Source: an uncultured Clostridium sp.
Lineage (GTDB): Bacteria > Bacillota > Clostridia > TANB77 > CAG-508
Length of the DNA: 64,000 nucleotides
Assembly (NCBI GenBank): GCA_902496295.1
Contig: CABVAF010000003.1
Coordinates: 97,859-161,858 of the forward strand
Direction of reading: 5' to 3'
In this document: piece by piece, positions 1 to 64,000 of the stretch
Position numbering within the stretch: position 1 is the first letter of the stretch
How the letters are laid out: each line of letters starts with the position of its first letter
Notes under the pieces: generated by a model
What the model was told of the DNA's origin: nothing
What the model saw: only the letters and a program-made list of their open reading frames with translations
The model's database searches: none
Made by a program: the position numbers and the translations under genes

Positions 1-109
1 AGTTACAGTTGAATTACTAGGTGGAGAATTAAGCGTAGAATGGAATGAAAAAGACAACCATGTATATATGACAGGACCAGCTACCACAGTATTTAGAGGT
101 AGAATTTAA
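1..109 (+). CDS. dapF: diaminopimelate epimerase, C-terminal fragment (5' end outside window)
   Basis: Open frame from nt 2 to TAA at 107-109. The tail ...[23 protein letters not shown] resembles the conserved DapF C-terminus. Directly upstream of dapL. Confidence 0.55.
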
Positions 110-184
110 AAGCTATAAAGAAGCTAAAAGAAAGTAGGCGTGATATATTAATTAAATAAAATAGTAAAGGAAAGTAGGCATAAT

Positions 185-1384
185 ATGGTTAAATTAAATA
201 AAAATTTTTTGAATTTGCAAGATAGCTATTTATTTTCAACAGTAAATAGAAAAGTTAATGATTTTAAAAAAAGAAATCCAGAAAAAAGAATTATAAACTT
301 AGGAATAGGAGATGTAACGAAACCAATACCTAACATAATTACAGAAACAATGAAAATGGCATGTGACGAAATGAAAGAGCAATCTACTTTTAGAGGATAT
401 GGACCAGAGCAAGGGTATGATTTTTTAAAAGAAAAGATAATAAAGTTTGATTATAACATTAGAGGGATCGATTTGGATTTAGATGAGGTATTTGTCTCAG
501 ATGGTGCTAAGTGCGATATTGGAAATATAGTAGATTTATTTGAGAAAGATAACATAGTTGCAATTACTGATCCAGTTTATCCTGTTTATTTAGATACAAA
601 CATAATTGCAGGAAGAAATATTATTTTTATGTCATGTAATAAAGAAAATAATTTTATACCAGAAATTCCAAATAAAGTACCAGATATTATTTATCTTTGT
701 TATCCTAATAATCCAACAGGAATGGTATTAAAAAAAGAAGAGTTAAAAAAATGGGTGGACTTTGCAAGAGAAAATAACTCGATTATATTGTTTGATTCTG
801 CATATGAGGCATTTATAACAGAAAAGGATATACCGCATAGTATTTTTGAGATAGATGGAGCAAAAGAAGTTGCAATAGAATTTAGAAGCTTTTCTAAGAC
901 TGCTGGGTTTACAGGGATAAGATGTGCATATACAATTGTACCTAAAGAACTGAAAAGAAAAATAGAGTGTAAAGAACAAAATAAAGAGATAGAAAGTTCA
1001 TTAAATAAAATGTGGAATAGAAGACATTGTACTAAATTTAATGGTGTATCATATATAACTCAAAGAGGAGCAGAAGCTGTATACAATGAAGAAGTACAGA
1101 AACAATTGAAAGAAAATATTAAATATTATATGGAAAATGCAAAAATAATTAAAGAAAAATTTGCAAAAGCAGGAATAGAAGCATATGGAGGAATTAATGC
1201 GCCATATATATGGTTAAAAGTACCAAATGGAGAAACATCTTGGGAATTTTTTGATAGAATGATAGAAACGTATGGAATAGTTGGAACTCCTGGCTCTGGA
1301 TTTGGAAAAAATGGAGAGGGCTACTTTAGATTAACTGGTTTTGGAAAAAGAGAAGATGCAGAAAGCATAAACTTAAAAACATAA
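185..1384 (+). CDS. dapL: LL-diaminopimelate aminotransferase (class I/II aminotransferase)
   Basis: 399-aa ORF. N-terminus NKNFLNLQDSYLFSTV and the SFSKTAGFTG PLP-lysine motif are typical of DapL. SD-like AAAGGAAAG upstream. Confidence 0.85.
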   Translation: MVKLNKNFLNLQDSYLFSTVNRKVNDFKKRNPEKRIINLGIGDVTKPIPNIITETMKMACDEMKEQSTFRGYGPEQGYDFLKEKIIKFDYNIRGIDLDLDEVFVSDGAKCDIGNIVDLFEKDNIVAITDPVYPVYLDTNIIAGRNIIFMSCNKENNFIPEIPNKVPDIIYLCYPNNPTGMVLKKEELKKWVDFARENNSIILFDSAYEAFITEKDIPHSIFEIDGAKEVAIEFRSFSKTAGFTGIRCAYTIVPKELKRKIECKEQNKEIESSLNKMWNRRHCTKFNGVSYITQRGAEAVYNEEVQKQLKENIKYYMENAKIIKEKFAKAGIEAYGGINAPYIWLKVPNGETSWEFFDRMIETYGIVGTPGSGFGKNGEGYFRLTGFGKREDAESINLKT

Positions 1385-1443
1385 ATGTAGATTAAAAAAT
1401 GTATGTGCTAAAATTAACAAAAAGTTAGTATTAAAAAATAAAC

Positions 1444-2037
1444 TTAAAACAATGTTAGTGGGTCAATATAATTTCCATCTACTCTAACGCCTAAATGTAA
1501 ATGAGGACCGGTGGTAGCTCCATTAGTGGGGTTACCATTTTCGTCGTAATATTGGTTACCAACAACCCCATAAACATTTTTAGGACCAACATAGCCAATA
1601 ACCATACCCTGAGTTACAATATCATTTTCTTTTACTATATAGTTTGGTGAAACATGACAATAGGTTATTTTTAAATTGTTAACAGAAAGAGTAATAGTAT
1701 AGCCACCACCGCCTAAGAAACCAGTAAAAGTAATTTTACCATTACAAACAGCTAGTATTTTACTACCTTCAGGAGCTCCAATGTCAATACCTTTATGATA
1801 TGATGTTGCACCAGTTGTGGGAGAGTTCCTTTTACCGAAATATGAATTTATAGTAGTGAACCCAGGAGTTGGCCATAAATATCCAGATGGGCTAATGCTA
1901 GAAAGCACAATGTTTTCTGCTAAAAGTATATTACTGTCAGATAAAATTATAGGGGAGAAAAAACAAGATATAAATATAACTAAAATAAATATAGCAACAA
2001 ATATAAAAGAAAACGAATTAAAAAGACTATTAAACAT
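1444..2037 (-). CDS. M23/LytM-family metallopeptidase with N-terminal membrane anchor
   Basis: YHKGIDIGAPEGSKI and GPHLHLGVRVDGNYIDP motifs (HxxxD / HxH of M23). Hydrophobic N-terminus. Confidence 0.8.
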   Translation of the reverse strand: MFNSLFNSFSFIFVAIFILVIFISCFFSPIILSDSNILLAENIVLSSISPSGYLWPTPGFTTINSYFGKRNSPTTGATSYHKGIDIGAPEGSKILAVCNGKITFTGFLGGGGYTITLSVNNLKITYCHVSPNYIVKENDIVTQGMVIGYVGPKNVYGVVGNQYYDENGNPTNGATTGPHLHLGVRVDGNYIDPLTLF

Positions 2038-2079
2038 AATAATACTCCTTACTAAATTTAATAGCCCCCAATATATAGA

Positions 2080-2553
2080 TTATTTTTCTGTTTCTTTTTT
2101 CTTTTTAAAAGCAAAAAATTTACTAAAAAAGAAATTTAATATAATAACAATAATAGTCATTATAACTTTGTTAATTAAATAAGCAATATTATCACTAAAC
2201 ATTCCATAGAATGAGTGAATTACATCATTTAATAAAAATACTCCTACAATTTCTACTATCATTGTAAAAGCTCTGGCAAGTATAAATCTACCAAATTCAG
2301 CAATTTTCTCTTTAAAGGTATGTGCATATGATGTAAATACCCATTTTCTATTAGTAAAATATGCAAATAGAATAGAGCATATAATACCAATAGTACTTGC
2401 TAAATTTCCTTCTACATTAAATACTGCTGTTAATACAAAAGAAATAGATACATTAACTAAAGTTGTTAAAACACCAAATATAACGTAAGATATTACTTCT
2501 TTTGTACAAAATTTTTTTATTAATCCTTTTATTTTTTCCATTTGTAACTCCAA
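2080..2553 (-). CDS. GtrA-family membrane protein
   Basis: 157 aa with four hydrophobic segments. VISYVIFGVLTTLVN...NRKWVF pattern is typical of GtrA-like proteins. Confidence 0.7.
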   Translation of the reverse strand: MELQMEKIKGLIKKFCTKEVISYVIFGVLTTLVNVSISFVLTAVFNVEGNLASTIGIICSILFAYFTNRKWVFTSYAHTFKEKIAEFGRFILARAFTMIVEIVGVFLLNDVIHSFYGMFSDNIAYLINKVIMTIIVIILNFFFSKFFAFKKKKETEK

Positions 2554-2685
2554 AATATAATATAACGAAAATAATTATAGCATTTATAAAATAAAAAAAC
2601 AAGGAATGTTTGTGGAAAAGTTGAGAAACTATTTTTGGTATATTACAGCTAGAGATAAGATTAAGAAAAGATTATAGGATAACAA

Positions 2686-2722
2686 ATAAAGGTTCCTGTT
2701 CTTAAGAAGCAGAAACCTTTAT
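2686..2722 (-). terminator. hairpin downstream of tRNA-Trp
   Basis: ATAAAGGTTCCTG / CAGAAACCTTTAT 13-bp stem with one mismatch, followed on the minus strand by TTTGTT. Confidence 0.45.
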
Positions 2723-2730
2723 TAATAATT

Positions 2731-2806
2731 TGGCAGGGGTAGAAGGATTCGAACCCTCACCTGTGGTTTTGGAGACCATTATGCTAGCCGTTAACACTAT
2801 ACCCCT
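2731..2806 (-). tRNA. trnW: tRNA-Trp (anticodon CCA)
   Basis: 76-nt cloverleaf read on the minus strand. Acceptor AGGGGTA/TACCCCT, anticodon loop CUCCAAA, T-loop GGTTCGAATCC, encoded 3' CCA. Confidence 0.9.
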
Positions 2807-2880
2807 AAAAATATAAAGTTACTATATTATATTAGCACAAAAACATAGTTTATGCAAGAAAAAATAAAAATATTAATTAA

Positions 2881-2925
2881 AAAAAGTAAATTCTACAAAA
2901 AAGTTTAATGTAGAATTTACTTTTT
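2881..2925 (-). terminator. intrinsic terminator after the PRTase-like gene
   Basis: Perfect 17-bp stem AAAAAGTAAATTCTACA / TGTAGAATTTACTTTTT with A/T runs on both sides (bidirectional). Confidence 0.6.
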
Positions 2926-2928
2926 TAG

Positions 2929-3789
2929 TTAATTATTTAAATTATATAAATTTCCATCTACTAAAAGTTTAGCTCTTTTAGCTGTTTTTTCATCTGAATG
3001 TAAAGCATTTTCTAAAAAATCTGGATGATTTATTAAAAAGTTTCTCATAGTTTCATCAGGAGATTTAAAGAATTGTTCTAACATTTCCAATTGTTTTTCA
3101 TTTATAAAGCCATTTTCAAATGCTGTTTTAAATAAGGTGTTATCAACTTGAACCAAAGAGAAAGATCTTACATTCTCTTTTTCTAAAACTTCTTTTCCAC
3201 CTTGCATACGATCGACTACTACACAAGACCAGCATATATTTCCACCTAATTGTTTAATTGCTGGAATCCAAGCCCTTACATAACTTGAGGCAACTGTAAC
3301 TAAGTCTGCTATATGTAGAACTTTTTTATTATTAATATTTTCTATTTTAGATGTATTTTCAAAAATGCTGTTACTTACAACAGTAGATAAGTCTTTATAT
3401 ATTGTAATATGTGGTTTATTTAGTAAATAAGCAATAATATTTGAGAAAAACCAATCTCTTCTTTCTCCACCAGAAATATAGTCAACTTCGTCAAGATTTA
3501 TATTACTTAAAATATAACTTTTCATAGCTTCTATTACATTGTGGTAAATCTCATTTTTATTATATTGCTCTAATGTTTTTTCAAAAACTTTTTTAGGTAG
3601 TGTCATTTTATCAGATAGTGATTCATCAATAAAAGATAAAAAATTTGTAGCATCTTCTTGACTACCATACACAAAATGAGTATTTATGAAATATGGACCA
3701 ATCTTTCCAGATGTATACCAAAATGGCTTGTTTTCATCACAAAATTTAATTGCTTTAGTTGTAAATAAATAAGACATAATATTAGACAT
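2929..3789 (-). CDS. phosphoribosyltransferase-like protein, possible atypical orotate phosphoribosyltransferase
   Basis: 286 aa. KFCDENKPFWYTSGKIGPYFIN and ISGGERRDWFFS resemble OPRTase-like proteins. PRPP-loop-like VLHIADLVTVASS. Divergent from a pyr operon that has no in-line pyrE. Confidence 0.5.
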   Translation of the reverse strand: MSNIMSYLFTTKAIKFCDENKPFWYTSGKIGPYFINTHFVYGSQEDATNFLSFIDESLSDKMTLPKKVFEKTLEQYNKNEIYHNVIEAMKSYILSNINLDEVDYISGGERRDWFFSNIIAYLLNKPHITIYKDLSTVVSNSIFENTSKIENINNKKVLHIADLVTVASSYVRAWIPAIKQLGGNICWSCVVVDRMQGGKEVLEKENVRSFSLVQVDNTLFKTAFENGFINEKQLEMLEQFFKSPDETMRNFLINHPDFLENALHSDEKTAKRAKLLVDGNLYNLNN

Positions 3790-3879
3790 AAAAATACCTC
3801 CTTAATTTATTAAAAGAATATTATAAAAAAATAAATATGTCAATGGTAAGAAATTTTTTAATACATAAAAATTAAACCA

Positions 3880-3908
3880 TTGACAATTTCTTTATAAAAA
3901 TATATAGT
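3880..3908 (+). promoter_or_regulatory. sigma-A-type promoter of the pyr operon
   Basis: TTGACA, 17-nt spacer, TATAGT, about 25 nt upstream of the pyrB SD. Confidence 0.5.
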
Positions 3909-3932
3909 AATAAAAAATTATAGGAGGGAAAA

Positions 3933-4847
3933 ATGAAACATTTAATTGATATTAAAGATTTATCAACAGATGAAATTAACCACCTTATAGAAATTGCACA
4001 AGACATAATAAAAAACAAAGAAAAATACTCAAAAAAATGTGATGGGAAGAAAATTGCAACATTGTTTTATGAACCAAGTACAAGAACAAGATTAAGTTTT
4101 GAAGCTGCTATGTTAGAGCTTGGAGGAAATGTATTAGGATTTTCAACAGCAGATTCAAGTTCTGTAGCAAAAGGTGAAAGCGTATCAGATACTGCAAAAG
4201 TTATTAGTGGATATGCAGATATAATTGTAATGAGACATCCAAAAGAGGGAGCACCTTTAGTTGCATCAATGAAGTCAGAAGTTCCAGTTATAAATGCTGG
4301 TGATGGAGGACATAATCATCCAACTCAAACATTAACAGATTTATTAACAATTCAATGTGAAAAACACAGGTTATCTAATTTAACAATTGGAATCTGTGGA
4401 GATTTAAAATTCGGAAGAACAGTTCATTCTTTAATAGCCGCAATGGCAAGATATAAAAATATTAAATTCGTATTAATTTCTCCAAAGGAATTAGGAATTC
4501 CAGAATATATAAGAAAAGATATATTGGAAAAAAATAATATTCCATACTATGAAACAAATGACTTAGAAAAATACATGCCTGACTTAGATATTTTATATAT
4601 GACAAGGGTACAAAAAGAAAGATTTTTTAATGAAGATGATTACATTAGATTAAAAGATGCTTATGTGTTAGATAAGGAAAAATTGGAAAATGCAAAAGAA
4701 AATTTATGTATAATGCATCCATTGCCAAGAGTAAACGAAATATCAGTAGAAGTAGATGATGACAAAAGGGCTTGTTATTTTAAGCAAGCTAAATATGGAA
4801 AATATATAAGAATGGCACTTATACTTGAGTTACTTGAAATAAAATAG
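3933..4847 (+). CDS. pyrB: aspartate carbamoyltransferase catalytic subunit
   Basis: STRTRLSFE and HPTQ/HPLPR motifs. Strong SD AGGAGGG. Confidence 0.95.
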
Positions 4848-4856
4848 GAGGGGTAT

Positions 4857-5276
4857 ATGAATATTGATAGTATAGAAAATGGATATGTTATAGACCATAT
4901 AGAAGCTGGAAAAAGTTTTGAAATATATAATTATTTAAAGTTAGGAGATTTAGATACATCTGTTGCAATTATAAAAAACGCTAAAAGCCAGAAACAGAGT
5001 AAAAAAGATATAATAAAAATATCTGATACGATGGATATAAATTTAGATATATTAGGATATTTAGATTCAAATATTACAATAAACAAAATTGAGAATGGCA
5101 AAATTGTAGAAAAGTATCATCCAGATTTACCAGAAAAATTAGTAAATATAATTAAATGCAAGAATCCTAGATGCATTACTTCAATTGAACAAGAATTGCC
5201 ACATATTTGCGAGTTAACAGATAAAGAAAATGCTGTATATAGATGTAAATATTGTGAAGAGAAAGTTAACAGATAA
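4857..5276 (+). CDS. pyrI: aspartate carbamoyltransferase regulatory subunit
   Basis: 139 aa with C-terminal zinc motif CKNPRC...CKYC. Immediately after pyrB. Confidence 0.9.
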   Translation: MNIDSIENGYVIDHIEAGKSFEIYNYLKLGDLDTSVAIIKNAKSQKQSKKDIIKISDTMDINLDILGYLDSNITINKIENGKIVEKYHPDLPEKLVNIIKCKNPRCITSIEQELPHICELTDKENAVYRCKYCEEKVNR

Positions 5277-5318
5277 AGTGAAGAATGCTTATATTTATAT
5301 AAAAATAGGGAGGTATAT

Positions 5319-6590
5319 ATGAAAATTTTATTAAAAGGTGGAAGAGTTATAGATTATAAGAATAAAATAGATAGTAAACTTGATATTTTATTAGAAAATG
5401 AAAAAATAACTAAAATAGGTAAAGATATAGAGGAACAAGTAGATAGAGAAATTGATTGTAAAGGGTTAAATATAATTCCGGGAATGATAGATATACATTG
5501 TCATTTAAGAGAACCAGGATTTGAATATAAAGAAACAATAGAGACAGGTGCTAAAAGTGCAGTTGCAGGAGGATTTACAACTATATGCCCAATGCCAAAT
5601 ACTAAACCAACTCCAGATAATGTCGAAACTCTTGAAAAGATAATAGAAGAAGCCAAAAGAGTAAATTTATGCAACATATTACCATATGCGTCAGTAACTA
5701 AAGGAGAAAAAGGAGAGGAACTAGTAAATTTTGAAGAACTAAAAAAAGCGGGTGCAATTGCATTTTCAGATGATGGAATGCCAGTAGTAAATAGCAAAGC
5801 TATGAGAACAGCAATGATAGAAGCAGATAAATTAGGAACATATGTTGCATCACATTGTGAGGAAAAGTCTGTATCTGCTGGAGCAATAAATGCAGGAAGT
5901 GTAGCAGAAAAACTTGAAGTAGAAGGCGTTTTACCAGAAGCGGAAGAAATAATGGCTGCAAGAGAGATTGTTATTTCTGAAACAAATAATGTAAGAGGGC
6001 ACATATGCCATATTAGTACAAAAACTAGCAAAGATATGATTAGAGATGCTAAAAAAAGAGGGGTAAAAATTACTTGTGAGACATGTCCACATTATTTTAC
6101 ATTTACTGTACAAGAAGTTTTAAATGCAGGAACAAATGCAAAAATGAATCCTCCTTTAAGAGAAGAAAAGGATAGAAAAGCAATAATAGAAGGCTTAAAA
6201 GAGGGAACTATTGATTGCATTATAACCGACCATGCACCACATAGTAAGGAAGAAAAAGAACAACCATTAGCAAAAGCACCAAATGGAATAATTGGATTTG
6301 AGACAGCACTTCCAGCAGAAATAATGAATTTAATAGATACAAAAGAATTAGATTACTTTGACTTAGTAAGATTAACATCTTATACTCCAGCAAGTTTGCT
6401 AAAAATAGATAGAGGAACTTTAGAAGAGGGAAAAGTTGCAGACATAACTATATTTGACGAAAATGAGAAGTACGTTTATACAGAAGAGATGATTGTTTCA
6501 AAATCAAAAAATAGTCCTTTTATAGGAAAAGAATTAAAAGGTAAAGTAAAATATACTATAGTAGGTGGAAGAGTAGTATATGAAGGTTAA
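5319..6590 (+). CDS. pyrC: dihydroorotase
   Basis: DIHCHLREPG metal-binding motif and DHAPH motif. 423 aa. Confidence 0.93.
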   Translation: MKILLKGGRVIDYKNKIDSKLDILLENEKITKIGKDIEEQVDREIDCKGLNIIPGMIDIHCHLREPGFEYKETIETGAKSAVAGGFTTICPMPNTKPTPDNVETLEKIIEEAKRVNLCNILPYASVTKGEKGEELVNFEELKKAGAIAFSDDGMPVVNSKAMRTAMIEADKLGTYVASHCEEKSVSAGAINAGSVAEKLEVEGVLPEAEEIMAAREIVISETNNVRGHICHISTKTSKDMIRDAKKRGVKITCETCPHYFTFTVQEVLNAGTNAKMNPPLREEKDRKAIIEGLKEGTIDCIITDHAPHSKEEKEQPLAKAPNGIIGFETALPAEIMNLIDTKELDYFDLVRLTSYTPASLLKIDRGTLEEGKVADITIFDENEKYVYTEEMIVSKSKNSPFIGKELKGKVKYTIVGGRVVYEG

Positions 6591-6656
6591 GTATAAAAAA
6601 TTTAAGTTTATATACAAATAACATAAATGAATATAAAGCTAGAGAAAGGATGAAAA

Positions 6657-7592
6657 TTGTTTATGGTAAATGCAATAGATAGATTAATAGAAAAAATAAA
6701 AGAAACAAAAAATCCAACAGTAATAGGGTTGGATCCAAGATATGATATGATTCCAAAACAAATAAGAGATAAATATAATACAGATTTGGAAGGGGTTTCG
6801 AAAGCAATTTTAGAATTTAATAAAGCGTTAATTGATGCAACATATGATATAATTCCAGCAGTAAAACCACAAGTTGCTTTTTACGAAATGTATGGAATAG
6901 AAGGAATGAAAGCTTTTGAAGAAACCTGCAAATATGCAAAAGAAAAAGGAATGGTAGTTATAGCAGACATAAAAAGAAGTGATATAGGAACTACCGCAAA
7001 AGCATATTCAAATGCATTTTTAGGAAGAACAAAAATTGGAGATAAAGAAGTTCCAATTTATGATGTGGATTTTGTAACTTTAAACCCATATATGGGAATT
7101 GATAGTATAAAACCTTTTATAGATGATTGCAAAGAGTATAATAAAGGCGCATTTATATTAGTAAAAACATCTAATCCATCTTCAGGAGAATTGCAAGACT
7201 TAAAACTAGAAAATGGAGATGAAGTTTATAAAAATGTTATAAAATTAGTAGAAGAATGGGGAAAAGAATTGATTGGAGAATATGGATATAGCAGTATTTC
7301 AGCAGTGGTTGGAGCAACTTATCCTAAACAACTAGAAGAGTTAAGAAGTATTGCAACACATACATTTTTCCTAATACCTGGCTATGGTGCACAAGGCGGA
7401 AAAGCAGAAGATATTTCGTTTGGCTTTGATAAAAATGGAATAGGTGGAATTGTAAACAGTTCAAGAGGATTAATGTGTGCATATAAAGCAGATTTATGGA
7501 AAGAAAAATATGGAGAAGAAAATTTTGCAGAAGCAACAAGGGCAGAGGCAATAAGAATGAGAGATGAATTAAATAGTGTTATATTAGATTAG
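6657..7592 (+). CDS. pyrF: orotidine 5'-phosphate decarboxylase (long, type 2)
   Basis: VIGLDP, ADIKRSDIGTT and LVKTSNPSS motifs. Start is TTG at 6657 (6 nt after GAAAGGA) or ATG at 6663. Confidence 0.9.
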   Translation: MFMVNAIDRLIEKIKETKNPTVIGLDPRYDMIPKQIRDKYNTDLEGVSKAILEFNKALIDATYDIIPAVKPQVAFYEMYGIEGMKAFEETCKYAKEKGMVVIADIKRSDIGTTAKAYSNAFLGRTKIGDKEVPIYDVDFVTLNPYMGIDSIKPFIDDCKEYNKGAFILVKTSNPSSGELQDLKLENGDEVYKNVIKLVEEWGKELIGEYGYSSISAVVGATYPKQLEELRSIATHTFFLIPGYGAQGGKAEDISFGFDKNGIGGIVNSSRGLMCAYKADLWKEKYGEENFAEATRAEAIRMRDELNSVILD

Positions 7593-7603
7593 GAGGAATG
7601 AAA

Positions 7604-8395
7604 ATGCCAGAACAAGTTTTAGCAGATTTAGTAAAAAAAGAGGAGATAGTAAGTGGTGTATACAAATTCAGCTTAAAGGCAGAAAATATAGTAAAACAAG
7701 CAAAGCCAGGAAACTTTGTGGAAATAAGAATAACAGACCAAACAGAACCTTTTTTAAGAAGACCAATAAGCATACATAATTTAGATAGAGAAAACGGAAT
7801 ATTAGAAATTATATTTCAAATAAAAGGAAAAGGAACAGAACTTTTAGCAAGAAAACAAGTAGGAGAAAAAGTAGATGTAATTGGACCATTAGGTTATGGA
7901 ACATTTAAGCTAGAAAATTATAAAAAAATTGCTGTAATAGGTGGGGGAATAGGGATATTTCCATTATACGAACTTCTTAAACAAGCTAAGGAAAATGGAG
8001 TAGAAACAGGAGTATATCTAAGCTTTAGAAATAAAGACTTGGTTATGTTAGAAAAAGAGTTTGGGGAGATCACATCAAACTTAAATATATCTACAGATGA
8101 CGGGTCATATAAAAATAAAGGATTTGCAATTGACTTTTTAAAGAAAGATATGGAAAAAGAAAAATACGAATGTATTTATGCATGTGGACCAACACCAATG
8201 CTAAGAGCTGTAAAGAATTATGCGGTAGAAAACAATATAAATTGTCAAGTATCACTAGAAGAAAAAATGGCATGTGGACTAGGTGTATGCTTAGGATGTG
8301 CAGTAAAAACAACAGCAAGCCCAAAAGAAGCACCAGAATATTTCCATGTTTGTAAAGCAGGTCCAGTATTTAATTGCAATGATGTTGAATTTTAA
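7604..8395 (+). CDS. pyrK: dihydroorotate dehydrogenase B electron-transfer subunit
   Basis: FAD/NAD-binding RRPISI motif and C-terminal 2Fe-2S cysteines CGLGVCLGC. ATG at 7604 has better SD spacing than 7598. Confidence 0.9.
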   Translation: MPEQVLADLVKKEEIVSGVYKFSLKAENIVKQAKPGNFVEIRITDQTEPFLRRPISIHNLDRENGILEIIFQIKGKGTELLARKQVGEKVDVIGPLGYGTFKLENYKKIAVIGGGIGIFPLYELLKQAKENGVETGVYLSFRNKDLVMLEKEFGEITSNLNISTDDGSYKNKGFAIDFLKKDMEKEKYECIYACGPTPMLRAVKNYAVENNINCQVSLEEKMACGLGVCLGCAVKTTASPKEAPEYFHVCKAGPVFNCNDVEF

Positions 8396-8441
8396 ATATT
8401 AAATTTATGCAAATAGAATTTATTGAAATGGAGGAAATAAA

Positions 8442-9350
8442 ATGAATACGAAAGTAAATTTCGCAGGAATAGAAATGAAAAATCCAGTAACTGTTGCATC
8501 AGGTACATTTGGATATGGTAGAGAATATAGTAATTTTTTTGACTTAGGAAAATTAGGCGCTGTAATAACAAAAGGAACATCGTTAAAACCTAAAAGTGGA
8601 AACAAACCTCCAAGAGTATATGAAACAGCAAGTGGAATGATAAATAGTATAGGGCTTCAAAATCCGGGAGTTGAATTTTTTGCAAATAACGACTTACCAT
8701 TTTTAAGGCAATTTGATACAAAAATAATAGTTAATGCATGTGGCAGTTCCATAGAAGAATATGTCGAATTATGTAAGATTTTAAATAAACTAGACATAGA
8801 TGGAGTAGAACTAAATTTATCATGTCCTAACGTAAAAGAAGGATGTATGGCATTTGGTAATACTTATGAAGGAGTAAAAACTGTAACAAGTGCTGTAAGA
8901 AAAGTATTAGATAAACCTTTAATAGTAAAATTAACCCCTAATGTAACAGATATTGCAAGTATAGCAAAAGGTGTTGAAGATGGTGGAGCAGATGCAGTTT
9001 CTTTAATTAATACATTATTAGCTATGAAAATAGATATAAATACAAGAAAACCAGTTTTAGCTAATAATACAGGAGGACTATCTGGACCTGCCATAAAACC
9101 AGTCGCAGTAAGAATGGTATATCAAGTTTCTAAAGCAGTAAATATTCCTATAATGGGACTAGGTGGAATTATGTCAGGAGAAGATGCAATAGAATTTATG
9201 CTTGCAGGAGCAACTACAGTATCAATAGGAGCAGGAAATTTTGCAGACCCATATACAAGTATAAAAACAATAGAGGGAATAGAAAGTTACATGAAAAAAT
9301 ATAATATTGAAAATGTAACAGACATAGTTGGAAAAGTTGAAATGAATTAA
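8442..9350 (+). CDS. pyrD: dihydroorotate dehydrogenase B catalytic subunit
   Basis: NPVTVASGTFGYG, NLSCPNV and GGLSGPAIKP motifs. Confidence 0.95.
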   Translation: MNTKVNFAGIEMKNPVTVASGTFGYGREYSNFFDLGKLGAVITKGTSLKPKSGNKPPRVYETASGMINSIGLQNPGVEFFANNDLPFLRQFDTKIIVNACGSSIEEYVELCKILNKLDIDGVELNLSCPNVKEGCMAFGNTYEGVKTVTSAVRKVLDKPLIVKLTPNVTDIASIAKGVEDGGADAVSLINTLLAMKIDINTRKPVLANNTGGLSGPAIKPVAVRMVYQVSKAVNIPIMGLGGIMSGEDAIEFMLAGATTVSIGAGNFADPYTSIKTIEGIESYMKKYNIENVTDIVGKVEMN

Positions 9351-9428
9351 TAATTAACTATCAAATAACAGGCATAGCGAGTTAGTTTGTAATCTTGTTT
9401 TTCTCGTTGTGCATTAGAACCTATTTGT

Positions 9429-9456
9429 ACCATTTTGTCGGCGTCGACAAAATGGT
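9429..9456. repeat. perfect 12-bp inverted repeat with 4-nt loop
   Basis: ACCATTTTGTCG-GCGT-CGACAAAATGGT. No flanking T-run on either strand. Confidence 0.8.
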
Positions 9457-9531
9457 CAAAAACAGATATGTCGCTATTTTCACAAAATTCAGAAAACTAT
9501 ACTATATAAAATAATTTTTTTGATTTAAAAA

Positions 9532-9560
9532 TTGACAAATGTAAATTATCTGTGTATAAT
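9532..9560 (+). promoter_or_regulatory. consensus sigma-A promoter driving a short non-coding transcript
   Basis: TTGACA, 17-nt spacer, TATAAT. No protein-coding gene downstream on this strand. Confidence 0.5.
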
Positions 9561-9566
9561 AAATAT

Positions 9567-9653
9567 AGGAAATGAAAGCCACAGAAATGTGTGCTACCAT
9601 AAATTTATGATTACACCACATAGCTCGGCAAAGCAAAATGTGGTGTATTTTTA
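9567..9653 (+). ncRNA. candidate small RNA (putative antitoxin-type antisense RNA)
   Basis: Bounded by the promoter at 9532-9560 and by a 9-bp stem ACACCACAT/ATGTGGTGT (9613-9646) followed by ATTTTTATT. Convergent with the 35-aa hydrophobic ORF. Confidence 0.35.
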
Positions 9654-9758
9654 TTGTTCCTTATTACTTAGTATTATGTATATAATACTTAACAAGGCAA
9701 CGTTTATAGTTACAGAAAATATAAATCCTATAATTAGGAATAGTAAAAATTCTACCAT
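9651..9758 (-). CDS. 35-aa hydrophobic peptide, candidate type I toxin
   Basis: MVEFLLFLIIGFIFSVTINVALLSIIYIILSNKEQ. SD GGAGGTG sits 6 nt before the ATG. It is the internal, SD-supported start of track ORF 9651-9869. Confidence 0.4.
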   Translation of the reverse strand: MVEFLLFLIIGFIFSVTINVALLSIIYIILSNKEQ

Positions 9759-10032
9759 AAACACCACCTCCAATCTCTCGATAAATCGAGGAATTAAAGG
9801 CAACACACACATCTGCTTATTCTCATTTCCTACATTTAATACTATACTATATATTTTACTAAAAAACAAGCAAACAAGTTAAATCTTTACAAATTTTTGT
9901 TCTTTAGAATATTATATATCCTTAACATAGACTTGTATCCTACTTAAAATCCCCAATGCTTAGGTACGAAAAAAATCGACATATTACAGTCGAGGTAATT
10001 ATTTTTTCGTCTGATGTGACTATTATGTTCAT

Positions 10033-10388
10033 TGGTGGAGATGAGGAGAGTCGAACTCCTGTCCAATATTCTTTCCATATAAACATCTACAAGTTTAGTT
10101 TGTTATTAAAATTCCCCTAATATAAAATTAACAAACAAACTTTATATTAAAGTAGCCACTAGATTACCTACTATTTTTGTGGCAAAAAATAGTTTCGTTT
10201 CCCACTAATCGTCGCCTTATCTAAAAACGTGGGCATTTAAAGTAAGACGTCGCCGCTAAAACTAGGCAGCGTATGCTAATTCTCTATTATCAGCGTTTAT
10301 ATTTAAGTTTTGCCTTTTTAAGTGGCCAGGCAACTCCACTACTTGCAATTTATACTTCTAGGATACTGTCGAAACCAAATACATCCCC
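10033..10388 (-). ncRNA. ssrA: tmRNA (transfer-messenger RNA)
   Basis: 5' GGGGATGTATTTGGTTTCGACAG and 3' GGAGTTCGACTCTCCTCATCTCCACCA tRNA-like ends. Internal tag frame GCT GAT AAT AGA GAA TTA GCA TAC GCT GCC TAG (ADNRELAYAA). Confidence 0.9.
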
Positions 10389-10408
10389 AAATACAAAGTA
10401 CATATTAT

Positions 10409-10437
10409 ATTATACTATAGATATGATAATTTTACAA
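10409..10437 (-). promoter_or_regulatory. ssrA promoter
   Basis: On the minus strand: TTGTAA, 17-nt spacer, TATAAT, ending about 20 nt upstream of the mature tmRNA 5' end. Confidence 0.55.
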
Positions 10438-10818
10438 CTGAAATATATAAAGTATATGAAAGTTATTTAAAGTACGAAAAAGTATTTTTAAATATTGTTT
10501 GTAATAAATTTGTAACAAAAATGCAATTAAAAATAATTGCAAATAAAATTGCAATATGCTAGAATAAATAATGTATTTAATATCTATAAAAAGTACAAAT
10601 AATGTAGATATAAATACAACTAATGAGGAGTTATTAAAAATTGTACTGTAATTTAGATATTAAGTACAAAGCAATAAAAAAGGTAAAAACAAAAAGAAAA
10701 AATTATAGTATAAGAAAGTAAAAAAATGGGTAAAAATAACAAAGGAGGACAAGTAATATGTTAAAAGAATATTTATGTAAAACAAATAAACTTAGTAAAG
10801 TAAGAAAATCAAAAGAAA

Positions 10819-12069
10819 ATGCACGGAATAACGCTAATAGCACTAGTTGTAACAATTGTAGTTTTATTAATATTGGCAGGAATAACAATAAGCTTAGTAT
10901 TTAGTGAAAATGGAATAATAGCAAAGGCAAGAGAGGCAGCAGAAAAAACGAATCAAGCTACAATAAATGAGCAAGAAGAAATGAATAAAGTAGCAGATTA
11001 TATGAGTAATATGGTGAATGGAATTGGTGGAGGTACTACGCCAGAAGAAAATATAGACCCAGATACTGGTTGGAATTTAAGCAAAGTAAATAAAGTAACA
11101 AGTACAGACGGAGTGGTTGTGCCAGTACCAATAGGGTATACTGCATCAAGTGTAGCAACAGAAAATACAGTAGCAGATGGATTTGTAATATATGAAGGAG
11201 AAGAAGAGGTAAACGATACTAATAAGAGTGCAGCACAGACAACGAGAAATCAATTTGTGTGGGTGCCAGTAGCAAATCCGAGTGAGATGTATGGAACAGA
11301 TAGTAATGGAAAGAAATGGGGAAAATTATATAGTTTCGCTTCAACTGGAATAACACCACTTAATTGGACAGAGCAAGATGGGGTAATGTCTGTAACAGAT
11401 GTAACAAGTAATCGAGAGCCAGATGTAGTAACTGGAAGTGATGGAATAGAATATGATGCAGTAAGTAGCAATTTACAACAAGCAGGGCTTGATGCAAGTG
11501 CAACTGCAGATACATTTCAGACACAGTTAGAGACAGAGTTTAACAATATGATAGATAGTGTAGAGAAGTATGGAGGATTTTATATAGGAAGATATGAAAC
11601 AGGTAATTTGTCTCAGACAGAAGCAGCAGTTATAAAAAATAACACAGATATAAATAATCAAACATGGTATACGATGTATAATAAGGCAAAAGGAGTAGCT
11701 GCGAATAGTAATGTAACTACAACAATGATATGGGGAAGTCAGTGGGATGCAACATTAAGATGGATGTATAATAGTGGAAATGAAGAAAAAAAGACATATA
11801 CTTATAATAGTACAGGAAAGGGAAATTATGGAAATGGAAATGGCTCACTACTGGCAACAGGTTCTAATGAAAGTTATGCAGTAAATAATATATATGATAT
11901 GGCAGGAAATTTATGGGATTGGACAATTGAAGCGGACCACCCCTTTTTCCGAGTTTGTCGTGGAGGTGGCTACGACGACTTTGCCAGCACTGATCCAGCT
12001 TCTTTTCGCAACCGCAACGAACCGACGCGCAGCGACTTCAGTGGCAGTAGGTTAGCTTTATATATGTAG
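10819..12069 (+). CDS. pilin-like N-terminal anchor fused to an FGE-sulfatase/C-type-lectin-fold domain; candidate DGR target protein
   Basis: N-terminus MHGITLIALVVTIVVLLILAGI resembles a prepilin-type segment. C-terminal motifs YDMAGNLWDWT and RVCRGGGY resemble the FGE-sulfatase family. Paralog of 40966-43464. Confidence 0.75.
   Translation: MHGITLIALVVTIVVLLILAGITISLVFSENGIIAKAREAAEKTNQATINEQEEMNKVADYMSNMVNGIGGGTTPEENIDPDTGWNLSKVNKVTSTDGVVVPVPIGYTASSVATENTVADGFVIYEGEEEVNDTNKSAAQTTRNQFVWVPVANPSEMYGTDSNGKKWGKLYSFASTGITPLNWTEQDGVMSVTDVTSNREPDVVTGSDGIEYDAVSSNLQQAGLDASATADTFQTQLETEFNNMIDSVEKYGGFYIGRYETGNLSQTEAAVIKNNTDINNQTWYTMYNKAKGVAANSNVTTTMIWGSQWDATLRWMYNSGNEEKKTYTYNSTGKGNYGNGNGSLLATGSNESYAVNNIYDMAGNLWDWTIEADHPFFRVCRGGGYDDFASTDPASFRNRNEPTRSDFSGSRLALYM
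11932..12051 (+). other. GC-rich, A-poor, NNC-codon-rich block inside the CDS; candidate DGR variable region
   Basis: Composition changes abruptly at GCGGACCAC and returns to AT-rich 18 nt before the stop. 15 of 31 codons from CGT GGA GGT onward end in C. Confidence 0.45.
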
Positions 12070-12087
12070 CCCTGTCCCCTAATTTTT
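12069..12087. repeat. degenerate fragment of the GGGACAGGTC repeat family
   Basis: GCCCTGTCCCCTAATTTT compared with the family arm GACCTGTCCC(C/T)AATTTC, immediately after the stop codon. Confidence 0.35.
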
Positions 12088-12120
12088 AGGATTAGAACAA
12101 TAGGTAACAAAGTCATTAAC

Positions 12121-12145
12121 AAGCGCCCTTTGGGGCGTTTTTATT
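12121..12145 (+). terminator. intrinsic terminator (GC stem, 4-nt loop)
   Basis: AAGCGCCC-TTTG-GGGCGTTT followed by TTATT. Confidence 0.65.
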
Positions 12146-12272
12146 ATGCTTTTTTAATTATATAATCATACAAAGCAGGCTGCAAATTTGGTAAAATCAT
12201 AAATATTTACTTGATTTTATGTGCTAAATGCTGTAATATAAAAATATAGTATATTGCAAAGGAGAAATTAAT

Positions 12273-12425
12273 ATGATAGTAGATGGTCAAGGAAATATTA
12301 TAGAAGAGAGAAGAAAAACAAGTAGAAGAAAAGCAGAAAATACAAAATTAAGCAAAGGTAATAGAAAAGAAGAGAGAAGGAAAAATAATCCAAATCAAGA
12401 AAAGAAAGCAAAAAAATCAAAATAG
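12273..12425 (+). CDS. 50-aa highly basic small protein
   Basis: Not in the track (<60 aa). SD AAAGGAG sits 8 nt before the ATG. MIVDGQGNIIEERRKTSRRKAENTK...KKAKKSK. Followed by a long hairpin. Confidence 0.35.
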   Translation: MIVDGQGNIIEERRKTSRRKAENTKLSKGNRKEERRKNNPNQEKKAKKSK

Positions 12426-12433
12426 TAAACTAT

Positions 12434-12491
12434 AAAAAGTACCTAATTTTAGACCTTATATTTAAGTTGTAGGCTAAAATAGGTACTTTTT
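12434..12491. terminator. bidirectional hairpin between convergent small genes
   Basis: AAAAAGTACCTAATTTTA / TAAAATAGGTACTTTTT, a 17-18 bp stem with one bulge and A/T runs on both sides. Confidence 0.6.
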
Positions 12492-12525
12492 ATTTGCATA
12501 CTAAATTATAAATTATTTTAAGCTA

Positions 12526-12645
12526 TTAGCAGCATCCTCCTCTGTTTCCACCGCAACAGCAGCAGATAAGGATTATTAATATTATTATCCATATGCAGTC
12601 ATCTCCAAAACCGAAGCCACATCCACATCCTCTATTTTCTTGCAT
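12526..12645 (-). CDS. 39-aa Cys/Gly-rich single-TM peptide (YjcZ-like tiny sporulation protein family?)
   Basis: MQENRGCGCGFGFGDDCIWIIILIILICCCCGGNRGGCC. SD GGGGGG upstream. Not in the track (<60 aa). Confidence 0.5.
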   Translation of the reverse strand: MQENRGCGCGFGFGDDCIWIIILIILICCCCGGNRGGCC

Positions 12646-12692
12646 CCAAATTCCCCCCTTTCAAAATCCATTAAGATTAGTTAATGTAATTC

Positions 12693-12812
12693 TTAGCAAC
12701 CACAACCATTGTTGTTATTGCAACAGCAGTTGTTGTTTCCGCCACAGCAGAAAAGTAGCAAGAATAGGATAATGAACCATAATAGTTCGCTGTTATTACC
12801 ACAACATCCCAT
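12693..12812 (-). CDS. 39-aa Cys/Asn-rich single-TM peptide, paralog of 12526-12645
   Basis: MGCCGNNSELLWFIILFLLLFCCGGNNNCCCNNNNGCGC. SD GGAGG sits 8 nt upstream. 47 nt from its paralog, so probably co-transcribed. Confidence 0.5.
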   Translation of the reverse strand: MGCCGNNSELLWFIILFLLLFCCGGNNNCCCNNNNGCGC

Positions 12813-12976
12813 TTTAATACCTCCTATAAGAACTAAAATTGTCTTGTTCTTTTGTATGGTATATATTATTCTAAAATGTTATAAAGTGTTACAGATTTAC
12901 TTTACAACAAATAAAAGTTAGTGATATAATTTGTACAAATTACGTAAGAGAAATGTAGAAAGGAATGGGTTAATAA

Positions 12977-15196
12977 ATGGGAAATATTGTACTATTAGAC
13001 GACCTAACAATAAATAAAATAGCAGCTGGTGAAGTTATAGAAAGACCTGCATCAGTAGTAAAAGAATTAGTGGAAAACTCAATAGATGCAGGGGCAACAG
13101 TAATAAATGTTGAAATAAAAAATGGAGGAATTTCTTATATACGTGTAAGTGACAACGGAAAAGGTTTCTTTCCAGATGACATGGAAATTGCATTTGAAAG
13201 ACATGCAACAAGTAAAATTAGACAAGCAACAGACTTAGAAATTGTAAAGACAATGGGGTTTAGAGGAGAGGCTTTAGCAAGTATTGCAGCGATAAGCAAA
13301 GTAGAACTTGTTTCAAGAAGAGAAGAAAGTGACATTGGTTATAAAATTTGCGTTGAGGGAGGAAATATAGCAGATAAGATAGAGGCAGGATGTCCAAAAG
13401 GTTCAACAATAACTATTACAGATTTGTTTTTTAATACACCTGTAAGATATAAATTCTTAAAAAAGGATTTTACAGAGGCAGGTTATATAGAAGATGTAAT
13501 AACAAGAATTGCGTTGTCTAATCCTCAAATAGCTTTAAAATTAATAAACACGGGAAAAACAGTTATACAAACTCCAGGCAATGGGGATAGAAAAGCTGTT
13601 ATATATAGTATCTTTGGAAAAGATATAGCTGAAAATATTTTAGAAGTAGATTATCAATATGACGATATAAAAGTGACGGGAGTTGTTGGCAAACCAATTA
13701 TTTCACGTTCTAATCGCGCTAATCAAATATTTTTTGTTAATAAAAGATATGTTAAAGATAAAGCGTTAACGAGTGCAGCAGAACAAGGTTTTAAAGGTAT
13801 GGTAACAATAGGCAAATATGGATTTGTAATATTGAATTTAGACATGAATCCTCAAAAAGTAGATGTTAACGTACATCCAGCAAAGTTAGAAGTAAGGTTT
13901 GAAGAGGAAAATAAGGTGTTTAAAGCAGTATACCATGCTATAAAAGAAACTTTATTAAAGAGTGACTTGGTTGGAAATCCAGATAGAACAGACGAATTAA
14001 AAGCAGAAACAGAGATGCAAACACAAATAGAAAAGCCAAAGTTAGTTTTTGAACATTCAAACTTTAAGCCAAAGTTTGAAACAAAACAAGTGGACAAACC
14101 TGTAGAAAGTGTTGAAGAGAAAACTGAAAAAGCAGACACTAAGAGTTTTAATTCATTGGATAATAATTTTTTAGCACAAATATATGCTGAAAGACAAGCA
14201 TTAAAAAATAATGAGAATGTAACTATTAGTGATAATAAACAAAATAAAGAAGAAAATGAAATTGTAAACCAAGAAGAAGATAAGGCAGTCGTAGATGATA
14301 TTAAAGAACTTGATAATATGCAAACAAAAGCTATAGACACAAATGAAGTAAACCAAAAATTTATAGAGAATATAAAGAAAATGGATAAGTTGCCAGAAAT
14401 TATGGCAACGGAAGATATTCCAGAAATTGATAAAAAGCTATCTTTTGACGAAATGTATGAGCGTACATTCGGAAGAAAAATAGAAGATGCTAAAGCACAA
14501 AAACTAAAAGAAGAGCAAGAAGAATACAAATCAAGTTTAGGAGAAGTTGCAAAAGATTTTGTAACACTTTCAAAAGCAGAGAATGTTTCAGTATTTAAAG
14601 AATTAGAGAAGAATGAAGCGCCTTTATATAAATTTATAGGAATTGCATTCTCAACTTATATAATAATACAAATGAAAGATGATATGTATATAATAGACCA
14701 GCATGCAGCACATGAAAGAATAATGTATGAGAGAGTTAAGGCAAATTACTATAATGATTCAGAAAAAGACTCACAATTAATGCTTTTGCCAGATATTATA
14801 ACTTTATCACATAAAGAAATGGATATAGCAAAAGAAAATATGGAGATGTTTAGAAAAGCTGGTTTTACATTAGAAGAGTTTGGTGAAAATACAATAAAAT
14901 TAACTGGTGTACCAGATATGTGCTTAGATTTAGATACAAAAGAACTATTTCTAGAGACTTTAGATGAAATAAATACTGTTGCAAGAACAGCAAAACAAGA
15001 AAAAGAAGAAAAGTTTATAGCTACTGTTGCTTGCAAGGCTGCGGTTAAAGCTAATATGGCTCTAACAAAGGAAGAAGTAGACAAGTTAATGGCGCAATTA
15101 CTTGTATTGCCAAATCCATTTACATGTCCACATGGAAGGCCTACAGCTATAAAAATGAGCAAAAACGATATAGAAAAGAAATTTTCAAGGAGATAA
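12977..15196 (+). CDS. mutL: DNA mismatch repair protein MutL
   Basis: N-terminal GHKL ATPase motifs (KIAAGEVIERPASVVKELVENSIDAG) and C-terminal DQHAAHERI endonuclease motif, with a long low-complexity linker. Confidence 0.95.
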   Translation: MGNIVLLDDLTINKIAAGEVIERPASVVKELVENSIDAGATVINVEIKNGGISYIRVSDNGKGFFPDDMEIAFERHATSKIRQATDLEIVKTMGFRGEALASIAAISKVELVSRREESDIGYKICVEGGNIADKIEAGCPKGSTITITDLFFNTPVRYKFLKKDFTEAGYIEDVITRIALSNPQIALKLINTGKTVIQTPGNGDRKAVIYSIFGKDIAENILEVDYQYDDIKVTGVVGKPIISRSNRANQIFFVNKRYVKDKALTSAAEQGFKGMVTIGKYGFVILNLDMNPQKVDVNVHPAKLEVRFEEENKVFKAVYHAIKETLLKSDLVGNPDRTDELKAETEMQTQIEKPKLVFEHSNFKPKFETKQVDKPVESVEEKTEKADTKSFNSLDNNFLAQIYAERQALKNNENVTISDNKQNKEENEIVNQEEDKAVVDDIKELDNMQTKAIDTNEVNQKFIENIKKMDKLPEIMATEDIPEIDKKLSFDEMYERTFGRKIEDAKAQKLKEEQEEYKSSLGEVAKDFVTLSKAENVSVFKELEKNEAPLYKFIGIAFSTYIIIQMKDDMYIIDQHAAHERIMYERVKANYYNDSEKDSQLMLLPDIITLSHKEMDIAKENMEMFRKAGFTLEEFGENTIKLTGVPDMCLDLDTKELFLETLDEINTVARTAKQEKEEKFIATVACKAAVKANMALTKEEVDKLMAQLLVLPNPFTCPHGRPTAIKMSKNDIEKKFSRR

Positions 15197-15199
15197 AAA

Positions 15200-15826
15200 A
15201 TGAATATTTTTATTATATTATTTATTTTATTAATTAACGTTATAAACATATTTGCAATGTACAAGCTATTAGGAAAAGATATGGGAAGTAAGGAAAAGGT
15301 TATATTTATTGCAGTTGGTGTGGCTGTAATGTATATGGTGGTTTCTGCTGTTTACTGGTTAAGTAGCTTAGGAATGAATCAAAATGCTGCAGATGCGGGA
15401 AGAGATTTTATTACTTTTACATTTGTGCCAGTAAATAGTTTGTGTGTATTAACTTTTTTAAGTAGCTCATATAAAAAGTACAAAGCAGGAAAGTTAAAAG
15501 CAAACATATTAAGAAATAGATGTGTTTTGTTAATTGCAATTTTAATTATTTTATTAGTTATTGAGTTTTTCTATTTTAAAAGTATACAAAATAATGCTTT
15601 AGAAATGCTTAATAATAATTTAAATAATTCTACAAATACTACCCAAAACGTTGTTGAAAATAATGAGGTTAACAATTCAATAAACAATGAACAAACTAAT
15701 AGTGTAAATAATGAAGATGCTAATAATTTAACTAATGAAGAAACCAATATGGTAAATGAGACTGTAACAAACAATAATGAAGCTAGCAATATAAATACTA
15801 ATAATGAGTACGTAGAGGCGGAATAA
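15200..15826 (+). CDS. membrane protein with Asn-rich C-terminal tail
   Basis: Four hydrophobic segments followed by an N/T/E low-complexity region. No recognisable family. Confidence 0.5.
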   Translation: MNIFIILFILLINVINIFAMYKLLGKDMGSKEKVIFIAVGVAVMYMVVSAVYWLSSLGMNQNAADAGRDFITFTFVPVNSLCVLTFLSSSYKKYKAGKLKANILRNRCVLLIAILIILLVIEFFYFKSIQNNALEMLNNNLNNSTNTTQNVVENNEVNNSINNEQTNSVNNEDANNLTNEETNMVNETVTNNNEASNINTNNEYVEAE

Positions 15827-15827
15827 T

Positions 15828-16751
15828 ATGGACAAACCAAAAGTAATAGTTATATGTGGACCAACGGCATCTGGAAAAACTAAATTATCAATTAATCTTG
15901 CAAAAAAAGTAGATGGAGAAATTGTTTCTTGTGACTCAATGCAAATATATAAAGATATGAATATTGGCTCAGCAAAGCCAACTGTAGAAGAAATGCAAGG
16001 AATAAAGCATTATTTAATAGATTGTGTATCTCCAGAAAAAAGATATAGTGTTTCAGAATATAAAGAAAATGCATCAAATGCAATAAAAGAAATTATATCT
16101 AAAGGAAAGGTTCCAATAATAGTTGGAGGAACAGGACTTTATTTAAATTCTCTTATTTACAATATTCAGTATAATGATATGGATATAGATATAGAGTATA
16201 GAGAAATGCTAGAAAAAGAAGCTACAGAAAATGGTTTGGAAGCAATATATAACAGAGCAAAAGAAATAGATTCAGAAGCAATGGAAAAAATAAGTAAGAA
16301 TGATAAAAAGAGAATTATGAGAATTTTAGAAATTTATAAGGCTACCGGAAAAAATAAAACTGAACTAGAAAAAGAGTCTAGAAAAGAAGTTCCATATAAT
16401 TATTTAGTTTTTGGAATTAACATGGAAAGAAGTATTCTATATGAAAGAATTAATAAAAGAGTAGATATAATGCTAGAGTTAGGACTAATAGAAGAGGTAA
16501 AAGAACTAATTAATAAATATAAAAATATGCCTACAGCAATGCAAGGACTAGGATATAAAGAAGTAAAAGAATTTTTAGATGGTACTATTTCAAAAGATGA
16601 AATGATAGAAAAGATAAAAATGGAAACTAGAAGGTATGCAAAAAGGCAGATTACATGGTTTAAAAGAATAGATAATATAATTTGGCTAGATGGCACGAAA
16701 GAAACTGATGAAAATATAAATTCCATTATGGAGGTATATGGTGAACAATAA
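15828..16751 (+). CDS. miaA: tRNA dimethylallyltransferase
   Basis: P-loop GPTASGKT and DSMQIYKDMNIGSAKP motif. Confidence 0.93.
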   Translation: MDKPKVIVICGPTASGKTKLSINLAKKVDGEIVSCDSMQIYKDMNIGSAKPTVEEMQGIKHYLIDCVSPEKRYSVSEYKENASNAIKEIISKGKVPIIVGGTGLYLNSLIYNIQYNDMDIDIEYREMLEKEATENGLEAIYNRAKEIDSEAMEKISKNDKKRIMRILEIYKATGKNKTELEKESRKEVPYNYLVFGINMERSILYERINKRVDIMLELGLIEEVKELINKYKNMPTAMQGLGYKEVKEFLDGTISKDEMIEKIKMETRRYAKRQITWFKRIDNIIWLDGTKETDENINSIMEVYGEQ

Positions 16752-18051
16752 GAATAAAAAAGACAACAAAGGTATAAAAAGAAGTGGAAATGATAAAAAT
16801 AATAAAAGTTATACAAATAAAGTTAGCACAATTAATTTAAGAAAATTAATTGTGGTTGTACTTATTGTGCTTATTGTAATCTCTTTTATAGTTTATAAAA
16901 TTGCTATGTTAATTGCAAACCCAACAGCTACTTTTATGGTGGAAGAAGGCTCTATTTATCAAGAGGAAGATACAATAGGATATATTATACGAGATGAGGA
17001 AATTGTTAAAGGCGAAAAATATAAAAATGGAATGGAGCAAATAAAAGCAGAAGGTGAAAAAGTAGCTAAAAATGAACCAATTTTCAGATATTATTCTTCA
17101 GGAGAAGAAGAGCTAGAGAAGAAAATAAGCGATTTAGATAAAAAAATAGACGAAGCAATGCAGGATGAAGATTCTATTCCTACAAGTGATATTGCATCTT
17201 TAGATCAACAAATAACAGAAAAGTTAGATGGGCTTTATCAAGAAACCGACATGAAAAAGATTAAAGAATATAAAAGCGATGTAGACGAATATATAAATAA
17301 AAAGTCTAGGATAGTAGGAGATTATAGTCCAGCAGGTTCATACTTAAAAAAGCTTATAGATGAAAGAAGCAAATACGAAAATGAGTTAAATAATGGAGTT
17401 GAAAAAATAAATGCTCCTGTAAGTGGTATTGTTTCTTATAAAATAGATGGGTATGAGGAGATTTTGTCACCAGATAAATTTGACACAATAAATAAAGAGT
17501 TATTAGAGAGTATAAAGATAAAAACAGGACAAATAATTGCTACAAGTGATGAAAGCGGAAAGATAATTAGTGATTTTAATTTTTATATTGCTTGTATTTT
17601 ATCATCAGAAAGTAGCAAGGATGCAGAAGTAGGAGACAAGGTTAAACTAAGATTTTATAGTGGAAGAGAAATACCAGCAGAAATAACTTATATATCTGAA
17701 GAGGATAATGACAGAATTATAATATTTGAGGTAAACCAAGACGTACAAGATTTAATAAGTTATAGAAAAATATCTTTAGACATCATATGGTGGAGTGACT
17801 CAGGAAAGAAAATTCCAAATGAATCTATTGCAAGAGAACAAAAGGGAGAAAATGAGGTGCCATATGTAATTAGAAGTAGAGATGGATATAGTGACAAAAT
17901 TTATGTAAAGATTTTAAGATCAAATGATAAATATTCAATAGTAACAAATTATACAAAAGATGAATTGAAGGAACTAGGATTTACAGCAGAGGAGATAAAA
18001 TCGACAAAAAGTCTCACAATATACGACGAAATACTAAAAGAACCTACGTAA
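16738..18051 (+). CDS. membrane-anchored HlyD-like (barrel-sandwich/coiled-coil) protein
   Basis: Basic N-terminus, one TM segment, then a coiled-coil region and beta-rich C-terminus. Family assignment is tentative. Confidence 0.45.
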   Translation: MVNNKNKKDNKGIKRSGNDKNNKSYTNKVSTINLRKLIVVVLIVLIVISFIVYKIAMLIANPTATFMVEEGSIYQEEDTIGYIIRDEEIVKGEKYKNGMEQIKAEGEKVAKNEPIFRYYSSGEEELEKKISDLDKKIDEAMQDEDSIPTSDIASLDQQITEKLDGLYQETDMKKIKEYKSDVDEYINKKSRIVGDYSPAGSYLKKLIDERSKYENELNNGVEKINAPVSGIVSYKIDGYEEILSPDKFDTINKELLESIKIKTGQIIATSDESGKIISDFNFYIACILSSESSKDAEVGDKVKLRFYSGREIPAEITYISEEDNDRIIIFEVNQDVQDLISYRKISLDIIWWSDSGKKIPNESIAREQKGENEVPYVIRSRDGYSDKIYVKILRSNDKYSIVTNYTKDELKELGFTAEEIKSTKSLTIYDEILKEPT

Positions 18052-18202
18052 TATTTCAAACATATTACAAAAAGATTAAAAAATAATGACAAACTATAAA
18101 AACGCTTGACAAAAAAATAAAAAAGTTAGATACTTATAAAAGTAATGTTATTTATACAGGATAATTACAAATGACGAATAAATTTTTAGGAGGTTGTTTT
18201 AA

Positions 18203-18691
18203 ATGTCAGGAGCAATTATGAATAAAGTTTGGGGTTTCTTAGGAATGGATCCAGCAAGAGATAACGAAGAAGAAGAGGAAGAAGTAGATAACTTCGAAGA
18301 AAAAGATATAGAAGAAGAAAGCGAAGAGCAAGAAGATAGAAGGATTTTTGGTAGAAGAAACAACAAAGTAGTAAGTATGCCACAAGTACAACAAGTAAAG
18401 ATGGCTATTTGCCAACCAACAAGTTTCGAACAAGCTGAAGACATTTGTGACTTACTAAAAGAGAAAAAATCAATAATCATTAACTTAGAATATGTAAATA
18501 AAGATGTAGCAAGAAGAATTGTAGATGTTGTAAGTGGTGCAGTTCATGCTTTAGATGGACATATTCAAAAAGTATCAAACGCAATATTCTTAATAGCACC
18601 ATATAACTATGACATTACAAGTGACATGGTTGCAAGAGATGAAATTAAAAATAAATTATCTGTTTCATGGTTAAGAAATAGCAATAATTAG
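18203..18691 (+). CDS. sepF: cell division protein SepF
   Basis: Acidic linker followed by the conserved core PTSFEQAEDICDLLKEKKSIIINL...VSNAIFLIAP. Confidence 0.85.
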   Translation: MSGAIMNKVWGFLGMDPARDNEEEEEEVDNFEEKDIEEESEEQEDRRIFGRRNNKVVSMPQVQQVKMAICQPTSFEQAEDICDLLKEKKSIIINLEYVNKDVARRIVDVVSGAVHALDGHIQKVSNAIFLIAPYNYDITSDMVARDEIKNKLSVSWLRNSNN

Positions 18692-18718
18692 TCATCCATT
18701 ATGTTAGGAGGAAAAGAC

Positions 18719-19168
18719 ATGTATACACCATTAGATATAGAAAATAAAAAATTTTCAAAACAAATGATGAATGGATATAGTGTAGAAGAAGTAGATGATT
18801 TCTTAGACGAATTAACAGTTGATTACGAAAAAATATATAAACAATCAACTGAAAATAATACAAAAATAGAAAGTCTAATGCAAGAATTAGAAAAATATAA
18901 AAATTTAGAGTCAACTTTACAAAATACTTTAGTTATGGCACAATCTACAGCAGAAGAAATAAAAAAAGTGGCTAAACAAGAAGCAGACCAACTAATAAGA
19001 GAAGCACAAGGAAAAGCAAAAGAAGCAACAATGGAGATAGAAAAAGACATAGCTATAAAGACAAAAGAATTAGATGATTTACAAAAACAGTTTGATGTAT
19101 ATAAAGCTAAAATGGAATCACTTTTAATATCACAATTAGAGTTATTAAAAGATTCAAATAAGGAATAA
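18719..19168 (+). CDS. divIVA: DivIVA-domain protein
   Basis: MYTPLDIENKKFSKQMMNGYSVEEVDDFLD is the canonical DivIVA N-terminus. SD AGGAGG precedes the ATG at 18719. Confidence 0.85.
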   Translation: MYTPLDIENKKFSKQMMNGYSVEEVDDFLDELTVDYEKIYKQSTENNTKIESLMQELEKYKNLESTLQNTLVMAQSTAEEIKKVAKQEADQLIREAQGKAKEATMEIEKDIAIKTKELDDLQKQFDVYKAKMESLLISQLELLKDSNKE

Positions 19169-19187
19169 TAAAATATAGTAAATAAAT

Positions 19188-19219
19188 AAAACTTCAGTTA
19201 ATGTGGCTGAGGTTTTTTT
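19188..19219 (+). terminator. intrinsic terminator after divIVA
   Basis: AAAACTTCAG / CTGAGGTTTT stem followed by a T7 run. Confidence 0.6.
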
Positions 19220-19220
19220 G

Positions 19221-19249
19221 TTGACAATTAACATAACATATTATATAAT
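19221..19249 (+). promoter_or_regulatory. sigma-A promoter upstream of rsmD
   Basis: TTGACA, 17-nt spacer, TATAAT. Confidence 0.55.
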
Positions 19250-19342
19250 TTTTTTGAAATGTGTTACAAACTTGTTAAAACTTTATTACAATTACGTTAA
19301 CACTATTGACATTAGGCGAAAAAAAGGTAAAATATATGTATT

Positions 19343-19906
19343 ATGAGAGTTATTAGCGGTATAGCCAGAGGAACTAAACTTAATTCAATAGATAGCAATT
19401 CCACTAGACCTACACTAGATAGAGTGAAAGAAGCATTTTTTAGTAGTATTCAGCCTAATATAAATGAAAATACTCAAATTTTAGACTTATTCGCAGGTAG
19501 TGGACAAATTGGTATCGAATTCTTAAGCAGAGGTGCTAAAAAAGCATATTTCTGCGAAAAAAATCCTTTAGCTGCAAAAATGATAAAACAGAATCTTGAA
19601 AAAACAAGATTTTGCGAAAGCTCTGTAATAATAAATAAAGATTATAAAGTCGCATTGGAAAACTTAAAGAAAGACAATATTAAGTTTGACATTATTTATA
19701 TAGACCCTCCATATAAGTTAGATATTGCTACAAAAAGTATAGACTATATTTTAAGTAATAATTTACTATCTGAAAGTGGAGTTATAATTATAGAAACCGA
19801 TGAGGAAGATAGAGATTTAAAAGAATTAGAAAATATGGGTGTAGACATTTATAACATAAAAAGATATGGGAGAGTAAAGCTTATATTCCTAAGGCGAAAG
19901 GAGTAA
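19343..19906 (+). CDS. rsmD: 16S rRNA (guanine966-N2)-methyltransferase
   Basis: MRVISGIARGTKL...TRPTLDRVKEAFF...DLFAGSGQIGIE...IYIDPPY motifs. Confidence 0.88.
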   Translation: MRVISGIARGTKLNSIDSNSTRPTLDRVKEAFFSSIQPNINENTQILDLFAGSGQIGIEFLSRGAKKAYFCEKNPLAAKMIKQNLEKTRFCESSVIINKDYKVALENLKKDNIKFDIIYIDPPYKLDIATKSIDYILSNNLLSESGVIIIETDEEDRDLKELENMGVDIYNIKRYGRVKLIFLRRKE

Positions 19907-19911
19907 ATATA

Positions 19912-20349
19912 ATGGAAATATTTACATTATTAGAAGAATTAGAAGATTTATTAGAAAAAAGTAAAGGGGTACCCTTTTCACATAAAAGTTTGGTTGATAA
20001 AGAAGAAATTTTAGAAATAATAAAAGAAATAAGATTAAAATTACCAGATGAACTAAAACAAGCTAAATGGATAAAAGAAGAGAGACAAAGAATTTTAGTA
20101 GAAGCTCAAAACGAAGCAGATGGTATTATTAAGGAGGCAGAAAACAGAATTATTTCTATGATAGATGAACATGAGATTACTAGAAAAGCTTATGAAAAGA
20201 AGGTAGAAATAATAGAAACTGCAAACGAAATGTCTCGTGAAATAACAAAAGGAACAAAAGAATATGCTGACAACTTATTGTCTGGTATAGAGGTTGCTTT
20301 GGAAGATGCTTTAAAAGTAATTAGAAATAATAGAGAAGAACTTAAGTAA
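19912..20349 (+). CDS. coiled-coil protein of unknown function
   Basis: 145 aa, charged and helical. No catalytic motifs recognised. Confidence 0.5.
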   Translation: MEIFTLLEELEDLLEKSKGVPFSHKSLVDKEEILEIIKEIRLKLPDELKQAKWIKEERQRILVEAQNEADGIIKEAENRIISMIDEHEITRKAYEKKVEIIETANEMSREITKGTKEYADNLLSGIEVALEDALKVIRNNREELK

Positions 20350-20355
20350 TTTAGG

Positions 20356-20420
20356 AAGTCAGAATCGGAGGTCAGGGTCAAAATCATATTTGATTTCCGA
20401 ATTCTGACTTTAATTTTTTT
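20356..20420 (+). terminator. long hairpin terminator
   Basis: AAGTCAGAATCGGA / TCCGAATTCTGACTT arms followed by a T7 run. Confidence 0.6.
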
Positions 20421-20545
20421 AACATTAACATACTAAACTATCTAAAATGCAAATTGTAATGTTTTAATATTTATAATATATTCTTTTATTTTTAATATTA
20501 AAGCTTAAAGATAAAAGAATATTTTAAAGATGGGGAGGAAATAGT

Positions 20546-22933
20546 TTGGCTAAAAGAGGAAGAAGAAAAAAGAAAACAATAGATATAAATGTTGCTGTTG
20601 TAATATTAGTTATAATCAGTGTACTTTTATTTGTGTTAATATATACAAAATCTGGATATATTGGAGAACATTTAAGCCCAATGCTTGGCGGGATTATGGG
20701 ATTTATAAAATATATAATTCCAATTGGTACATTTTTAATTGCCATATATATGACACATAATGAAAAAGAATATATGTATGCAAAATTAATTCAGTATGCA
20801 GTTTTTTTAGTGTGCATAGCTACAATGCTTAGTGTGTTTCAGTTTTCTAGTGGGAATTTAAATGCAGGCAAAGAATTTAGTAGCGTTATGCAAACTGCAT
20901 ATGAGTTAGGTACAAGCGATATAGGCGGAGGAGTTATAGGAAGTGCTGTTGCTATGCCACTTATTAATTTGCTTGGTACAACAGGTGCAGTTATATTAGT
21001 AATAGGAATTGCAGTTGTTCTATTTGTGTTTATGTTTGGAGTAAGACCTGCTGAAATGATTAGCAACTTCTTAGATGCACTAGATGAAAGGAAAGAACTA
21101 AGAAAGCAAGAGAGAGTTTCTAGAAGAGAATTAGCAAGACAAAATAGAATGAAAATAGAACCTGAAAAAGTACAATTATCACATGAAGAAGAACAACCAC
21201 ATAAAGAAACTAGAAGAGAACGTAAATTAAGAGAAAAAGAAGAAGCAAAGAGAAAAGCATTAGAATTGGATGACCAAATTACTATTAATCTAAATAATGA
21301 AAATACATCTAAGATAGAAGAAAAGCCTAAAAAGTATAATCATGACAAAGATGATTTATCTTATTTAGGAGAAGAAAAGTTGTTTAAACAAGAAGAAGAG
21401 CAAAAAGAAAGCAAAACTAAAGAAGTTTTACAACTTGAACATGCTGTTACAGTAGAAGATAAAGACTATAAATTTCCACCAATAACTTTATTAAGCCAAG
21501 GTGACGCAAAAGAAATAAAAGGTGGTAAGAAAGCCGTTACAGAAACTGCAAGCAGATTGCAAAAGACTTTATATAGTTTTGGAGTATCTGCAAAAGTAGA
21601 GAATGTTTCAGTAGGACCTGCTATAACAAGGTATGAACTTAAACCAGCAGAAGGAGTTAGAGTAAGTAAAATTGCAAATTTAGCAGATGATATTGCATTA
21701 AATTTAGCAGCAGAAAGTATAAGAATAGAGGCTCCTATACCAGGAAAACAAGCTGTTGGAATAGAGATACCAAATGTAGAAAATGAAGTTGTACATTTAA
21801 GAGATATAATTTCTTCAGATGCATTCCAAGGACATAAGTCTAAACTTGCATTTGCATTAGGAAAAGACGTTGCTGGAAAAGAAGTTGTAGCTGATATTGC
21901 TAAGATGCCACACGTTTTAATTGCAGGTGCTACAGGTTCGGGTAAGAGTGTTTGTATAAATACTTTAATTGCGAGCATAATATATAAAGCAAAACCAAGT
22001 GAAGTAAAGCTACTTATGGTAGACCCAAAAGTAGTAGAACTTTCTGTATATAATGGAATACCACATCTTTTAATACCAGTAGTAACAGATCCTAAAAAAG
22101 CAGCAGGAGCACTTGCATGGGCAGTTCAAGAAATGATAAATAGATATAATTTGTTTGCTAAAAAAGGTGTTAGAGATATAAAAGGTTATAATGAAGCAGT
22201 AGAGAAAGAGGGAGAGACCGGAAAACTTCCACAAATAGTAATAATTATAGACGAGCTTTCAGACTTAATGATGGCATCTCCTAAAGAAGTAGAGGACTCA
22301 ATATGTAGATTAGCACAAATGGCAAGAGCTGCAGGAATGCATTTAGTAATTGCAACACAAAGACCATCTGTAGATGTTATTACAGGTGTAATTAAAGCAA
22401 ACATTCCTTCAAGAATATCATTTGCAGTATCTTCACAAGTCGATTCAAGAACTATATTAGATATGGTAGGTGCAGAAAAGCTATTAGGAAAAGGTGATAT
22501 GTTATTTTATCCATCAGGAGCACCAAAGCCAACAAGAATTCAAGGTGCATTCGTTTCAGATAAAGAAGTAGAAAAGCTAGTAGAGTTCTTAAAATCTCAA
22601 GGAGAAGTAACATACGATGATGAAATATTAGAACAAATAGAAAACTCAGATAAAACAGATAAAGAAATAGCAGAAGAAGATGACAAGCAAACAACGGACC
22701 CACTTCTATTAGAAGCAATAGATACAGTAGTAGAAACAGGTCAAGCGTCGACATCATTTATACAAAGAAGATTTAAAGTTGGTTATGCTAGAGCAGGAAG
22801 AATAATAGATCAGATGGAAGAAAGAGGAATAATATCAGGTTACCAAGGCAGTAAACCAAGAGAAGTTTTAATGAGCAAGGAAAGATGGCAAGAACTAAAA
22901 ATGACTAAGCTAGAAAACGACGATGGAAATTAG
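20546..22933 (+). CDS. ftsK: DNA translocase FtsK/SpoIIIE
   Basis: N-terminal TM segments, Walker A GATGSGKS, ATQRPSVDVITG, and a C-terminal gamma winged-helix. TTG start after GGGGAGG. The stop codon lies inside the repeat element. Confidence 0.93.
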   Translation: MAKRGRRKKKTIDINVAVVILVIISVLLFVLIYTKSGYIGEHLSPMLGGIMGFIKYIIPIGTFLIAIYMTHNEKEYMYAKLIQYAVFLVCIATMLSVFQFSSGNLNAGKEFSSVMQTAYELGTSDIGGGVIGSAVAMPLINLLGTTGAVILVIGIAVVLFVFMFGVRPAEMISNFLDALDERKELRKQERVSRRELARQNRMKIEPEKVQLSHEEEQPHKETRRERKLREKEEAKRKALELDDQITINLNNENTSKIEEKPKKYNHDKDDLSYLGEEKLFKQEEEQKESKTKEVLQLEHAVTVEDKDYKFPPITLLSQGDAKEIKGGKKAVTETASRLQKTLYSFGVSAKVENVSVGPAITRYELKPAEGVRVSKIANLADDIALNLAAESIRIEAPIPGKQAVGIEIPNVENEVVHLRDIISSDAFQGHKSKLAFALGKDVAGKEVVADIAKMPHVLIAGATGSGKSVCINTLIASIIYKAKPSEVKLLMVDPKVVELSVYNGIPHLLIPVVTDPKKAAGALAWAVQEMINRYNLFAKKGVRDIKGYNEAVEKEGETGKLPQIVIIIDELSDLMMASPKEVEDSICRLAQMARAAGMHLVIATQRPSVDVITGVIKANIPSRISFAVSSQVDSRTILDMVGAEKLLGKGDMLFYPSGAPKPTRIQGAFVSDKEVEKLVEFLKSQGEVTYDDEILEQIENSDKTDKEIAEEDDKQTTDPLLLEAIDTVVETGQASTSFIQRRFKVGYARAGRIIDQMEERGIISGYQGSKPREVLMSKERWQELKMTKLENDDGN

Positions 22934-23018
22934 AGACAGGTCCCAATTTCCAAAAGTCAGAAATTTGGACCTGTCCCTAATTTCTGAAACTCAGAAAAAA
23001 TGACCTGTCCCCAATTTC
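22926..23018. repeat. cluster of GGGACAGGTC-family palindromic units (REP/REPIN-like)
   Basis: One palindromic unit GAAATTAGAGACAGGTCCCAATTTC, plus a 51-nt segment (22968-23018) that differs at one base from the right end of the transposase unit (29341-29391). Confidence 0.85.
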
Positions 23019-23036
23019 GAGAAAGGATTTCAAAAG

Positions 23037-24581
23037 ATGAAGAAAGAGAAGATTTTTTCTCTATTAAATATAAAAGATTATAATAATGAATTAGAGAAGA
23101 TTTTAGCAAAGAAAAATTTTTCTATGGATACAAAAAATCTTCTTTTAAGCATGTCTTATAAAATTGAAAATGCATATAATGACTATGAAAAAGCAAAACA
23201 AGAAGTATTGTCAAAGAAAAAGTATATGGAAAAATTAATTACTATTATAAATTCTAAATGTTATGAATTTAACACAATTATGCCAAGTATGCCAGAATTT
23301 GAGGATTTAAAGGATAAAAAGTTTGTAATAGATGTAGAAAAAGGAGCAATTACGGTAATAGATAACGAATATTATGCACTTAAAGCTATAACCAGATTGC
23401 CTAAAATTAAGTGGGGAATTTTAGACGAGTATGGTTTACTAAAAGAACCTTTTTGTGAAGTTTTAACAACTGGAAATATTATGCATGAAATGGAAGTTTT
23501 AAGAGATTTTAATGGATGGTCTTGGAGTACTAACATTAAGGAAATGGAAAACATACAATGCAATTTAATTTATCAATGTTTGGTGTATTTATTTGAAAAT
23601 CAATTCTTAACAGAATGGATAGAGAATAAGCAAGAAATGGTAGATTATATTGCATTAGCTTTAAATAAGTTAGAGAAGTTATATGGAAAAGAATTTTCAA
23701 GAGATGTTCTTACTTTAATATGCAAAGTTGTAATGGAATATGGAATGAATGATGAGATTATAGAAAAAAGAGCTTGCTTAAAAGAGGAGTTAGAGTTATT
23801 AAATGATAGGGAAAAATATTTAGAAAATGCAACTTTACAAAAGAAAAGATATAGAGCTGATATAGATAAAATTGATAAGATGATAAATAATAGGGATTTA
23901 TTAAAGGAGGAGTATATAAAGAGAAATTCTGTATTAGAGAATAAAGAAAAGATTTTCAGTATAAAAAGATTAAAGGTAATTTTAGAGGAAGAAAGAGAAG
24001 AATTATTACAGAAAATAAAAGAGTCGAATGATTTAATAGATCCTAAAAAATATGTTGTAAGAAAAACTAAAGTAGAAAATGACTACAACTTTTTTAAAGA
24101 TTTAAAAATAGATGGTGTAGATGGTGCAAAACTTATTAATTTGTGCAAATATGTATTAAAAAGCTTTAAAATACGTGTTGAAGAAGCTCAAACAAGAGAA
24201 GAACTATTGAAACTTGTATACGAAGTAAGGTATTTTAGGTTTATACATTGGGATGAAGATAAAACATTAAAGGAAATTAATAATTTGTCTATTTCTTTTT
24301 ATAAAGTTATGATAAAATTAATTAAAAAGTTAATAAATTTTAAATGGGCAGATACAATTTGTACAATACCAAAAGCAAATCTTAAAGCTATAATAAAATT
24401 ATTTGATAGTAAGATTATAGATTTAGATAATTTAATTGTAGAAACAGAATATATTAATAATGAAATAAAAGTTAAATATTATGACACAAATGTGCTAGAA
24501 AATGAATTTATAATAGAACTAAAAGAAAATATAGATATAAAGAAACTAAAATTAAAGAAAAAGATAAAAGTTTTTAATTAA
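23037..24581 (+). CDS. hypothetical protein, 514 aa
   Basis: Long ORF with an SD and codon usage like its neighbours. No recognisable motifs. Confidence 0.6.
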   Translation: MKKEKIFSLLNIKDYNNELEKILAKKNFSMDTKNLLLSMSYKIENAYNDYEKAKQEVLSKKKYMEKLITIINSKCYEFNTIMPSMPEFEDLKDKKFVIDVEKGAITVIDNEYYALKAITRLPKIKWGILDEYGLLKEPFCEVLTTGNIMHEMEVLRDFNGWSWSTNIKEMENIQCNLIYQCLVYLFENQFLTEWIENKQEMVDYIALALNKLEKLYGKEFSRDVLTLICKVVMEYGMNDEIIEKRACLKEELELLNDREKYLENATLQKKRYRADIDKIDKMINNRDLLKEEYIKRNSVLENKEKIFSIKRLKVILEEEREELLQKIKESNDLIDPKKYVVRKTKVENDYNFFKDLKIDGVDGAKLINLCKYVLKSFKIRVEEAQTREELLKLVYEVRYFRFIHWDEDKTLKEINNLSISFYKVMIKLIKKLINFKWADTICTIPKANLKAIIKLFDSKIIDLDNLIVETEYINNEIKVKYYDTNVLENEFIIELKENIDIKKLKLKKKIKVFN

Positions 24582-24596
24582 CGAAGGGAGAAACTT

Positions 24597-26255
24597 ATGC
24601 AAATAACATTTCTAGGTGCAACAAAAACTGTTACAGGTTCAAACTTTTTGGTGGAGGGTGCAGGAAAGAAGTTTTTAATTGATTGCGGATTATATCAAGG
24701 TAGTAGTAAGGAAGAAGAAAAAAATGATGAACCGTTTTTATATAATCCAAAAGAAATAGATTTTATGATATTAACACATGCTCATATAGATCACTCTGGA
24801 AGAATTCCTCTTTTATATAATGATGGTTTTAGAGGAACTATATATGCACATAAAGCTACAATGGACTTATGCTCTATAATGCTTCCTGACAGCGGTCACA
24901 TTCAAGAGCAGGAGGCAGAATGGAAAAATAGAAAACGAGTAAGACAGGGTAAAAATATTGTAATTCCACTTTATACTGCAGAAGATGCGGAAAAGTGTAT
25001 GGAAGTATTTAAACCTGTAAATTATGATGAAATAATAGAAATAACACCAGAAATACATGTAAGATTTAATGATGCAGGACATATGTTGGGTTCTGCTATA
25101 GTAGAAGTATGGATTAATGAGGATGGAAGAGATAAAAAAATAGTTTTTAGTGGTGATATTGGAAACAATGATATTCCACTACTTTCTTCTCCAACAATGA
25201 TTGAAAGTGCTGATTATTTAGTTATGGAATCTACATATGGAGGAAGATTGCATAATAGAAATGACGAAAAAGCAAATTTATTCTTAAATATTGTTTCTGA
25301 AACCTTAGATAAAAATGGAACAGTTGTAATTCCATCTTTTGCAGTTGGAAGGACACAAGAAATTTTGTATGAAATCAATAATTTAAAATGTAGTGATTGT
25401 AGTGAAAAAATAAAGAAAGAATACGAAACATTAATGAAGGCACCGGTTTATGTAGATAGTCCTTTAGCAATTTCTGCAACAGAAATATTTAAAGAAAATA
25501 TGAACTTATTTGATGAAGAGACACAAGCGTTAATACAAAGTGGTGATAATCCACTAGAATTTCCTGGATTGCAATTTACAAGAACCGCGGATGAGTCGAA
25601 ATCTCTAAATGAAATGGATGGAGCAGCTATTATTATATCTGCAAGTGGTATGTGCGATGTTGGAAGAATAAAGCATCATTTAAAACATCATATATGGAAT
25701 CCAAATAGTACGATTTTATTTGTAGGATATCAAGCACCTGGAACTTTAGGAAGAAGGATAGTTGATGGCGCAAAAACTATAAAGATTTTTGGGGAAGAAA
25801 TTGCTGTAAACGCAAGAATTGAATATATAGAGGGATATTCTGGTCATGCAGACCAAGAATGGTTAATGAATTTTATATATTCTTTTATTACAAAGCCAAA
25901 GCATATCTTTTTAGTACATGGAGAACCAGAAGGGCAAAAAATATTGCAAGAGAAAATATCTCAAGAAATAAAAATACCTGTTACAATTCCTGAATTTGGA
26001 GAGGTATATAGCATAAAAGATGAAATAATAGAAAAAGTAGATCAATTAGAAAGTACAATTACAGAAAGAGAGAGTACTCCAAGAGCAGAAGTAATAGAAA
26101 AGATGAAAATATTAAAAAATGAGATTGCAGACATGGAGGAAATTGTTAAAGCAGATTACTTAACTGATGATGCAACAGATGAAGACATTGCAAAATTAAA
26201 ACTAAGATTAAAAGAATTAGAAAGCCAAATATTAAAAATTGTGGAAAACGAATAA
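24597..26255 (+). CDS. MBL-fold beta-CASP (CPSF-like) RNA-metabolising hydrolase
   Basis: HAHIDHSG metallo-beta-lactamase motif and beta-CASP/RMMBL-like C-terminal half (GYSGHAD), plus a coiled-coil tail. Confidence 0.8.
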   Translation: MQITFLGATKTVTGSNFLVEGAGKKFLIDCGLYQGSSKEEEKNDEPFLYNPKEIDFMILTHAHIDHSGRIPLLYNDGFRGTIYAHKATMDLCSIMLPDSGHIQEQEAEWKNRKRVRQGKNIVIPLYTAEDAEKCMEVFKPVNYDEIIEITPEIHVRFNDAGHMLGSAIVEVWINEDGRDKKIVFSGDIGNNDIPLLSSPTMIESADYLVMESTYGGRLHNRNDEKANLFLNIVSETLDKNGTVVIPSFAVGRTQEILYEINNLKCSDCSEKIKKEYETLMKAPVYVDSPLAISATEIFKENMNLFDEETQALIQSGDNPLEFPGLQFTRTADESKSLNEMDGAAIIISASGMCDVGRIKHHLKHHIWNPNSTILFVGYQAPGTLGRRIVDGAKTIKIFGEEIAVNARIEYIEGYSGHADQEWLMNFIYSFITKPKHIFLVHGEPEGQKILQEKISQEIKIPVTIPEFGEVYSIKDEIIEKVDQLESTITERESTPRAEVIEKMKILKNEIADMEEIVKADYLTDDATDEDIAKLKLRLKELESQILKIVENE

Positions 26256-26294
26256 TTATGAAGTTTAAGAAATAAATTAAGGGAGAGTTAACGA

Positions 26295-28253
26295 ATGAGA
26301 ACAAAATATTATAATGATGCTTTTATAGGAAACAAAGATATTTTAGCTACATATAGCAAAAAAGGAGAATTATTAAGGCTATATTATCCAAATCCGGACT
26401 TTAGACAGTTTATAGATTTTTTTGGAACAGGAATAAAGGTTAATGATTCAGGAATGATTTATCTACATGAAGATATAAACAATAAATATAGCCAATATTA
26501 TGATGAAGATACAAATATACTAAATACGGAAATAGAGAATTTATATTATAGACTAAAAATAAAGCAAACAGATTACACATCAATAAAGAAAGATGTTATT
26601 ATAAAACAGTATGTATTTGAAAATAATAATAGTATAAATTTAGACATAAATTTTTTAGTACATTCAAAACTAATTTACGAGGAGAATAATGCAGTTGGTT
26701 CTCAAATAAAAAATAATGCACTAATTCAATATTGCCATGATTATGCACTTGGAATTTTTTCTAAAGAAAACATATATAGTCATCAATTAAATGATGTTGC
26801 AAATAATATACAAAGTGGAGTAATACAAGATAAAGACTATATTGGAATGGCAGCAGACTCAGCTGTTAGTTATGATATTGGAATAATAAAGCCTGGAGAA
26901 AAAAGAGAATTTGTATTATTTATAGTTCCAACTCAAGGAATAGCTGAAGGAGATAATCAATTATTACTAGATAAAATAGATGAAGTAAGGAAAATAGACT
27001 TAAAAGCAGAAAAGCAAAATGTAGCTAAATATTGGAAAAAGTTTGTAAAAGACCATTATAAATTAGGAGAAAAATATCAAATCACAAATAAAAATTATCA
27101 AGGATATTTAGAAAAGTTAAATAAAATATATAAAAGAAGTATACTACTTTTTCCATTGCTTATGGATGAGACAACTGGTGGAATAGTTGCTTCAGCAGAA
27201 GTAGATGAGGAAAAGAGCCAATCTGGAAGATATGCATATTGTTGGCCAAGAGATGCAGTTTTTATTTGTTCAGCACTTGACAAAATAGGGATGACAAAAG
27301 AAGTAGAAAAGTTTTATAAAGTATTTTGTAAAAATACACAAAGCAAAAGTGGAATGTGGGAACAAAGATTTTATACAGATGGAAAGCTTGCGCCTTGTTG
27401 GGGATATCAAATAGATGAAACTGCTAGTGTAATATATGGTGTTTACGAACACTACAAAGTAACTAAAGAAGGAAAATTTATAAAAGATACATTTAAAATG
27501 TGTGACAAAGCAGTAAGATTTCTAGAAAGATATATGGATAATATATTAGGAACAAAAGATGATAGCGATGTTGTAAAAAAAGAAATTGAAGAAACGTATC
27601 ATACAGAAGATAGAGAAAAACTACCAGTAAGCTATGACTTATGGGAAATGAATGAAGGTGTTCATCTATATTCTTTAGCAAGCATAAATGCAGCATATAA
27701 TGCTATGCTTAAAATATATGAAATAATGGAGCCAGAGTATAAAGAAAACAGACTAAAACTTGAGAATATACATAAAAATGTAATTCGCATAAAGAAACAA
27801 TTAGAAGTTATGCAAAAGTATGTAAGTAAAAACTTATATAATGAAAAAACAAAAACATTAAAAAGAAATACAGAAGATGAGAAAACAGACATAAGTATTT
27901 TAGGAAGTGTATATCCTTTTGAAATGTTTGGGCCAAAAGAAAAGAAAGTATTAAATACTATAGAGAAAATAAACTTAACACTACGTACATATACAGGAGG
28001 ATATTTACGTTTTGAACAAGATAGTTATCGTGGAGGAAAAAATCCATGGCCAATATCAACACTATGGATGTCGATGTACTATCAAAAAGCAGGAGAGGCA
28101 AAAAAAGCAAAAGAATGTCTAGAATTTGTTATAAAGAGTTGTAATGAACATGGATTACTTGGAGAACAAGTAGACAACCAAACATTACAGCCAAACTGGG
28201 TAGTAGGCCTAGGCTGGTCTCATGCAATGTTTATTCTATCACTTGGAAATTAG
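26295..28253 (+). CDS. glycoside hydrolase family 15 (glucoamylase-like)
   Basis: YCWPRDAVF, DLWE and PISTLWMSMYY motifs typical of bacterial GH15. The stop codon lies inside the repeat element. Confidence 0.75.
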   Translation: MRTKYYNDAFIGNKDILATYSKKGELLRLYYPNPDFRQFIDFFGTGIKVNDSGMIYLHEDINNKYSQYYDEDTNILNTEIENLYYRLKIKQTDYTSIKKDVIIKQYVFENNNSINLDINFLVHSKLIYEENNAVGSQIKNNALIQYCHDYALGIFSKENIYSHQLNDVANNIQSGVIQDKDYIGMAADSAVSYDIGIIKPGEKREFVLFIVPTQGIAEGDNQLLLDKIDEVRKIDLKAEKQNVAKYWKKFVKDHYKLGEKYQITNKNYQGYLEKLNKIYKRSILLFPLLMDETTGGIVASAEVDEEKSQSGRYAYCWPRDAVFICSALDKIGMTKEVEKFYKVFCKNTQSKSGMWEQRFYTDGKLAPCWGYQIDETASVIYGVYEHYKVTKEGKFIKDTFKMCDKAVRFLERYMDNILGTKDDSDVVKKEIEETYHTEDREKLPVSYDLWEMNEGVHLYSLASINAAYNAMLKIYEIMEPEYKENRLKLENIHKNVIRIKKQLEVMQKYVSKNLYNEKTKTLKRNTEDEKTDISILGSVYPFEMFGPKEKKVLNTIEKINLTLRTYTGGYLRFEQDSYRGGKNPWPISTLWMSMYYQKAGEAKKAKECLEFVIKSCNEHGLLGEQVDNQTLQPNWVVGLGWSHAMFILSLGN

Positions 28254-28296
28254 GGACAGGTCATTTTTTCTGAATTTCAGAAATTAGGGACAGGTC
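28246..28296 (+). repeat. left terminal REP doublet
   Basis: GAAATTAGGGACAGGTCATTTTTTCTGAATTTCAGAAATTAGGGACAGGTC. Confidence 0.9.
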
Positions 28297-28432
28297 AACA
28301 TGTCCTAAAAAGCAAAAGTATTTTATAAAAATAAGATTTAAAAAGGTGATAATTTTAGTTTATAAGGGGGCAAATTATCATAATGCTATATTTTATAGTG
28401 TTATGGGAGTTTGCTTTTTTTAAATAATTAAG

Positions 28433-28461
28433 TTGAAAAAAATAATGTTATAATATATAAT
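28433..28461 (+). promoter_or_regulatory. promoter of the transposase gene
   Basis: TTGAAA, 17-nt spacer, TATAAT. Confidence 0.45.
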
Positions 28462-28504
28462 GTAAATGTTTTTGAAAGTTTGGGGCTAGGGGAAAGGACA
28501 GTAA

Positions 28505-29314
28505 ATGAGAGAAGCAAGAAAATTAACCCAAAGTAAACTTTATCATGTTATTATAAGAGGAATAAATAGACAAGATATTTTCTTTGATAATCAGGATAAA
28601 AGAAAATTTAAAAAAGAGCTAAAGAAAGCAAAAGAAAAATTTGAATATTCATTATATGCATATGTTTTAATGCCAAATCATGTTCATTTAATTATTTATG
28701 ACAAAGATAATAATTTATCTAAAATTATGCATAGCATTTTAGTGAGTTTTTCGGAGTATACAAATAAAAAATATAAGAGAAATGGACATTTGTTTCAAAA
28801 TAGGTTTAAAAGTAAGCCTATAGAGGATAATGAGTATTTGAAAACAGCTATAAAGTATATCCATTATAATCCGGAAAAAGCAGGAATTGCTAGATATAAT
28901 GAATATGAATGGAGTAGTTACAAAGAATATACTAACGAGAATAGTTATAACTTAACAGATACGGATTACGTTTTAAAATTGATGAAAGAAACAAACGATA
29001 TTTCCGCAAAAGCGGAATTTATAAAACAGCATGTAGAATATAAAGAAAGTAAACTTTCAGAGATTAAAAATCGTATAGAATATGAGTTGGAAAATAAAAT
29101 AAACGATGAAGAACTAATATCATTTATTATATTTGAACTTAAATTAGAAAATATATATGAGTTACAGCATTATAATGTTGAATACTTAAAAGAATTATTG
29201 ATACCTATATTTAAAGAATTAAATGTAAATGCATTCCAACTTTCCAGAGTTACTGGAATTCCTAAGGATATTGTATATAAAATAAAAAAAATCCGCGATA
29301 GCGGAAAATGCTAA
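28505..29314 (+). CDS. REP-associated tyrosine transposase-like protein (IS200/IS605 Y1 HUH family) with C-terminal HTH-like extension
   Basis: HUH motif MPNHVHLII and catalytic Tyr context YIHYNPEKAGI. About 130 extra C-terminal residues ending in an HTH-like FQLSRVTGIPKDIVYKIKK. Confidence 0.8.
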   Translation: MREARKLTQSKLYHVIIRGINRQDIFFDNQDKRKFKKELKKAKEKFEYSLYAYVLMPNHVHLIIYDKDNNLSKIMHSILVSFSEYTNKKYKRNGHLFQNRFKSKPIEDNEYLKTAIKYIHYNPEKAGIARYNEYEWSSYKEYTNENSYNLTDTDYVLKLMKETNDISAKAEFIKQHVEYKESKLSEIKNRIEYELENKINDEELISFIIFELKLENIYELQHYNVEYLKELLIPIFKELNVNAFQLSRVTGIPKDIVYKIKKIRDSGKC

Positions 29315-29340
29315 GAAAGATTAAGTTTAAATTTATTGGT

Positions 29341-29391
29341 GACCTGTCCCTAATTTCTGAAATTCAGAAAAAATGACCTGTCCCCAATTTC
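29341..29391 (-). repeat. right terminal REP doublet (inverted)
   Basis: GACCTGTCCCTAATTTCTGAAATTCAGAAAAAATGACCTGTCCCCAATTTC. Confidence 0.9.
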
Positions 29392-29404
29392 TAAGGAGGA
29401 GAAA

Positions 29405-30764
29405 ATGGCAAAAACTAGTACAATTTTTGTATGTAGTAATTGTGGATATGAGTCTGGAAAATGGCTAGGCAAGTGTCCAGCATGTAATGAGTGGAATAGT
29501 TTTTATGAAGAAAAGTTGTCTAAGACAACTGGAAGTACTAGTAAGGAAAAGAAAGTAGTTACGCCAAGATTATTAAATGAGGTTAAAGGCGCAGAAGCTG
29601 TTAGAGTTAAAACTGGTATTGGCGAATTAGATAGAGTTTTAGGTGGAGGATTAGTTAAAGGTTCACTTGTTTTAGTTGGTGGAGAGCCTGGTATTGGTAA
29701 GTCAACCTTAATTTTACAACTTTGCAATAGTGTACAAGGAGAAGGCAAAGTTTTATATGTTTCAGGAGAGGAGTCTGCTGAGCAAATAAAAATTAGGGCA
29801 GATAGGCTTGGCATTAACAATAGCGATATTTTATTTTTAGGGGAAACAGATATAGATGTAATTGAAAATAACATTTTGGAACTTAATCCTAAATTAGTTA
29901 TTATAGATTCTATACAAACAATGTATTCAGAAGATATTACATCTGCTGCTGGAACAGTTAGTCAAGTAAGAGAAATTACTTCTAGAATTATGAGAGTCTG
30001 TAAAAGCAATGAAGTTACCACAATAATAATAGGTCATGTTACAAAAGATGGAAATATAGCAGGACCAAGAGTTTTAGAACATATGGTAGATACAGTTTTG
30101 TATTTAGAAGGAGAAAGATATTTTTCATATAGAATTTTAAGAGGTGTAAAAAATCGTTTTGGCTCTACTAATGAGGTAGGAATGTTTGAAATGCAAAGCG
30201 AAGGTATGAAGGAAATTACAAATCCGTCTTCAGTTTTAATTTCAGAGAGAAAAGATAATCCACCAGGATCTGTTATTGTTGCTGCAATGGAGGGAACAAG
30301 ACCGCTTTTAATAGAGCTTCAGGCATTAACTACTTTAAGTGTATATGGACTTCCTAGAAGGACAGCGAATGGAATTGATTATAATAGACTTACACTCTTA
30401 ATTGCTGTTCTTGAGAAGAAACTTGGATTTGCTTTAGGAAATCAAGATGTTTACTTAAATGTGGTTAGTGGTATAAAAATATCAGAACCAGCTGTAGATT
30501 TAGGAATAATGCTATCTTGTGCATCAAGCTTTAAAAATATTAGTATACCAACAGACACCGTAGTAATAGGTGAAGTACGGCTTAACAGGAGAGGTGAGAG
30601 CTGTTAATTTAGTAGATAAAAGACTAAAGGAAGCCGAGAAACTTGGATTTAAAACTTGTATAATTCCTGAAAGTAATAAAAAACTATTGAAAGAAAACTA
30701 TAAATTAGATATAATAGGCGTTAGTAATATAAAAGAGGCAATTCAAGCAGTAGGATTAAGGTAA
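29405..30764 (+). pseudogene. radA: DNA repair protein RadA/Sms interrupted by a 1-nt insertion
   Basis: Zinc ribbon CSNCGYESGKWLGKCPAC, Walker A GEPGIGKST, KNRFG. The frame breaks inside the conserved GEVGLTGEVR motif at about 30577-30578. The C-terminus continues in the +1 frame (track ORF 30570-30764). Confidence 0.8.
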
Positions 30765-30829
30765 AGTTTGAAATTTGTATATAGTAAAATATGGTAAAGA
30801 CATTGCTAGAATGGTAAAAGGAGGTTTTA

Positions 30830-31903
30830 ATGGCAACTAAGAATGACGAGATAACAGAAATTCTGAAGCTAATAGCTCCAGGAACACCAATAAGAGATGG
30901 ACTTGAAAATATTTTAAAAGCTAAAACAGGAGGACTTATTGCGGTAGGGGATAAAAAAGAAGTTCTAGACTTAGTAGACGGAGGATTTAAGTTAGATATT
31001 GACTATTCACCAGCTAGATTATATGAACTTGCTAAAATGGATGGAGCAATTGTTTTAAGTTCAGACTTTAAGAAAATTTTATTTGCAAATGCACAGTTAA
31101 TACCTGACTCAAGTGTTCCAACATCAGAAACAGGTACAAGACATAGAACTGCAGAGCGTACAGCAAGACAAACCGGCTCACTTGTAATAAGTATTTCACA
31201 AAGAAGAGGCATTATTACTATCTTCAAAGGAAATATAAGATATGTTTTAGAAGAAACTTCACAGGTAATATCAAAGGCAAGTCAAGCACTTCAAACTGTA
31301 GAAAAATATAAAAAAGTATTTGATAATAAACTTAGTATACTAAATGAATATGAATTTAATGATATTGTTACTTTAGAAAATGTTATTATAGCAATTCAAC
31401 GTGCAGAAATGGCAATGCGAGTTATAGAAGAAGTAAAAAAAGCAATATACGAGCTTGGAGATGAGGGAAGATTAGTAGAAATGCAACTTGAAGAACTTAC
31501 AGGAGATATGGAAAGTGAAGAGTTATTTATAATAAAAGATTATATAGCTCCAGGAAAAAAGAGAACTGCTGAAAGAGTATTAGAAGATATAAAAAATCTT
31601 AGTAGAGATGACTTATTAAAACCAGATAAAATAGCTACAGCACTTGGATATGAAGATTTTGACAATTACGACGAGGTTGGAGTTTATACAAGAGGGTATA
31701 GAATTTTAAATAAAATTCCAAGAATGCCAAGTAATATAGTAGACAATTTAGTAAAATCATTTAAATCATTCCAACATATATTAGCAGCAGAAATTCCACA
31801 ACTTGATGATGTAGAAGGAATTGGTGAAGTAAGAGCAAGAACAATAAAGCAATCATTAAGAAGAATGCAAGACCAATTTGTTTTTGATAACTTGGTATTA
31901 TAA
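30830..31903 (+). CDS. disA: DNA integrity scanning protein DisA (diadenylate cyclase)
   Basis: DAC domain motifs DGAIVL and TRHRTAER, with a C-terminal HhH. Canonical radA-disA pairing. Confidence 0.93.
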   Translation: MATKNDEITEILKLIAPGTPIRDGLENILKAKTGGLIAVGDKKEVLDLVDGGFKLDIDYSPARLYELAKMDGAIVLSSDFKKILFANAQLIPDSSVPTSETGTRHRTAERTARQTGSLVISISQRRGIITIFKGNIRYVLEETSQVISKASQALQTVEKYKKVFDNKLSILNEYEFNDIVTLENVIIAIQRAEMAMRVIEEVKKAIYELGDEGRLVEMQLEELTGDMESEELFIIKDYIAPGKKRTAERVLEDIKNLSRDDLLKPDKIATALGYEDFDNYDEVGVYTRGYRILNKIPRMPSNIVDNLVKSFKSFQHILAAEIPQLDDVEGIGEVRARTIKQSLRRMQDQFVFDNLVL

Positions 31904-31985
31904 AAAATACACATAAATAATAAGTGTAACTCAATATACTTATTATAAAGTATAAAAAATATAGTAAAAAGAAAGAGGAAGAGAA

Positions 31986-32798
31986 ATGAAAATATTTTTA
32001 AGAGTTTTATTAGTTATAGGAATTATATTAGCATTAGTAGGCATAGGCTTTGTAGGATATGGCTTTTATCAAAAATTAACTGTAGAAGAGAAGAACCCAA
32101 TTGCCACAATGGAAGTAGAAGGTTTTGGAACAATTAAAATAGAATTATATCCAGATATGGCGCCAAATACAGTAACAAACTTTATTAGACTTGCTAATAG
32201 AGGATTTTATGATGGATTAACATTTCATAGAGTAGTTCAAGATTTCATGATTCAAGGTGGAGACAAAGCAGGTAATGGTACAGGAACACCAGAGCTAAGT
32301 GATATAGAAGACAATGTTACAGAAGATAAAGAATATTGTATTCCAGGAGAATTTATTGCAAATGGATATACAGCAAATACTTTAAAACACGAAAAAGGTG
32401 TTATATCTATGGCAAGATCAGACTATAGCCAAACAGATTATTCATTATTAGAAGAAGGATATAATTCAGCAGGTTCACAATTTTTTATAATGACAGAAGA
32501 TAATTCTTCACTAGATGGATTATATGCTGCATTTGGTAAAGTTATAGAAGGAATGGATATAGTAGAAAAAATTGAAAATGTAGAAGTTACATATAGAAGT
32601 AGTGAACTAGAATCTGGAGAAGAAGCTCCTAAAGATGAAGATGGAAACGAATTAGATGCAGATAGACCAATAGACCCACCAGTAATCACAAGCATAAGAG
32701 TAGAAACATATGGTATAGATTATGGAATTCCAGAAACAAACGATGTATTTGACTATTATACATGGTTAATGAATACATATTATGGATATGGTGCATAA
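31986..32798 (+). CDS. cyclophilin-type peptidyl-prolyl isomerase with N-terminal membrane anchor
   Basis: FHRVVQDFMIQGGD and GSQFFIM motifs. Hydrophobic N-terminus. Confidence 0.85.
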   Translation: MKIFLRVLLVIGIILALVGIGFVGYGFYQKLTVEEKNPIATMEVEGFGTIKIELYPDMAPNTVTNFIRLANRGFYDGLTFHRVVQDFMIQGGDKAGNGTGTPELSDIEDNVTEDKEYCIPGEFIANGYTANTLKHEKGVISMARSDYSQTDYSLLEEGYNSAGSQFFIMTEDNSSLDGLYAAFGKVIEGMDIVEKIENVEVTYRSSELESGEEAPKDEDGNELDADRPIDPPVITSIRVETYGIDYGIPETNDVFDYYTWLMNTYYGYGA

Positions 32799-32810
32799 AG
32801 GAGGATACTC

Positions 32811-33407
32811 ATGAATTTAGCAAATAAGCTTACAATTTTAAGAATAATATTGGTTCCTATAATTGTAATAATACCATTCTTTAATATAAGTGGGAGCTTA
32901 TGGGGAGTTCCATTAACTTACATAATTATGGATATAATATTTATAATCGGTTCATGTACAGACAAGTTAGACGGTTATATAGCAAGAAGTAGAAATGAGA
33001 TAACTACATTTGGTAAATTTTTAGACCCAATAGCAGACAAAATTTTAGTTATAACAGCAATGATTTTACTTGTACAATATAAAGGTTTGCCAGCATGGAT
33101 TCCTGTAATTGTAGTAGCAAGGGAATTTATGGTTTCAGGATATAGATTAGTTGCGGTAGAAAAGTCTGGAAAAGTTGTTGCAGCAAGTATATGGGGAAAA
33201 CTTAAAACTGCAACTCAAATGGTTGCAATAGCATTATTATTTATAGATGCAAATCCATTTGGTGCCATATTTAGTGGAACATTAGCAGGAGGAGCATTTG
33301 TACTTAATTTAATATCTACTTTATTAATGAGTATTTCTATTATAGCAACTATATTCTCAGGAATAGATTATTTAAAAAATGGGAAAGATTTATTTAAAGA
33401 CAAATAA
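32811..33407 (+). CDS. pgsA: CDP-diacylglycerol--glycerol-3-phosphate 3-phosphatidyltransferase
   Basis: CDP-alcohol phosphatidyltransferase motif DKLDGYIARS...GKFLDPIADK. Confidence 0.9.
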   Translation: MNLANKLTILRIILVPIIVIIPFFNISGSLWGVPLTYIIMDIIFIIGSCTDKLDGYIARSRNEITTFGKFLDPIADKILVITAMILLVQYKGLPAWIPVIVVAREFMVSGYRLVAVEKSGKVVAASIWGKLKTATQMVAIALLFIDANPFGAIFSGTLAGGAFVLNLISTLLMSISIIATIFSGIDYLKNGKDLFKDK

Positions 33408-33504
33408 AAAATGCAATTTATATAATTATTGCAACTTGGAAGGAAAGGCTCTAAAAATGCCTCTCCTTTTATATTGTAGAATTACAGTATTATAAACTAT
33501 ATAA

Positions 33505-35668
<2,164 letters not shown>

Positions 35669-35672
35669 TAAG

Positions 35673-35837
35673 TTATCTAAATATAGTTAAAACAGTAGGT
35701 GAAATTAAGCATATTATAGATATAATTATCATACTTATTCCTGCAACTTTATTCTTGTTTTCTCTTATTTCATATATACCATAAATAAATAGTCTTAAGA
35801 AAATGTAAAGAGATAGTAACAAAATTAATATTAGCAT
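35673..35837 (-). CDS. 54-aa two-TM small membrane protein
   Basis: Not in the track. SD GGAGGA sits 5 nt before the ATG. MLILILLLSLYIFLRLFIYGIYEIRENKNKVAGISMIIISIICLISPTVLTIFR. 14 nt downstream of the Ger C-subunit gene. Confidence 0.4.
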   Translation of the reverse strand: MLILILLLSLYIFLRLFIYGIYEIRENKNKVAGISMIIISIICLISPTVLTIFR

Positions 35838-35851
35838 ATTTCCTCCTAAAA

Positions 35852-37084
35852 TTAAGTTTCTATTAACAACTGACCTGATTTAAGTTCACTATTTATATTT
35901 ACATCAAAAAAGGAGTTTTTATATTTTTCAAGCCACTTATATTCTTTCCAGTCATCCCATGTTAAAAATTGACGTATTGCAGTTCTTCCAAAACCTACAA
36001 TATCTGATTTAAATTCTTTTGAGGTTTTATATAAATAATCTGTCATATTTTGCTTCATATATACATTTACTGCGTCTTGAATTTTTCTTAAGTTTTCCTC
36101 TGAAAAGTAATTTACATTTTCACTCATTGATATTAATTGGCAGGAAATATCGAATTCAAGTTCAATAAAAGGATTTTCATTTACTATATTAATTTTCTTT
36201 TTTACAGGAGAATTTGTACTTAGACGTAGGTCTATAGTATCAGATACATTTAAAGGATTTGGAATTGTTATATTACAGTATTTCAAATTGTTACTAGCTA
36301 GCAGATGACAAATAGTTTCTATGTTATTTAATTCTCCTACAAGTTTGTCCTCAACAAACACAGCAAGGCCAGTATTTTCTATACCAGGGTCTTCAGAATC
36401 TATTGGCGCTTGTCCAGCCATATATTTTCCAGATTCTTGTTCAGAGTTTGCACTAGCATGTGAGGTATCACTATTTACAGCACCTAAAATTGCAGAAGCA
36501 TTTTTCCTAGTATTTTGTATATCGTAAAAAAATTGACTAATAGAAATATCTTGTGTATAGCCTGTATATTCACTAGAATTTTGAATAGTCTCATAATATC
36601 TAGCAGACAACCTTTCTAGCTTTGAACTAGCACTTTTTAAAAAATCTTTAGCTTCACATTTTGATACAACTATATTAGCAGTAGGACGTATTTGCACAGA
36701 ATTCATTAGAGTATATATAACATCTGAAACGCCAGTAGAAGCAAATTCTTCTGAAAATACTATTACTCTGGTATGTGCTAAGTTTACTCTTTTACTTAAA
36801 TAGTTATTAATTAAATTTATTCCGTCGTTAATATCACTACATTCTACAGAATATACAATTGCTTCGGAAGATTGGGAAGAACCAGACGTCCCAGAAGGCT
36901 CATTAGTTGAAGAAAATTGTAAGCTTAGTTCCATAGAAGAATTTTTTCCCACATCTATGCCAATTGCAATAGCATATGAAAGTTTGTCTATATTATTAGA
37001 ATATGAACATCCTGATAGAATAGTTGTTAGTATAAGTAGGATTACTATAATAATTATAAGTTTTTTATTCAGGTTGTTTTCCAT
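35852..37084 (-). CDS. spore germination receptor C subunit (Ger(x)C lipoprotein)
   Basis: Lipobox LSGCS and GerAC-family layout. Overlaps the B subunit gene. Confidence 0.85.
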   Translation of the reverse strand: MENNLNKKLIIIIVILLILTTILSGCSYSNNIDKLSYAIAIGIDVGKNSSMELSLQFSSTNEPSGTSGSSQSSEAIVYSVECSDINDGINLINNYLSKRVNLAHTRVIVFSEEFASTGVSDVIYTLMNSVQIRPTANIVVSKCEAKDFLKSASSKLERLSARYYETIQNSSEYTGYTQDISISQFFYDIQNTRKNASAILGAVNSDTSHASANSEQESGKYMAGQAPIDSEDPGIENTGLAVFVEDKLVGELNNIETICHLLASNNLKYCNITIPNPLNVSDTIDLRLSTNSPVKKKINIVNENPFIELEFDISCQLISMSENVNYFSEENLRKIQDAVNVYMKQNMTDYLYKTSKEFKSDIVGFGRTAIRQFLTWDDWKEYKWLEKYKNSFFDVNINSELKSGQLLIET

Positions 37085-38198
37085 TTGTTATAGTTACCTC
37101 CTTATTAAAATTTTTATTTCTAATTCTATATTTAATATTAGCAAAAATTAAAATTAATAAACTAAAACATATTGCAACAAATATGTTAGTATATTTAAAC
37201 ACTACATCCTCTAAAAATCGAATCATAGCTATATTGTTAGGAATTAGTGTAGTTACATATGTTATAGTTGCAAAAGCAAGAACAACTGGAAATTCTTTTC
37301 TTGTATTTGTTAACTTTCTATAAATTGTCACAATAATAAACAAAACTACTGAAATATAAGAAAGCAAAGCTAGTATCCAACTAAATACAAATAATCCGTC
37401 TATTCTTTGAAAAACTTGCCAATAACTAATATCTCTAGACTCTACATATAGTGAGGAAATTTCGTTTATATTTTCTATAAAAGGAAAAGACAATACTAAT
37501 GAAGCAACACTTCCAATTATTAAAATACCAACCAGAATTGTAGCAGTAATAGAAACTCTTTTAAAATTTCTACTGTCTTTAAGCATAGGCATAATAAAAT
37601 ATAAAACTGCAAGACCGCTATATGCAAAAATATTGGAAGCACCATTTATAAATGTTTCTTTGGCACCAAAACCTAGAATTGGAAAAATTCTATCTAAAGA
37701 AAAATCTTGTATGTTTGAAAATGCAATAAGTAATATTGCAATTCCTGTAATTGGGGCTATTATTGTGTTGCATTTTATAACAGCTGGGCTACCATACTTA
37801 TATATAAAAACAATACTTGCTATAATTATAAGAGTTAGTACAGATATAGTTATATTTTCAAAATATATAATTTCTAGATCTTGAACAATAACTCTAACAG
37901 TTGTAGAAAGGATAAGTAGAAAATACCCTATAAAAACTATACCAACAATAACTTTCAAAATTTTTCCGCCTAGAAATTCCGAGATATCTACAATATCTTG
38001 TCCTTTAAAATTTTTAAATAATCTATTTATAATAAATACTAGTAAAAGTGCTAAGATAAAAACATAAATCATATTTAAAATTGTTCCTGTGCCAGTTTCT
38101 GCTATTAGAGTCCTTGGTGTACCTAAAATTAAATGATTTATAACAATAATTAAAATAAGTGCAATAGCTTGAAAATTACCTATTTGTTTAATCTCCAT
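37065..38198 (-). CDS. spore germination receptor B subunit (GerAB/APC-type permease)
   Basis: 377 aa with about 10 TM segments, between the A and C subunit genes. Confidence 0.85.
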   Translation of the reverse strand: MEIKQIGNFQAIALILIIVINHLILGTPRTLIAETGTGTILNMIYVFILALLLVFIINRLFKNFKGQDIVDISEFLGGKILKVIVGIVFIGYFLLILSTTVRVIVQDLEIIYFENITISVLTLIIIASIVFIYKYGSPAVIKCNTIIAPITGIAILLIAFSNIQDFSLDRIFPILGFGAKETFINGASNIFAYSGLAVLYFIMPMLKDSRNFKRVSITATILVGILIIGSVASLVLSFPFIENINEISSLYVESRDISYWQVFQRIDGLFVFSWILALLSYISVVLFIIVTIYRKLTNTRKEFPVVLAFATITYVTTLIPNNIAMIRFLEDVVFKYTNIFVAICFSLLILIFANIKYRIRNKNFNKEVTITNGKQPE

Positions 38199-39933
38199 CT
38201 GAACCTCCTGACTGATACTTCCATTTCATACTAACTCGCTCTTCCTTTTGAGGTCTTTTGGTATTTAAAAAGTCAGGTCTTTTTTCTCTATTCCAAAATG
38301 GTGGCATGAAATATGACTTATTATTTTTACTAGTAGATGGAACATATGGTGCCAAATAAGATACACCAAAAGATTTTAAAGAGCATAATAGTACTAAATG
38401 TCCAAAAAGAACAATACCTATACCTAGGAAACCGCCAAAAAATGCAGCTATTATATATAAGAATCTGGCAATTCTTAAGTGAAAGCTTAAATAAAAATCT
38501 GGAATAGCAAAGGATGTGATACCTGTTATAGCTATAATAATTATTAAAATTGGACTTACTATGCTAGCTTCTACAGCTGCTTGACCGAGAATAAGAGCAC
38601 CTATAATACCAATTGTAGTTCCTATAGGAGAAGGAACCCTTAAACTTGCTTCTCTAATTAGCTCAAAAGAAATTTCCATTGCTAAAATTTCAACTATTAT
38701 AGGAAATGGAACAGACTCTCTTGATGCAACAATTGCAAATAAAAGCTCTGTGGGAATAATTTCTTGATGGAAATTTGTAATTGCAACATACAAACCGGGA
38801 AGTAGTAAAGTAATAAAAAATGCTACTAATCTTACAAATTTAAGCAAATTGGCAAATTGAAATTTTAAGTTTGGATCTTCAGCAGAAGAAAGAAAGTCTA
38901 CAAATACGCAGGGCATTATTAAAACATATGGACTTCCATTTACAACAACAATAACTCTCCCAGAAAGAATATGGTTTGCAGCTTTATCGGGTCTTTCTGT
39001 AGACAGCATTTGAGGAAGACTGCATTTACTATTATCTTCAATTAACTGTTCTAATTGACCAGAAGAAATTATTGTATCTATATCTAAATTGTTTAATCTA
39101 TATTTTACTTCTGCAACTAGGTCGTCATTTGCAATGTCTTTCATATAACAGACTGCACATTTTGTTTTGGTTACTTTACCAACACTAAGGCTTTCTATAA
39201 CTAAATTTTCATTATTTACAAATCTACGTATCATAGAGGTATTAGTACGAATTGCTTCTGTAAAAGCCTCTTGTGCACCACGTATAACGGTTTCGTTTTT
39301 AGGAGAATCAATGCTTCTTTGCTTAAAACCTTTAGCATCTATACTAAATGTGGTGTCAATTGTATCTACAAAAAGTAAGCAATTTCCCATATTAATATCT
39401 GATAATATGTCACTAAAAGATTTTTGCTTTTTAACAGAATTTTGAGGGACAAGAGAATTATAAATATAATCAACTAAGTCAAATTTTTTTACTTTTCTTA
39501 CAGTAATATTGTTAGATATAGCTTCTGATACTACTCTAGTTTCGTTTCCATCATAAATGTTAGCTCTGTTTCTAAGCATTAATGGCTCTAGCACAAAGTC
39601 ATTAATAATCTTAGTATCTACCATTCCATCTATATATATTAGAAATGCATTGTATTGCTTATTTCTTGCATTAAGAATAAACTCACGAACCACAATATCG
39701 CTATTAATTAAAGTGTTATATTTAACTTTAAGAAATTCTAGATTGACACTTAAAGATGGAAAGACATTTTCTGGGTCATTTTTAGAATTTATTTCATCTG
39801 TTTTTATTTCGCTGGTTTCAGAGTTATCAGGGGTTTTACTGCTTTCCATTCCATTTTCGGGTAAAATAAACTCGTAAGGTTGCTCGTTATTTGGATAAAA
39901 AGTGTTTTTTATTAGTGTAAAAAATTTATTCAT
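38188..39933 (-). CDS. spore germination receptor A subunit (GerA/KA family)
   Basis: Soluble N-domain followed by a TM C-domain. SGRVIVVVNGSPYVLIMP and AIVASRESVPFP motifs. Confidence 0.88.
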   Translation of the reverse strand: MNKFFTLIKNTFYPNNEQPYEFILPENGMESSKTPDNSETSEIKTDEINSKNDPENVFPSLSVNLEFLKVKYNTLINSDIVVREFILNARNKQYNAFLIYIDGMVDTKIINDFVLEPLMLRNRANIYDGNETRVVSEAISNNITVRKVKKFDLVDYIYNSLVPQNSVKKQKSFSDILSDINMGNCLLFVDTIDTTFSIDAKGFKQRSIDSPKNETVIRGAQEAFTEAIRTNTSMIRRFVNNENLVIESLSVGKVTKTKCAVCYMKDIANDDLVAEVKYRLNNLDIDTIISSGQLEQLIEDNSKCSLPQMLSTERPDKAANHILSGRVIVVVNGSPYVLIMPCVFVDFLSSAEDPNLKFQFANLLKFVRLVAFFITLLLPGLYVAITNFHQEIIPTELLFAIVASRESVPFPIIVEILAMEISFELIREASLRVPSPIGTTIGIIGALILGQAAVEASIVSPILIIIIAITGITSFAIPDFYLSFHLRIARFLYIIAAFFGGFLGIGIVLFGHLVLLCSLKSFGVSYLAPYVPSTSKNNKSYFMPPFWNREKRPDFLNTKRPQKEERVSMKWKYQSGGSDGD

Positions 39934-40320
39934 AATATATCTCCCATAAATTTGTTTTAAAAATATTTTTGCCTAAAAATTAAAAAATATGTAAAAAAAA
40001 TTTGTGAATATTAAATTATTAGAAAACAAGTATTAATTTTAGATAAGTGGAATTATTATAATTAAAAAATGGGTTTTATGTGGGAAAGTTTATAGAAAGT
40101 GAAAAGTAATTATAAGAAATAGTTGTTTTGTGGATTTGTTGTAATAAAAATGTAAACAAATTGTAAATAAAAAGAAAAGATAAGATATTTACAAATACCA
40201 TATTTAAAAGTATAATAATTTTACAAAGTATAATTTGCAAAATTTTATACATAATAAAGAAAAATGACATATTTTGTAGAAAAAGAGACTATATAAGTTA
40301 AAGCAAAAGGAGAAAGCAAA

Positions 40321-40830
40321 ATGATAAGAAAGGATAATATACTAATATTTATAGTAATAATTGTATTAATAATAGGAACTATAGTGTTATTAATGAATAA
40401 TAGAGTAAAATGGGATGACACTGAAAATGAGAGTACAAATAGCGAAATGAATATAGATGTAAATTATACACAAGATGTGGAAAATATAGTAAATTCATAT
40501 ACAGAAGAGCTAGAAGATGGACAAGTAGAGAATAACAGTCCAGAGTTAAAAGAAGAAAAGAAATTTAAACAAATAGAGATAACAAATATAAATTTTGTTT
40601 ACAACCCAGGAAATAAAATGACAACAATAACAGCTAATTTGACAAATGTAGGAACAGAAGAGCAAAAAGGAGAGATAGTTACATTAAAAATAATAGGTCA
40701 AAATAATGAAGAAATAACAACAATAGAAGCATTAATACCAAATATAAAGCAAGGAGAAACAAGAACTTTAAGATGTAGTGCAACAGCAGATTTATCAAAT
40801 GCAAGCAATTTTGAAATAATAGAAAAATGA
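40321..40830 (+). CDS. membrane-anchored small beta-rich protein
   Basis: N-terminal TM, acidic linker, and a roughly 90-aa beta-sandwich-like C-domain. Directly upstream of the large pilin-like gene. Confidence 0.55.
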   Translation: MIRKDNILIFIVIIVLIIGTIVLLMNNRVKWDDTENESTNSEMNIDVNYTQDVENIVNSYTEELEDGQVENNSPELKEEKKFKQIEITNINFVYNPGNKMTTITANLTNVGTEEQKGEIVTLKIIGQNNEEITTIEALIPNIKQGETRTLRCSATADLSNASNFEIIEK

Positions 40831-40965
40831 GAATATGTTAAATAAGATTAAGATATTTAAGAAATACGATAATTTAGAAAGTAAATCAAAATATTAAATA
40901 AAAAGTGTTTAACTTTTTGAGTCAATTTATAGTAAGTATTATTTATAAAAAAGAGGAGTGAAAAA

Positions 40966-43464
40966 ATGAGCAATAAAGGTATAACATTAATATCATTAGT
41001 AGTTACTATAATTGTATTGTTAATACTAGCAGGAATAACAATAGGAACAGTATTTAATGATAATGGAATAATAAAAAAAGCACAAGAAGCGGCAAATGCA
41101 ACAGAAGAAGCTGCAAAAAATGACCAGGAAGCAATAAATGGCTTACTAGGAGAAATGGACAGTGTAATAAATGGAATAGGTGGAGGAAATGTACCAACAA
41201 TAGGAAGCATAAATGGAAATATAACATGGAGCACAGGGTCAGCAACTCTAGAGTTAACAACAAATGCAGAAGGAGTAATAATACAATATAGAAAAAATAA
41301 CGATTCTAATTGGACAGATTATACATCACCAGTACCAAGTCTGTTACATGGAGATAAGGTATATGCAAGAGGCGTGAAAGATGGAGAAACTGTAATAAGT
41401 GAAAAAGAATTTAGTATATTAGATACAATACCACCAACAGTAACAATAGCAAGTTCAAGTAGTACAACAAATAGTATAAGTGCAACAGCGACAGCAACAG
41501 ATAACGAAGCAGGAATGGGCTCAAACCCACAATACACATTTTATATAAAGAAAACAGCAGAAGAAGATAGCGCATATGTACAAATAGCAAGTAGCACAAA
41601 TGCAAGTGTAACAAAAGGAGATTTAGAACAAAATACATCATATACAATAAAAGTAGAAGTAACAGATGTGGCAGGAAATAAAGGGCAAGCAACAAAGGAG
41701 ATAACAACAGGCAAAATAGCAGATGCAGGAGATGGACTAACAAATGGAGCAATAATAGCAAGTACACCAGTATGGAGTAATGGAACAGCAAGTACAACAT
41801 TATCAACAACATCAGGATTAACAATACAATATCAAGTAGGCGGAGTAGATGGAAGCTGGACAAATGGAACAAGTGTAACAGGTTTACACCATAGAGATAC
41901 AGTATTTGCAAGATTAACAGATGGCAAAAACTATGGAGGAGAAGCAAGTATAACAATATTAGATACAGTAAATCCACAAAATGCAAGTATAAGTTTGAGT
42001 GCTACAAGTACAAATACAGCAGGAAGTATAACAGCGACAGTAACACTAAATGATAACGAAAGTGGAGTAAATGTAACAGGAAGTAAATGGGTATATAATA
42101 CAAATTCAGGATATATAGGAACAACAGAGAGCAGTTATAACAATACATTTAGCAGCAATGGACAAAAATTAACTTTACAAACAACAGAAGCAGGAACATA
42201 TTATTTACATGTGTTAACAGTAGATAAAGCAGGAAATAAGAAAGAGACAATAAGTAATAGTATCACAGTAACAAAAGCATTAGTAGCAGATGGAAGCTAT
42301 AACGAAGAAAAAGGAGTAAATACACCAAACTTGGGGGATGGAATGACACCAATAAAATGGAATGGAAGCACATGGGTAGAAACAACAGGAAGTGATCCAG
42401 AATGGTATGATTATTCAGCAAAGAAGTGGGCAAATGCAACAACGAGCGATGGAAGTATGTGGGTATGGATACCAAGATATGCATATAGTATAACAAGTGG
42501 ATATCACCAAAGCGGAGCAAATTTAAATAGTACAACACCAGCAGAAGGAGCAGGAACAATAGAAGTAGAGTTCATGAAAGGAACAAGTAATGAGACAGCA
42601 ACAGGAAGAACAACCTTCCAGAATGCAAGTGGACAAGGAAATTGGAATATCCACCCAGCATTTACCTATGGAAGTACAGTAAGTGGAATATGGGTAGCAA
42701 AGTTTGAAGCAAGTAGTGTAGAAGGAAATAGTGATAGCAGAAAAGAAGACGATGTAACAACAAAAACAGTGCAAGTAAAACCAGGAGTAGCGAGCTGGAG
42801 ATATATAACAATAGGAAATATATATACAGTATGCTTAAATTATAATAGTGCGTTAAATAGCCATTTAATGAAGAATGATGAATGGGGAGCTTGTGCCTAT
42901 TTAAGCAAAAGTAAATATGGAAAAGGGACAGAAGAAGTGTGGATAAATAACTTTAGTAACTTTATCACAGGGTCAGCAGGAAATAGTGCAACAGCAAGTA
43001 TGAATACAGGAACGACAACTACTTATACAAGTGCACAAGGAGTAAAGGCGAGTACAACAGGAAATGTGTATGGAATATATGATATGAGCGGAGGAGCAGG
43101 GGAATATGTAGCAGCATATGTAAATAATGGAAATAGTAGTTTAAATAATGGTTCAAATTTAGTAAATGGAGAAGCGAAAACGAAGAATGTATATAGTGTA
43201 GGAAGTTCAGATAGTACAGCGAATAACTATAGTGCAAATGCGGGGGTGTATGGAGATGCAGTATGGGAGACATCAAATGGATACAGCAATAGTAGTGATT
43301 CATGGTACGCCGATCGCTCTGACATTCCTCACACGAGCAATCCTTTCTTCATACGCGGGGGCAATTTCAGCGATACTACGAATGCTGGCGTGTTCTATTT
43401 TAACTGCGACTATGGTAGCTGGAACAGCGTTGTTTCGTTCCGTCCGGTCTTGGTCACACTTTAG
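40966..43464 (+). CDS. large pilin-like-anchored surface protein: two tandem Ig-like modules plus an FGE-sulfatase/C-type-lectin-like domain; candidate DGR target
   Basis: MSNKGITLISLVVTIIVLLILAGI N-terminus. About 70 aa are paralogous to 10819-12069. Two module repeats of about 165 aa (...IQY...ILDT.P...DNE.G...AGNK). C-terminal YGIYDMSGGAGEY and PFFIRGGNF. Confidence 0.8.
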   Translation: MSNKGITLISLVVTIIVLLILAGITIGTVFNDNGIIKKAQEAANATEEAAKNDQEAINGLLGEMDSVINGIGGGNVPTIGSINGNITWSTGSATLELTTNAEGVIIQYRKNNDSNWTDYTSPVPSLLHGDKVYARGVKDGETVISEKEFSILDTIPPTVTIASSSSTTNSISATATATDNEAGMGSNPQYTFYIKKTAEEDSAYVQIASSTNASVTKGDLEQNTSYTIKVEVTDVAGNKGQATKEITTGKIADAGDGLTNGAIIASTPVWSNGTASTTLSTTSGLTIQYQVGGVDGSWTNGTSVTGLHHRDTVFARLTDGKNYGGEASITILDTVNPQNASISLSATSTNTAGSITATVTLNDNESGVNVTGSKWVYNTNSGYIGTTESSYNNTFSSNGQKLTLQTTEAGTYYLHVLTVDKAGNKKETISNSITVTKALVADGSYNEEKGVNTPNLGDGMTPIKWNGSTWVETTGSDPEWYDYSAKKWANATTSDGSMWVWIPRYAYSITSGYHQSGANLNSTTPAEGAGTIEVEFMKGTSNETATGRTTFQNASGQGNWNIHPAFTYGSTVSGIWVAKFEASSVEGNSDSRKEDDVTTKTVQVKPGVASWRYITIGNIYTVCLNYNSALNSHLMKNDEWGACAYLSKSKYGKGTEEVWINNFSNFITGSAGNSATASMNTGTTTTYTSAQGVKASTTGNVYGIYDMSGGAGEYVAAYVNNGNSSLNNGSNLVNGEAKTKNVYSVGSSDSTANNYSANAGVYGDAVWETSNGYSNSSDSWYADRSDIPHTSNPFFIRGGNFSDTTNAGVFYFNCDYGSWNSVVSFRPVLVTL

Positions 43465-43494
43465 GGTGACCACCCAATATACCCCGAAACGAAC
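43306..43494 (+). other. GC-rich, NNC-codon-rich block spanning the last ~53 codons and 30 nt past the stop; candidate DGR variable region
   Basis: Sharp composition switch at TACGCCGATCGC. 23 of 53 sense codons end in C. A 7-bp hairpin TGGTCAC/GTGACCA holds the TAG stop in its loop. Confidence 0.45.
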
Positions 43495-43528
43495 AAAAAG
43501 ATGGCATGTAAATATTTTAAGTAAAATT

Positions 43529-43566
43529 AAACCCAGTACTTAAGATTTAAGCGCTGGGTTTTGTTA
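43529..43566. terminator. bidirectional terminator between convergent genes
   Basis: AAACCCAG / CTGGGTTT stem with flanking A and T runs. Confidence 0.55.
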
Positions 43567-43800
43567 TGCTCTTTTATTATTTATATCGTCTGGAGTAATA
43601 GAAATTAAATCAGACAATTCGCAGTCAAGAAATTTACACATATCTTCTAGGTACTTAAAAGAAATAGATGTCGTCTCACCATAAATAATTCTATTTAAGT
43701 TTCTAGAAGTTATGTTCATATTTTTACATAACCAATATTTACTTTTACCATTCTTTTTCAAAAGACTTTCAATATTAAACTGTAACATAGTAAATTCCAT
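43564..43800 (-). CDS. XRE/Cro-type helix-turn-helix transcriptional regulator
   Basis: 78 aa. LLKKNGKSKYWLCKNMNITSRNLNRIIYGETTSISFKYLEDMCKFLDCELSDL is a typical HTH_XRE layout. Confidence 0.75.
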   Translation of the reverse strand: MEFTMLQFNIESLLKKNGKSKYWLCKNMNITSRNLNRIIYGETTSISFKYLEDMCKFLDCELSDLISITPDDINNKRA

Positions 43801-44059
43801 TCCTTTCTAGCTTTATGCAAAGACATACATAGGAATAAAAGAATAAATTTCTTCCAAACTAAAAATTTAATTAATAACTTAATAAATTTTAATATAAAAT
43901 ATTCTGCAAAATAAGATACTTACACATACCCTAACTTTTCCTATATGAAAACCTGCAACAAATTAATTTATTATGAATTTAAACATTTTCCTTGAAAAAC
44001 CAAATATCTATTGATATAATAATAAATGTAATGTATTGGGAAATATTAGGAGGCTTAAA

Positions 44060-45070
44060 ATGGCACAAGTAAAAAATGAAGAAGAAAAGAAAAAAGAAAC
44101 AACTAAAAGAGTAACAAAAAAAGCTACAACACCTGAAAAGGTAGCTGGTACTTCAAAAAATAAAGAAGCATCAAAAACTTCTAAGGGAACAACTGCTAAA
44201 AAGCAAACTACTACTAAAAAAAGCACTACAACAAGAAAGCCTAAAGTTGCTAAAGAAGCAGAAAAAATAGAAGAAGTAGCAAAAAAAGAAAGTGAAGATA
44301 TAAAAAAAGTAAAAGAAGAAAGCTCTAAAAAGGAAGTTAAAAAAAGAAGTAGTAAAAAAGAACCAGCAGATAAAAAGGATACTAAAAAGAAAACTACTAC
44401 TAAAAAAGAAAAAACTACAACAAAAACATCCAAAACAAAAGCATCAAAAAATACTAAAAATGCTAAAGGAAAAGTAACAAAAATAATAGGGTCAAGAAAG
44501 CAAGAAGAAGTAGAAGAAGATGATGTAGTTATAACAGATGCAAATGAGGCGGATGTTGTTAAAGTAGAAGACAAAGAGAAAATGCAAATTATGGAAAATG
44601 AAGTAAAAAAAGATTTAAAATCTAAAAATAAACTTCCTAAAACAGAAGAAAAGAAATTAAGTTCAGTTGTATTTGAAAACTTGTGCGTAGCTATAGCTGT
44701 TATGATATATTTATTCTTCATACTTTTAGGATTTATGAACATAAAAGAAGAGGTATATATTGTAGACTTAAAAGTATTTAGTTTTATAATATTAGTTATT
44801 GCAATTTTACTATTTGAAAGAGCATATAAAAAAGATAGTGGAAAACTATGTGCTTTTGGTATTGAAACCTTATTCTTATCAATTGCAACAATGAGTCTTT
44901 TATATGTAAATATAGAAGTTCAAAATATATTTTTGCCAATAGCTGCTTCTATATCATTACTTTTTGCAATTTACTATGTAGCAAAATCAATATACTTGTA
45001 TAGCAAAATGAAGAAAAAATATTTCGTAGATAACATGAAGGATATTATTCAAAAAGAGGAAAAAGAATAA
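44060..45070 (+). CDS. Lys/Thr-rich low-complexity N-domain fused to a 4-TM C-domain
   Basis: ATG at 44060 follows SD AGGAGG. KK-TTT-KK repeats for about 190 aa, then hydrophobic segments. Confidence 0.6.
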
Positions 45071-45081
45071 GGAGGGATCTT

Positions 45082-45348
45082 ATGCAACTTATAAACATAG
45101 GATTTGGAAATATTGTTTCGGCTAATAGGATTATTGCTATTATAAGCCCAGAATCAGCACCGGTAAAAAGAATTGTACAAGAGGCAAAAGAAGAAGGAAG
45201 AGCAATAGATGCTACATATGGAAGGAGAACAAGAGCGGTAATAATTATGGATTCAGGACATGTTGTTTTATCTGCTGTACAGCCAGAGACTGTTGCAGGA
45301 AGGTTAGACAAAGATGTGGCAACTACTTTGGGAGAAGATAGCGAATAA
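45082..45348 (+). CDS. remA: RemA/YlzA (DUF370) regulator
   Basis: [37 protein letters not shown]...[14 protein letters not shown] is highly conserved. Confidence 0.9.
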
Positions 45349-45504
45349 TAAAAAGGTAATATGAATTTAAAGTTATAAAATTAAACTTTGTAAAATAGTA
45401 AAATTAATTTACAAATTCTAAAATTAAATTCATTAAAAGAGTATACATTTAGCGAAAAGTGTGGTATAATACAATTTATTAAATTTAATTAGGGGGAATT
45501 ATTA

Positions 45505-45693
45505 ATGTTAGTTAGACCAACAGTTTTACAATTATTAAAAAATGTAGACAATAGATATGTTTTAGTTACAGCTACTGCAAAAAGAGCAAGACAAATTGCA
45601 GCAGGAAGTAAACCATTAACTTCAAAGGAGGAACCATCACCTGTATCTTATGCTGCTGATGAATTAGCAGAAGGTAAGGTGACAATATGTTAG
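45505..45693 (+). CDS. rpoZ: DNA-directed RNA polymerase subunit omega
   Basis: NRYVLVTATAKRARQI core motif. 62 aa. Confidence 0.85.
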   Translation: MLVRPTVLQLLKNVDNRYVLVTATAKRARQIAAGSKPLTSKEEPSPVSYAADELAEGKVTIC

Positions 45694-46268
45694 TTTTACT
45701 TTCTGGAGTATCTGGTGCAGGAAAAGATACTATAAAAAAAGAATTAATAAAAAGAATGGACAATGCAGATTCACTACCATCATATACAGATAGACTACCA
45801 AGAGAAGGAGACATTCCAGGAGAAACATATAACTTTGTTACAACAGAAGAATTTGAAAATATGATAGATAATGGAGATTTATACGAATATAGTTTACATC
45901 ATGAACATTATTATGGCACTTCTAAAAAACTTTTAAATGAAAAAATAAATAATGGGAAAATTATAATAAAAGATATAGAAGTAAATGGAGTAGAAAATCT
46001 ACTAAGAATTTTGAAAGACGATGTTAAAATTGTAACTATCTTTTTAAAAGTTCCAAAAAGCGCTTTGCAAAAAAGATTAGAAAATAGAGTAGATAAACCA
46101 AGTTTAAAAGAAATACAATTACGTTTAAATAGAATAGATTACGAAGAGTCTAAACTTGGCATGTACGATTATGTAATAAAAAATAATAATTTAGAAAAGT
46201 CACTAGACATTATACAAGCTATTATAAGAGACGAGTACAATTTAAAAAAAGAAGAGGCTGAATTTTAG
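45687..46268 (+). CDS. gmk: guanylate kinase family protein
   Basis: P-loop SGVSGAGKDT and YTDRLPREGDIPGETYNFVTTEEF...YYGTSK. Order remA-rpoZ-gmk differs from the usual remA-gmk-rpoZ. Confidence 0.7.
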   Translation: MLVLLSGVSGAGKDTIKKELIKRMDNADSLPSYTDRLPREGDIPGETYNFVTTEEFENMIDNGDLYEYSLHHEHYYGTSKKLLNEKINNGKIIIKDIEVNGVENLLRILKDDVKIVTIFLKVPKSALQKRLENRVDKPSLKEIQLRLNRIDYEESKLGMYDYVIKNNNLEKSLDIIQAIIRDEYNLKKEEAEF

Positions 46269-46293
46269 AAATTGGGGATAGGTTCAAATTTCC
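46268..46293. repeat. degenerate single unit of the GGGACAGGTC repeat family
   Basis: GAAATTGGGGATAGGTTCAAATTTCC compared with the unit GAAATTAGAGACAGGTCCCAATTTCC. Overlaps the last base of the gmk stop codon. Confidence 0.45.
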
Positions 46294-46348
46294 AAAGTAA
46301 TTACCAAAATGAAAAAAAGAGATATATTGAGAAAAATTTATAAAACAG

Positions 46349-46378
46349 TTGACAAATAGCCACATCTTATTATATAAT
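46349..46378 (+). promoter_or_regulatory. S10 operon promoter
   Basis: TTGACA, 18-nt spacer, TATAAT. Confidence 0.6.
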
Positions 46379-46416
46379 ATTCACGCATGTATTTGGCGAT
46401 GAAGTAAGATGTGGCT
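46358..46416. promoter_or_regulatory. perfect 12-bp inverted repeat bracketing the -10 box and predicted start site
   Basis: AGCCACATCTTA (46358-46369) and TAAGATGTGGCT (46405-46416). Confidence 0.5.
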
Positions 46417-46501
46417 ACAACCTATTATTTTGTAGGTCTGGAGGGAACTCTTATGGAGTATGTCGTGGCATAGACCAGGCGGTAAGTTAAAAAGCACTTA
46501 T

Positions 46502-46530
46502 TCCAAGATTTCATGCAAGCTTGGATTTTT
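46502..46530 (+). terminator. attenuator-like hairpin and T-run in the rpsJ leader
   Basis: TCCAAG-ATTTCATGCAAG-CTTGGA followed by TTTTT, about 80 nt before the rpsJ ATG. Confidence 0.4.
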
Positions 46531-46607
46531 ATATAGGTAACAATGAAACACCAGGGTGCGTTTATAACTTCCGACCATAAAATTATATTTTAAGGAGGGA
46601 ATTTTAA

Positions 46608-46952
46608 ATGGCAACAAAGAAAGAGAGCACAGCAAAGAACACTGTAACAAGTGAAAAAATTAGAATTAGGTTAAAAGCTTATGATCATGTTGTTTTAGAA
46701 CAGTCTGCTGAAAAAATAGTGGATACTGCTAAAAAAACAGGAGCAAAAGTATCAGGACCTATTCCATTACCAACAAAGAAGGAAATAGTAACTATTTTAC
46801 GTTCTCCACACAAACACAAAGATTCAAGAGAGCAATTTGAAATGAGAACACATAAAAGAGTTATAGACATTCTTTACCCAACACAAAAAACAGTTGATAG
46901 TCTTATGAAAATAGACTTACCAGCAGGTGTTGACATTGAAATTAAATTATAA
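46608..46952 (+). CDS. rpsJ: 30S ribosomal protein S10
   Basis: [11 protein letters not shown]...core. First gene of the S10 cluster. Confidence 0.95.
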
Positions 46953-47066
46953 TTTCAAAAATTTATTTTAAAGTATAAAACTTAAATCAAAAACCAAGCT
47001 GAATACTTACTAATTAATACAAGTAAAAAAACAATATTCAGCCAATAGTTAGGAGGAATTACAAAA

Positions 47067-47699
47067 ATGAAAAAAGGATTAATAGGAAAAAAAGTTGGAA
47101 TGACACAAATATTTGACGAATCAGGAAAAGTTATTCCAGTAACAGTAATAGAAGCAGGACCATGTGTTGTTGCTCAAATTAAAACAACAGAAACAGATGG
47201 TTACAATGCTGTTCAATTAAGTTTCGGAGAAATTAAAGAAAAGAAGCTTAACAAACCAGTTAAAGGACATTTTGCAAAAGCAAATGTTACACCTAAAAAA
47301 CATTTAAGAGAATTTAGATTAGATTCTTTAGAAAATGTTAAAGTAGGAGACGAATTAAAAGCAGACGTATTTGCTGCTGGAGATAAAATAGATGTTCAAG
47401 GAACATCAAAAGGAAAAGGTTTCCAAGGTGTTATTAAACGTCATGGACAATCAAGAGGACCAATGGGACATGGTTCTATGTATCATAGAAGACCAGGTTC
47501 AATGGGACCAACATCTACACCAGGTAGAGTTTTCAAAGGTAAAAAATTACCAGGACACATGGGAGTAGAGACAGTTACAATTCAAAACCTAGAAGTTGTA
47601 AAAGTAGATTTAGACAAAAATGTAATTTTAGTAAAAGGAAGTGTTCCAGGAGCTAAAGGAGCAGTTCTAAAAATAAAATCATCAGTTAAAAGTAAATAA
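47067..47699 (+). CDS. rplC: 50S ribosomal protein L3
   Basis: [14 protein letters not shown]-terminus. Conserved order. Confidence 0.96.
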
Positions 47700-47715
47700 T
47701 AAGGAGGGAAAGTAA

Positions 47716-48339
47716 ATGCCTAAGGTAGACGTATATGATATAGCTGGTAAAAAAGTAGACACTGTTGAACTTAAAGACGAAGTATTTGGTATAGAACCAA
47801 ACGAAGCTGTTGTACATAGTGTTTTAGTTAATTACTTAGCAAATCAAAGACAAGGTACACAAAGTACAAAAACAAGAGCAGAAGTTTCTGGTGGTGGAAG
47901 AAAACCATGGAGACAAAAAGGAACAGGTAGAGCTAGACAAGGAAGTATAAGAGCTCCACAATGGATAAAAGGTGGTATTGCATTAGGACCAAAACCACGT
48001 TCATACAAATATACTGTTAACAAAAAAGAAAAGAGATTAGCAATTAAATCTGTTTTAAGTTCTAAAGTTTTAGAAAAAGAATTAACAGTAGTAAATGAAA
48101 TAAAATTAAAAGAAATTAAGACAAAAGAAATGCAAAAAGCATTAAACAATTTAAAAGTAGAAGGAAAAACATTAATTCTTTTACCAGAAAAAAATGAAAC
48201 TGTACAAAAATCAGCAAGAAATATTGAAGGAGTTAAAACAACATTAGTTAATACAATTAATGTTTATGACTTATTAAAATATAAAAATCTTGTAGTTACA
48301 TTAGATACAGTTAAGAAATTAGAGGAGGTGTACGCATAA
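47716..48339 (+). CDS. rplD: 50S ribosomal protein L4
   Basis: GGGRKPWRQKGTGRARQGS motif. Confidence 0.96.
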   Translation: MPKVDVYDIAGKKVDTVELKDEVFGIEPNEAVVHSVLVNYLANQRQGTQSTKTRAEVSGGGRKPWRQKGTGRARQGSIRAPQWIKGGIALGPKPRSYKYTVNKKEKRLAIKSVLSSKVLEKELTVVNEIKLKEIKTKEMQKALNNLKVEGKTLILLPEKNETVQKSARNIEGVKTTLVNTINVYDLLKYKNLVVTLDTVKKLEEVYA

Positions 48340-48686
48340 TGTTAGCAGAAGAAATAATATTAGCTCCAGTAGTAACAGAAAAAAGTAATGATGGTTTACA
48401 AGCTGGAAAGTATACCTTTAAAGTAAATAAAAAAGCAACTAAGGTTGATATAAAAAATGCAGTTGAAAAATTATTTGAAGTTAAAGTATTAAATGTTAAC
48501 ACAATGACAGTTAAAGGAAAAGAAAAAAGAGTTGGAAGAAATGTTGGAAAAACATCTGACTGGAAAAAAGCAATAGTTACAATAGATACTACAGCTTCTG
48601 AAAAAACATACCTTGCTAAAGGTGGAAAAGAAGTTAAAGTTTCTAAGAAGTATAAAGATTCTATAGACGAATTTATGGGAGCTTAA
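48339..48686 (+). CDS. rplW: 50S ribosomal protein L23 (with C-terminal extension)
   Basis: PVVTEKS...KYTFKV...KKAIVT core. About 20 aa longer than typical. Confidence 0.93.
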   Translation: MLAEEIILAPVVTEKSNDGLQAGKYTFKVNKKATKVDIKNAVEKLFEVKVLNVNTMTVKGKEKRVGRNVGKTSDWKKAIVTIDTTASEKTYLAKGGKEVKVSKKYKDSIDEFMGA

Positions 48687-48796
48687 CTCCAAAAAAGTTT
48701 ATCTAGAGAGAATAAACTAGGATAATAAACTAATATCTGCTAATGCAGGGCAGGAAAATAAAACTGCAAAATATAATTTTAAAGGAGAAATTAACA

Positions 48797-49624
48797 ATGG
48801 GAATGAAACATTTTAGAGCTTATACTCCATCAAGAAGACATATGACAGTTTCTACATTTGATGAGATAACAAAGAAAACTCCTGAAAAATCTTTACTTGC
48901 TAAAAAGAAAGAAAAAGCAGGAAGAAACTCATATGGTAGAATTACAGTAAGACATCAAGGTGGAGGAAACAGACAAAAATACAGAATAGTAGATTTTAAA
49001 AGAAATAAAGTTGATATGCCAGCAACAGTAATTGGTATAGAATATGATCCAAACAGAAGTGCAAACATAGCATTAATCCAATATGAAGATGGAGAAAAAG
49101 CTTATATATTAGCACCTGTAGGATTAAAAGATGGAGACAAAGTTGTATCTGGAGATAAAGCAGATATAAAACCAGGAAATTGTATGAGAATAGAAAACAT
49201 ACCAGTAGGTACTATGATTCACAACATAGAGTTTAATCCTGGCCAAGGAGGAAAGGCTGTTAGAGCAGCAGGACAAGAAGCACAACTTATGGCTAAAGAA
49301 GGAAAATATGCTCATGTTAGATTACCTTCTGGAGAAATGAGACTAGTTATGGCTGTATGTAAAGCTACAATAGGAACAGTTGGAAATGCAGACCATGAAA
49401 ATGTAAATATTGGTAAAGCCGGAAGAAAGAGACATATGGGTATCAGACCTACAGTAAGAGGATCTGTAATGAACCCAGTAGATCACCCTCATGGTGGTGG
49501 TGAAGGTAAGTCTCCAGTTGGACATAGTGGACCATTAACACCTTGGGGCAAACCAGCATTAGGATACAAGACAAGAAAGAAAAATAAAAATACAGATAAA
49601 TTTATAGTTAAGAGGAGGAAGTAG
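48797..49624 (+). CDS. rplB: 50S ribosomal protein L2
   Basis: Start moved to the ATG at 48797 (SD AAAGGAG). [12 protein letters not shown] and [12 protein letters not shown] motifs. Confidence 0.96.
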
Positions 49625-49627
49625 AAT

Positions 49628-49906
49628 ATGTCAAGATCAAGTAAAAAAGCACCTTTCGTTGCACCAGAGTTAATGAAAAGAATCGAAGCAATGAATGAAA
49701 GCGGCAAAAAAGAAGTATTAAAAACATGGTCAAGAGCTTCTACAATCTATCCACAAATGGTAGGTCATACCATAGCTGTACATGATGGTAGAAAACATGT
49801 ACCTGTTTATATAACAGAAGAAATGATAGGACATAAATTAGGAGAGTTTGCACCTACAAGAACATTTAAAGGTCATGCAGGAGACAAAACTACTACTAAT
49901 AAATAA
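49628..49906 (+). CDS. rpsS: 30S ribosomal protein S19
   Basis: [11 protein letters not shown]...[14 protein letters not shown]. Confidence 0.96.
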
Positions 49907-49955
49907 TTAAGTATTAGAGAAATTAGCATAAAAATTATTTAAGGAGGGAATTTAA

Positions 49956-50324
49956 GTGGAAAAGCAAGAAGTTCGTGAGGAAGTAATTCCAAAGGCTGAA
50001 GCAACTCTTAAGTATGCTAGAATATCAAGCAGAAAAGTAAAAATAGTAGCAGATTTAATAAGAGGTAAAAATGTTGATGAAGCTTTAGCAATAGTAAAAT
50101 ATACACCAAAAGCTGCATCTGAGATTATAGAAAAATTATTAAAATCAGCAATAGCAAATGCTGAAAATAACCATAGTATGGCTCATGAAAAATTATATAT
50201 TGACGAAATTTATGCAAACCAAGGGCCTACATTAAAAAGAATTAGACCAGCTGCAAAAGGTTCAGCTGTGAGAATAAGAAAGAGAACAAGTCATATTACA
50301 ATAGTTTTAAAGGAAAGGAGCTAA
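49956..50324 (+). CDS. rplV: 50S ribosomal protein L22
   Basis: GTG start after [26 protein letters not shown] motif. Confidence 0.95.
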
Positions 50325-50330
50325 AATAAA

Positions 50331-50993
50331 ATGGGACAAAAAGTAAATCCAGAAGGATTAAGAGTAGGCGTTATAAAAGAATGGAGTTCTAAATGGTATG
50401 CAGATTCTAAACATTTTGGAGACTATTTAGTTGAAGATCATAAAATTCGTGAATATATAAAGAAAAAATTATATGTTGCAGGAATTGCTAAAATCGAAAT
50501 AGAAAGAACAGCTAAATTTGTTAAAGTTAATGTTTATACAGCAAAACCAGGTTTAGTAATAGGAAAAGGTGGAAACCTTGCTGAAGTATTAAAGAAAGAA
50601 TTAGAAAAAATGATTAACAAAGAAGTTAATCTAAATATAGTTGAAGTTAAAAATGCAGACTTAGATGCACAATTAGTTGCAGAAAACATTGCCGGACAAT
50701 TAGAGAGAAGAATTTCTTTCAGAAGAGCAATGAAACAATGTATGCAAAAAACAATGAGTTCAGGAGCATTAGGAATTAAAACATCTGTATCAGGAAGATT
50801 AGGTGGAGCAGATATGGCTAGAACTGAATTCTACAAAGAGGGAACAATTCCACTTCAAACTTTAAGAGCAGATATCGACTACGGATTTGCAGAAGCAGAT
50901 ACTACTTATGGAAAGATAGGTGTTAAAGTTTGGATTTATAGAGGAGAAGTTCTTCCATCTAAGAAACAAAAAGTGGAAGGAGGAGACCAATAA
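50331..50993 (+). CDS. rpsC: 30S ribosomal protein S3
   Basis: [14 protein letters not shown]-terminus and KH domain. Confidence 0.96.
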
Positions 50994-51442
50994 TGCCAGT
51001 AATGCCAAAAAAGACTAAATATAGAAAACAACAAAAAGGTAGAATAAGAGGTAAAGCAACAAGAGGAAACAGAGTTACAGACGGAGAATATGGTTTACAA
51101 TCATTAGAATTAGGATTAATTACTTCTAATCAAATAGAAGCAGCCCGTGTTGCTATGACTCGTTATATAAAAAGAGGTGGAAAGGTTTGGATTAAAATCT
51201 TCCCAGACAAACCAATAACAACAAAACCTATTGGTACTCGTATGGGTAAAGGTAAAGGTGCTGTTGAATACTGGGTTGCACCAGTAAAACCAGGCAGAGT
51301 TATGTTTGAAATTGCAGGAGTAGCAGAAGATGTTGCAAGAGAAGCTTTAAGACTTGCTGCAAATAAACTATCTGTAAAATGTAAGTTTGTCAAAAGAGAA
51401 ACTGAAGTAGGTGGTGATAATGATGAAGATGAACAAAATTAA
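50993..51442 (+). CDS. rplP: 50S ribosomal protein L16
   Basis: [13 protein letters not shown] motif. Acidic C-terminal tail. Confidence 0.95.
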
Positions 51443-51620
51443 AGAAATGTCTTCACCAGATTTAGAAAAAGAATTAGGAGAGCTAAAAACAGAGTTATTT
51501 AAACTAAGATTTAGTTTAGCAACACATGGTTTAGATAATCCTATGAAAATCAAAGAAGTGAAAAAAGACATTGCAAGAATAAATACAGAATTAAGACAAA
51601 GAGAATTAGCAAATAAATAA
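51420..51620 (+). CDS. rpmC: 50S ribosomal protein L29
   Basis: [16 protein letters not shown] motif. The exact start is ambiguous (ATGs at 51420, 51423, 51429). Confidence 0.9.
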
Positions 51621-51637
51621 AGAAAGGAGATATTCGA

Positions 51638-51901
51638 ATGGAAGAAAGAAATCTTCGTAAAGTAATGATAGGAACTGTTAGCTCAGATAAAATGGATAAG
51701 ACAGTAGTAGTTTCTGTTGAGACAAGAGAAATGAATAAATTATATGGCAAAATTGAAAAAAGAACATACAAGCTAAAAGCTCATGACGAAAACAATGAAT
51801 GCCATATCGGTGATAAAGTAAAAGTAATGGAAACAAGACCTCTATCTAAAGATAAGAGATGGAGAGTAGTTGAAATTGTAGAAAAAGCTGTTATAAAATA
51901 A
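51638..51901 (+). CDS. rpsQ: 30S ribosomal protein S17
   Basis: [14 protein letters not shown]...[14 protein letters not shown]. Confidence 0.95.
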
Positions 51902-51921
51902 TTAAAAAGGAGGATAACACA

Positions 51922-52290
51922 ATGGTACAACAACAATCTATATTAAAAGTTGCTGACAACACTGGTGCAAAAGAGATTATGTGCATTAGATGTTTAGGTG
52001 GATCTTACAGAAAATATGCCGGAATTGGTGATATAATAGTTGCATCTGTTAAATCAGCTACACCAGGTGGCGTTGTAAAAAAAGGTGATGTTGTAAAAGC
52101 TGTTGTAGTAAGAACTAAAAAACCAATAAGAAGAGCAGATGGTTCTTATTTAAGATTTGATGAAAATGCAGCAGTTATTATAAAAGACGATAAAACACCA
52201 AGAGGTACACGTATATTTGGACCTGTTGCAAGAGAATTAAGAGATGGAGAATATATGAAAATTCTTTCTCTAGCTCCAGAAGTTCTATAA
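51922..52290 (+). CDS. rplN: 50S ribosomal protein L14
   Basis: [19 protein letters not shown]-terminus. Confidence 0.97.
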
Positions 52291-52312
52291 TAAAGAAAAA
52301 GAGGTGAAAGCA

Positions 52313-52621
52313 ATGAGAATAAAGAAAGGCGACACTGTTCAAGTTATGTCTGGTAACGATAAAGGAAAAAAAGGAGAAGTATTAGAAATAATACCAAAAA
52401 CAGAGAAATTAATCGTTAAAGGCGTAAATATAAGAAAAAAACATGTTAAACCAAGAAAACAAGGTGAAGAAGGCGGAATTATATCATCAGAGTGCGCTAT
52501 TCATAGTAGCAAAGTAAATGTAGTTTGCCCAAAATGCAATAAACCTGTAAGAGTTGGTTATAAAATAGAAGGAAATGAAAAAGTTCGTGTTTGTAAAAAA
52601 TGTGGAACAAAATTAAAATAA
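52313..52621 (+). CDS. rplX: 50S ribosomal protein L24
   Basis: MRIKKGDTVQVMSGNDKGKKGEVL. The ATG at 52313 is preferred over the track GTG at 52304. Confidence 0.94.
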   Translation: MRIKKGDTVQVMSGNDKGKKGEVLEIIPKTEKLIVKGVNIRKKHVKPRKQGEEGGIISSECAIHSSKVNVVCPKCNKPVRVGYKIEGNEKVRVCKKCGTKLK

Positions 52622-52653
52622 TAAATAATTTAGAAAGGAGATCATTTTAATCA

Positions 52654-53193
52654 ATGGAAGTATTAAGAGATCAATATGAAAAAGAAGTAGTACCAGCATT
52701 AATGAAAAAATTTAATTATAAATCAGTAATGCAAGTGCCAAGACTTGAAAAAGTAGTTATTAATATTGGTTTAGGTGATACAAAGGAAAATCCAAAGTCA
52801 CTTGAAAATGCTGTTAATGATTTAACATTAATAACTGGTCAAAAGCCTGTAATAACAAAGGCTAAGAAAGCTATAGCTGCTTTCAAAATAAGAGAAGGAA
52901 TTAATATGGGATGTAAAGTTACATTAAGAAAAGATAAAATGTACGATTTTACATACAAATTATTTAATGTAGCACTTCCAAGAGTTAGAGATTTTAGAGG
53001 ATTATCTACAGATTCTTTTGATGGAAGAGGAAACTATTCTATGGGTATAAAAGAGCAATTGATTTTCCCTGAAATCGAATATGATAAAGTAGATAAAATT
53101 AGAGGAATGGATATAATTTTTGTTACAACAGCAAAGACAGATGAGGAAGCTAAAGAATTGCTAACTTTATTAGGAATGCCTTTTAAAAATTAA
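52654..53193 (+). CDS. rplE: 50S ribosomal protein L5
   Basis: [14 protein letters not shown]...[18 protein letters not shown]. Confidence 0.96.
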
Positions 53194-53216
53194 TAAAAAT
53201 AAGAAAGGAGAAAAAC

Positions 53217-53402
53217 ATGGCTAAAACATCTTTAAAAGTAAAACAACAAAAAGAGCAAAAATATAAGACAAGAGAATATAATAGATGCAAAATATGTGGA
53301 AGACCACATGCATACATTAGAAAATATGGAATTTGCCGTCTTTGCTTTAGAAAATTAGCTCATAATGGAGAAATACCTGGAGTTAAGAAAGCTAGTTGGT
53401 AA
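53217..53402 (+). CDS. rpsZ: 30S ribosomal protein S14 type Z (zinc-binding)
   Basis: 61 aa. [22 protein letters not shown]. Confidence 0.95.
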
Positions 53403-53474
53403 GAATTTAATTAAAAATTAAATTTAAATAACCCCAAGATTAATAATAAATATAAGAAGGAGGGAATAAAATTA

Positions 53475-53873
53475 ATGAATACTACAGATCCAATAGCAGA
53501 TATGCTAACAAGAATAAGAAATGCTAGTAACTCAAAGCATAAAACAGTTGATGTACCTGCTTCAAACATGAAAAAGTCAATTGCAAATATTTTATTTAGA
53601 GAAGGATATATAGATGCTTTTGAAGAAATAGAAGATAAGGGTCAAGGAACAATAAGAATTACATTAAAGTATGATGAAAAAGGTGCAAAAGTTATAGATG
53701 GTTTAAAAAGAATAAGCAAACCAGGATTAAGAGTTTATGCATCTAAAGATGAATTACCAAAAGTATTAAATGGATTAGGAATTGCATTAATCTCTACATC
53801 AAAAGGAATAAAAACAGACAAAGAAGCAAGAGCAGAAGGATTAGGTGGAGAAGTATTAGCATATGTTTGGTAA
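53475..53873 (+). CDS. rpsH: 30S ribosomal protein S8
   Basis: [14 protein letters not shown]-terminus. Confidence 0.96.
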
Positions 53874-53967
53874 TTTAAATTGTAACATATGTATAATGGT
53901 TAAATAATTTTGAAATTTTTAAAATATCATAATAAATCTTAACAATAATTGGAAAGGAGAAAACAAA

Positions 53968-54507
53968 ATGTCAAGAATAGGAAACAAACCTATTACAATA
54001 CCTGACGGAGTTGAAGTTAGTCTTAATGGTAATCATATTACTGTAAAAGGACCTAAGGGAACATTAGAAAGAGATTTACATAAAAATATGCAAGTTTCTA
54101 TAGAAAATAATGTTATAACAGTAATAAGACCAAATGACAATCCATCAAATAAAAGCTTACATGGATTAACAAGAACTTTAATTAGCAATATGATTAATGG
54201 TGTTGTAAATGAATATAAAAGAGAATTAGAAGTTAATGGTGTTGGTTACAGAGCACAAAAACAAGGAAACAAACTAGTAATGAACCTTGGATATTCTCAT
54301 CCAGTAGAAATGTTACCACCAGAAGGAATTACATTTGATGTACCTGATGCTAACCATATAACTGTAAGAGGAATTGACAAAGAATTAGTTGGTCAAACAG
54401 CTGCTGTAGTTAGAACAAAGAGACCACCTGAAGTATATGGAGGAAAAGGTATTAAATATGCTGAAGAGCGTATTAGACGTAAAGAAGGTAAAGCAGGTAA
54501 AAAATAA
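53968..54507 (+). CDS. rplF: 50S ribosomal protein L6
   Basis: MSRIGNKPITIPDGVEV N-terminus. Confidence 0.96.
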   Translation: MSRIGNKPITIPDGVEVSLNGNHITVKGPKGTLERDLHKNMQVSIENNVITVIRPNDNPSNKSLHGLTRTLISNMINGVVNEYKRELEVNGVGYRAQKQGNKLVMNLGYSHPVEMLPPEGITFDVPDANHITVRGIDKELVGQTAAVVRTKRPPEVYGGKGIKYAEERIRRKEGKAGKK

Positions 54508-54541
54508 TAAGTTTTAAAAAATATAGAAAGGAGCTTAAGTT

Positions 54542-54901
54542 ATGATTACAAAAACAGATAGAAAAGCAGAAAGACAAAGAAGACATATAAGAGTTCGTAG
54601 AAAAATATCTGGAACAGCTGAATGCCCAAGATTATGTGTATATAGAAGCAATAATAATTTATTTGTTCAAGTAATTGATGATGTTGCAGGAAATACATTA
54701 GTTCAAGCCTCAACACTTGACAAAGAAATAAAAGTAAAGCATTCTAACAAAGAAGCTGCAAAAGAAGTTGGAAGCTTAATTGCTAAGAGAGCATTAGAGA
54801 AAAATATTAAATCTGTTGTATTTGACAGAGGCGGATATATTTATCATGGTGTTGTAAAAGAATTAGCAGATGCTGCCAGAGAAGGTGGATTAAATTTCTA
54901 A
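54542..54901 (+). CDS. rplR: 50S ribosomal protein L18
   Basis: [25 protein letters not shown] motif. Confidence 0.96.
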
Positions 54902-54917
54902 AAAGGAGGGAAAACAA

Positions 54918-55409
54918 GTGCAATCAGAAAACAATTCAGAATTAAAAGAGAAGGTAGTAGCAATAAATAGAGTAGCTAAGGTTGTTAAAGGTGGTAGAAC
55001 TTTTAGATTTAGTGCTGTTGTTGTTGTTGGAGACGAAAATGGACACGTAGGTGTAGGAAACGGAAAAGCAGCAGAAGTTCCAGATGCTATAAAGAAAGCT
55101 ATTCAAGATGCTAAAAAGAATTTAGTAGAAGTTCCAATTGTTGGAACAACAGTTCCTCACGAATACGTAGGAAAATTCGGAAGTGCTAACGTTATGCTAA
55201 AACCAGCAGAAGAAGGTACTGGAGTTATTGCAGGAGGAAGTGTTAGACCTATATTAGAGCTTGCAGGATACAAAGATATAAGAACAAAGGTTATAGGAAC
55301 AAACAATCCAAGAAACGTAGTATATGCAACTTTAGCAGGTTTAAAAAGCATGAGAACTGCAGAACAAATAGCTAAAAAAAGAGGAAAAACAGTTTCAGAA
55401 ATTCTTTAA
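54918..55409 (+). CDS. rpsE: 30S ribosomal protein S5
   Basis: GTG start. [24 protein letters not shown] motif. Confidence 0.96.
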
Positions 55410-55465
55410 TATAAAATTAATTTAATATATAATTATACAGTAATTTAAAGGAGGTGCTAGGCAAA

Positions 55466-55900
55466 ATGAAATTAGACGAACTAAAACCAGCTCAAAATAA
55501 AGAAGTTAGAAGAAGAGTAGGACGTGGAGTTGGATCTGGACTAGGAAAAACTTCAGGAAAAGGTCATAAAGGACAAAAAGCAAGATCTGGCGGTGGAGTT
55601 AGAATAGGCTTTGAAGGTGGTCAAACACCATTATATAGAAGATTACCAAAAAGAGGATTTAATAATAAATTTGCTAAAAATTATACAGAGGTAACTTTAA
55701 CAATGTTAAATAAAAGCAAAGCTACAGAAGTAACTGCTCAAACTCTACAAGAAGAAGGAATAATAAATAAAATAAACGATGGTATAGTAGTACTTGCTAC
55801 TGGAAATTTAGATAAAAAATTATCAGTAAAAGCTACAAAATTTACTAAAGCTGCAAAAGAAAAAATTGAAGCTTTAGGAGGAAAGGCCGAGGTGATTTAG
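55466..55900 (+). CDS. rplO: 50S ribosomal protein L15
   Basis: [10 protein letters not shown]...[27 protein letters not shown] at 55466 follows AAAGGAGG. Confidence 0.95.
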
Positions 55901-57223
55901 TTGTTTAAAGTAATTATAAATGCTATTAAAACACCAGAAGTCAGAAAAAAAATATTATTTACACTATTATTAATAGTTATATTTAGATTAGGCTGTTATA
56001 TAACAGTTCCAGGAGTAGATACATTTGCATTAAATGATATGATGCAAAGTTCTGGAAATACCCTTACAGGAATGATCGACTTAATTTCTGGAGGAGCCTT
56101 TTCTAGATTATCTATATTTGCAATGTCAATAAGCCCATATATTACAGCTTCAATTGTTATACAATTACTATCATTAGTTATACCTGCTTTAGAAAGATTA
56201 ACTAAAGAAGGTGGAGAAGCTGGAAGAGCTAAAATAAATAAATATACAAAGATATTAACAATAGTTTTAGCTTTAATAGAAGGTTTAGGAATATTCTTAT
56301 CTTATAAATCATCAGGAATATTTATAGGAGACAGTTCATTAACAGGAGTATTGGTAGTCTTATCTTTAATGACAGGTACTGCATTACTTATGTGGCTTGG
56401 AGAGCAAATTACTACAAAGGGAATTGGAAATGGTATTTCAATACTAATCTTTGTAGGTATTGTAGCTGGTCTACCAGGAGCTGTAACTTCAATAATAGGA
56501 TTAATATTTGTTAATGGTGCGTTTAGCACAACAGGATTACTAACAGCTTTAGGAATAGCTATAGGTGCAGTAATTTTAATTGCCGGAGTTGTATTTGTAC
56601 AACAAGCAGAAAGAAGAATTCCTGTACAATACGCTAAAAAAGTAGTTGGAAGAAAAATGGTTGGTGCACAAAATACACATATTCCATTAAAACTTGCTAT
56701 GGCAGGAGTTATGCCAATTATATTTGCATCTGCATTTATGACATTCCCTGCAATGATTATACAAATATTCGTACCAGATATTGCTACACAAACAGGTTTC
56801 TGGTCAGTAATATATCAATTTTCAATTGCAACTTCTTCATCAGCAGTTCCAATTGGATATACAATAGCAAACGCACTAGTTTACTTATTACTAATAGTTG
56901 GATTTACATTCTTCTATTCATATGCAACATTCAATCCAGCAGAAATATCAAGTACGATAAAAAGAAATGGTGGATTTATACCTGGAATTAGAGCAGGTAA
57001 ACCAACAACTGAATATTTATCATCTGTTATGTCTAAACTATTATGGTTTGGTGGATTATTCTTAGCAGTTATTGCAATAATCCCTATGATGGTAAGATTT
57101 TTGCCAATAGATTTAGCATTTGGAGGAACATCAATACTAATCGTAGTAGGTGTTGCATTAGAAATGATACAACAATTAGAATCACAACTTGCAGTAAGAC
57201 ATTATAAAGGATTCTTAGAATAA
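55901..57223 (+). CDS. secY: preprotein translocase subunit SecY
   Basis: TTG start. 10-TM layout. LGEQITTKGIGNGISILIF motif. Confidence 0.96.
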   Translation: MFKVIINAIKTPEVRKKILFTLLLIVIFRLGCYITVPGVDTFALNDMMQSSGNTLTGMIDLISGGAFSRLSIFAMSISPYITASIVIQLLSLVIPALERLTKEGGEAGRAKINKYTKILTIVLALIEGLGIFLSYKSSGIFIGDSSLTGVLVVLSLMTGTALLMWLGEQITTKGIGNGISILIFVGIVAGLPGAVTSIIGLIFVNGAFSTTGLLTALGIAIGAVILIAGVVFVQQAERRIPVQYAKKVVGRKMVGAQNTHIPLKLAMAGVMPIIFASAFMTFPAMIIQIFVPDIATQTGFWSVIYQFSIATSSSAVPIGYTIANALVYLLLIVGFTFFYSYATFNPAEISSTIKRNGGFIPGIRAGKPTTEYLSSVMSKLLWFGGLFLAVIAIIPMMVRFLPIDLAFGGTSILIVVGVALEMIQQLESQLAVRHYKGFLE

Positions 57224-57289
57224 TAATTTAGACGTATTTAACAATACGTCTAAAATTGATTTATAATATAAAATAGGAGAGTAGATATT

Positions 57290-57970
57290 ATGTATATAAT
57301 AATGTTAGGTGCACCTGGAAGTGGTAAAGGTACTTTAGCAAAAGAATTGTCAAAAGAATATAATTTAGTACATATTTCAACTGGAGATATTTTCAGAGAA
57401 AATATAAGAAATGGAACAGAATTAGGAAAAAAAGCAAACGAATATATGTCAAATGGTAGATTAGTACCAGATGACCTTACAATTGACTTAGTAAAAGATA
57501 GATTAAGTCAAGATGATGTTAAAGATGGAGCTATTTTAGATGGTTTTCCAAGAACAACATATCAGGCAGAAGAGTTAGAAAAATATATTAAAAATAATAA
57601 TCCTATAGATACTGTTGCAGTTTTACTAGATATTCCAGATGATGATTTAGTAAAAAGAGTTGTAAATAGAGTTATTTGTTCAAACAAAGAATGTGGAGCT
57701 ATATATAATACAGAATTTAGAAAACCAAAGGTTGAAGGAGTTTGTGACATATGTGGTTCTGAATTAATAAAAAGAGCAGATGATAACGAAGAAACTGTAA
57801 GAGATAGGCTAAAAGTATATCATGCTAATTCTAAAGAAATAATAGAATATTATGATACTGAGGGAGTTTTATTTACATTACACCCAAATATATATTCTGA
57901 AACAGTTTTAGAGGACAATCTGTCTAAAGTTAAGGCTCATTTACAAGATAAAATGGGTTTAAAAATATAA
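57290..57970 (+). CDS. adk: adenylate kinase (zinc-lid type)
   Basis: GAPGSGKGT P-loop. Lid cysteines CSNKEC...CDIC. Confidence 0.96.
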   Translation: MYIIMLGAPGSGKGTLAKELSKEYNLVHISTGDIFRENIRNGTELGKKANEYMSNGRLVPDDLTIDLVKDRLSQDDVKDGAILDGFPRTTYQAEELEKYIKNNNPIDTVAVLLDIPDDDLVKRVVNRVICSNKECGAIYNTEFRKPKVEGVCDICGSELIKRADDNEETVRDRLKVYHANSKEIIEYYDTEGVLFTLHPNIYSETVLEDNLSKVKAHLQDKMGLKI

Positions 57971-58008
57971 AAGCAGCTATTTAATAGTAAAGGAAGAAGA
58001 AAGTTAAG

Positions 58009-58776
58009 ATGATAACAATTAAATCTGAAAAAGAAATTGAATTAATGAGAGAAGCATGCAGAATAGCAAATTTAGCTCAAAAAGCAATCGAGGCAGAAAT
58101 AAAACCAGGAATGACAACTTTGGATTTAGATAGAATAGCAGAAAAAGTAATGAGAGATAATGGGGCTATACCTGCTGAAAAAGGATATCCAAGTGGAATT
58201 AAGGGAGTTATGGACTTTCCTGGTTCTATTTGTGCTTCTGTAAATGATGAGGTAATACATGGTATCCCATCAAAAAGAACAGTTTTGAAAGATGGAGATA
58301 TTGTAAGTGTCGATTTAGTAGCATATAAAAACGGATTTAATGGAGACTGCTGTAGGACATATTTAGTAGGAAATGTGAGTGAAGAAAAAAGAAGACTAGT
58401 AGAAGTAACTAAACAAGCATTTTTTGAAGGAATTAAATATGCAAAAAAAGGTTATCGCTTAGGAGATATTTGCCATGCAATAGGCGAATATGTAGAAAGT
58501 AATGGATATTCAGTTGTAAGAGAATTTCAAGGACATGGCATAGGAAGAGAAATGCATGAAGATCCAGGAATACCAAACTATGGAAAAGCAGGACATGGAG
58601 TTAAGCTAGAACCAGGTATGACTCTAGCAATAGAACCTATGGTAATTATGGGAAAAAGAAATATTTTACAATTAGATGATGGATGGACAATTGTCTCTGA
58701 GGATGGTACGCCAGCAGCACACTATGAAAATACAATTTTAATTACAGAAAAAGAGCCAGAGATATTGACATTATAA
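58009..58776 (+). CDS. map: type I methionine aminopeptidase
   Basis: VIHGIP, DLVAYKNGFNGD, GHGIGREMHE, EPM and ENT metal-ligand contexts. Confidence 0.95.
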   Translation: MITIKSEKEIELMREACRIANLAQKAIEAEIKPGMTTLDLDRIAEKVMRDNGAIPAEKGYPSGIKGVMDFPGSICASVNDEVIHGIPSKRTVLKDGDIVSVDLVAYKNGFNGDCCRTYLVGNVSEEKRRLVEVTKQAFFEGIKYAKKGYRLGDICHAIGEYVESNGYSVVREFQGHGIGREMHEDPGIPNYGKAGHGVKLEPGMTLAIEPMVIMGKRNILQLDDGWTIVSEDGTPAAHYENTILITEKEPEILTL

Positions 58777-58857
58777 TAATTTTAATATATAATATTAATG
58801 TTATTACGTCGAATTGGCAATTTTAACTAAATTCGACATAAAAAATTGGAGGAAAAA

Positions 58858-59076
58858 ATGGCAAAAGAGGATGTTATAGAAGTAGAGGGAACTGTTATAG
58901 AAGCATTACCTAATACAAATTTTAAGGTTGAATTAGAAAATGGCTATGTTGTATTAGCACATATTTCTGGTAAACTTAGAATGAACTATATAAAAATTCT
59001 TCCTGGAGACAAGGTAAAAGTAGAGTTATCTCCATATGACCTTACAAAAGGAAGAATAACATGGAGAGCAAAATAA
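58858..59076 (+). CDS. infA: translation initiation factor IF-1
   Basis: [19 protein letters not shown]...[22 protein letters not shown] at 58858 follows GGAGG. Confidence 0.96.
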
Positions 59077-59184
59077 AAAAAGTCTCTTCAAATCCTAATT
59101 AAAATTTTTATAAATTTATGTAATGTAAACATTCTACAAATAGAATATAAACATTATTAAAAAATTAAGGAGAGGTGAATAGAA

Positions 59185-59298
59185 ATGAAAGTAAGACCAT
59201 CAGTAAAGCCAATTTGTGACAAATGCAAAGTTATAAAAAGAAAAGGCGTTATAAGAGTAATCTGTGAAAACCCTAAACACAAACAAAGACAGGGCTAA
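59185..59298 (+). CDS. rpmJ: 50S ribosomal protein L36
   Basis: Not in the track (<60 aa). [37 protein letters not shown], with SD AAGGAGAGG upstream. Confidence 0.95.
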
Positions 59299-59486
59299 TT
59301 ATAATTTTTTGATATTAACACTTATATAAAATTAGCGGCTGTTTCTTATATTTGTGTTTAATATATATTTGTCTTAATAAATATTATTGATTGGTTTATA
59401 CCAATGCATTTCACCTTTAATATTTAAAAGACTATCAAAACAAAATAAATAAAAAATAATAAATAAAATATTTGGAGGTGCAATAA

Positions 59487-59852
59487 ATGGCTCGTTTAGC
59501 AGGAATTGATTTACCTAAGGAAAAAAGAGTAGAAATAGGATTAACTTATATTTATGGTATAGGTTTAACTAGTTCACAAAAAATCTTAAAAGAGGCTGGG
59601 GTAAATCCAGATATAAGAGTTAAAGACTTGACAGACGACCAAGTACAAGCAATTAGAAAAGCTATGGAAGGCTATAAAGTTGAGGGAGACTTAAGAAGAG
59701 AAGTAGCTCTTAACATTAAAAGACTTACAGAAATTGGATGCTACAGAGGTTTAAGACATAGAAGAGGACTTCCAGTTAGAGGACAAAGAACAAAAACTAA
59801 TGCTCGTACAAGAAAAGGTCCAAGAAAATTAGTAAGTAAGAGTAAAAAATAG
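59487..59852 (+). CDS. rpsM: 30S ribosomal protein S13
   Basis: [26 protein letters not shown]. Confidence 0.96.
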
Positions 59853-59870
59853 AGGAGGGAATAGATAGAT

Positions 59871-60272
59871 ATGGCTACAAAAAATGTAACAAAAAGAACA
59901 ACAACTAGAAGAAGAGACAGAAAAAATATCGATAAAGGTATGGCTCATATTCATTCTAGCTTTAATAATACAATAGTTACAATTACTGACGTGCAAGGAA
60001 ATGCTATTTCTTGGGCAAGTGCAGGAGAATTAGGTTTCAAAGGTTCAAGAAAAAGTACACCATTTGCAGCAGGAGAAGCTGCTGAAACAGCAGCAAAAGC
60101 AGCAATGGAACATGGACTAAAATCAGTAGAAGTTTTTGTTAAGGGTCCAGGTTCAGGACGTGAAGCAGCTATAAGAGCTTTACAAACAGCAGGATTGGAA
60201 ATTAGTAGCATTAAAGATGTTACACCAATACCACATAATGGGTGCAGACCACCAAAAAGAAGAAGAGTTTAA
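59871..60272 (+). CDS. rpsK: 30S ribosomal protein S11
   Basis: [18 protein letters not shown]...[13 protein letters not shown]. Confidence 0.96.
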
Positions 60273-60295
60273 TTAAAGGAAGGTGAAAATAAAAA

Positions 60296-60922
60296 ATGGC
60301 AAGATATAAAGACGAACAATGCCGTATTTGCCGTAGAGAGGGTCAAAAATTGTTCTTAAAAGGTTCAAGATGCTACACAGATAAATGCAGTATATCAAGA
60401 AGAAATTATGCTCCTGGACAAAATGGACAAAAAAGAAAAAAATTATCTGAATACGGTACTCAATTAAGAGAAAAACAAAAAACAAAAGCTTTCTATGGAG
60501 TAGGAGAGAAACAATTTAGAAAGTATTTTGAATTAGCTTCTAAAACAAGAGGAAAAACTGGTGAAGTTTTACTTCAATTATTAGAAAGCAGACTAGATAA
60601 TGTTGTATATAGATTAGGATTTGGTTCTTCAAGAGCACAATCTAGAATGTTAGTAACACATGGTGCTTTCGAAGTTAATGGTAAAAAAGTAGATATAGCA
60701 TCTTATTTAGTAAAACCAGGAGATGTTATTGCAGTAAGAGAAATAAGAAAAGATAATGGAACAATTAAAAATAATATAGAAGAAAACGCTTCAAGACCAG
60801 TTCCAGAATGGTTAGAGAAAGATGCCGAAAAATTAAGTGGAAAAGTAGTAAGATTAGCAGCTAGAGAAGATATAGATCTTCCAGTTGAGGAACATTTAAT
60901 AGTAGAGCTTTACTCTAAATAA
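60296..60922 (+). CDS. rpsD: 30S ribosomal protein S4
   Basis: [26 protein letters not shown] zinc-type N-terminus and an S4 domain. Confidence 0.96.
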
Positions 60923-60980
60923 TAGTATATAAATTTTAGTAAGAGATTTTAAATATCTCTAAAATTATTGGGAGGTAAAA

Positions 60981-61928
60981 ATGATAGAATTTGAAAAGCC
61001 AAATATTAAATGCTTAGAATTAGACGAAGTAAAAAACTACGCCAAATTTGTATGTGAACCATTGGAAAGAGGTTATGGAATAACAATAGGAAATTCTTTA
61101 AGAAGAATATTGTTATCATCTTTACCAGGAAGTGCTATCACTAGCGTTAAGATAGATGGTGTATTACATGAATTTACCACTATACCAGATGTAGTAGAGG
61201 ATGTTTCTGATATTATTCTTAATTTAAAAATGGTTAGATTAAAATTAGACAGAAATGAAGAAAAAGTTTTAAGAATAGATGTTCAAGGACCAGCAGATGT
61301 AAAAGCAGGAGATATAGTAACTGACGGAATAGTAGAAATCTTAAATCCAGATTTACATATTGCTACAGTCGAAAAAGGTGGTCATCTAGTAATGGAAATG
61401 ACTGCTGAAATGGGTAGAGGATATAACTCTGCTGAAAAAAATAAAAAACCAGAGCAAGCATTAAATGTACTTCCTATAGATTCAATTTTTACACCTGTAA
61501 AAAAAGTTAATTATTCTGTTGAGAGTACAAGAGTTGGACAAATGATAGATTATGATAAATTAGTAATAGATGTTTGGACAGATGGTAGTTTAAAACCATA
61601 TGAAGCTCTTAGCTTAGCTGCTAAAGTTATGACAGAACATTTAGAATTATTTATAGATTTATCTGAAACAGCTAAAAATACTCAAATAATGGTAGAAAAA
61701 GAAGAATCTAAGAAAGAGAAAGTTTTAGAAATGTCTATAGAAGATTTAGAATTATCTGTAAGATCATTTAACTGCTTAAAGAGAGCAGGAATATCTACAG
61801 TTGAGGATTTAACAAGCAAAACTATATCTGACATGATGAAAGTTAGAAACTTAGGTAAGAAATCTTTAGACGAAGTAACAAATAAATTACATGCATTAGG
61901 TTTAGACTTTATGAGTGATGAAGACTAA
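60981..61928 (+). CDS. rpoA: DNA-directed RNA polymerase subunit alpha
   Basis: [14 protein letters not shown] motif. C-terminal domain [15 protein letters not shown]. Confidence 0.96.
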
Positions 61929-61951
61929 TAGGAAAAGGAGGGTAATTTAAC

Positions 61952-62476
61952 ATGGCAATAAATAGAAAATTAGGTAGAACTACAGATATTAGAAAAGCTA
62001 TGCTAAAAACACAATTATCTGATTTAATCTTAAATGGTAAAATAAATACAACAGAAGCTAGAGCAAAAGAATTAAAATCATTAGCAGATAGTATTATAGC
62101 ATTAGCAGTAAAAGAAAAAGACAATTTTGATATGGTTGATGTAAAAGTTTCTAAAGCAAAATTAGATGCTAAAGGAAACAAAGTAACAGAAATAGCAAAA
62201 AGCAAAAATGGTAAAGAATACCTAAAAGTAGTTAGAGAAGAAAAAACAGAAAAAAGACAAAAAGACCAACCATCAAGATTAAATGCAAGAAGAAAAATGA
62301 TGAGAATGCTAAATAAAGTTAAAGATAGCGAAGGTAACGTAATAGACCTACCATCAAAATTATTTAACGAAATAGCTCCTAAATATGCAGATAGAGTTGG
62401 AGGATATACAAGAATTCTAAAAACAGAGCAAAGAAGAGGAGACGCAGCAGAAATGGTAATATTACAATTAGTGTAA
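61952..62476 (+). CDS. rplQ: 50S ribosomal protein L17 (with ~50-aa internal insertion)
   Basis: [15 protein letters not shown]-terminus and GGYTRILK...[15 protein letters not shown]-terminus. 174 aa compared with the usual ~115-135. Confidence 0.93.
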
Positions 62477-62516
62477 TATTATAAATCAAAATTAAATTGC
62501 ATAATATAAATAAAAG

Positions 62517-62547
62517 AATCACATGGATAAGCTATGTGGTTTTTTTA
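62517..62547 (+). terminator. terminator of the alpha operon
   Basis: AATCACATGG / CTATGTGGTT stem (two G-U pairs) followed by a T7 run. Confidence 0.6.
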
Positions 62548-62548
62548 T

Positions 62549-62596
62549 GGCTTCCGCACTTCGCTTACGCTACGTTTGGTCGCTGCGCGGTACTAC
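62549..62596. other. isolated GC-rich island of unknown function
   Basis: GGCTTCCGCACTTCGCTTACGCTACGTTTGGTCGCTGCGCGGTACTAC stands out from AT-rich intergenic DNA. Confidence 0.3.
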
Positions 62597-62698
62597 AAAA
62601 CTACTTATATATGGGGCTGTATGCTTTATTATATGAAAAGAACCAAAATGATTTAGAACACATATAATATCTATAATAAAAATATTAGGAGGCTTATT

Positions 62699-63058
62699 AT
62701 GTATGACTTTATATTAAATGGTATTTTATGGGTACTAGCACTTTATGGTTTATTTGAAATTATTAAAACAATAATATATACATATACATACACAAGTTTA
62801 AAATCTGATGGTATATATGTAATTATTGCTGCAAAAAATCAGGAAAAACGTATTGAGGTTTTTTTACGAAGTATATTATTTAGGTTTTTATATGGGAAAG
62901 AGGAATATATTAAGGATATAATAGTTACAGATTTGAATTCAACAGATGACACTAAAAAAATTATAAATAATATCGGAAAAGATTATGACTGTATAAAAGT
63001 AGCAGATTGGAGAGAATGTAAAGAGGTTATAGATAGTATAGATGAAGTGAAAAAGTGA
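62699..63058 (+). CDS. small membrane-anchored hypothetical protein
   Basis: 119 aa. SD AGGAGG. N-terminal TM segment, then a short glycosyltransferase-N-terminus-like stretch (VIIAAKNQEKRIE...TDLNSTDDT). Confidence 0.5.
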   Translation: MYDFILNGILWVLALYGLFEIIKTIIYTYTYTSLKSDGIYVIIAAKNQEKRIEVFLRSILFRFLYGKEEYIKDIIVTDLNSTDDTKKIINNIGKDYDCIKVADWRECKEVIDSIDEVKK

Positions 63059-63179
63059 AAAGGGTATTACAAAATAAGATAAAAATATTGTATAAATGAA
63101 TTTAAATATTGCTAAATAAGTTGCAAAAATATTTTAAAAATTATACAATAAGTAAAAATGACAAAAAGAGGTTTTTTAG

Positions 63180-64000
63180 TTGGAGATTAAAGGAGAAGTA
63201 ACAGAAATAATATATAAAAATGAGGTAAATGGTTATTGTATAGCTGCGTTTGAGACAGAAGAAGAAGTTACTACAATAGTTGGGTATTTACCTTTTGTAA
63301 ATAAAAATGATACATTAGAGGTAACTGGCAAATTTGTTGAACATCAAGAATACGGTAGACAATTTAAAGTAGAAACATTTAAAAAAGTAATGCCAGAAAC
63401 GCTAGATTCATTAGAAAGATATTTGGCTAATGGAATGATAAAAGGAATAGGTCCAGCAACTGCAAAAAAAATAGTAGATACATTTGGAAAAGAAACTATA
63501 AATGTTTTTAAATTAGAGCCAGAAAGGTTATCTCAAATAAAAGGAATAACAAAAGAAAAAGCGTTTGAGATAGCACAAGAATTTATAGAAAATTGGGAAC
63601 TATGGCAATTAGTATCTTATTTAGAAAAGTTTGGACTTGGACCACAAAGTGCACAGGGAATATACAAAAAATTAGGAGAAAATGCAATAGAAAAAATAGA
63701 AGCAGATCCATACCTTTTGGTAGAATTATCAAATAAGGTGGATTTTGTGCAGATAGACAAAATGGCACTTAAAATAGGTATGGAATATGACAATGAAAAA
63801 AGAATAAGAAGTGGAATAAAATATGCACTTTTAAGAGCAACATATAATGGTCATTGTGCAGTTTTATATGATAACCTAGTAGCGTTTACAAGGGAGTTAC
63901 TTGGCGTCAGCGAAGATGCAGTAGATACTTCTTTAATTAACTTAAAAGCAAAAGAAGAAATATACATAGAGGAAAGAGAAAAAGAAGCCTGGATATACTT
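63180..64000 (+). CDS. recD2: RecD2/YrrC-like SF1B helicase, N-terminal part (runs off the window)
   Basis: Not in the track because no stop is reached. TTG start 9 nt after AGAGG. Hand translation LEIKGEVTEIIYKNEVNGYCIAAFE...GIGPATAKKIVDTFG...matches the N-terminal OB/HhH region of RecD2. Confidence 0.7.
   Translation, partial: MEIKGEVTEIIYKNEVNGYCIAAFETEEEVTTIVGYLPFVNKNDTLEVTGKFVEHQEYGRQFKVETFKKVMPETLDSLERYLANGMIKGIGPATAKKIVDTFGKETINVFKLEPERLSQIKGITKEKAFEIAQEFIENWELWQLVSYLEKFGLGPQSAQGIYKKLGENAIEKIEADPYLLVELSNKVDFVQIDKMALKIGMEYDNEKRIRSGIKYALLRATYNGHCAVLYDNLVAFTRELLGVSEDAVDTSLINLKAKEEIYIEEREKEAWIY

Follow-up and report, generated by a model that had tools for sequence, protein, structure and literature searches.

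A GC-rich block at the end of a pilin-like gene from a human-gut Clostridia genome: probable variable region of a remote diversity-generating retroelement target

The window, i.e., the whole 64-kb stretch of DNA analysed here, is Clostridia sequence of 29% GC, like the genome it belongs to, and is identical to ENA ERZ28657587 scaffold_48 (197 kb, human gut metagenome), of which 102 kb were examined. Two of its genes, at 10819-12069 and 40966-43464, end in blocks of deviant composition, which are read here in terms of diversity-generating retroelements (DGRs), i.e., as variable regions (VRs) written from template repeats (TRs). The features dealt with below are the following, where TR4 and TRa are template repeats and L103 and L001b are related loci.

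10819..12069, + strand: gene of 416 aa (ORF call), the probable DGR target
10819..10905, + strand: N-terminal segment MHGITLIALVVTIVVLLILAGITISLVFS, common to gene 40966; putative prepilin-like signal or membrane anchor
11056..12066, + strand: residues 80-416, predicted to form one folded unit, the C-terminal part with FGE-type C-type-lectin fold (AF2 model, Foldseek)
11930..12060, + strand: probable VR (TR4 alignment, entropy, ortholog comparison), with adenine-mutagenised codons from 11935 to 12042
12043..12057, + strand: GGCAGTAGGTTAGCT, with which the repeat ends on its 3' side; invariant among TR4, L001b, the ortholog L103 and the VR of the window
12121..12140, + strand: GC hairpin of 8 pairs with loop TTTG, followed by a T run (terminator scan)
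43306..43461, + strand: another VR, not related to the first, in the C-terminal end of gene 40966-43464; best template TRa

The block at 11932-12051 has 58% GC (A 19.2%, C 30.8%, G 27.5%, T 22.5%), compared with 41.3% A and 11.1% C in the target gene outside it. A GC content of at least 50% over 100 nt is reached at only three places in the 64 kb, namely in this block, at 49458-49557, which is a conserved portion of rplB, and at 43239-43506, which is the C-terminus of gene 40966-43464. From CGT GGA GGT on, 15 of 31 codons are of the NNC type, as opposed to 11 of the 370 codons that precede them in the gene (Fisher p = 2e-12). These features had been described in an earlier note made from the sequence by eye—a GC-rich block with about one-fifth A inside an A-rich gene, its NNC count, the encoded peptide RGGGYDDFASTDPASFRNRNEPTRSDFSGSR, a return to AT-rich composition near the gene end, and a lack of nucleotide similarity to the block at 43306-43494—and all of them were reproduced upon measurement (19% A) and recounting, with the AT-rich composition resuming in the final 18 nt of the gene, stop codon included.

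From its N- to its C-terminus, the target protein comprises a pilin-like hydrophobic helix, a beta-rich middle part and an FGE/C-type-lectin-fold domain. The N-terminal segment is 71% identical in nucleotides and 62% identical in amino acids to the start of gene 40966; the paralogy of the two proteins, as proposed earlier, holds only for their N-terminal 75 residues (62% identity), while their C-terminal domains are not BLAST-similar. The N-terminus has the form G-ITLIALVVTIVVLLILAG, with Ala in the place of the conserved Glu5 of class III signal peptides. Weak matches to pilins (GspG at E 0.04, N_methyl in 2 of 41 homologs, and PDB pilin chains at E 0.1-0.3) tentatively suggest a pilin-like N-terminus without Glu5.

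For the folded part, an AF2 model calculated from a diverse alignment (pLDDT 96.5, pTM 0.94) supersedes an earlier, unusable one from a shallow alignment (pLDDT 41.7). In Foldseek, it matched solely FGE-type C-type-lectin proteins (probability 0.87-1.0, TM 0.3-0.4), including, on the one hand, FGE, EgtB, OvoA and PvdO and, on the other hand, the DGR variable proteins TvpA (2y3c), TaqVP (5vf4) and Mtd (1yu*). The modelled fold, thus, matches that of three solved DGR variable proteins. At the sequence level, PF03781 was matched by 15 of 41 aligned close homologs at E < 0.01 (best 1.4e-5), while the window protein itself gave no match to it even at E 0.1, nor to anything else in Pfam. Comparison of a profile with the PDB yielded pFGE (1y4j, E 7e-4) over the last ~55 residues only, with TvpA also among the matches; a profile of close homologs had no match among PDB sequences. 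The FGE-sulfatase-type end that had been read from the peptide is retained as a predicted fold (FGE/C-type lectin); the window protein does not reach the curated PF03781 threshold. DGR variable proteins of the FGE/C-type-lectin fold are binding proteins and are not known to be enzymes. Homologs of the target protein are numerous, with more than 7,900 at E ≤ 0.001 in a word-indexed search and 3,742 clusters matched at 50% identity; an NCBI member of the family carries the name 'SUMF1/EgtB/PvdO family nonheme iron enzyme [Clostridia bacterium]'.

A DGR template departs from its VR only at template adenines; hence, the core of the block (11959-12018) was rewritten as a pattern in which variable-looking bases were also allowed as A, and 185,579 genomes, one per species (596 Gb), were scanned with it. 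Exactly one match was obtained, in a related Clostridia genome (a MAG titled 'uncultured Clostridia bacterium'). The matching template, TR4, is non-coding, rich in AAC/AAT codons, and situated ~60 nt past the stop of an ORF with an RT (reverse transcriptase) thumb region. Its first half is GCG AAC AAC ACC AAC AAC AGA GTT AAT CGT GGA GGC AAC TAC AAC AAC AAT GCC AGC AAC AAT CCA and its remainder GCT TCT AAT CGC AAC AAC AAC AAT CCG ACG AAC AGC AAC AGC AAC AAT GGC AGT AGG TTA GCT.

Aligned over 134 columns, TR4 and the window block have 97 matches, 29 mismatches at template adenines, five at non-A bases, and one 3-nt gap, corresponding to a one-codon deletion in the VR. Mismatches, thus, fall on 29 of 56 A sites and on 5 of 78 non-A sites (p = 2.5e-9, with TR4 taken from other genomes), which links the VR to this TR by adenine-specific differences. 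TR4 is identical across seven independent gut samples while the VRs differ, and a variant of it, TR7, is present in eight further samples. The template repeat that the earlier note had called for, accordingly, exists in a related Clostridia MAG, with adenine-focused differences and beside a DGR-type RT gene. The 15-nt GGCAGTAGGTTAGCT at the invariant end may be regarded as a candidate 3' boundary at which cDNA homing would start (IMH-like).

Not all departures from TR4 are at adenines. Three of the non-A departures, together with a CGA codon, are common to the window VR and its ortholog L103, so that the template of this lineage itself is probably a close variant of TR4, with AAT at codons 6 and 21, CGA, and GGT. 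Relative to such a lineage template, the window VR has approximately one non-A change in addition to the one-codon deletion; this T-to-A change in GAA and the deletion are specific to the window and not explained by a template shared with L103.

Further searches for templates had the following outcome. Neither of the two blocks is repeated within the 64-kb window (blastn, word size 7), and the exact TR4/TR7 core gave 0 matches in the metagenome collection. With a 35-mer of RT-14, an RNA adjoining the TR (see below), 64 loci from the human gut were obtained, which represent 44 variants of the template; of these, none fits the flagged block better than TR4, and none fits the second block. IMG/VR contigs contained no match to the VR pattern in its general form, to the pattern of the second block or to the RT-14 35-mer, nor was there any in GenBank phages; a phage origin was, hence, rejected.

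In an alignment of 121 homologs, hypervariability is restricted to codons that are AAC/AAT (or TAC, ACG, AGC) in TR4, with an entropy of ~3 bits at the AAC/AAT codons and a mean of 0.66 bits elsewhere. The TAC-templated codon becomes Y/C/F/S and the ACG codon T/A/S, as expected when A alone is mutated. Among clusters at 90% identity, some lineages contain 2-4 VR alleles that differ wholesale; cluster 1, for instance, varies at 32 of 46 columns in the VR versus 26 of 316 elsewhere. In several other lineages the VRs are frozen, with 0-1 of 46 VR columns varying versus 18-30 of ~320 elsewhere.

The most direct comparison is that with L103, the positional ortholog, which has the same gene order (target gene, 50-aa ORF, mutL, miaA, sepF, divIVA). 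Identity to the window amounts to 99.0-99.2% in the flanks, 90% in the gene body and 71% in the VR. Between these near-identical strains, the VR has been rewritten: 33 positions differ, 30 of them at TR4-A sites (51 sites) and three at non-A positions (72 sites). Since the rewriting took place after the split from the L103 strain, the activity behind it is evolutionarily recent. The codon-limited hypervariability suspected in the earlier note is, thus, seen both across the 121 homologs and in the 30 template-A versus 3 non-A differences from the ortholog.

These data bear on two explanations that involve no retroelement. First, the FGE-type C-terminal motif might simply require G/C-rich codons (Arg, Gly, Pro, Ala), with the NNC excess being a codon bias. 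Conserved R, G, P, A and S residues do use GC-rich codons; however, the remainder of the same domain is AT-rich, A/T-rich Arg, Gly and Pro codons exist—AGA and GGA being used in the AT-rich part of the gene—and most NNC codons are at variable rather than conserved positions. Refuted by the entropy map of the 121 homologs and the L103 comparison, a structural constraint of this kind retains practically no probability.

Second, a GC-rich C-terminal cassette could have come from a higher-GC donor or from paralogs, by horizontal mosaicism or gene conversion. Such exchange would be compatible with a gene body diverging faster than its flanks (90% vs 99% identity to L103), with the differing genomic contexts of the paralogs, and with a member of cluster 10 in which the same VR 3' half is combined with a different 5' half in a recombination-like manner. 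Identical GC blocks in distant species, which had been named as a sign of mosaicism, were looked for, however, and the scan of 185,579 genomes shows an identical block in no other genome. Moreover, the differences between alleles lie at template-adenine positions and are not random, which largely refutes this explanation, and an AAC-rich non-coding template adjoins an RT gene. We consider it very improbable.

The segment 11930-12060 is, in our view, very probably the VR of a DGR target gene which encodes a cell-surface protein and has been rewritten from an adenine-bearing TR. In this mechanism, a non-coding TR, which corresponds to the VR sequence but has AAC/AAT at the varied positions, would be transcribed elsewhere in the genome; the DGR reverse transcriptase together with Avd would copy the TR RNA into cDNA, misincorporating opposite template adenines; and the cDNA would replace the VR, whereby AAC/AAT codons would turn into NNC/NNT. 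The residues of the invariant scaffold have codons poor in A (CGT, GGC, CCG, GCT, TCT) and would be copied faithfully. The low A content, the high GC content and the NNC excess in an otherwise AT-rich gene would result from this rewriting of AAY to NNY in combination with the A-poor scaffold codons. The last ~45 residues of the FGE-type C-type-lectin domain would constitute the putative varied ligand-binding surface.

Downstream of the target gene, the GC stem CGCCC-TTTG-GGGCG at 12124-12137, which the earlier note had pointed out about 70 nt past the block, is indeed present; it extends to eight pairs, is followed by TTTTTATT, and lies 52 nt past the stop codon. As a DGR target hairpin it was rejected on account of its distance from the VR and of the T run behind it; most likely, it is the intrinsic terminator of the target gene. 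A hairpin directly after the VR was not found, and in two related L001 genes hairpins are present at other distances.

The same scaffold carries an intact DGR (L102), at a distance of ~71 kb from the flagged block and ~20 kb past the window end. Its parts are a third paralog, which has a VR of its own, and, behind it, three template units in tandem, on which an operon of MutS-like, Avd and RT genes converges; the RT, of 370 aa and with the motifs IGNYTSQ and YMDD, shares 45% identity with the RT-14-type RT. Between the first template and the adjacent VR there are 21 adenine differences and almost nothing else, which implies that this DGR is active or was so recently. The first template, TRa, is also the best match for the second block, with 132 of 178 columns matching and 27 mismatches at A versus 19 at non-A bases, flanks included; interleaved hypervariable codons are likewise present in this second VR (120 homologs). 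The flagged block, in contrast, matches none of the three same-scaffold templates, in agreement with the earlier expectation that the two blocks would need two different templates.

The machinery belonging to the flagged VR was sought in several ways. Neither the window nor the 102 kb of scaffold contains a TR, RT, Avd or RT-14 RNA for it; when 84 kb were searched by tblastn for RT, Avd, MutS-like, intron-encoded and SSB-like proteins, no match had an E value under 0.04; Rfam recognised no more than a tmRNA and a tRNA in the window; and no cassette lies within 10 kb past either window end. Looking up three RT-fragment proteins for an RT-14-type cassette in ERZ28657587 led to 18 contigs, none of them from this assembly. 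The search for RT and template that had been proposed, thus, succeeded in relatives, while both are absent from the window and the 102 kb of scaffold. Given the lack of a cognate cassette in these 102 kb and the three non-matching templates, the flagged gene is best understood as a remote target of a second cassette, whose TR would be located more than ~70 kb away or on another contig and would serve the gene in trans. Remote targets more than 100 kb away have been documented for non-phage DGRs (PMC5758913).

A different account of the same absence is that a DGR once wrote the block, that its cognate template and RT have since been lost or inactivated, and that the block, otherwise static, would now change by ordinary mutation only. 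We hold this to be a serious possibility, though not the more probable one. Besides the missing cognate TR in 102 kb, it draws on the deletion of one codon and on one or more non-A changes that no known template accounts for, on an identical VR in a second sample which has 2 SNPs elsewhere in 5.9 kb, on the VRs frozen in several lineages, and on RT genes that are broken, truncated or missing in many related cassettes. It has to be weighed, however, against the rewriting of the VR at 30 template-A sites since the split from a strain with 99% identical flanks, against the retention of at least one intact DGR in the genome, and against the scope of the search, which covered 102 kb, about half of a single scaffold of this genome.

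The reading of the gene as a remotely served DGR target is complemented by the cassettes of relatives. RT fragments homologous to the ORF linked to TR4 contain IGNYTSQ and RYMDD, which are hallmarks of DGRs, and the Rfam RT-14 RNA (RF02921, 106-109 bits) starts at the last bases of the TR. That RT motifs besides RT-10 also act in DGRs has been a speculation of the authors who described RT-14 (PMC5737381). In sister lineages the cassette is complete, with the canonical layout of target, MutS-like protein, Avd, RT, TR, RT-14 and a small SSB-like gene, and with the VR 2.1-2.4 kb upstream of the TR. The sister cassette L039 encodes MutS_I, bAvd (PF22296, NF033474) and RVT_1, the latter domain being recognised in an intact sister-cassette RT at 3.4e-23; bAvd is also encoded in L008, in L099 and, on the scaffold of the window, in L102. 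Avd and MutS-like proteins are, thus, known from the sister cassettes, and the contigs with TR4 cassettes end inside an intron. Intact RT genes of 339-345 aa are present at ~17 of the 64 RT-14 loci; those at the remaining loci are broken.

With regard to these RT genes, two side observations were made. A group II intron interrupts the RT gene at those loci with TR4 that are closest, and in related cassettes there are recurrently frameshifted RT genes which are still under purifying selection. An interpretation of the 116-143 aa RT 'fragments' as pseudogenes was rejected for the L008 lineage, where both halves are open and under purifying selection, and likewise for fragments of the L004 type, in which the ORF as called starts within the group II intron, the 3' end of which supplies its 5' part.

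These observations permit a joint reading in which the flagged gene is the remote target of an RT-14-type DGR whose RT gene is not directly translatable; we put it forward as a rather unlikely proposal. It draws, first, on the intron, which in the nearest relatives with such a template interrupts the catalytic YMDD motif within its second Asp codon, and, second, on three other RT lineages of the same clade, in which a +1 shift would be needed at a conserved AUH-CGG just before GNYxSQ. If this reading is true, the target could be hypermutated only by way of intron splicing or translational recoding, and one retroelement would control another.

As a kind, the DGR system is well known; the one described here, in a human-gut Clostridia genome, is closest to that of Treponema denticola with its variable protein TvpA (2Y3C), which is likewise a chromosomal, non-phage system with a surface-anchored target and a VR in the C-terminal FGE-type C-type-lectin domain. 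The Treponema DGR also has several related targets that are scattered over the genome and served in trans (PMC5758913). However, TvpA is a lipoprotein, while the target protein here, at ~13% sequence identity, has a helix of pilin-like character at its N-terminus. The present host is known as a MAG of a gut Clostridia bacterium, and the cassette order in its relatives is MutS-like, Avd, RT, TR, RT-14 RNA.

With the DGR of Bordetella phage BPP-1 (Mtd, Avd, TR, Brt), the system has in common the inferred adenine mutagenesis, a C-type-lectin fold whose C-terminal VR is replaced, and Avd. BPP-1, however, is a phage element in which target, avd, TR and brt form one cassette with the TR upstream of the RT, while here the TR follows the RT, the target is remote, and the VR is not directly followed by a hairpin. 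Guo et al. 2011 are said to have found that BPP-1 requires a hairpin a few bp past the VR. A structured RNA beside the TR is common to both, being RT-10 in BPP-1 and RT-14 here (PMC5737381).

The Legionella pneumophila DGR (MSL type; Wu et al. 2018) resembles the sister cassettes in pairing Avd with a small protein of MutS domain I, a combination that has been described (PMC5758913); it differs in phylum and in target architecture, and for the present system MSL is known from the sister cassettes. Finally, according to a preprint (bioRxiv 10.1101/2024.11.15.621889), gut commensals of the genus Bacteroides vary type V pilus adhesins by DGRs. The two systems are alike in being those of human-gut commensals with DGR-varied, pilus-associated or pilin-like surface adhesins, and differ in that the Bacteroides targets belong to type V pili of Bacteroidota, whereas the N-terminus considered here is type IV prepilin/pseudopilin-like and stems from a Clostridia bacterium.

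The finding supplies a mechanism for a very large unannotated family (>7,900 homologs), the members of which should rather be seen as pilin-like binding proteins on the surface of human-gut Clostridia, diversified by DGRs, than as nonheme iron enzymes. Furthermore, a compositional signal visible by eye—an A-poor, NNC-rich C-terminus of an AT-rich gene—can reveal remote DGR targets, which are missed by cassette-based finders because the RT and the template are on a different contig or separated from the target by tens of kilobases. The intron-split RT, the frameshifted RTs, the array of three templates and the RT-14 RNA abutting the TR bear on the control of DGR activity and, equally, on the under-calling of DGRs by automated pipelines in gut Firmicutes.

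The whole target gene is a divergence hot spot. Outside its variable region (VR), in window positions 10819-11928, it shares only 90% identity with its positional ortholog in locus L103, and the alignment contains 15 gap columns; the flanks of the two genes, by contrast, are 99% identical. Recombination with paralogs is one possible cause of this divergence, and diversifying selection is another. A tmRNA gene lies 430 nt upstream in divergent orientation:

Window 10033-10388, (-) strand: tmRNA gene (174 bits)

Since integration at tmRNA genes is common, and since homologs of the target gene have quite different neighbourhoods in other genomes, the target gene may be situated on a small island.

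An intergenic motif, CCTGTCCC(C/T)(T)AATTT, is scattered through the window in 10 copies, versus 0.17 expected, and is often arranged as inverted pairs:

Window 12071-12085, 22970-23018, 28246-28294, 29343-29391 and 35543-35668: motif sites

One copy begins 2 nt past the target gene's stop codon; likewise, in related genes of comparison locus L001, CCCTGT is found immediately 3' of the stop.

The second GC-rich block of the window, at 43306-43461 within the gene at 40966-43464, is also a VR of a diversity-generating retroelement (DGR); among 120 homologs, interleaved codons reach about 3 bits of entropy, compared with 0.53 elsewhere. The stop codon of this gene is overlapped by a 7-bp stem (GGTCAC...GTGACC). 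The best template repeat (TR) for the block is TRa, from which it differs at about 8-9 non-A positions within the repeat, and which belongs to an intact DGR on the same scaffold, approximately 19-21 kb past window position 64000 (locus L102):

L102 10001-14923: intact DGR (three template units in tandem)
L102 11607-11750: TRa
L102 12108-12251: TRb
L102 12579-12722: TRc

The units are spaced by 501 and 471 nt. A 481-aa pilin-like target flanks them on one side, and on the other an operon of MutS-like, Avd and reverse transcriptase (RT) genes converges on them. Behind each template comes a conserved element, about 330 nt long, that has no match in Rfam. For TRb and TRc no targets were found.

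In the comparison loci, the RT-14 RNA, listed in Rfam without an assigned function, begins at the final bases of the DGR template repeat:

L004 1224-1368, (-) strand: RT-14 RNA at the TR end
L014 1257-1401: RT-14 RNA at the TR end
L015 1226-1370: RT-14 RNA at the TR end

Given this position, RT-14 probably forms the 3' portion of the DGR RNA and would be the counterpart of the BPP-1 spacer, which primes cDNA synthesis. A 35-mer of RT-14 is kept across at least 44 template variants. Seven loci (L071, L078, L081, L085, L087, L089 and L094) carry a template and RT-14, but their upstream ORF encodes an unrelated 224-aa protein instead of an RT. In L072, L040 and L035, a VR-like, already mutated sequence directly precedes the RT-14 5' end, as if the template itself had been overwritten.

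TR4, the template best fitting the target-gene VR, and its variant TR7 occur in loci where the RT gene is split by a group II intron (Rfam Intron_gpII, 46.2 bits, threshold 40); this applies to every such locus showing sequence upstream of the RT 3' part, except for L007:

L017 289-929; L004 1915-1983; also L014-L016, L021 and L024-L026: intron-interrupted RT

The C-terminus of a maturase and HNH intron protein is present in these loci. The 3' boundary of the intron lies within the codon for the second Asp of YMDD, and splicing would therefore restore an RT reading ...YMD|DSILLLKTKEEA; RT exon 1 is never seen, because all intron-bearing contigs end within the intron. The intron protein is itself split by a 1-nt insertion, which in L017 has the context TAT C GGA AAG, the same as the extra-C site of frameshifted RT lineages. 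In the TR7-type locus L007 (1-170), RT homology starts abruptly at IGNYTSQ, with unrelated AT-rich sequence filling the 168 nt upstream to the contig start; this interruption is of another kind than the intron or the extra C.

In three RT lineages, an additional C stands directly before the codon for the Gly in GNYxSQ (ATT C GGA AAC, ATA C GGA AAC and ATA C GGT AAT), the zero-frame codon being CGG in all cases:

L008 9905-9915; L099 5975-5985; L037; also L045, L063, L074, L091, L098, L100 and L101: extra-C RT

In one lineage, both RT halves remain open (188 and 151 codons), with 33 synonymous versus 9 non-synonymous codon differences in one half and 20 versus 14 in the other, and in another the TR/VR differences are cleanly A-specific. 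Frameshifted DGR RTs have so far been proposed in Quimbyvirus phage (PMC8008677). The open halves, the synonymous excess and the A-specific TR/VR pair suggest that these genes are subject to programmed +1 recoding rather than being pseudogenes.

Follow-up and report, generated by a model that had tools for sequence, protein, structure and literature searches.

The closest described systems are the TIRtrons, in which a RAYT-like HUH/Y1 gene (TIRYT) is flanked by long terminal inverted repeats (TIRs) and not by canonical REPs (Di Nocera, De Gregorio and Rocco 2013, PMC3733652). In the accessible part of that account, the TIRs bear the motif GGGGWSAS, the proteins are longer than classical RAYTs, and the TIRs of some genomes make up moderately abundant families present as singles, dimers or clusters; the hosts named there are Proteobacteria and Acidobacteria, and no clostridial example was noticed in it. 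TnpA_Y1 proteins of subclass 2.1 are characterised by the motifs NHVH or NH[YF]H, W[EQ] or FQ, and YIELNP or Y[IV]HLNP, together with SS in the proximal tail and a C-terminal HTH-like domain (Bac_DnaA_C, HTH_23 or HTH_28), and the survey that describes them, the largest of its kind, reports no REP-like sequences near their genes (Quentin et al. 2018, PMC6006769). According to Bertels et al. (2017, PMC5581495), Clostridia are among the hosts of Group 1 RAYTs, and a replicon contains about 12 occurrences of the 16-mers that flank Group 1 genes.

The locus analysed here lies in a 64,000-nt stretch of DNA from an uncultured Clostridium sp. (the window). With a probability of roughly 80%, it is a TIRtron, comprising one chromosomal, vertically inherited TIRYT gene and two inverted copies of its cognate repeat. 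TIRYT/TIRtron, which corresponds to TnpA_Y1 subclass 2.1 and to RAYT Group 1 of Bertels et al., appears to be the best label on sequence criteria, the subclass 2.1 assignment being based on motifs and domains; within the subclass the protein is probably a member of 2.1.2. The original prediction had been a RAYT/REPIN system, of which the RAYT-type gene with a dispersed repeat stands, whereas the class is given more accurately as TIRYT/TIRtron. The TIRtron arrangement is already described, and what is new is the clostridial host and the fixed place before the DNA-repair gene radA. The host is nevertheless less unexpected than first thought, since Group 1 RAYTs in Clostridia were already listed in 2017.

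The transposase gene and its protein

The sole open reading frame between the arms (Table 1) encodes an HUH/Y1 nuclease domain at about residues 1-140, a helical linker and a C-terminal HTH-like domain at about residues 200-266. As originally predicted, this one gene carries both NHVHLI (from residue 58) and YIHYNPEKAG (from residue 118) and has no tnpB beside it, there being no second ORF between the arms. It matches Pfam Y1_Tnp (E 1.6e-15). The RAYT-type assignment is likewise borne out: the NCBIfam model REP_Tyr_transpos scores 81 bits, 1 bit above its cut-off of 80, and the IS200 model NF033573 reaches 23.5 bits against a cut-off of 55. E. coli TnpArep (4ER8) is the best sequence match in the PDB and also the top Foldseek match of the AlphaFold model (pLDDT 90.5; E 1.6e-7, TMt 0.74), with IS200, IS608 and ISDra2 transposases about 1000-fold weaker (E about 3e-4). 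NHVH, LFQNRF and WSSY are present and are invariant or nearly so across 40 homologs, in all of which the HUH and Tyr residues are unchanged, suggesting that catalysis is retained. The motifs agree with the published subclass 2.1 pattern apart from YIHYNP, which is one residue off.

Pfam HTH matches among the 40 homologs comprise HTH_23 in 9, HTH_28 in 7 and HTH_7 in 6. A Pfam search of the window protein itself gave no HTH match, and its C-terminal tail searched separately gave only a sub-threshold match to RNR_N. The C-terminal helical domain is modelled with a pLDDT of 80.5; modelled alone, it has no significant PDB match (best E 2.4), the weak matches being small HTH domains. This extension had been regarded as an added oddity of the locus, but HTH tails are the rule in TIRYT proteins and in subclass 2.1, and it therefore adds no novelty. 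The REP_Tyr_transpos score, the 4ER8 match, the motifs, the HTH matches of the homologs and the GGGGACAG core of the repeat together support the TIRYT class. The features expected of a TIRtron are found: an HUH/Y1 transposase homologous to RAYTs (by Pfam, NCBIfam and Foldseek), terminal inverted repeats in place of GTAG REP hairpins, and GGGGWSAS in the repeats.

Table 1. Positions in the window of the transposase locus, its repeats and its downstream partner
Feature	Position	Strand	Description
Degenerate single unit AAAATTAGGGGACAGGGCTA (minus strand)	12067..12087	-	Against the stop codon of ORF 10819-12069
Gene-less cluster (ftsK end)	22925..23019		One palindromic unit and an inverted doublet
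Left arm	28245..28297	+	53-nt direct doublet: GGAAATTAGGGACAGGTCA, then TTTTTTCTGAATTTCA, then GAAATTAGGGACAGGTCA
Promoter-like site TTGAAA-17-TATAAT	28433..28461	+	44 nt upstream of the start codon
Candidate TIRYT gene (TnpA_Y1 subclass 2.1 type)	28505..29314	+	269 aa, sole ORF between the arms
Right arm	29340..29392	-	53-nt doublet of the left arm, inverted
radA	29405..30764	+	Conserved downstream partner; followed by disA at 30830-31903
Gene-less cluster (ligA end)	35542..35669		Two inverted-orientation doublets about 20 nt apart
Degenerate palindromic unit AGAAATTGGGGATAGGTTCAAATTTCC	46266..46294	+	Overlaps the TAG stop of ORF 45687-46268

Inverted arms and dispersed repeats

The near-perfect inverted repeat of the original prediction is confirmed, with 1 mismatch in 51 nt between 28246-28296 and the reverse complement of 29341-29391, and can be extended to 59 nt with 3 mismatches (28242-28300 and 29337-29395, 95%). 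The flanks of the arms, CACTT on the left and AAGGAGG on the right, show no direct duplication, also as predicted. Each arm is a direct doublet of two 18-nt units, GAAATT[A/G]GGGACAGGTCA, at a spacing of 34 nt with a small palindrome between them, so that two direct copies of GAAATTAGGGACAGGTCA are separated by the palindrome TTCTGAATTTCAGAA. These 18-mers are direct copies and are not themselves palindromic, contrary to the earlier description of palindromic units in each arm; the fully palindromic unit GGAAATT.GGGAC-AG-GTCCCAATTTCC occurs only at gene-less sites. GGGGWSAS is represented by GGGGACAG at 29379-29386 (minus strand) in the right arm, the other three arm units have AGGGACAG at this position, and the repeats of relatives keep GGGGACAG or a shorter GGGAC or GGGGAC core. 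The units lack the canonical GT[AG]G tag of REPs and have TT[AG]G(GGAC) at the corresponding position; those of the arms end in GGTCA and form no hairpin. The GH15 gene upstream terminates within the left arm, at a TAG (28251-28253), and the outer end of the right arm adjoins the radA ribosome-binding site AAGGAGG (radA ATG at 29405).

With 2 mismatches allowed, the window contains 12 matches to the core TAGGGACAGGTCA (0.54 expected), and none of 100 shuffles gives as many. Eleven of these matches fall in three clusters, formed by the two gene flanks and by the two gene-less clusters at the ends of ftsK and ligA, which agrees with the claim that units occur without a gene at other intergenic sites; the twelfth, within ftsK (22731-22743), is probably due to chance. 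Outside the arms the window also holds two relics. Repeat copies often provide the TAG stop codon of the upstream gene, as the first unit of each gene-less cluster does for ftsK and ligA. Displacement of a native stop codon to the right end of the element was considered and rejected, as the 3' flanks do not begin with stop codons, and a known RNA family at the repeats was rejected because Rfam at gathering thresholds gives only one tmRNA and one tRNA in the window and no match at the repeats. Folding, which had been proposed as a check, gave weak single-stranded structures for the doublets at the gene (z -1.9 to -4.4), unlike canonical REP hairpins, whereas the gene-less clusters form long hairpins (as single-stranded DNA, -20.2 kcal/mol and z -6.2 at ftsK; -32.8 kcal/mol and z -7.8 at ligA).

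The repeat family is not confined to the window. In the window's species, a 1102-nt contig present in 11 samples has its ends within both doublets, and contigs unrelated to the window carry two further doublet sites. The matches listed from a scan of the species collection for the source genome are relatives at 86-89% identity. In the related MAG CALXVM01, at least 19 contigs together carry at least about 97 units, grouped in at least about 54 clusters. Dispersed copies in this MAG most often take the form of the direct 53-nt doublet (++ or --) and not of two inverted REPs, so that the REPIN part of the original prediction is not supported; inverted pairs are a minority there, while the two gene-less clusters of the window do hold inverted units. 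The ends of aligned copies are sharp. In their 5' flank, position -2 is T in 55 of 65 elements and position -1 in 56 of 65, giving TT at about 85% of copies against 14% expected (P about 1e-32 for at least 52). Comparison of the flanks of every repeat cluster across all loci available revealed no empty site, and TT could therefore be part of the element and not its target.

Every related species compared has repeats at the ftsK end, the gene flanks and the ligA end, indicating that these insertions are old. The ftsK end is without a repeat only in the distant L108, whose diverged ftsK tail does not allow the insertion point to be placed. Copies within one genome share species-specific changes, such as a compensatory change in which CCCGATTTGGG replaces CTGAATTTCAG as the central palindrome, and the make-up of the cluster at the same site varies by species between a single unit, a doublet and inverted doublets, which points to continuing turnover and not to frozen sites. 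Both arms differ jointly from lineage to lineage with the GGGGAC core kept. In the CALXVM01 species the repeats beside the radA-linked gene are of another type, GGGACCAGATC, than the abundant one, GGGACAGGTC, so cognate pairing is not one-to-one in this species. The GGGGACAGGTCA 12-mer also flanks a homolog from Bacteroidaceae (30% identity); radA linkage was looked for in this homolog and none was found.

Synteny with radA-disA and proposed working

An orthologue with 81% identity occupies the same genomic place. Each of the 11 clostridial homologs checked, the most distant at 43% identity, is followed directly by radA-disA on the same strand, and the upstream neighbours vary among the 11 lineages. 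In the loci compared, the right arm always adjoins the radA ribosome-binding site. The gene is under purifying selection, with a dN/dS of 0.10 and a dS similar to that of neighbouring genes. Neither the 64-kb window nor 320 kb of repeat-bearing blocks from a related genome contains another copy; the single copy claimed originally is thus what is seen in the window, with the same locus in every lineage checked, and the many identical IS200/IS605 copies with tnpB that would have spoken against it were not met in the sequence covered. Homologs on plasmids or phages are all distant (<40% identity), and a search for closer relatives there found none above 40%. An apparent loss of GH15 in contigs L003 and L004 was rejected, the upstream ORFs there being cut GH15 fragments. 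The promoter-like site matches 11 of 12 consensus positions, but the region has as many such sites as its shuffles; the promoter-like block AAGTTGAAAAA...TTATAATATATAATGTA is conserved in L001 and L104. No terminator-like site is present on the + strand between the transposase gene and radA.

To our knowledge there is no biochemistry of subclass 2.1 or TIRYT proteins. As a TIRYT, the protein would act in trans on the 53-nt doublets, recognising the GGGGACAGGTCA core, and would cut one strand at the two sharp ends of the element. From the boundaries of the copies we infer cleavage between TT and GGAAATT at the 5' end and directly after GGTCA at the 3' end. The excised piece would then be reinserted 3' of a TT elsewhere, in a manner resembling the 'peel and paste' of IS200/IS605 elements and the action of RAYTs on REPs; a role for the HTH-like domain is likewise presumed. 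The TIRYT gene itself would be immobile, as its two arms are on opposite strands, and probably shares a transcript with radA-disA that starts at its own conserved promoter.

Alternative explanations and comparison with known systems

The fixed position also invites a reading in which the protein has been domesticated to bind or process DNA in connection with the radA-disA operon and the repeats are mainly binding or regulatory sites, or gene-end RNA hairpins, that are no longer mobilised; the position would then reflect a host function, or the gene's promoter driving radA-disA. This is consistent with the synteny in 11 of 11 homologs despite differing upstream neighbours, the constant contact of the right arm with the radA ribosome-binding site, the lack of a + strand terminator-like site before radA together with the conserved promoter-like block, the low dN/dS and the age of the three occupied sites. 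However, the changes common to the copies of a species and the differing composition of clusters at the same site argue for continuing turnover, and the HUH and Tyr residues are invariant, which makes it a rather improbable account of the whole locus. It overlaps partly with the TIRtron explanation, and both could be true. The reading as an ordinary, autonomous insertion sequence of the IS200/IS605 family (tnpA only), present by chance once in the window, is close to refuted: the Y1_Tnp domain and the structural similarity to IS200, IS608 and ISDra2 transposases would fit it, but the IS200 model falls well short of its cut-off, tnpB is lacking, no second copy was found in the sequence searched, and the same locus in 11 lineages with a neighbour-like dS is not that of such an element, whose ends are same-strand subterminal hairpins and not inverted arms.

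It is also very improbable that the repeats were spread by other means, such as a cut-and-paste transposase acting on MITE-like inverted repeats, or recombination or slippage, with their position around the Y1 gene being secondary. In a related genome, inverted doublets of the gene-flank type do bracket a conserved, structured 170-nt module in at least 3 copies, which gives it a MITE-like look; the module is also found at the ligA end of L001, and single 19-nt units could be explained by slippage between two direct 18-mers. However, no copy has a target-site duplication and the flanks read TT...AA in the inverted sense, the commonest form, a one-sided direct doublet lacking a partner arm, would not be moved by a cut-and-paste enzyme that depends on TIRs, and homologs of different lineages, even of another phylum, each have their own version of the GGGGAC-core repeat.

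As a TIRtron, the locus is a clean test system: its single gene is intact and under purifying selection, its cognate element is short and well bounded and offers both a candidate target (TT) and candidate cleavage sites, and related species provide natural variants with joint changes in protein and repeat. The fixed place before radA-disA in 11 of 11 lineages, of which no mention was met in the accessible parts of the literature, offers a concrete hypothesis for the retention of 'domesticated' transposases. It may be speculated, although the idea is improbable, that in a whole clade of gut Clostridia the radA-disA recombination-repair operon has taken in a Y1-HTH single-strand DNA nuclease, either for processing of host single-stranded DNA in repair or with its activity and the movement of the repeats coupled to the DNA-damage response, the repeats having co-evolved in place through the history of the clade, with a GGGGACAGGTCA core common even to the Bacteroidaceae homolog.

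IS608 has the conserved insertion flank TTAC. The present element resembles it in its apparent insertion 3' of a short conserved flank, here TT, and resembles IS200/IS605 elements (IS608, ISDra2) generally in the HUH/Y1 fold and the lack of target duplication, but differs from them in being seen once in the window and not in multiple copies, in having inverted ends and no tnpB, in failing to match the IS200 model and in its fixed synteny. With classical RAYT/REP/REPIN systems (E. coli TnpArep, PDB 4ER8; Pseudomonas REPINs) it shares an apparently vertically inherited Y1 gene, seen in one copy, inverted copies of a dispersed short repeat, 4ER8 as the best match of the predicted structure, and repeat termini that supply the TAG stops of neighbouring genes, as reported for GTAG REPs. 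In contrast to these, TT[AG]G replaces the GT[AG]G tag, the arm units do not form hairpins, dispersed copies are usually direct doublets and not inverted REP pairs, and the protein has an extra predicted HTH domain and is assigned to a different subclass from Bertels Groups 2 and 3. Subclass 2.1 and Group 1 are closer, with NHVH, FQ at the place of the W motif, a Y motif that fits Y[IV]H.NP, the proximal-tail SS motif, a predicted distal HTH_23/HTH_28-like domain (based on homologs) and a probable low copy number in common; the differences are YIHYNP in place of the published Y[IV]HLNP, and palindromic and doublet repeats both at the gene flanks and dispersed (compare PMC6006769). The closest agreement is with the TIRtrons, in the RAYT-like HUH/Y1 gene, the long inverted TIRs, GGGGWSAS (here GGGGACAG), the longer protein and the occurrence of the repeats as singles, dimers or clusters; to this the present locus adds TIRs built as direct doublets with a 34-nt period, a locus fixed upstream of radA-disA throughout a clade and a TT flank of dispersed copies, none of which is mentioned in the accessible part of the TIRtron account (PMC3733652). 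The finding therefore overturns no current view but extends a known kind of element to gut Clostridia.

Gene, arms and protein class

The 269-aa HUH/Y1 gene stands alone between its arms, as the original prediction had it, with no second gene, with NHVHLI from residue 58 and YIHYNPEKAG from residue 118, and with no direct duplication at its flanks. The arms are inverted repeats with one mismatch over the 51 nt first described, and the pairing extends to 59 nt with three mismatches. The palindromic units that had been placed inside the arms are not found there: the arm units are direct, non-palindromic 18-mers, laid out as GAAATTAGGGACAGGTCA, a 16-nt spacer with the palindrome TTCTGAATTTCAGAA and a second copy of the 18-mer (period 34 nt), and the palindromic unit GGAAATT.GGGAC-AG-GTCCCAATTTCC is confined to gene-less sites. 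With two mismatches allowed, the core TAGGGACAGGTCA has 12 matches in 64 kb (0.54 expected), 11 of which form three clusters, at both gene flanks and at the two gene-less sites, where units had likewise been predicted; the twelfth is probably a chance match.

The product matches Pfam Y1_Tnp (E 1.6e-15) and the NCBIfam REP-associated tyrosine transposase model (81 bits, cut-off 80), and scores 23.5 bits with the NCBIfam IS200 model, below its cut-off of 55. Its top PDB match by sequence, E. coli TnpArep 4ER8, is weak (E 0.03); an AlphaFold model built with 40 homologs (pLDDT 90.5) also ranks 4ER8 first in Foldseek (E 1.6e-7, TMt 0.74), with the IS200, IS608 and ISDra2 transposases behind it at E ~3e-4. 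Across the aligned set of 40, little or no variation is seen at the HUH histidines, the tyrosine, FQ and WSSY, and a C-terminal block ...Q.SR.TGI....I.R is conserved. The HTH-like end that had been proposed holds at the family level only, as the window protein alone has no Pfam HTH match but the 40 homologs include matches to HTH_23 (9/40), HTH_28 (7/40) and HTH_7 (6/40). Modelled separately, the tail folds into a bundle of helices (pLDDT 80.5), for which a PDB search returned nothing significant.

Coordinates of features in the window and in related loci (L numbers, fetched related loci; CALXVM01, a related uncultured Clostridia MAG)
Feature	Locus	Position	Remark
Arms, 51 nt	window	28246-28296 / 29341-29391	second as reverse complement
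Arms, 59 nt	window	28242-28300 / 29337-29395	
Transposase gene	window	28505-29314 (+)	
Hairpin and T run	window	28366-28422	GGGGGCAAATTATCA...GGGAGTTTGCTTTTTTT
Promoter-like site	window	28433-28461	TTGAAA-17-TATAAT
radA	window	29405-30764	insertion near 30577 (region 30570-30610)
Gene-less repeat cluster	window	22925-23019	3' of ftsK; core matches
Gene-less repeat cluster	window	35542-35669	3' of ligA; core matches
Twelfth core match	window	22731-22743	inside ftsK
Degenerate repeat relic	window	~12067-12087	
Degenerate repeat relic	window	~46266-46294	
tmRNA gene	window	10033-10388 (-)	Rfam, 173.9 bits
tRNA gene	window	2734-2806 (-)	Rfam
Flank repeat	window, L001		GGGACAGGTC
Flank repeat	L104		GGGACCAGATC
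Flank repeat	L106		AAGCACTTGGGGACAGGTC
Flank repeat	L108		AATTGGGGACAGTCCCCAATT
Flank repeat	L110		several GGGAC units
Split radA	L110	6941-8307	
Split radA	L113	4791-6201	
Split radA	L114	4787-6203	
Split radA	L112	4847-6209	
Split radA	L115	4797-6080	
GGGGACAGGTCA units	L015	4760-4810, 5685-5750	Bacteroidaceae MAG
MITE-like element	L023	3752-4048	
MITE-like element	L028	7423-7711	
MITE-like element	L095	7452-7733	
~170-nt module	L001	about 17270-17460	ligA end
GGGACCAGATC family	L104	5805-5870, 6850-6885	
GGGACCAGATC family	CALXVM01		e.g. L038, L057, L080, L083, L086
Phage homolog	MT835484.1	1191-1889	human faecal phage contig

Rfam searches over the whole window returned nothing beyond the tmRNA and tRNA genes.

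Dispersal and proposed insertion of the 53-nt doublet

Copies of the repeat are dispersed well outside the window. When each species was represented by one genome and searched for the pattern GAAATTRGGGACAGGTC, the matches listed included many in CALXVM01, whose shared genes have 86-88% identity with those of the window, and several among a small number of further Clostridia MAGs; single matches in other phyla are, by our estimate, at chance level for a 17-mer in 596 Gb. The fetched CALXVM01 blocks (320 kb) contain at least ~97 units, grouped into at least ~54 clusters and spread over at least 19 contigs. Within the window's own species, the identical protein is encoded by a gut metagenome scaffold of 197 kb and by a 1102-nt contig present in 11 samples. 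The short contig begins and ends inside the central palindromes of the two doublets, the outcome expected from assembly of a multi-copy outer repeat. Screening metagenomes with the species-specific doublet centre GGTCATTTTTTCTGRRTTTCAGAAATT gave four contigs from one assembly: two of them match overlapping parts of the window at 99% identity, and the other two, which lack similarity to the window, carry further doublets, so the family is not confined to the window.

In register, the typical copy aligns as a 53-nt direct doublet with the consensus GGAAATT[A/G]GGGACAGGTCCCAA[C/T]TTCC - C[GATTT or AAATC]G - GGAAATT[G/A]GGGACAGGTCA, sharply bounded on the left and, on the right, after GGTCA, and with no target duplication at the aligned copies. 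The 5' flank has T at -2 in 55 and at -1 in 56 of 65 elements (TT expected 14%; P ~1e-32 for at least 52). In 27/65 elements the TAG inside GGAAATTAG is itself the stop codon of an ORF of at least 80 codons, and in 9 more the ORF stops at most 5 nt upstream, a total of 36/65 compared with 1.1% at random TT positions; ftsK, GH15 and ligA of the window all terminate at an element TAG, as ...GN*. Read off the sequence, a stop codon is present in only one of the three frames through the element, and a simple explanation would be that elements insert at TT and that selection then removes those insertions that lengthen or break a protein. TAG stops supplied by repeat termini have already been reported for GTAG REPs (Di Nocera 2013, PMC3733652).

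We commit to a reading in which the encoded Y1-HTH protein would mobilise the doublet in trans, by single-strand cleavage at both sharp ends and insertion of the cut doublet 3' of TT. The cleavage sites and the part played by the HTH domain are putative. As the arms lie on opposite strands, the gene itself would be immobile.

Other arrangements accompany the doublets. A MITE-like element of ~290 bp, absent from the window and present in at least three copies in the related MAG, has inverted gene-flank-type doublets around a conserved ~170-nt module with long internal inverted repeats (AAAAAGAGTAGTATTTTT...CTTAAAATTTGTGT...ACACAAATTTTAAG...). A second, related family, with GGGACCAGATC as its core and often directly beside GGGACAGGTC doublets, has 22 units in the CALXVM01 blocks and none in the window. 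It flanks the radA-linked gene in the CALXVM01 species, where it has replaced, at the stop codon of GH15, part of a GGGACAGG unit that is older. CALXVM01 doublets also show the 5-nt palindrome loop in both orientations, CCCGATTTGGG and CCCAAATCGGG (e.g. L021 vs L031); only the loop flips, and arm mismatches are unchanged.

Inheritance beside radA and turnover of the repeats

An 81%-identical orthologue has the matching order GH15 - gene - radA and carries these repeats at the three corresponding sites. Across nine homologs (81% to 43% identity), the L043 homolog from the DNA pattern scan (48%) and the window gene, radA-disA follows immediately on the same strand in 11/11 cases; on the other side of the gene, one group has GH15 as upstream neighbour and another has a MiaB-like gene with a small ORF. 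Between the window and L001, the gene is under purifying selection (dN/dS 0.10; N-terminal half 0.06, tail 0.13; neighbours 0.02-0.08) and its dS is 1.04 (neighbours 0.51-0.93), values that mark it as functional and as having diverged along with its surroundings. Homologs occur in 17 of 72,556 plasmid records and one phage record, all distant (<40% identity); that on a human faecal phage contig covers 83% of the protein at 26.7% identity.

In the main rival reading, the protein would now work for the radA-disA operon or the host, with the repeats largely fixed; this may be true as well. The promoter-like site is conserved and no + strand terminator separates the gene from radA, from which co-transcription with radA-disA would follow. 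On the question of fixation, the central palindrome carries compensatory substitutions (window TTTCTGAATTTCAGAAA vs L001/CALXVM01 TTTCCCGATTTGGGAAA) common to the copies within each genome, and the orthologous site holds a single unit, a doublet or inverted doublets depending on the species; together these indicate that turnover is still going on. The arms also change together, matching one another in each lineage, with a GGGAC or GGGGAC core, and varying between lineages (L104 is the CALXVM01 species, flanks 98-99% identical). Wherever GH15 is the neighbour, its stop codon and the left arm overlap, and the right arm adjoins the radA ribosome-binding site in all lineages. At L015 a Bacteroidaceae homolog (30% identity, C-terminal tail present, radA not adjacent) is bracketed by GGGGACAGGTCA units facing inward like the clostridial arms, with two direct copies on the upstream side and three downstream, of which one is forward and two are inverted, and the 12-mer core is thus conserved across phyla.

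A terminator-like hairpin between the left doublet and the promoter-like site, kept in L001 and missed by a simple terminator scan, is probably the GH15 terminator, within the TIR-bounded segment. The window radA has a 1-nt insertion relative to the L001 orthologue, giving ORFs of 400 and 64 aa; the independent record L116 has the same 400-aa call, and the cause is either a genuine frameshift or an assembly error common to the two records. Several related genomes have radA called as two or three ORFs, and in the clade with the MiaB-like neighbour the ATPase / Lon-like split falls repeatedly at about the same point, leaving a C-terminal ORF of 257 aa, which suggests real gene fission and not errors.

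Comparison with known systems

Tests of membership led to rejection of both a classical REPIN system and an IS200/IS605 element for this locus. Of the RAYT/REPIN interpretation first proposed, the RAYT-type protein stands, on the REP-associated model and 4ER8, but the classical REPIN system does not. Di Nocera et al. 2013 (PMC3733652) introduced TIRYTs and TIRtrons, RAYT-like genes with flanking TIRs, often sharing GGGGWSAS, in TIR families of moderate size found as singles, dimers or clusters; in the literature searched, the term TIRYT was found only there and in Quentin 2018. Most TIRYTs belong to TnpA_Y1 subclass 2.1, characterised by NHVH, FQ, Y[IV]HLNP and an SS motif and by an HTH_23/HTH_28/Bac_DnaA_C-like C-terminal domain; REP-like sequences near these genes were not found (Quentin et al. 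2018, PMC6006769), and we saw no reference to radA linkage in that paper. Subclass 2.1 corresponds to RAYT Group 1, noted in Clostridia, whose flanking 16-mers number about 12 per replicon (Bertels et al. 2017, PMC5581495). The window locus agrees with all three published descriptions: it is a clostridial TIRtron, with extra features that are useful and nothing categorically new, and so belongs to a previously known kind.

Follow-up and report, generated by a model that had tools for sequence, protein, structure and literature searches.

The end of one gene in this stretch of DNA departs markedly in composition from its surroundings, which raises the question of what has shaped it. The gene lies at positions 40966..43464 of the plus strand in the window (the whole stretch of 64,000 nucleotides analysed here), which comes from a Clostridia bacterium of the human gut, a relative of Clostridium sp. 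CAG:273. From the open reading frame list and its translation, it encodes an 832-aa protein of a family of targets of diversity-generating retroelements (DGRs), which begins with a hydrophobic pilin-like leader, continues with Ig-like repeats and ends in a C-type-lectin/FGE-fold domain. An earlier note, made from the sequence alone, had placed a switch to GC-rich sequence at 43306 and proposed that the block is a DGR variable region (VR). The switch is real. The GC content of the block (43306-43494) is 0.503, compared with 0.355 in the remaining gene and 0.2965 in the whole window. Windowed GC rises from 0.29-0.42 upstream to 0.45-0.51 at 43250-43499, where the AT skew collapses. From 43306 onwards C stands at the third position in 23 of 52 codons versus 53 of 780 upstream (7%, Fisher p=2e-12); the count of 23 in the earlier note was right, whereas its total of 53 sense codons has to be lowered by one. 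The third positions turn to C at synonymous sites, conserved codons included. Over 189 nt, a GC content equal to that of the block is found at one other site of the window, at ~11891-12090.

The block is a genuine DGR-derived VR. Positions 43313..43461 (plus strand) are homologous to three template repeats (TR1, TR2 and TR3) located on the same contig, to which they align with 74-82% identity. The composition is GC-rich and NNC-rich because the block descends from an AAC/AAT-rich, GC-rich template, and DGR history accounts for its scarcity of adenines as well. Our preferred explanation, which we regard as probable, is that 43313-43461 is the VR of a remote target of this chromosomal DGR and that it is most likely no longer rewritten, in other words frozen.

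The window corresponds to ENA scaffold_48 (ERZ28657587, sample SAMEA2467039) in reversed orientation, on which the identical protein is encoded. Within its 64 kb, neither a repeat of the block (blastn with word size 7; repeat search) nor homologues of the reverse transcriptase (RT), Avd or MutS-like genes (tblastn, best E>3) were found, in agreement with the earlier note. This apparent absence arises because the window edge falls short of the DGR, which is located on the same contig 37-40 kb downstream of the VR and 16.5 kb beyond the window end. The earlier wording of a 'remote or orphan target' can thus be narrowed: the target is remote but not an orphan, since a complete DGR accompanies it on the contig. 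Both genes that the note proposed to look for beside a template repeat, RT and Avd, are present there. The DGR comprises a paralogous cis target (P0003), three tandem TRs and the genes for a MutS-like protein (MutS_I), Avd and the RT. The TR units lie on the strand of the cis target, and the MutS-like/avd/RT operon is convergent to them. In the coordinates of the DGR locus (L005), the non-coding repeats TR1, TR2 and TR3 are found at about 11597-11750, 12100-12251 and 12570-12722. Avd scores 81 bits with NF033474, against the curated NCBIfam DGR-Avd cut-off of 80, and is also matched by bAvd; the RT matches RVT_1 (E 2.5e-16) and contains the motifs IGNYTSQ and YMDD. What follows a copy of TTCCGTCCGGTCTTGGTC can tell TRs from VRs: CGATACAACG in TRs, a stop codon and hairpin in VRs. 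A promoter and terminator scan of the TR array gave no enrichment over shuffles, so that a promoter for each TR unit is suggested by the TGATATAAT boxes only. With the RT as anchor, 15 related cassettes were retrieved, which provided four more TR variants, none of them cognate to the window VR. Many contigs end exactly at the TR anchor; the TR arrays are poorly assembled and vary between strains.

Adenine-clean pairs in cis and at a distance indicate a working DGR in this lineage. The cis VR differs from TR1 by 17 adenine mismatches and 0 others, two other cis VR-TR pairs by 19/0 and 16/0 (A/non-A), and the remote target P0063 from the CAG:273 TR by 19/0. By analogy with Bordetella phage BPP-1, RT and Avd would reverse-transcribe TR RNA with its conserved spacer, misincorporating opposite template adenines. 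The cDNA would then replace the VR, with homing beginning at the GC-rich 3′ element and the hairpin around the stop codon. In this way, ~24 AAY/ANY codons would be rewritten on the putative ligand-binding face of the C-type-lectin fold of a pilin-like surface protein.

Variability within the family follows the same logic. In 110 homologue tails, codon entropy amounts to 2.49 bits where the template has A at codon position 1 or 2 versus 0.25 at the others (p=4.6e-9), and this tracking of template adenines bears out the DGR-type identity of the VR proposed in the earlier note. It also bears on the idea that the block is merely an ordinary conserved GC-rich domain end, set by Gly, Arg, Pro and Phe-TTC constraints and owing nothing to a retroelement. 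The motifs PFF.RGG, AGVF.F and SFRPVL are indeed invariant over thousands of homologues and the window copy is itself invariant; the positions between them, on the other hand, are hypervariable exactly at template adenines, the shift of synonymous third positions to C extends to conserved codons, and the non-coding repeats resembling the block adjoin RT and Avd. We give this idea hardly any credence: the TRs, the clean VR-TR pairs and the adenine-tracking variability effectively refute it.

The structure of the target protein fits this assignment. The C-terminal 395 residues (42277..43461, plus strand) were modelled with AF2 from an alignment of representatives of 50%-identity clusters (mean pLDDT 96.1, pTM 0.95) as a C-type-lectin/FGE-sulfatase-fold ligand-binding domain. 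In a Foldseek search of the PDB, the Thermus aquaticus variable protein TaqVP (5vf4) was the best match (E 2e-9), together with FGE (1y1h), Mtd (1yu3/1yu0) and TvpA (2y3c). The fold prediction called for in the earlier note therefore returns the DGR variable proteins TaqVP, Mtd and TvpA along with FGE. The tail of the protein (...PFFIRGGNF...SFRPVLVTL) reads as the note had claimed, and the FGE-sulfatase/C-type-lectin-like end deduced from it is supported by AF2 and Foldseek. Sequence comparisons were less telling. The Pfam and NCBIfam search with the full 832-aa protein gave no significant domain, Pfam FGE-sulfatase matched the C-terminal domain below its cut-off (E 0.002), a sequence-profile search ranked TaqVP top at only E 0.16, and the PDB sequence search was uninformative. 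In the model, the VR occupies the C-terminal, ligand-binding part of the C-type-lectin fold.

The 3′ end of the VR carries the features expected of a homing site. The GC-rich, IMH-like segment TCGTTCCGTCCGGTCTTGGTC(A/G)CACTT (43435..43461, plus strand) is invariant and common to all TRs; its TCGTTCCGTCCGGTCTTGGTC portion is identical across all VRs and TRs of the lineage examined, and position 43456 is A in the window VR and G in all TRs. The analogy with Bordetella phage BPP-1 suggests that this element would serve in the initiation of homing. We confirm the hairpin that the earlier note had recognized around the stop codon; it lies directly 3′ of the VR, a placement shared with other DGRs. 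The target-site hairpin TGGTCAC/GTGACCA (43451..43473, plus strand) has 7-bp arms at 43451-43457 and 43467-43473, and the loop between them contains the TAG stop (43462-43464). Its stem contains an internal A.G mismatch. The DNA fold has a dG of -6.3 kcal/mol and z=-1.06, and the hairpin is therefore unexceptional by energy alone; the equivalent hairpin of the cis VR, GGTCGCAC-TTTA-GTGTGACC, reaches z=-2.7. Equivalently placed hairpins fold at 2/2 other VR copies tested, and the same arm sequences are seen at most other VR copies. The hairpin is absent after TRs, its 3′ arm following VRs only. Further downstream, a degraded copy CCCAATATACCCCGAAACGAACAAAAAG of a flank element occupies 43474..43505 (plus strand); in a comparison of 19 VR loci, the consensus AAATATACCTCTAAAACrCACA is kept downstream of the remote targets of the family. 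With its GC-rich 3′ element, 7-bp hairpin and long TR1-identical stretches, the window VR may be mechanistically targetable. A43456 was considered as a recent inactivating IMH mutation and rejected, as paralogue P0005 has the same ACACTTTAGGGTGACCAC end.

Is the window copy still being rewritten? The mismatch spectrum of the window VR sets it apart from the working pairs. Over the last 135 nt it differs from its own TR1 by 15 adenine and about 10 non-adenine mismatches, and from the best single TR among the 11 sampled by 18 and 8. Differences at 8 or more non-adenine positions thus separate it from any sampled TR, whereas a DGR target is expected to differ at adenines only, or almost only. Even the best two-TR mosaic leaves 5-6 non-adenine mismatches. 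The earlier note had anticipated a repeat in which nearly all mismatches would be adenines; repeats do lie on the same contig but their spectrum is not of this kind. 'A-or-same' pattern scans for a cognate, adenine-only TR gave 0 matches in the GTDB genomes (representatives without the source species) and 0 in IMG/VR, and returned only the VR itself from the JGI metagenomes. Among 65 fetched loci there was likewise no adenine-only-compatible TR. The TRs of the source genome were sampled from ~21 kb around the DGR together with the window.

Comparison of strains leads in the same direction. The VR core (43340-43434) is identical in nine independent gut metagenomes from different cohorts, as read from consensus assemblies, where minority variants are hidden and low-level or conditional diversification may go unseen, while 11 SNP sites were found elsewhere in the gene. 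Within the block, orthologues vary only at 43330, 43456, 43458 and 43467. The last three sites lie inside the hairpin, and the T>C change at 43467, seen in three strains, unpairs A43456. Between-strain hypervariability is therefore not seen for the window copy but is present at the level of the family. One orthologue (L007) differs from the window protein by four amino acids, two of them in the VR block; the latter two changes match sampled TRs: TR3 and other TR types have AAC at 43330, and G at 43456 is common to all TRs. A different picture is given by the 404-aa orthologue group of P0063, whose members are 97-100% identical outside the VR yet have 12 VRs in 18 proteins, with 13-18 changes per VR. 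Orthologues of the cis target P0003 had first been sought as a positive control; none closer than 81% was found in the database, probably an effect of contigs ending at the TR array, and the P0063 group took their place. The large clusters P0140, P0027 and P0062 had been expected to be VR-diverse and turned out to be further frozen VRs. Among the frozen members of the family, one identical protein is present on more than 200 contigs; Met, Lys and Glu are found in its VR, residues out of reach of AAC mutagenesis.

Taken together, the non-adenine differences from every sampled TR and the unchanged inheritance in nine samples argue that the window VR is probably frozen, either fossil or dormant. 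The suggestion of the earlier note that repeated overwriting now maintains the block is not upheld, given some 10 non-adenine differences from the best own-genome TR, the lack of a cognate TR in the collections scanned and the invariant core; invariance across strains had been named in the note as an observation that would speak against it.

One could nevertheless suppose that the window gene is an active remote target, diversified by an unsampled fourth TR, located elsewhere in the genome or collapsed from the tandem array by assembly, or else by TR1 with low-fidelity 'non-canonical' mutagenesis. The nine identical copies would then be due to a single successful variant that was selected or has recently spread. 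An apparently intact and complete DGR does lie 37-40 kb off on the same contig, other remote targets of the family are adenine-clean and diverge between strains, and the 3′ element and hairpin have been kept. TR arrays differ among strains and are truncated by assembly, and the TR of another strain (L050) has the diagnostic codons of the window VR. In addition, non-adenine differences occur in 23% of catalogued DGRs, and targets accepted in that survey reach 11 of them (PMC5758913). We nonetheless consider continued activity unlikely. Three public collections and 65 loci have yielded no adenine-only-compatible TR, the best mosaic is still not adenine-clean, the core is invariant in nine samples against 13-18 changes per VR in the P0063 group, and 43467 T>C removes the pairing partner of A43456 in three strains.

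A further possibility, to which we assign a low probability, is that recombination or gene conversion brought the block in from a paralogous target whose 3′ end had already been diversified, and that the DGR never acted on the window copy itself. A precedent may exist in P0125 (locus L014), a member of the orthologue cluster in which the 3′ end from 43135 on, flank included, has been replaced by paralogue-like sequence; L014 was assembled at 2.9x coverage, though, and may be chimeric. Remote targets at different loci have conserved 3′ flanks, showing that gene ends spread by duplication, and the ACACTTTAGGGTGACCAC end shared with P0005 would also fit such a transfer. Against this, the composition changes where TR homology begins (~43313) and not at a paralogue recombination boundary, and over the 170 nt preceding the VR the sequence is ordinarily AT-rich and specific to the orthologue group of the window gene. 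Under either reading, the ultimate source of the block is DGR cDNA.

The spectrum of the window VR also allows a more elaborate reconstruction, which we hold as tentative: one RT-Avd-MSL module would serve an array of TR cassettes, and the window VR would be a mosaic fixed after turnover of that array. The 5′ part of the window VR resembles TR1-type templates and its 3′ part a 'TGG-type' TR of another strain; the diagnostic codons ACG-AAT-GCT ... TGG-AAC-AGC ... GTT are those found in the L050 TR. On this reconstruction, each TR cassette would be a transcription unit of its own, with a -10-like box, a conserved spacer and an orientation convergent to that of the RT operon. Partial-length homing, drawing on different TRs, would write mosaic VRs across the dispersed pilin-like lectins, and the combination of a TR1-type 5′ part with a TGG-type 3′ part would have become fixed in the window gene once the array had turned over. 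If true, such a mosaic VR would be a record of TR-array evolution and of the 'retirement' of a DGR target.

How does this system relate to those already known? Remote DGR targets have been described (PMC5758913 and PMC4891356), and a MutS-like accessory gene characterizes a known class of DGRs (PMC5758913). The Treponema denticola DGR (TvpA, seven remote targets) is similarly chromosomal and non-phage, with a single RT for a cis target and dispersed paralogous targets. Its VR likewise forms the C terminus of a C-type-lectin/FGE fold in a surface protein, TvpA (2y3c) being among the structures matched. In the system described here, the targets have a pilin-like leader in place of a lipoprotein signal, the three TR units of the cassette follow one another in tandem and are encoded opposite to MSL-avd-RT, and the window copy is not adenine-clean against any TR. 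With Bordetella phage BPP-1 (mtd, avd, TR, brt) the system shares mutagenesis that is specific to adenines in AAC-rich template codons, a GC-rich 3′ element common to VR and TR, a hairpin 3′ of the VR, Avd, and the Mtd fold among the Foldseek matches (1yu0/1yu3). However, BPP-1 belongs to a phage and has one TR, placed between avd and brt on the same strand, and one adjacent target, whereas the present DGR is chromosomal, with multiple TRs, a convergent arrangement and a MutS-like gene in addition, and the distance to its targets extends to at least 37 kb. TaqVP (5vf4), which is itself the variable protein of a DGR and has a C-terminal VR in a C-type-lectin fold, is the closest structure to the window C-terminal domain (Foldseek E 2e-9, prob 1.0), but it shares only 16-17% identity (TM about 0.43-0.45), comes from another phylum and lacks the pilin-like leader and Ig repeats. 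Legionella-type or 'Lineage 4' MSL DGRs (Wu et al. 2018, PMC5758913) have avd and a small MutS_I gene beside the RT, as here; the survey further ascribes to that part of the RT tree a lack of phage association, multiple or remote targets and non-A-to-N differences, and in these traits, too, the cassette of this contig resembles them. A description of a tandem TR array was not found in the main text of PMC5758913, and in the literature searched no paper linked DGRs to pseudopilins or to CAG-273.

The locus illustrates that the compositional scar is by itself enough to recognize a DGR VR in raw sequence. It also offers a concrete case of a target that has probably left diversification, with an apparently intact DGR still present and sister targets active, which bears on how activity is deduced in surveys counting any TR-like repeat as a target. 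The setting is noteworthy in itself: a pilin-like lectin family of ~3,900 clusters in human-gut Clostridia, with tandem multi-copy TR arrays and mosaic-looking VRs. More than 6,000 homologues were collected, and 3,927 clusters at 50% identity were obtained at E<=1e-3.

Central Ig/Fn3-like repeats, which may act as spacer or stalk, extend over approximately 41203..42276 (plus strand); they are recognized from Pfam matches to CHB_HEX_C, Big_3_3, Ig_Rha78A_N and Fn3-like domains, all sub-threshold. Most homologues (404-650 aa) are without this region. The N-terminal leader MSNKGITLISLVVTIIVLLILAGITIGTV (40966..41052, plus strand), read from the translation, is pilin- or pseudopilin-like. Its KG-ITLISLVVTIIVLLILAGI motif has Ser at position +5, where Glu is usual. 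The window protein matches GspG weakly (E 0.063) and N_methyl not at all at E<=0.1; paralogue P0003 matches Pfam N_methyl with E 2.8e-4 and 20.8 bits, under the cut-off of 21.2. Some members of the family carry the IMG label 'pseudopilin PulG'. The target protein would be displayed at the surface on a pilus. Elsewhere in the window, the DNA at 10825-11033 is 71% identical to that of the leader.

The gene for the 832-aa protein (40966..43464, + strand, from the ORF list and translation) changes composition at its 3′ end. In 100-nt windows, GC content runs between 0.29 and 0.42 along the gene and reaches 0.45-0.51 at 43250-43499, where the AT skew, strongly positive over the gene, collapses. The block at 43306-43494 has a GC content of 50.3%, versus 35.5% for the remaining gene and 29.7% for the whole window, and stretches of 189 nt as GC-rich recur at a single further place in the window. 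Of the 52 sense codons from 43306 on, 23 end in C; of the 780 before them, 53 do (Fisher p=2e-12). These values confirm the switch to GC-rich, NNC-codon sequence described in the earlier note, which counted the 23 C-ending codons correctly and gave their total as 53 sense codons in place of 52. The hairpin is also present as described: TGGTCAC (43451-43457) and GTGACCA (43467-43473) form a 7-bp stem whose loop holds the TAG stop. Its energy (dG -6.3 kcal/mol) corresponds to a z of only -1.06 versus shuffles, and it is therefore notable for position and conservation, not for stability.

With the C-terminal 395 aa as query, a word-indexed search retrieves over 6,000 homologues (E<=1e-3), and an exhaustive search 3,927 clusters at 50% identity. 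The last 54 residues of these homologues follow the common pattern SW.xD.SxFPxxxxPFFxRGGxxxxxxxAGVFxFxxxxGxxxxxxSFRPVLVAL, where x is mostly N, Y, S, D or G. Pfam reports FGE-sulfatase alone for this domain, below threshold (E 0.002). AlphaFold, run on an alignment of diverse sequences, models the domain with confidence (mean pLDDT 96.1, pTM 0.95). The top PDB match of this model is the variable protein TaqVP of a diversity-generating retroelement (DGR; 5vf4, E 2e-9), and further best matches are the human formylglycine-generating enzyme (1y1h), Bordetella Mtd (1yu3, 1yu0) and Treponema TvpA (2y3c); the C-type-lectin/FGE fold assigned earlier to this end of the protein is therefore right. The leader of the protein may be pilin-like.

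The window itself contains no DGR machinery, as had been stated: the block has no second copy within the 64 kb that could serve as template repeat (TR), and tblastn for homologues of the reverse transcriptase (RT), the accessory protein Avd and the MutS-like protein gave a best E>3. An exact-protein match places the window, in reverse orientation, within ENA ZELL14-1_SAMEA2467039_METAG-scaffold_48 (197,236 bp), and the locus fetched for this stretch, L001, is identical base for base to window 30966-53464. The same scaffold encodes P0003, a paralogous target of 481 aa (76% identical), at ~80.5-81.9 kb in window-equivalent coordinates, which is 37 kb downstream of the block and 16.5 kb past the window end. 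After P0003 and on its strand lie three tandem template repeats, TR1, TR2 and TR3, in units of ~470 bp each (11560-13040 of L005, the DGR locus; window-equivalent ~82.0-83.5 kb). Each unit comprises a 150-nt copy resembling the variable region (VR) and rich in AAC and AAT. Homology to the VR stops at ...GGTCGCACTT, followed by a ~100-nt spacer (CGATACAACGAAAAATT...) whose sequence is conserved from unit to unit and also in L050 and Clostridium sp. CAG:273, the two other assemblies in the alignment; a TGATATAAT-like box precedes every unit. Three genes on the opposite strand are convergent to the TR units: an RT of 370 aa (RVT_1 E 2.5e-16; motifs IGNYTSQ and YMDD), an Avd passing the NCBI curated DGR-Avd model (81 bits, cut-off 80) and a 140-aa protein with a MutS_I domain, whose gene corresponds to the accessory genes classed as ‘MSL’ by Wu et al. 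2018 (PMC5758913). Housekeeping genes (asd, dapA, dapB, spoIVA, greA, groES, groEL) surround the DGR, which is therefore chromosomal, not carried by a prophage. The window gene belongs, as a remote member, to the target family of this DGR, which lies 37-40 kb away on the same contig; of the proposed ‘remote or orphan target’, the first term holds and the second does not.

Sequence comparisons indicate that the DGR works in this lineage. The cis VR of P0003 differs from TR1 at 17 template adenines and at no other base (17 A / 0 non-A). The corresponding counts are 19 / 0 for the cis VR of the Lapin-023 bin1 MAG (L016) against the TR of the same locus, 16 / 0 for the VR of the BRZ_CS bin95 MAG (L037) against the TR of that MAG (L032), and 19 / 0 for P0063, a 404-aa remote target with no RT within 10 kb, against the CAG:273 TR. 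The 18 proteins of the P0063 group show 0-12 differences over the 354 residues outside the VR, but they carry 12 distinct VRs, with 13-18 of 50 positions changed. For 110 distinct tails of equal length, mean entropy is 2.49 bits at positions with A as the first or second base of the TR1 codon, versus 0.25 elsewhere (p=4.6e-9).

For the window VR, compared over its last 135 nt, the three templates of its own genome give 15 A and 10 non-A mismatches (TR1), 17 and 22 (TR2) and 15 and 22 (TR3); the best of 11 distinct TRs from related cassettes gives 18 and 8. Several of the non-A changes are silent, at the third base of invariant codons (ACG/ACT, GCT/GCC, TTT/TTC), and one codon is TGG, which mutagenesis of AAC cannot produce. 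A TR of another strain (L050:8425) has exactly those states (ACG AAT GCT ... TGG AAC AGC AAT GTT); its 5′ half does not fit the window VR. The best one-breakpoint mosaic of known TRs leaves 5-6 non-A mismatches. A cognate-TR pattern allowing the VR base or A at each position had no match in 185,579 GTDB representative genomes or in IMG/VR, and in JGI metagenomes it retrieved the window VR itself and no TR, so that the anticipated template with A-only mismatches was not found in these collections. A cognate TR that escaped sampling, or activity at the window VR that is rare or conditional, is rather unlikely; it is still viable because TR arrays are badly assembled, with contigs breaking at the TR anchor, and because the comparison was made from assemblies, not reads.

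Eight further metagenome assemblies, all of different accessions and with names that suggest different cohorts, contain the orthologous gene. Eight copies aligned together show 15 polymorphic sites in 2.7 kb. Inside the block only 43330, 43456, 43458 and 43467 vary, the last three within the hairpin; in three strains, 43467 T>C deprives A43456 of its pairing. The VR core (43340-43434) shows no difference in the eight aligned copies nor in a ninth from JGI, and this invariance across nine samples speaks against the ongoing overwriting of the block that had been suggested. In a tenth sequence (L014, 2.9x coverage), the last 330 nt from window-equivalent 43135 and the downstream flank are replaced by paralogue-like sequence that carries a different VR and takes in non-VR sequence too. 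This swap reflects either a chimeric assembly or an exchange between target paralogues by recombination; it is not retrohoming. That the 3′ end of the window gene came by gene conversion from a paralogue is quite improbable. Another family member is one protein identical on 208 contigs, and its VR (…DYSIGMITGAFCFGSSSGEKVGHY…) has residues out of reach of adenine mutagenesis at AAY codons; VRs that are no longer rewritten appear to be common in the family.

The block truly derives from DGR cDNA, an origin that accounts for its GC content, NNC codons and adenine paucity. By analogy with Bordetella and Treponema, the TR would be transcribed, RT-Avd would reverse-transcribe its RNA with mutagenesis at adenines, and the GC-rich 3′ element with the hairpin would be the site where homing is primed. 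We consider it fairly likely that the window VR is no longer rewritten at present. Probably, its last rewriting used TR variants now gone from the array of this strain, and it has been inherited vertically since.

Earlier papers (PMC5758913; PMC4891356) already describe remote targets, C-type-lectin VRs, Avd and MSL, as well as occasional non-A differences. Less familiar, and outside the coordinates of the block, are the arrangement of three TRs in tandem, convergent to the RT operon, the VRs that look mosaic, the two conserved types of 3′ flank and the large size of the pilin-like lectin family in gut Clostridia. Our literature search found no paper tying DGRs to pseudopilins or CAG-273, and ‘multiple TRs’ appeared there just as several strains in one host or as engineered systems. 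Together, these four features would make a moderate case for novelty.

TR sets vary among strains whose RTs are at least 90% identical. CAG:273 and L051, a related strain, have two TR units each, and in L051 an insertion between RT and TRs (5705-7097) holds a DUF3800 gene and a ToxN-like toxin gene. The cis VR of L050 (7060-7230) fits its own TR (8290-8450) in the 3′ part alone, and its 5′ part fits another TR type. Among homologous proteins, P0076 and P0080 have a common 3′ half and different 5′ halves, with the reverse for P0080 and P0086. To judge from these alignments, such apparently mosaic VRs suggest that homing can be partial in length or that several TRs are used.

Comparison of the window, L002, L006, L019, L020, L029, L030, L046 and L049 with L005, L037, L050, L051 and L061 distinguishes two conserved sequence classes after the VR hairpin: ‘remote’ (AAATATACCTCTAAAACrCACAnAAAGGCAC...) and ‘cis’ (CCTTGyACCTTGCCCTTTGTAAATCGGCA...AATGCAGATTAC). 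Window 43474-43505 is a degraded ‘remote’-type flank.

A second pilin-like gene, of 416 aa, lies at window 10819-12069 (+), and its leader is almost the family consensus (MHGITLIALVVTIVVLLILAGITISLVFSENG). Its GC-rich end, especially 11925-12060, is the one further place in the window where 189 nt reach 50% GC, and matches neither the window VR block nor any other part of the window. The protein has no Pfam match and ends in a different lectin-type motif (...GNLWDWTIEADHPFFRVCRGGGYDDFASTDPASFRNRNEPTRSDFSGSRLALYM*); this end is a possible VR, of a second type of DGR target. Finally, a family of short intergenic repeats (GACCTGTCCC / GGGACAGGTC with AATTTCTGAAA spacers, direct and inverted) occurs at window 22922-23027, 28242-28318, 29341-29400 and 35539-35677, and a related CCCTGTCCCCTAATTTTTAGG directly follows the stop codon of the 416-aa gene (12070-12090).
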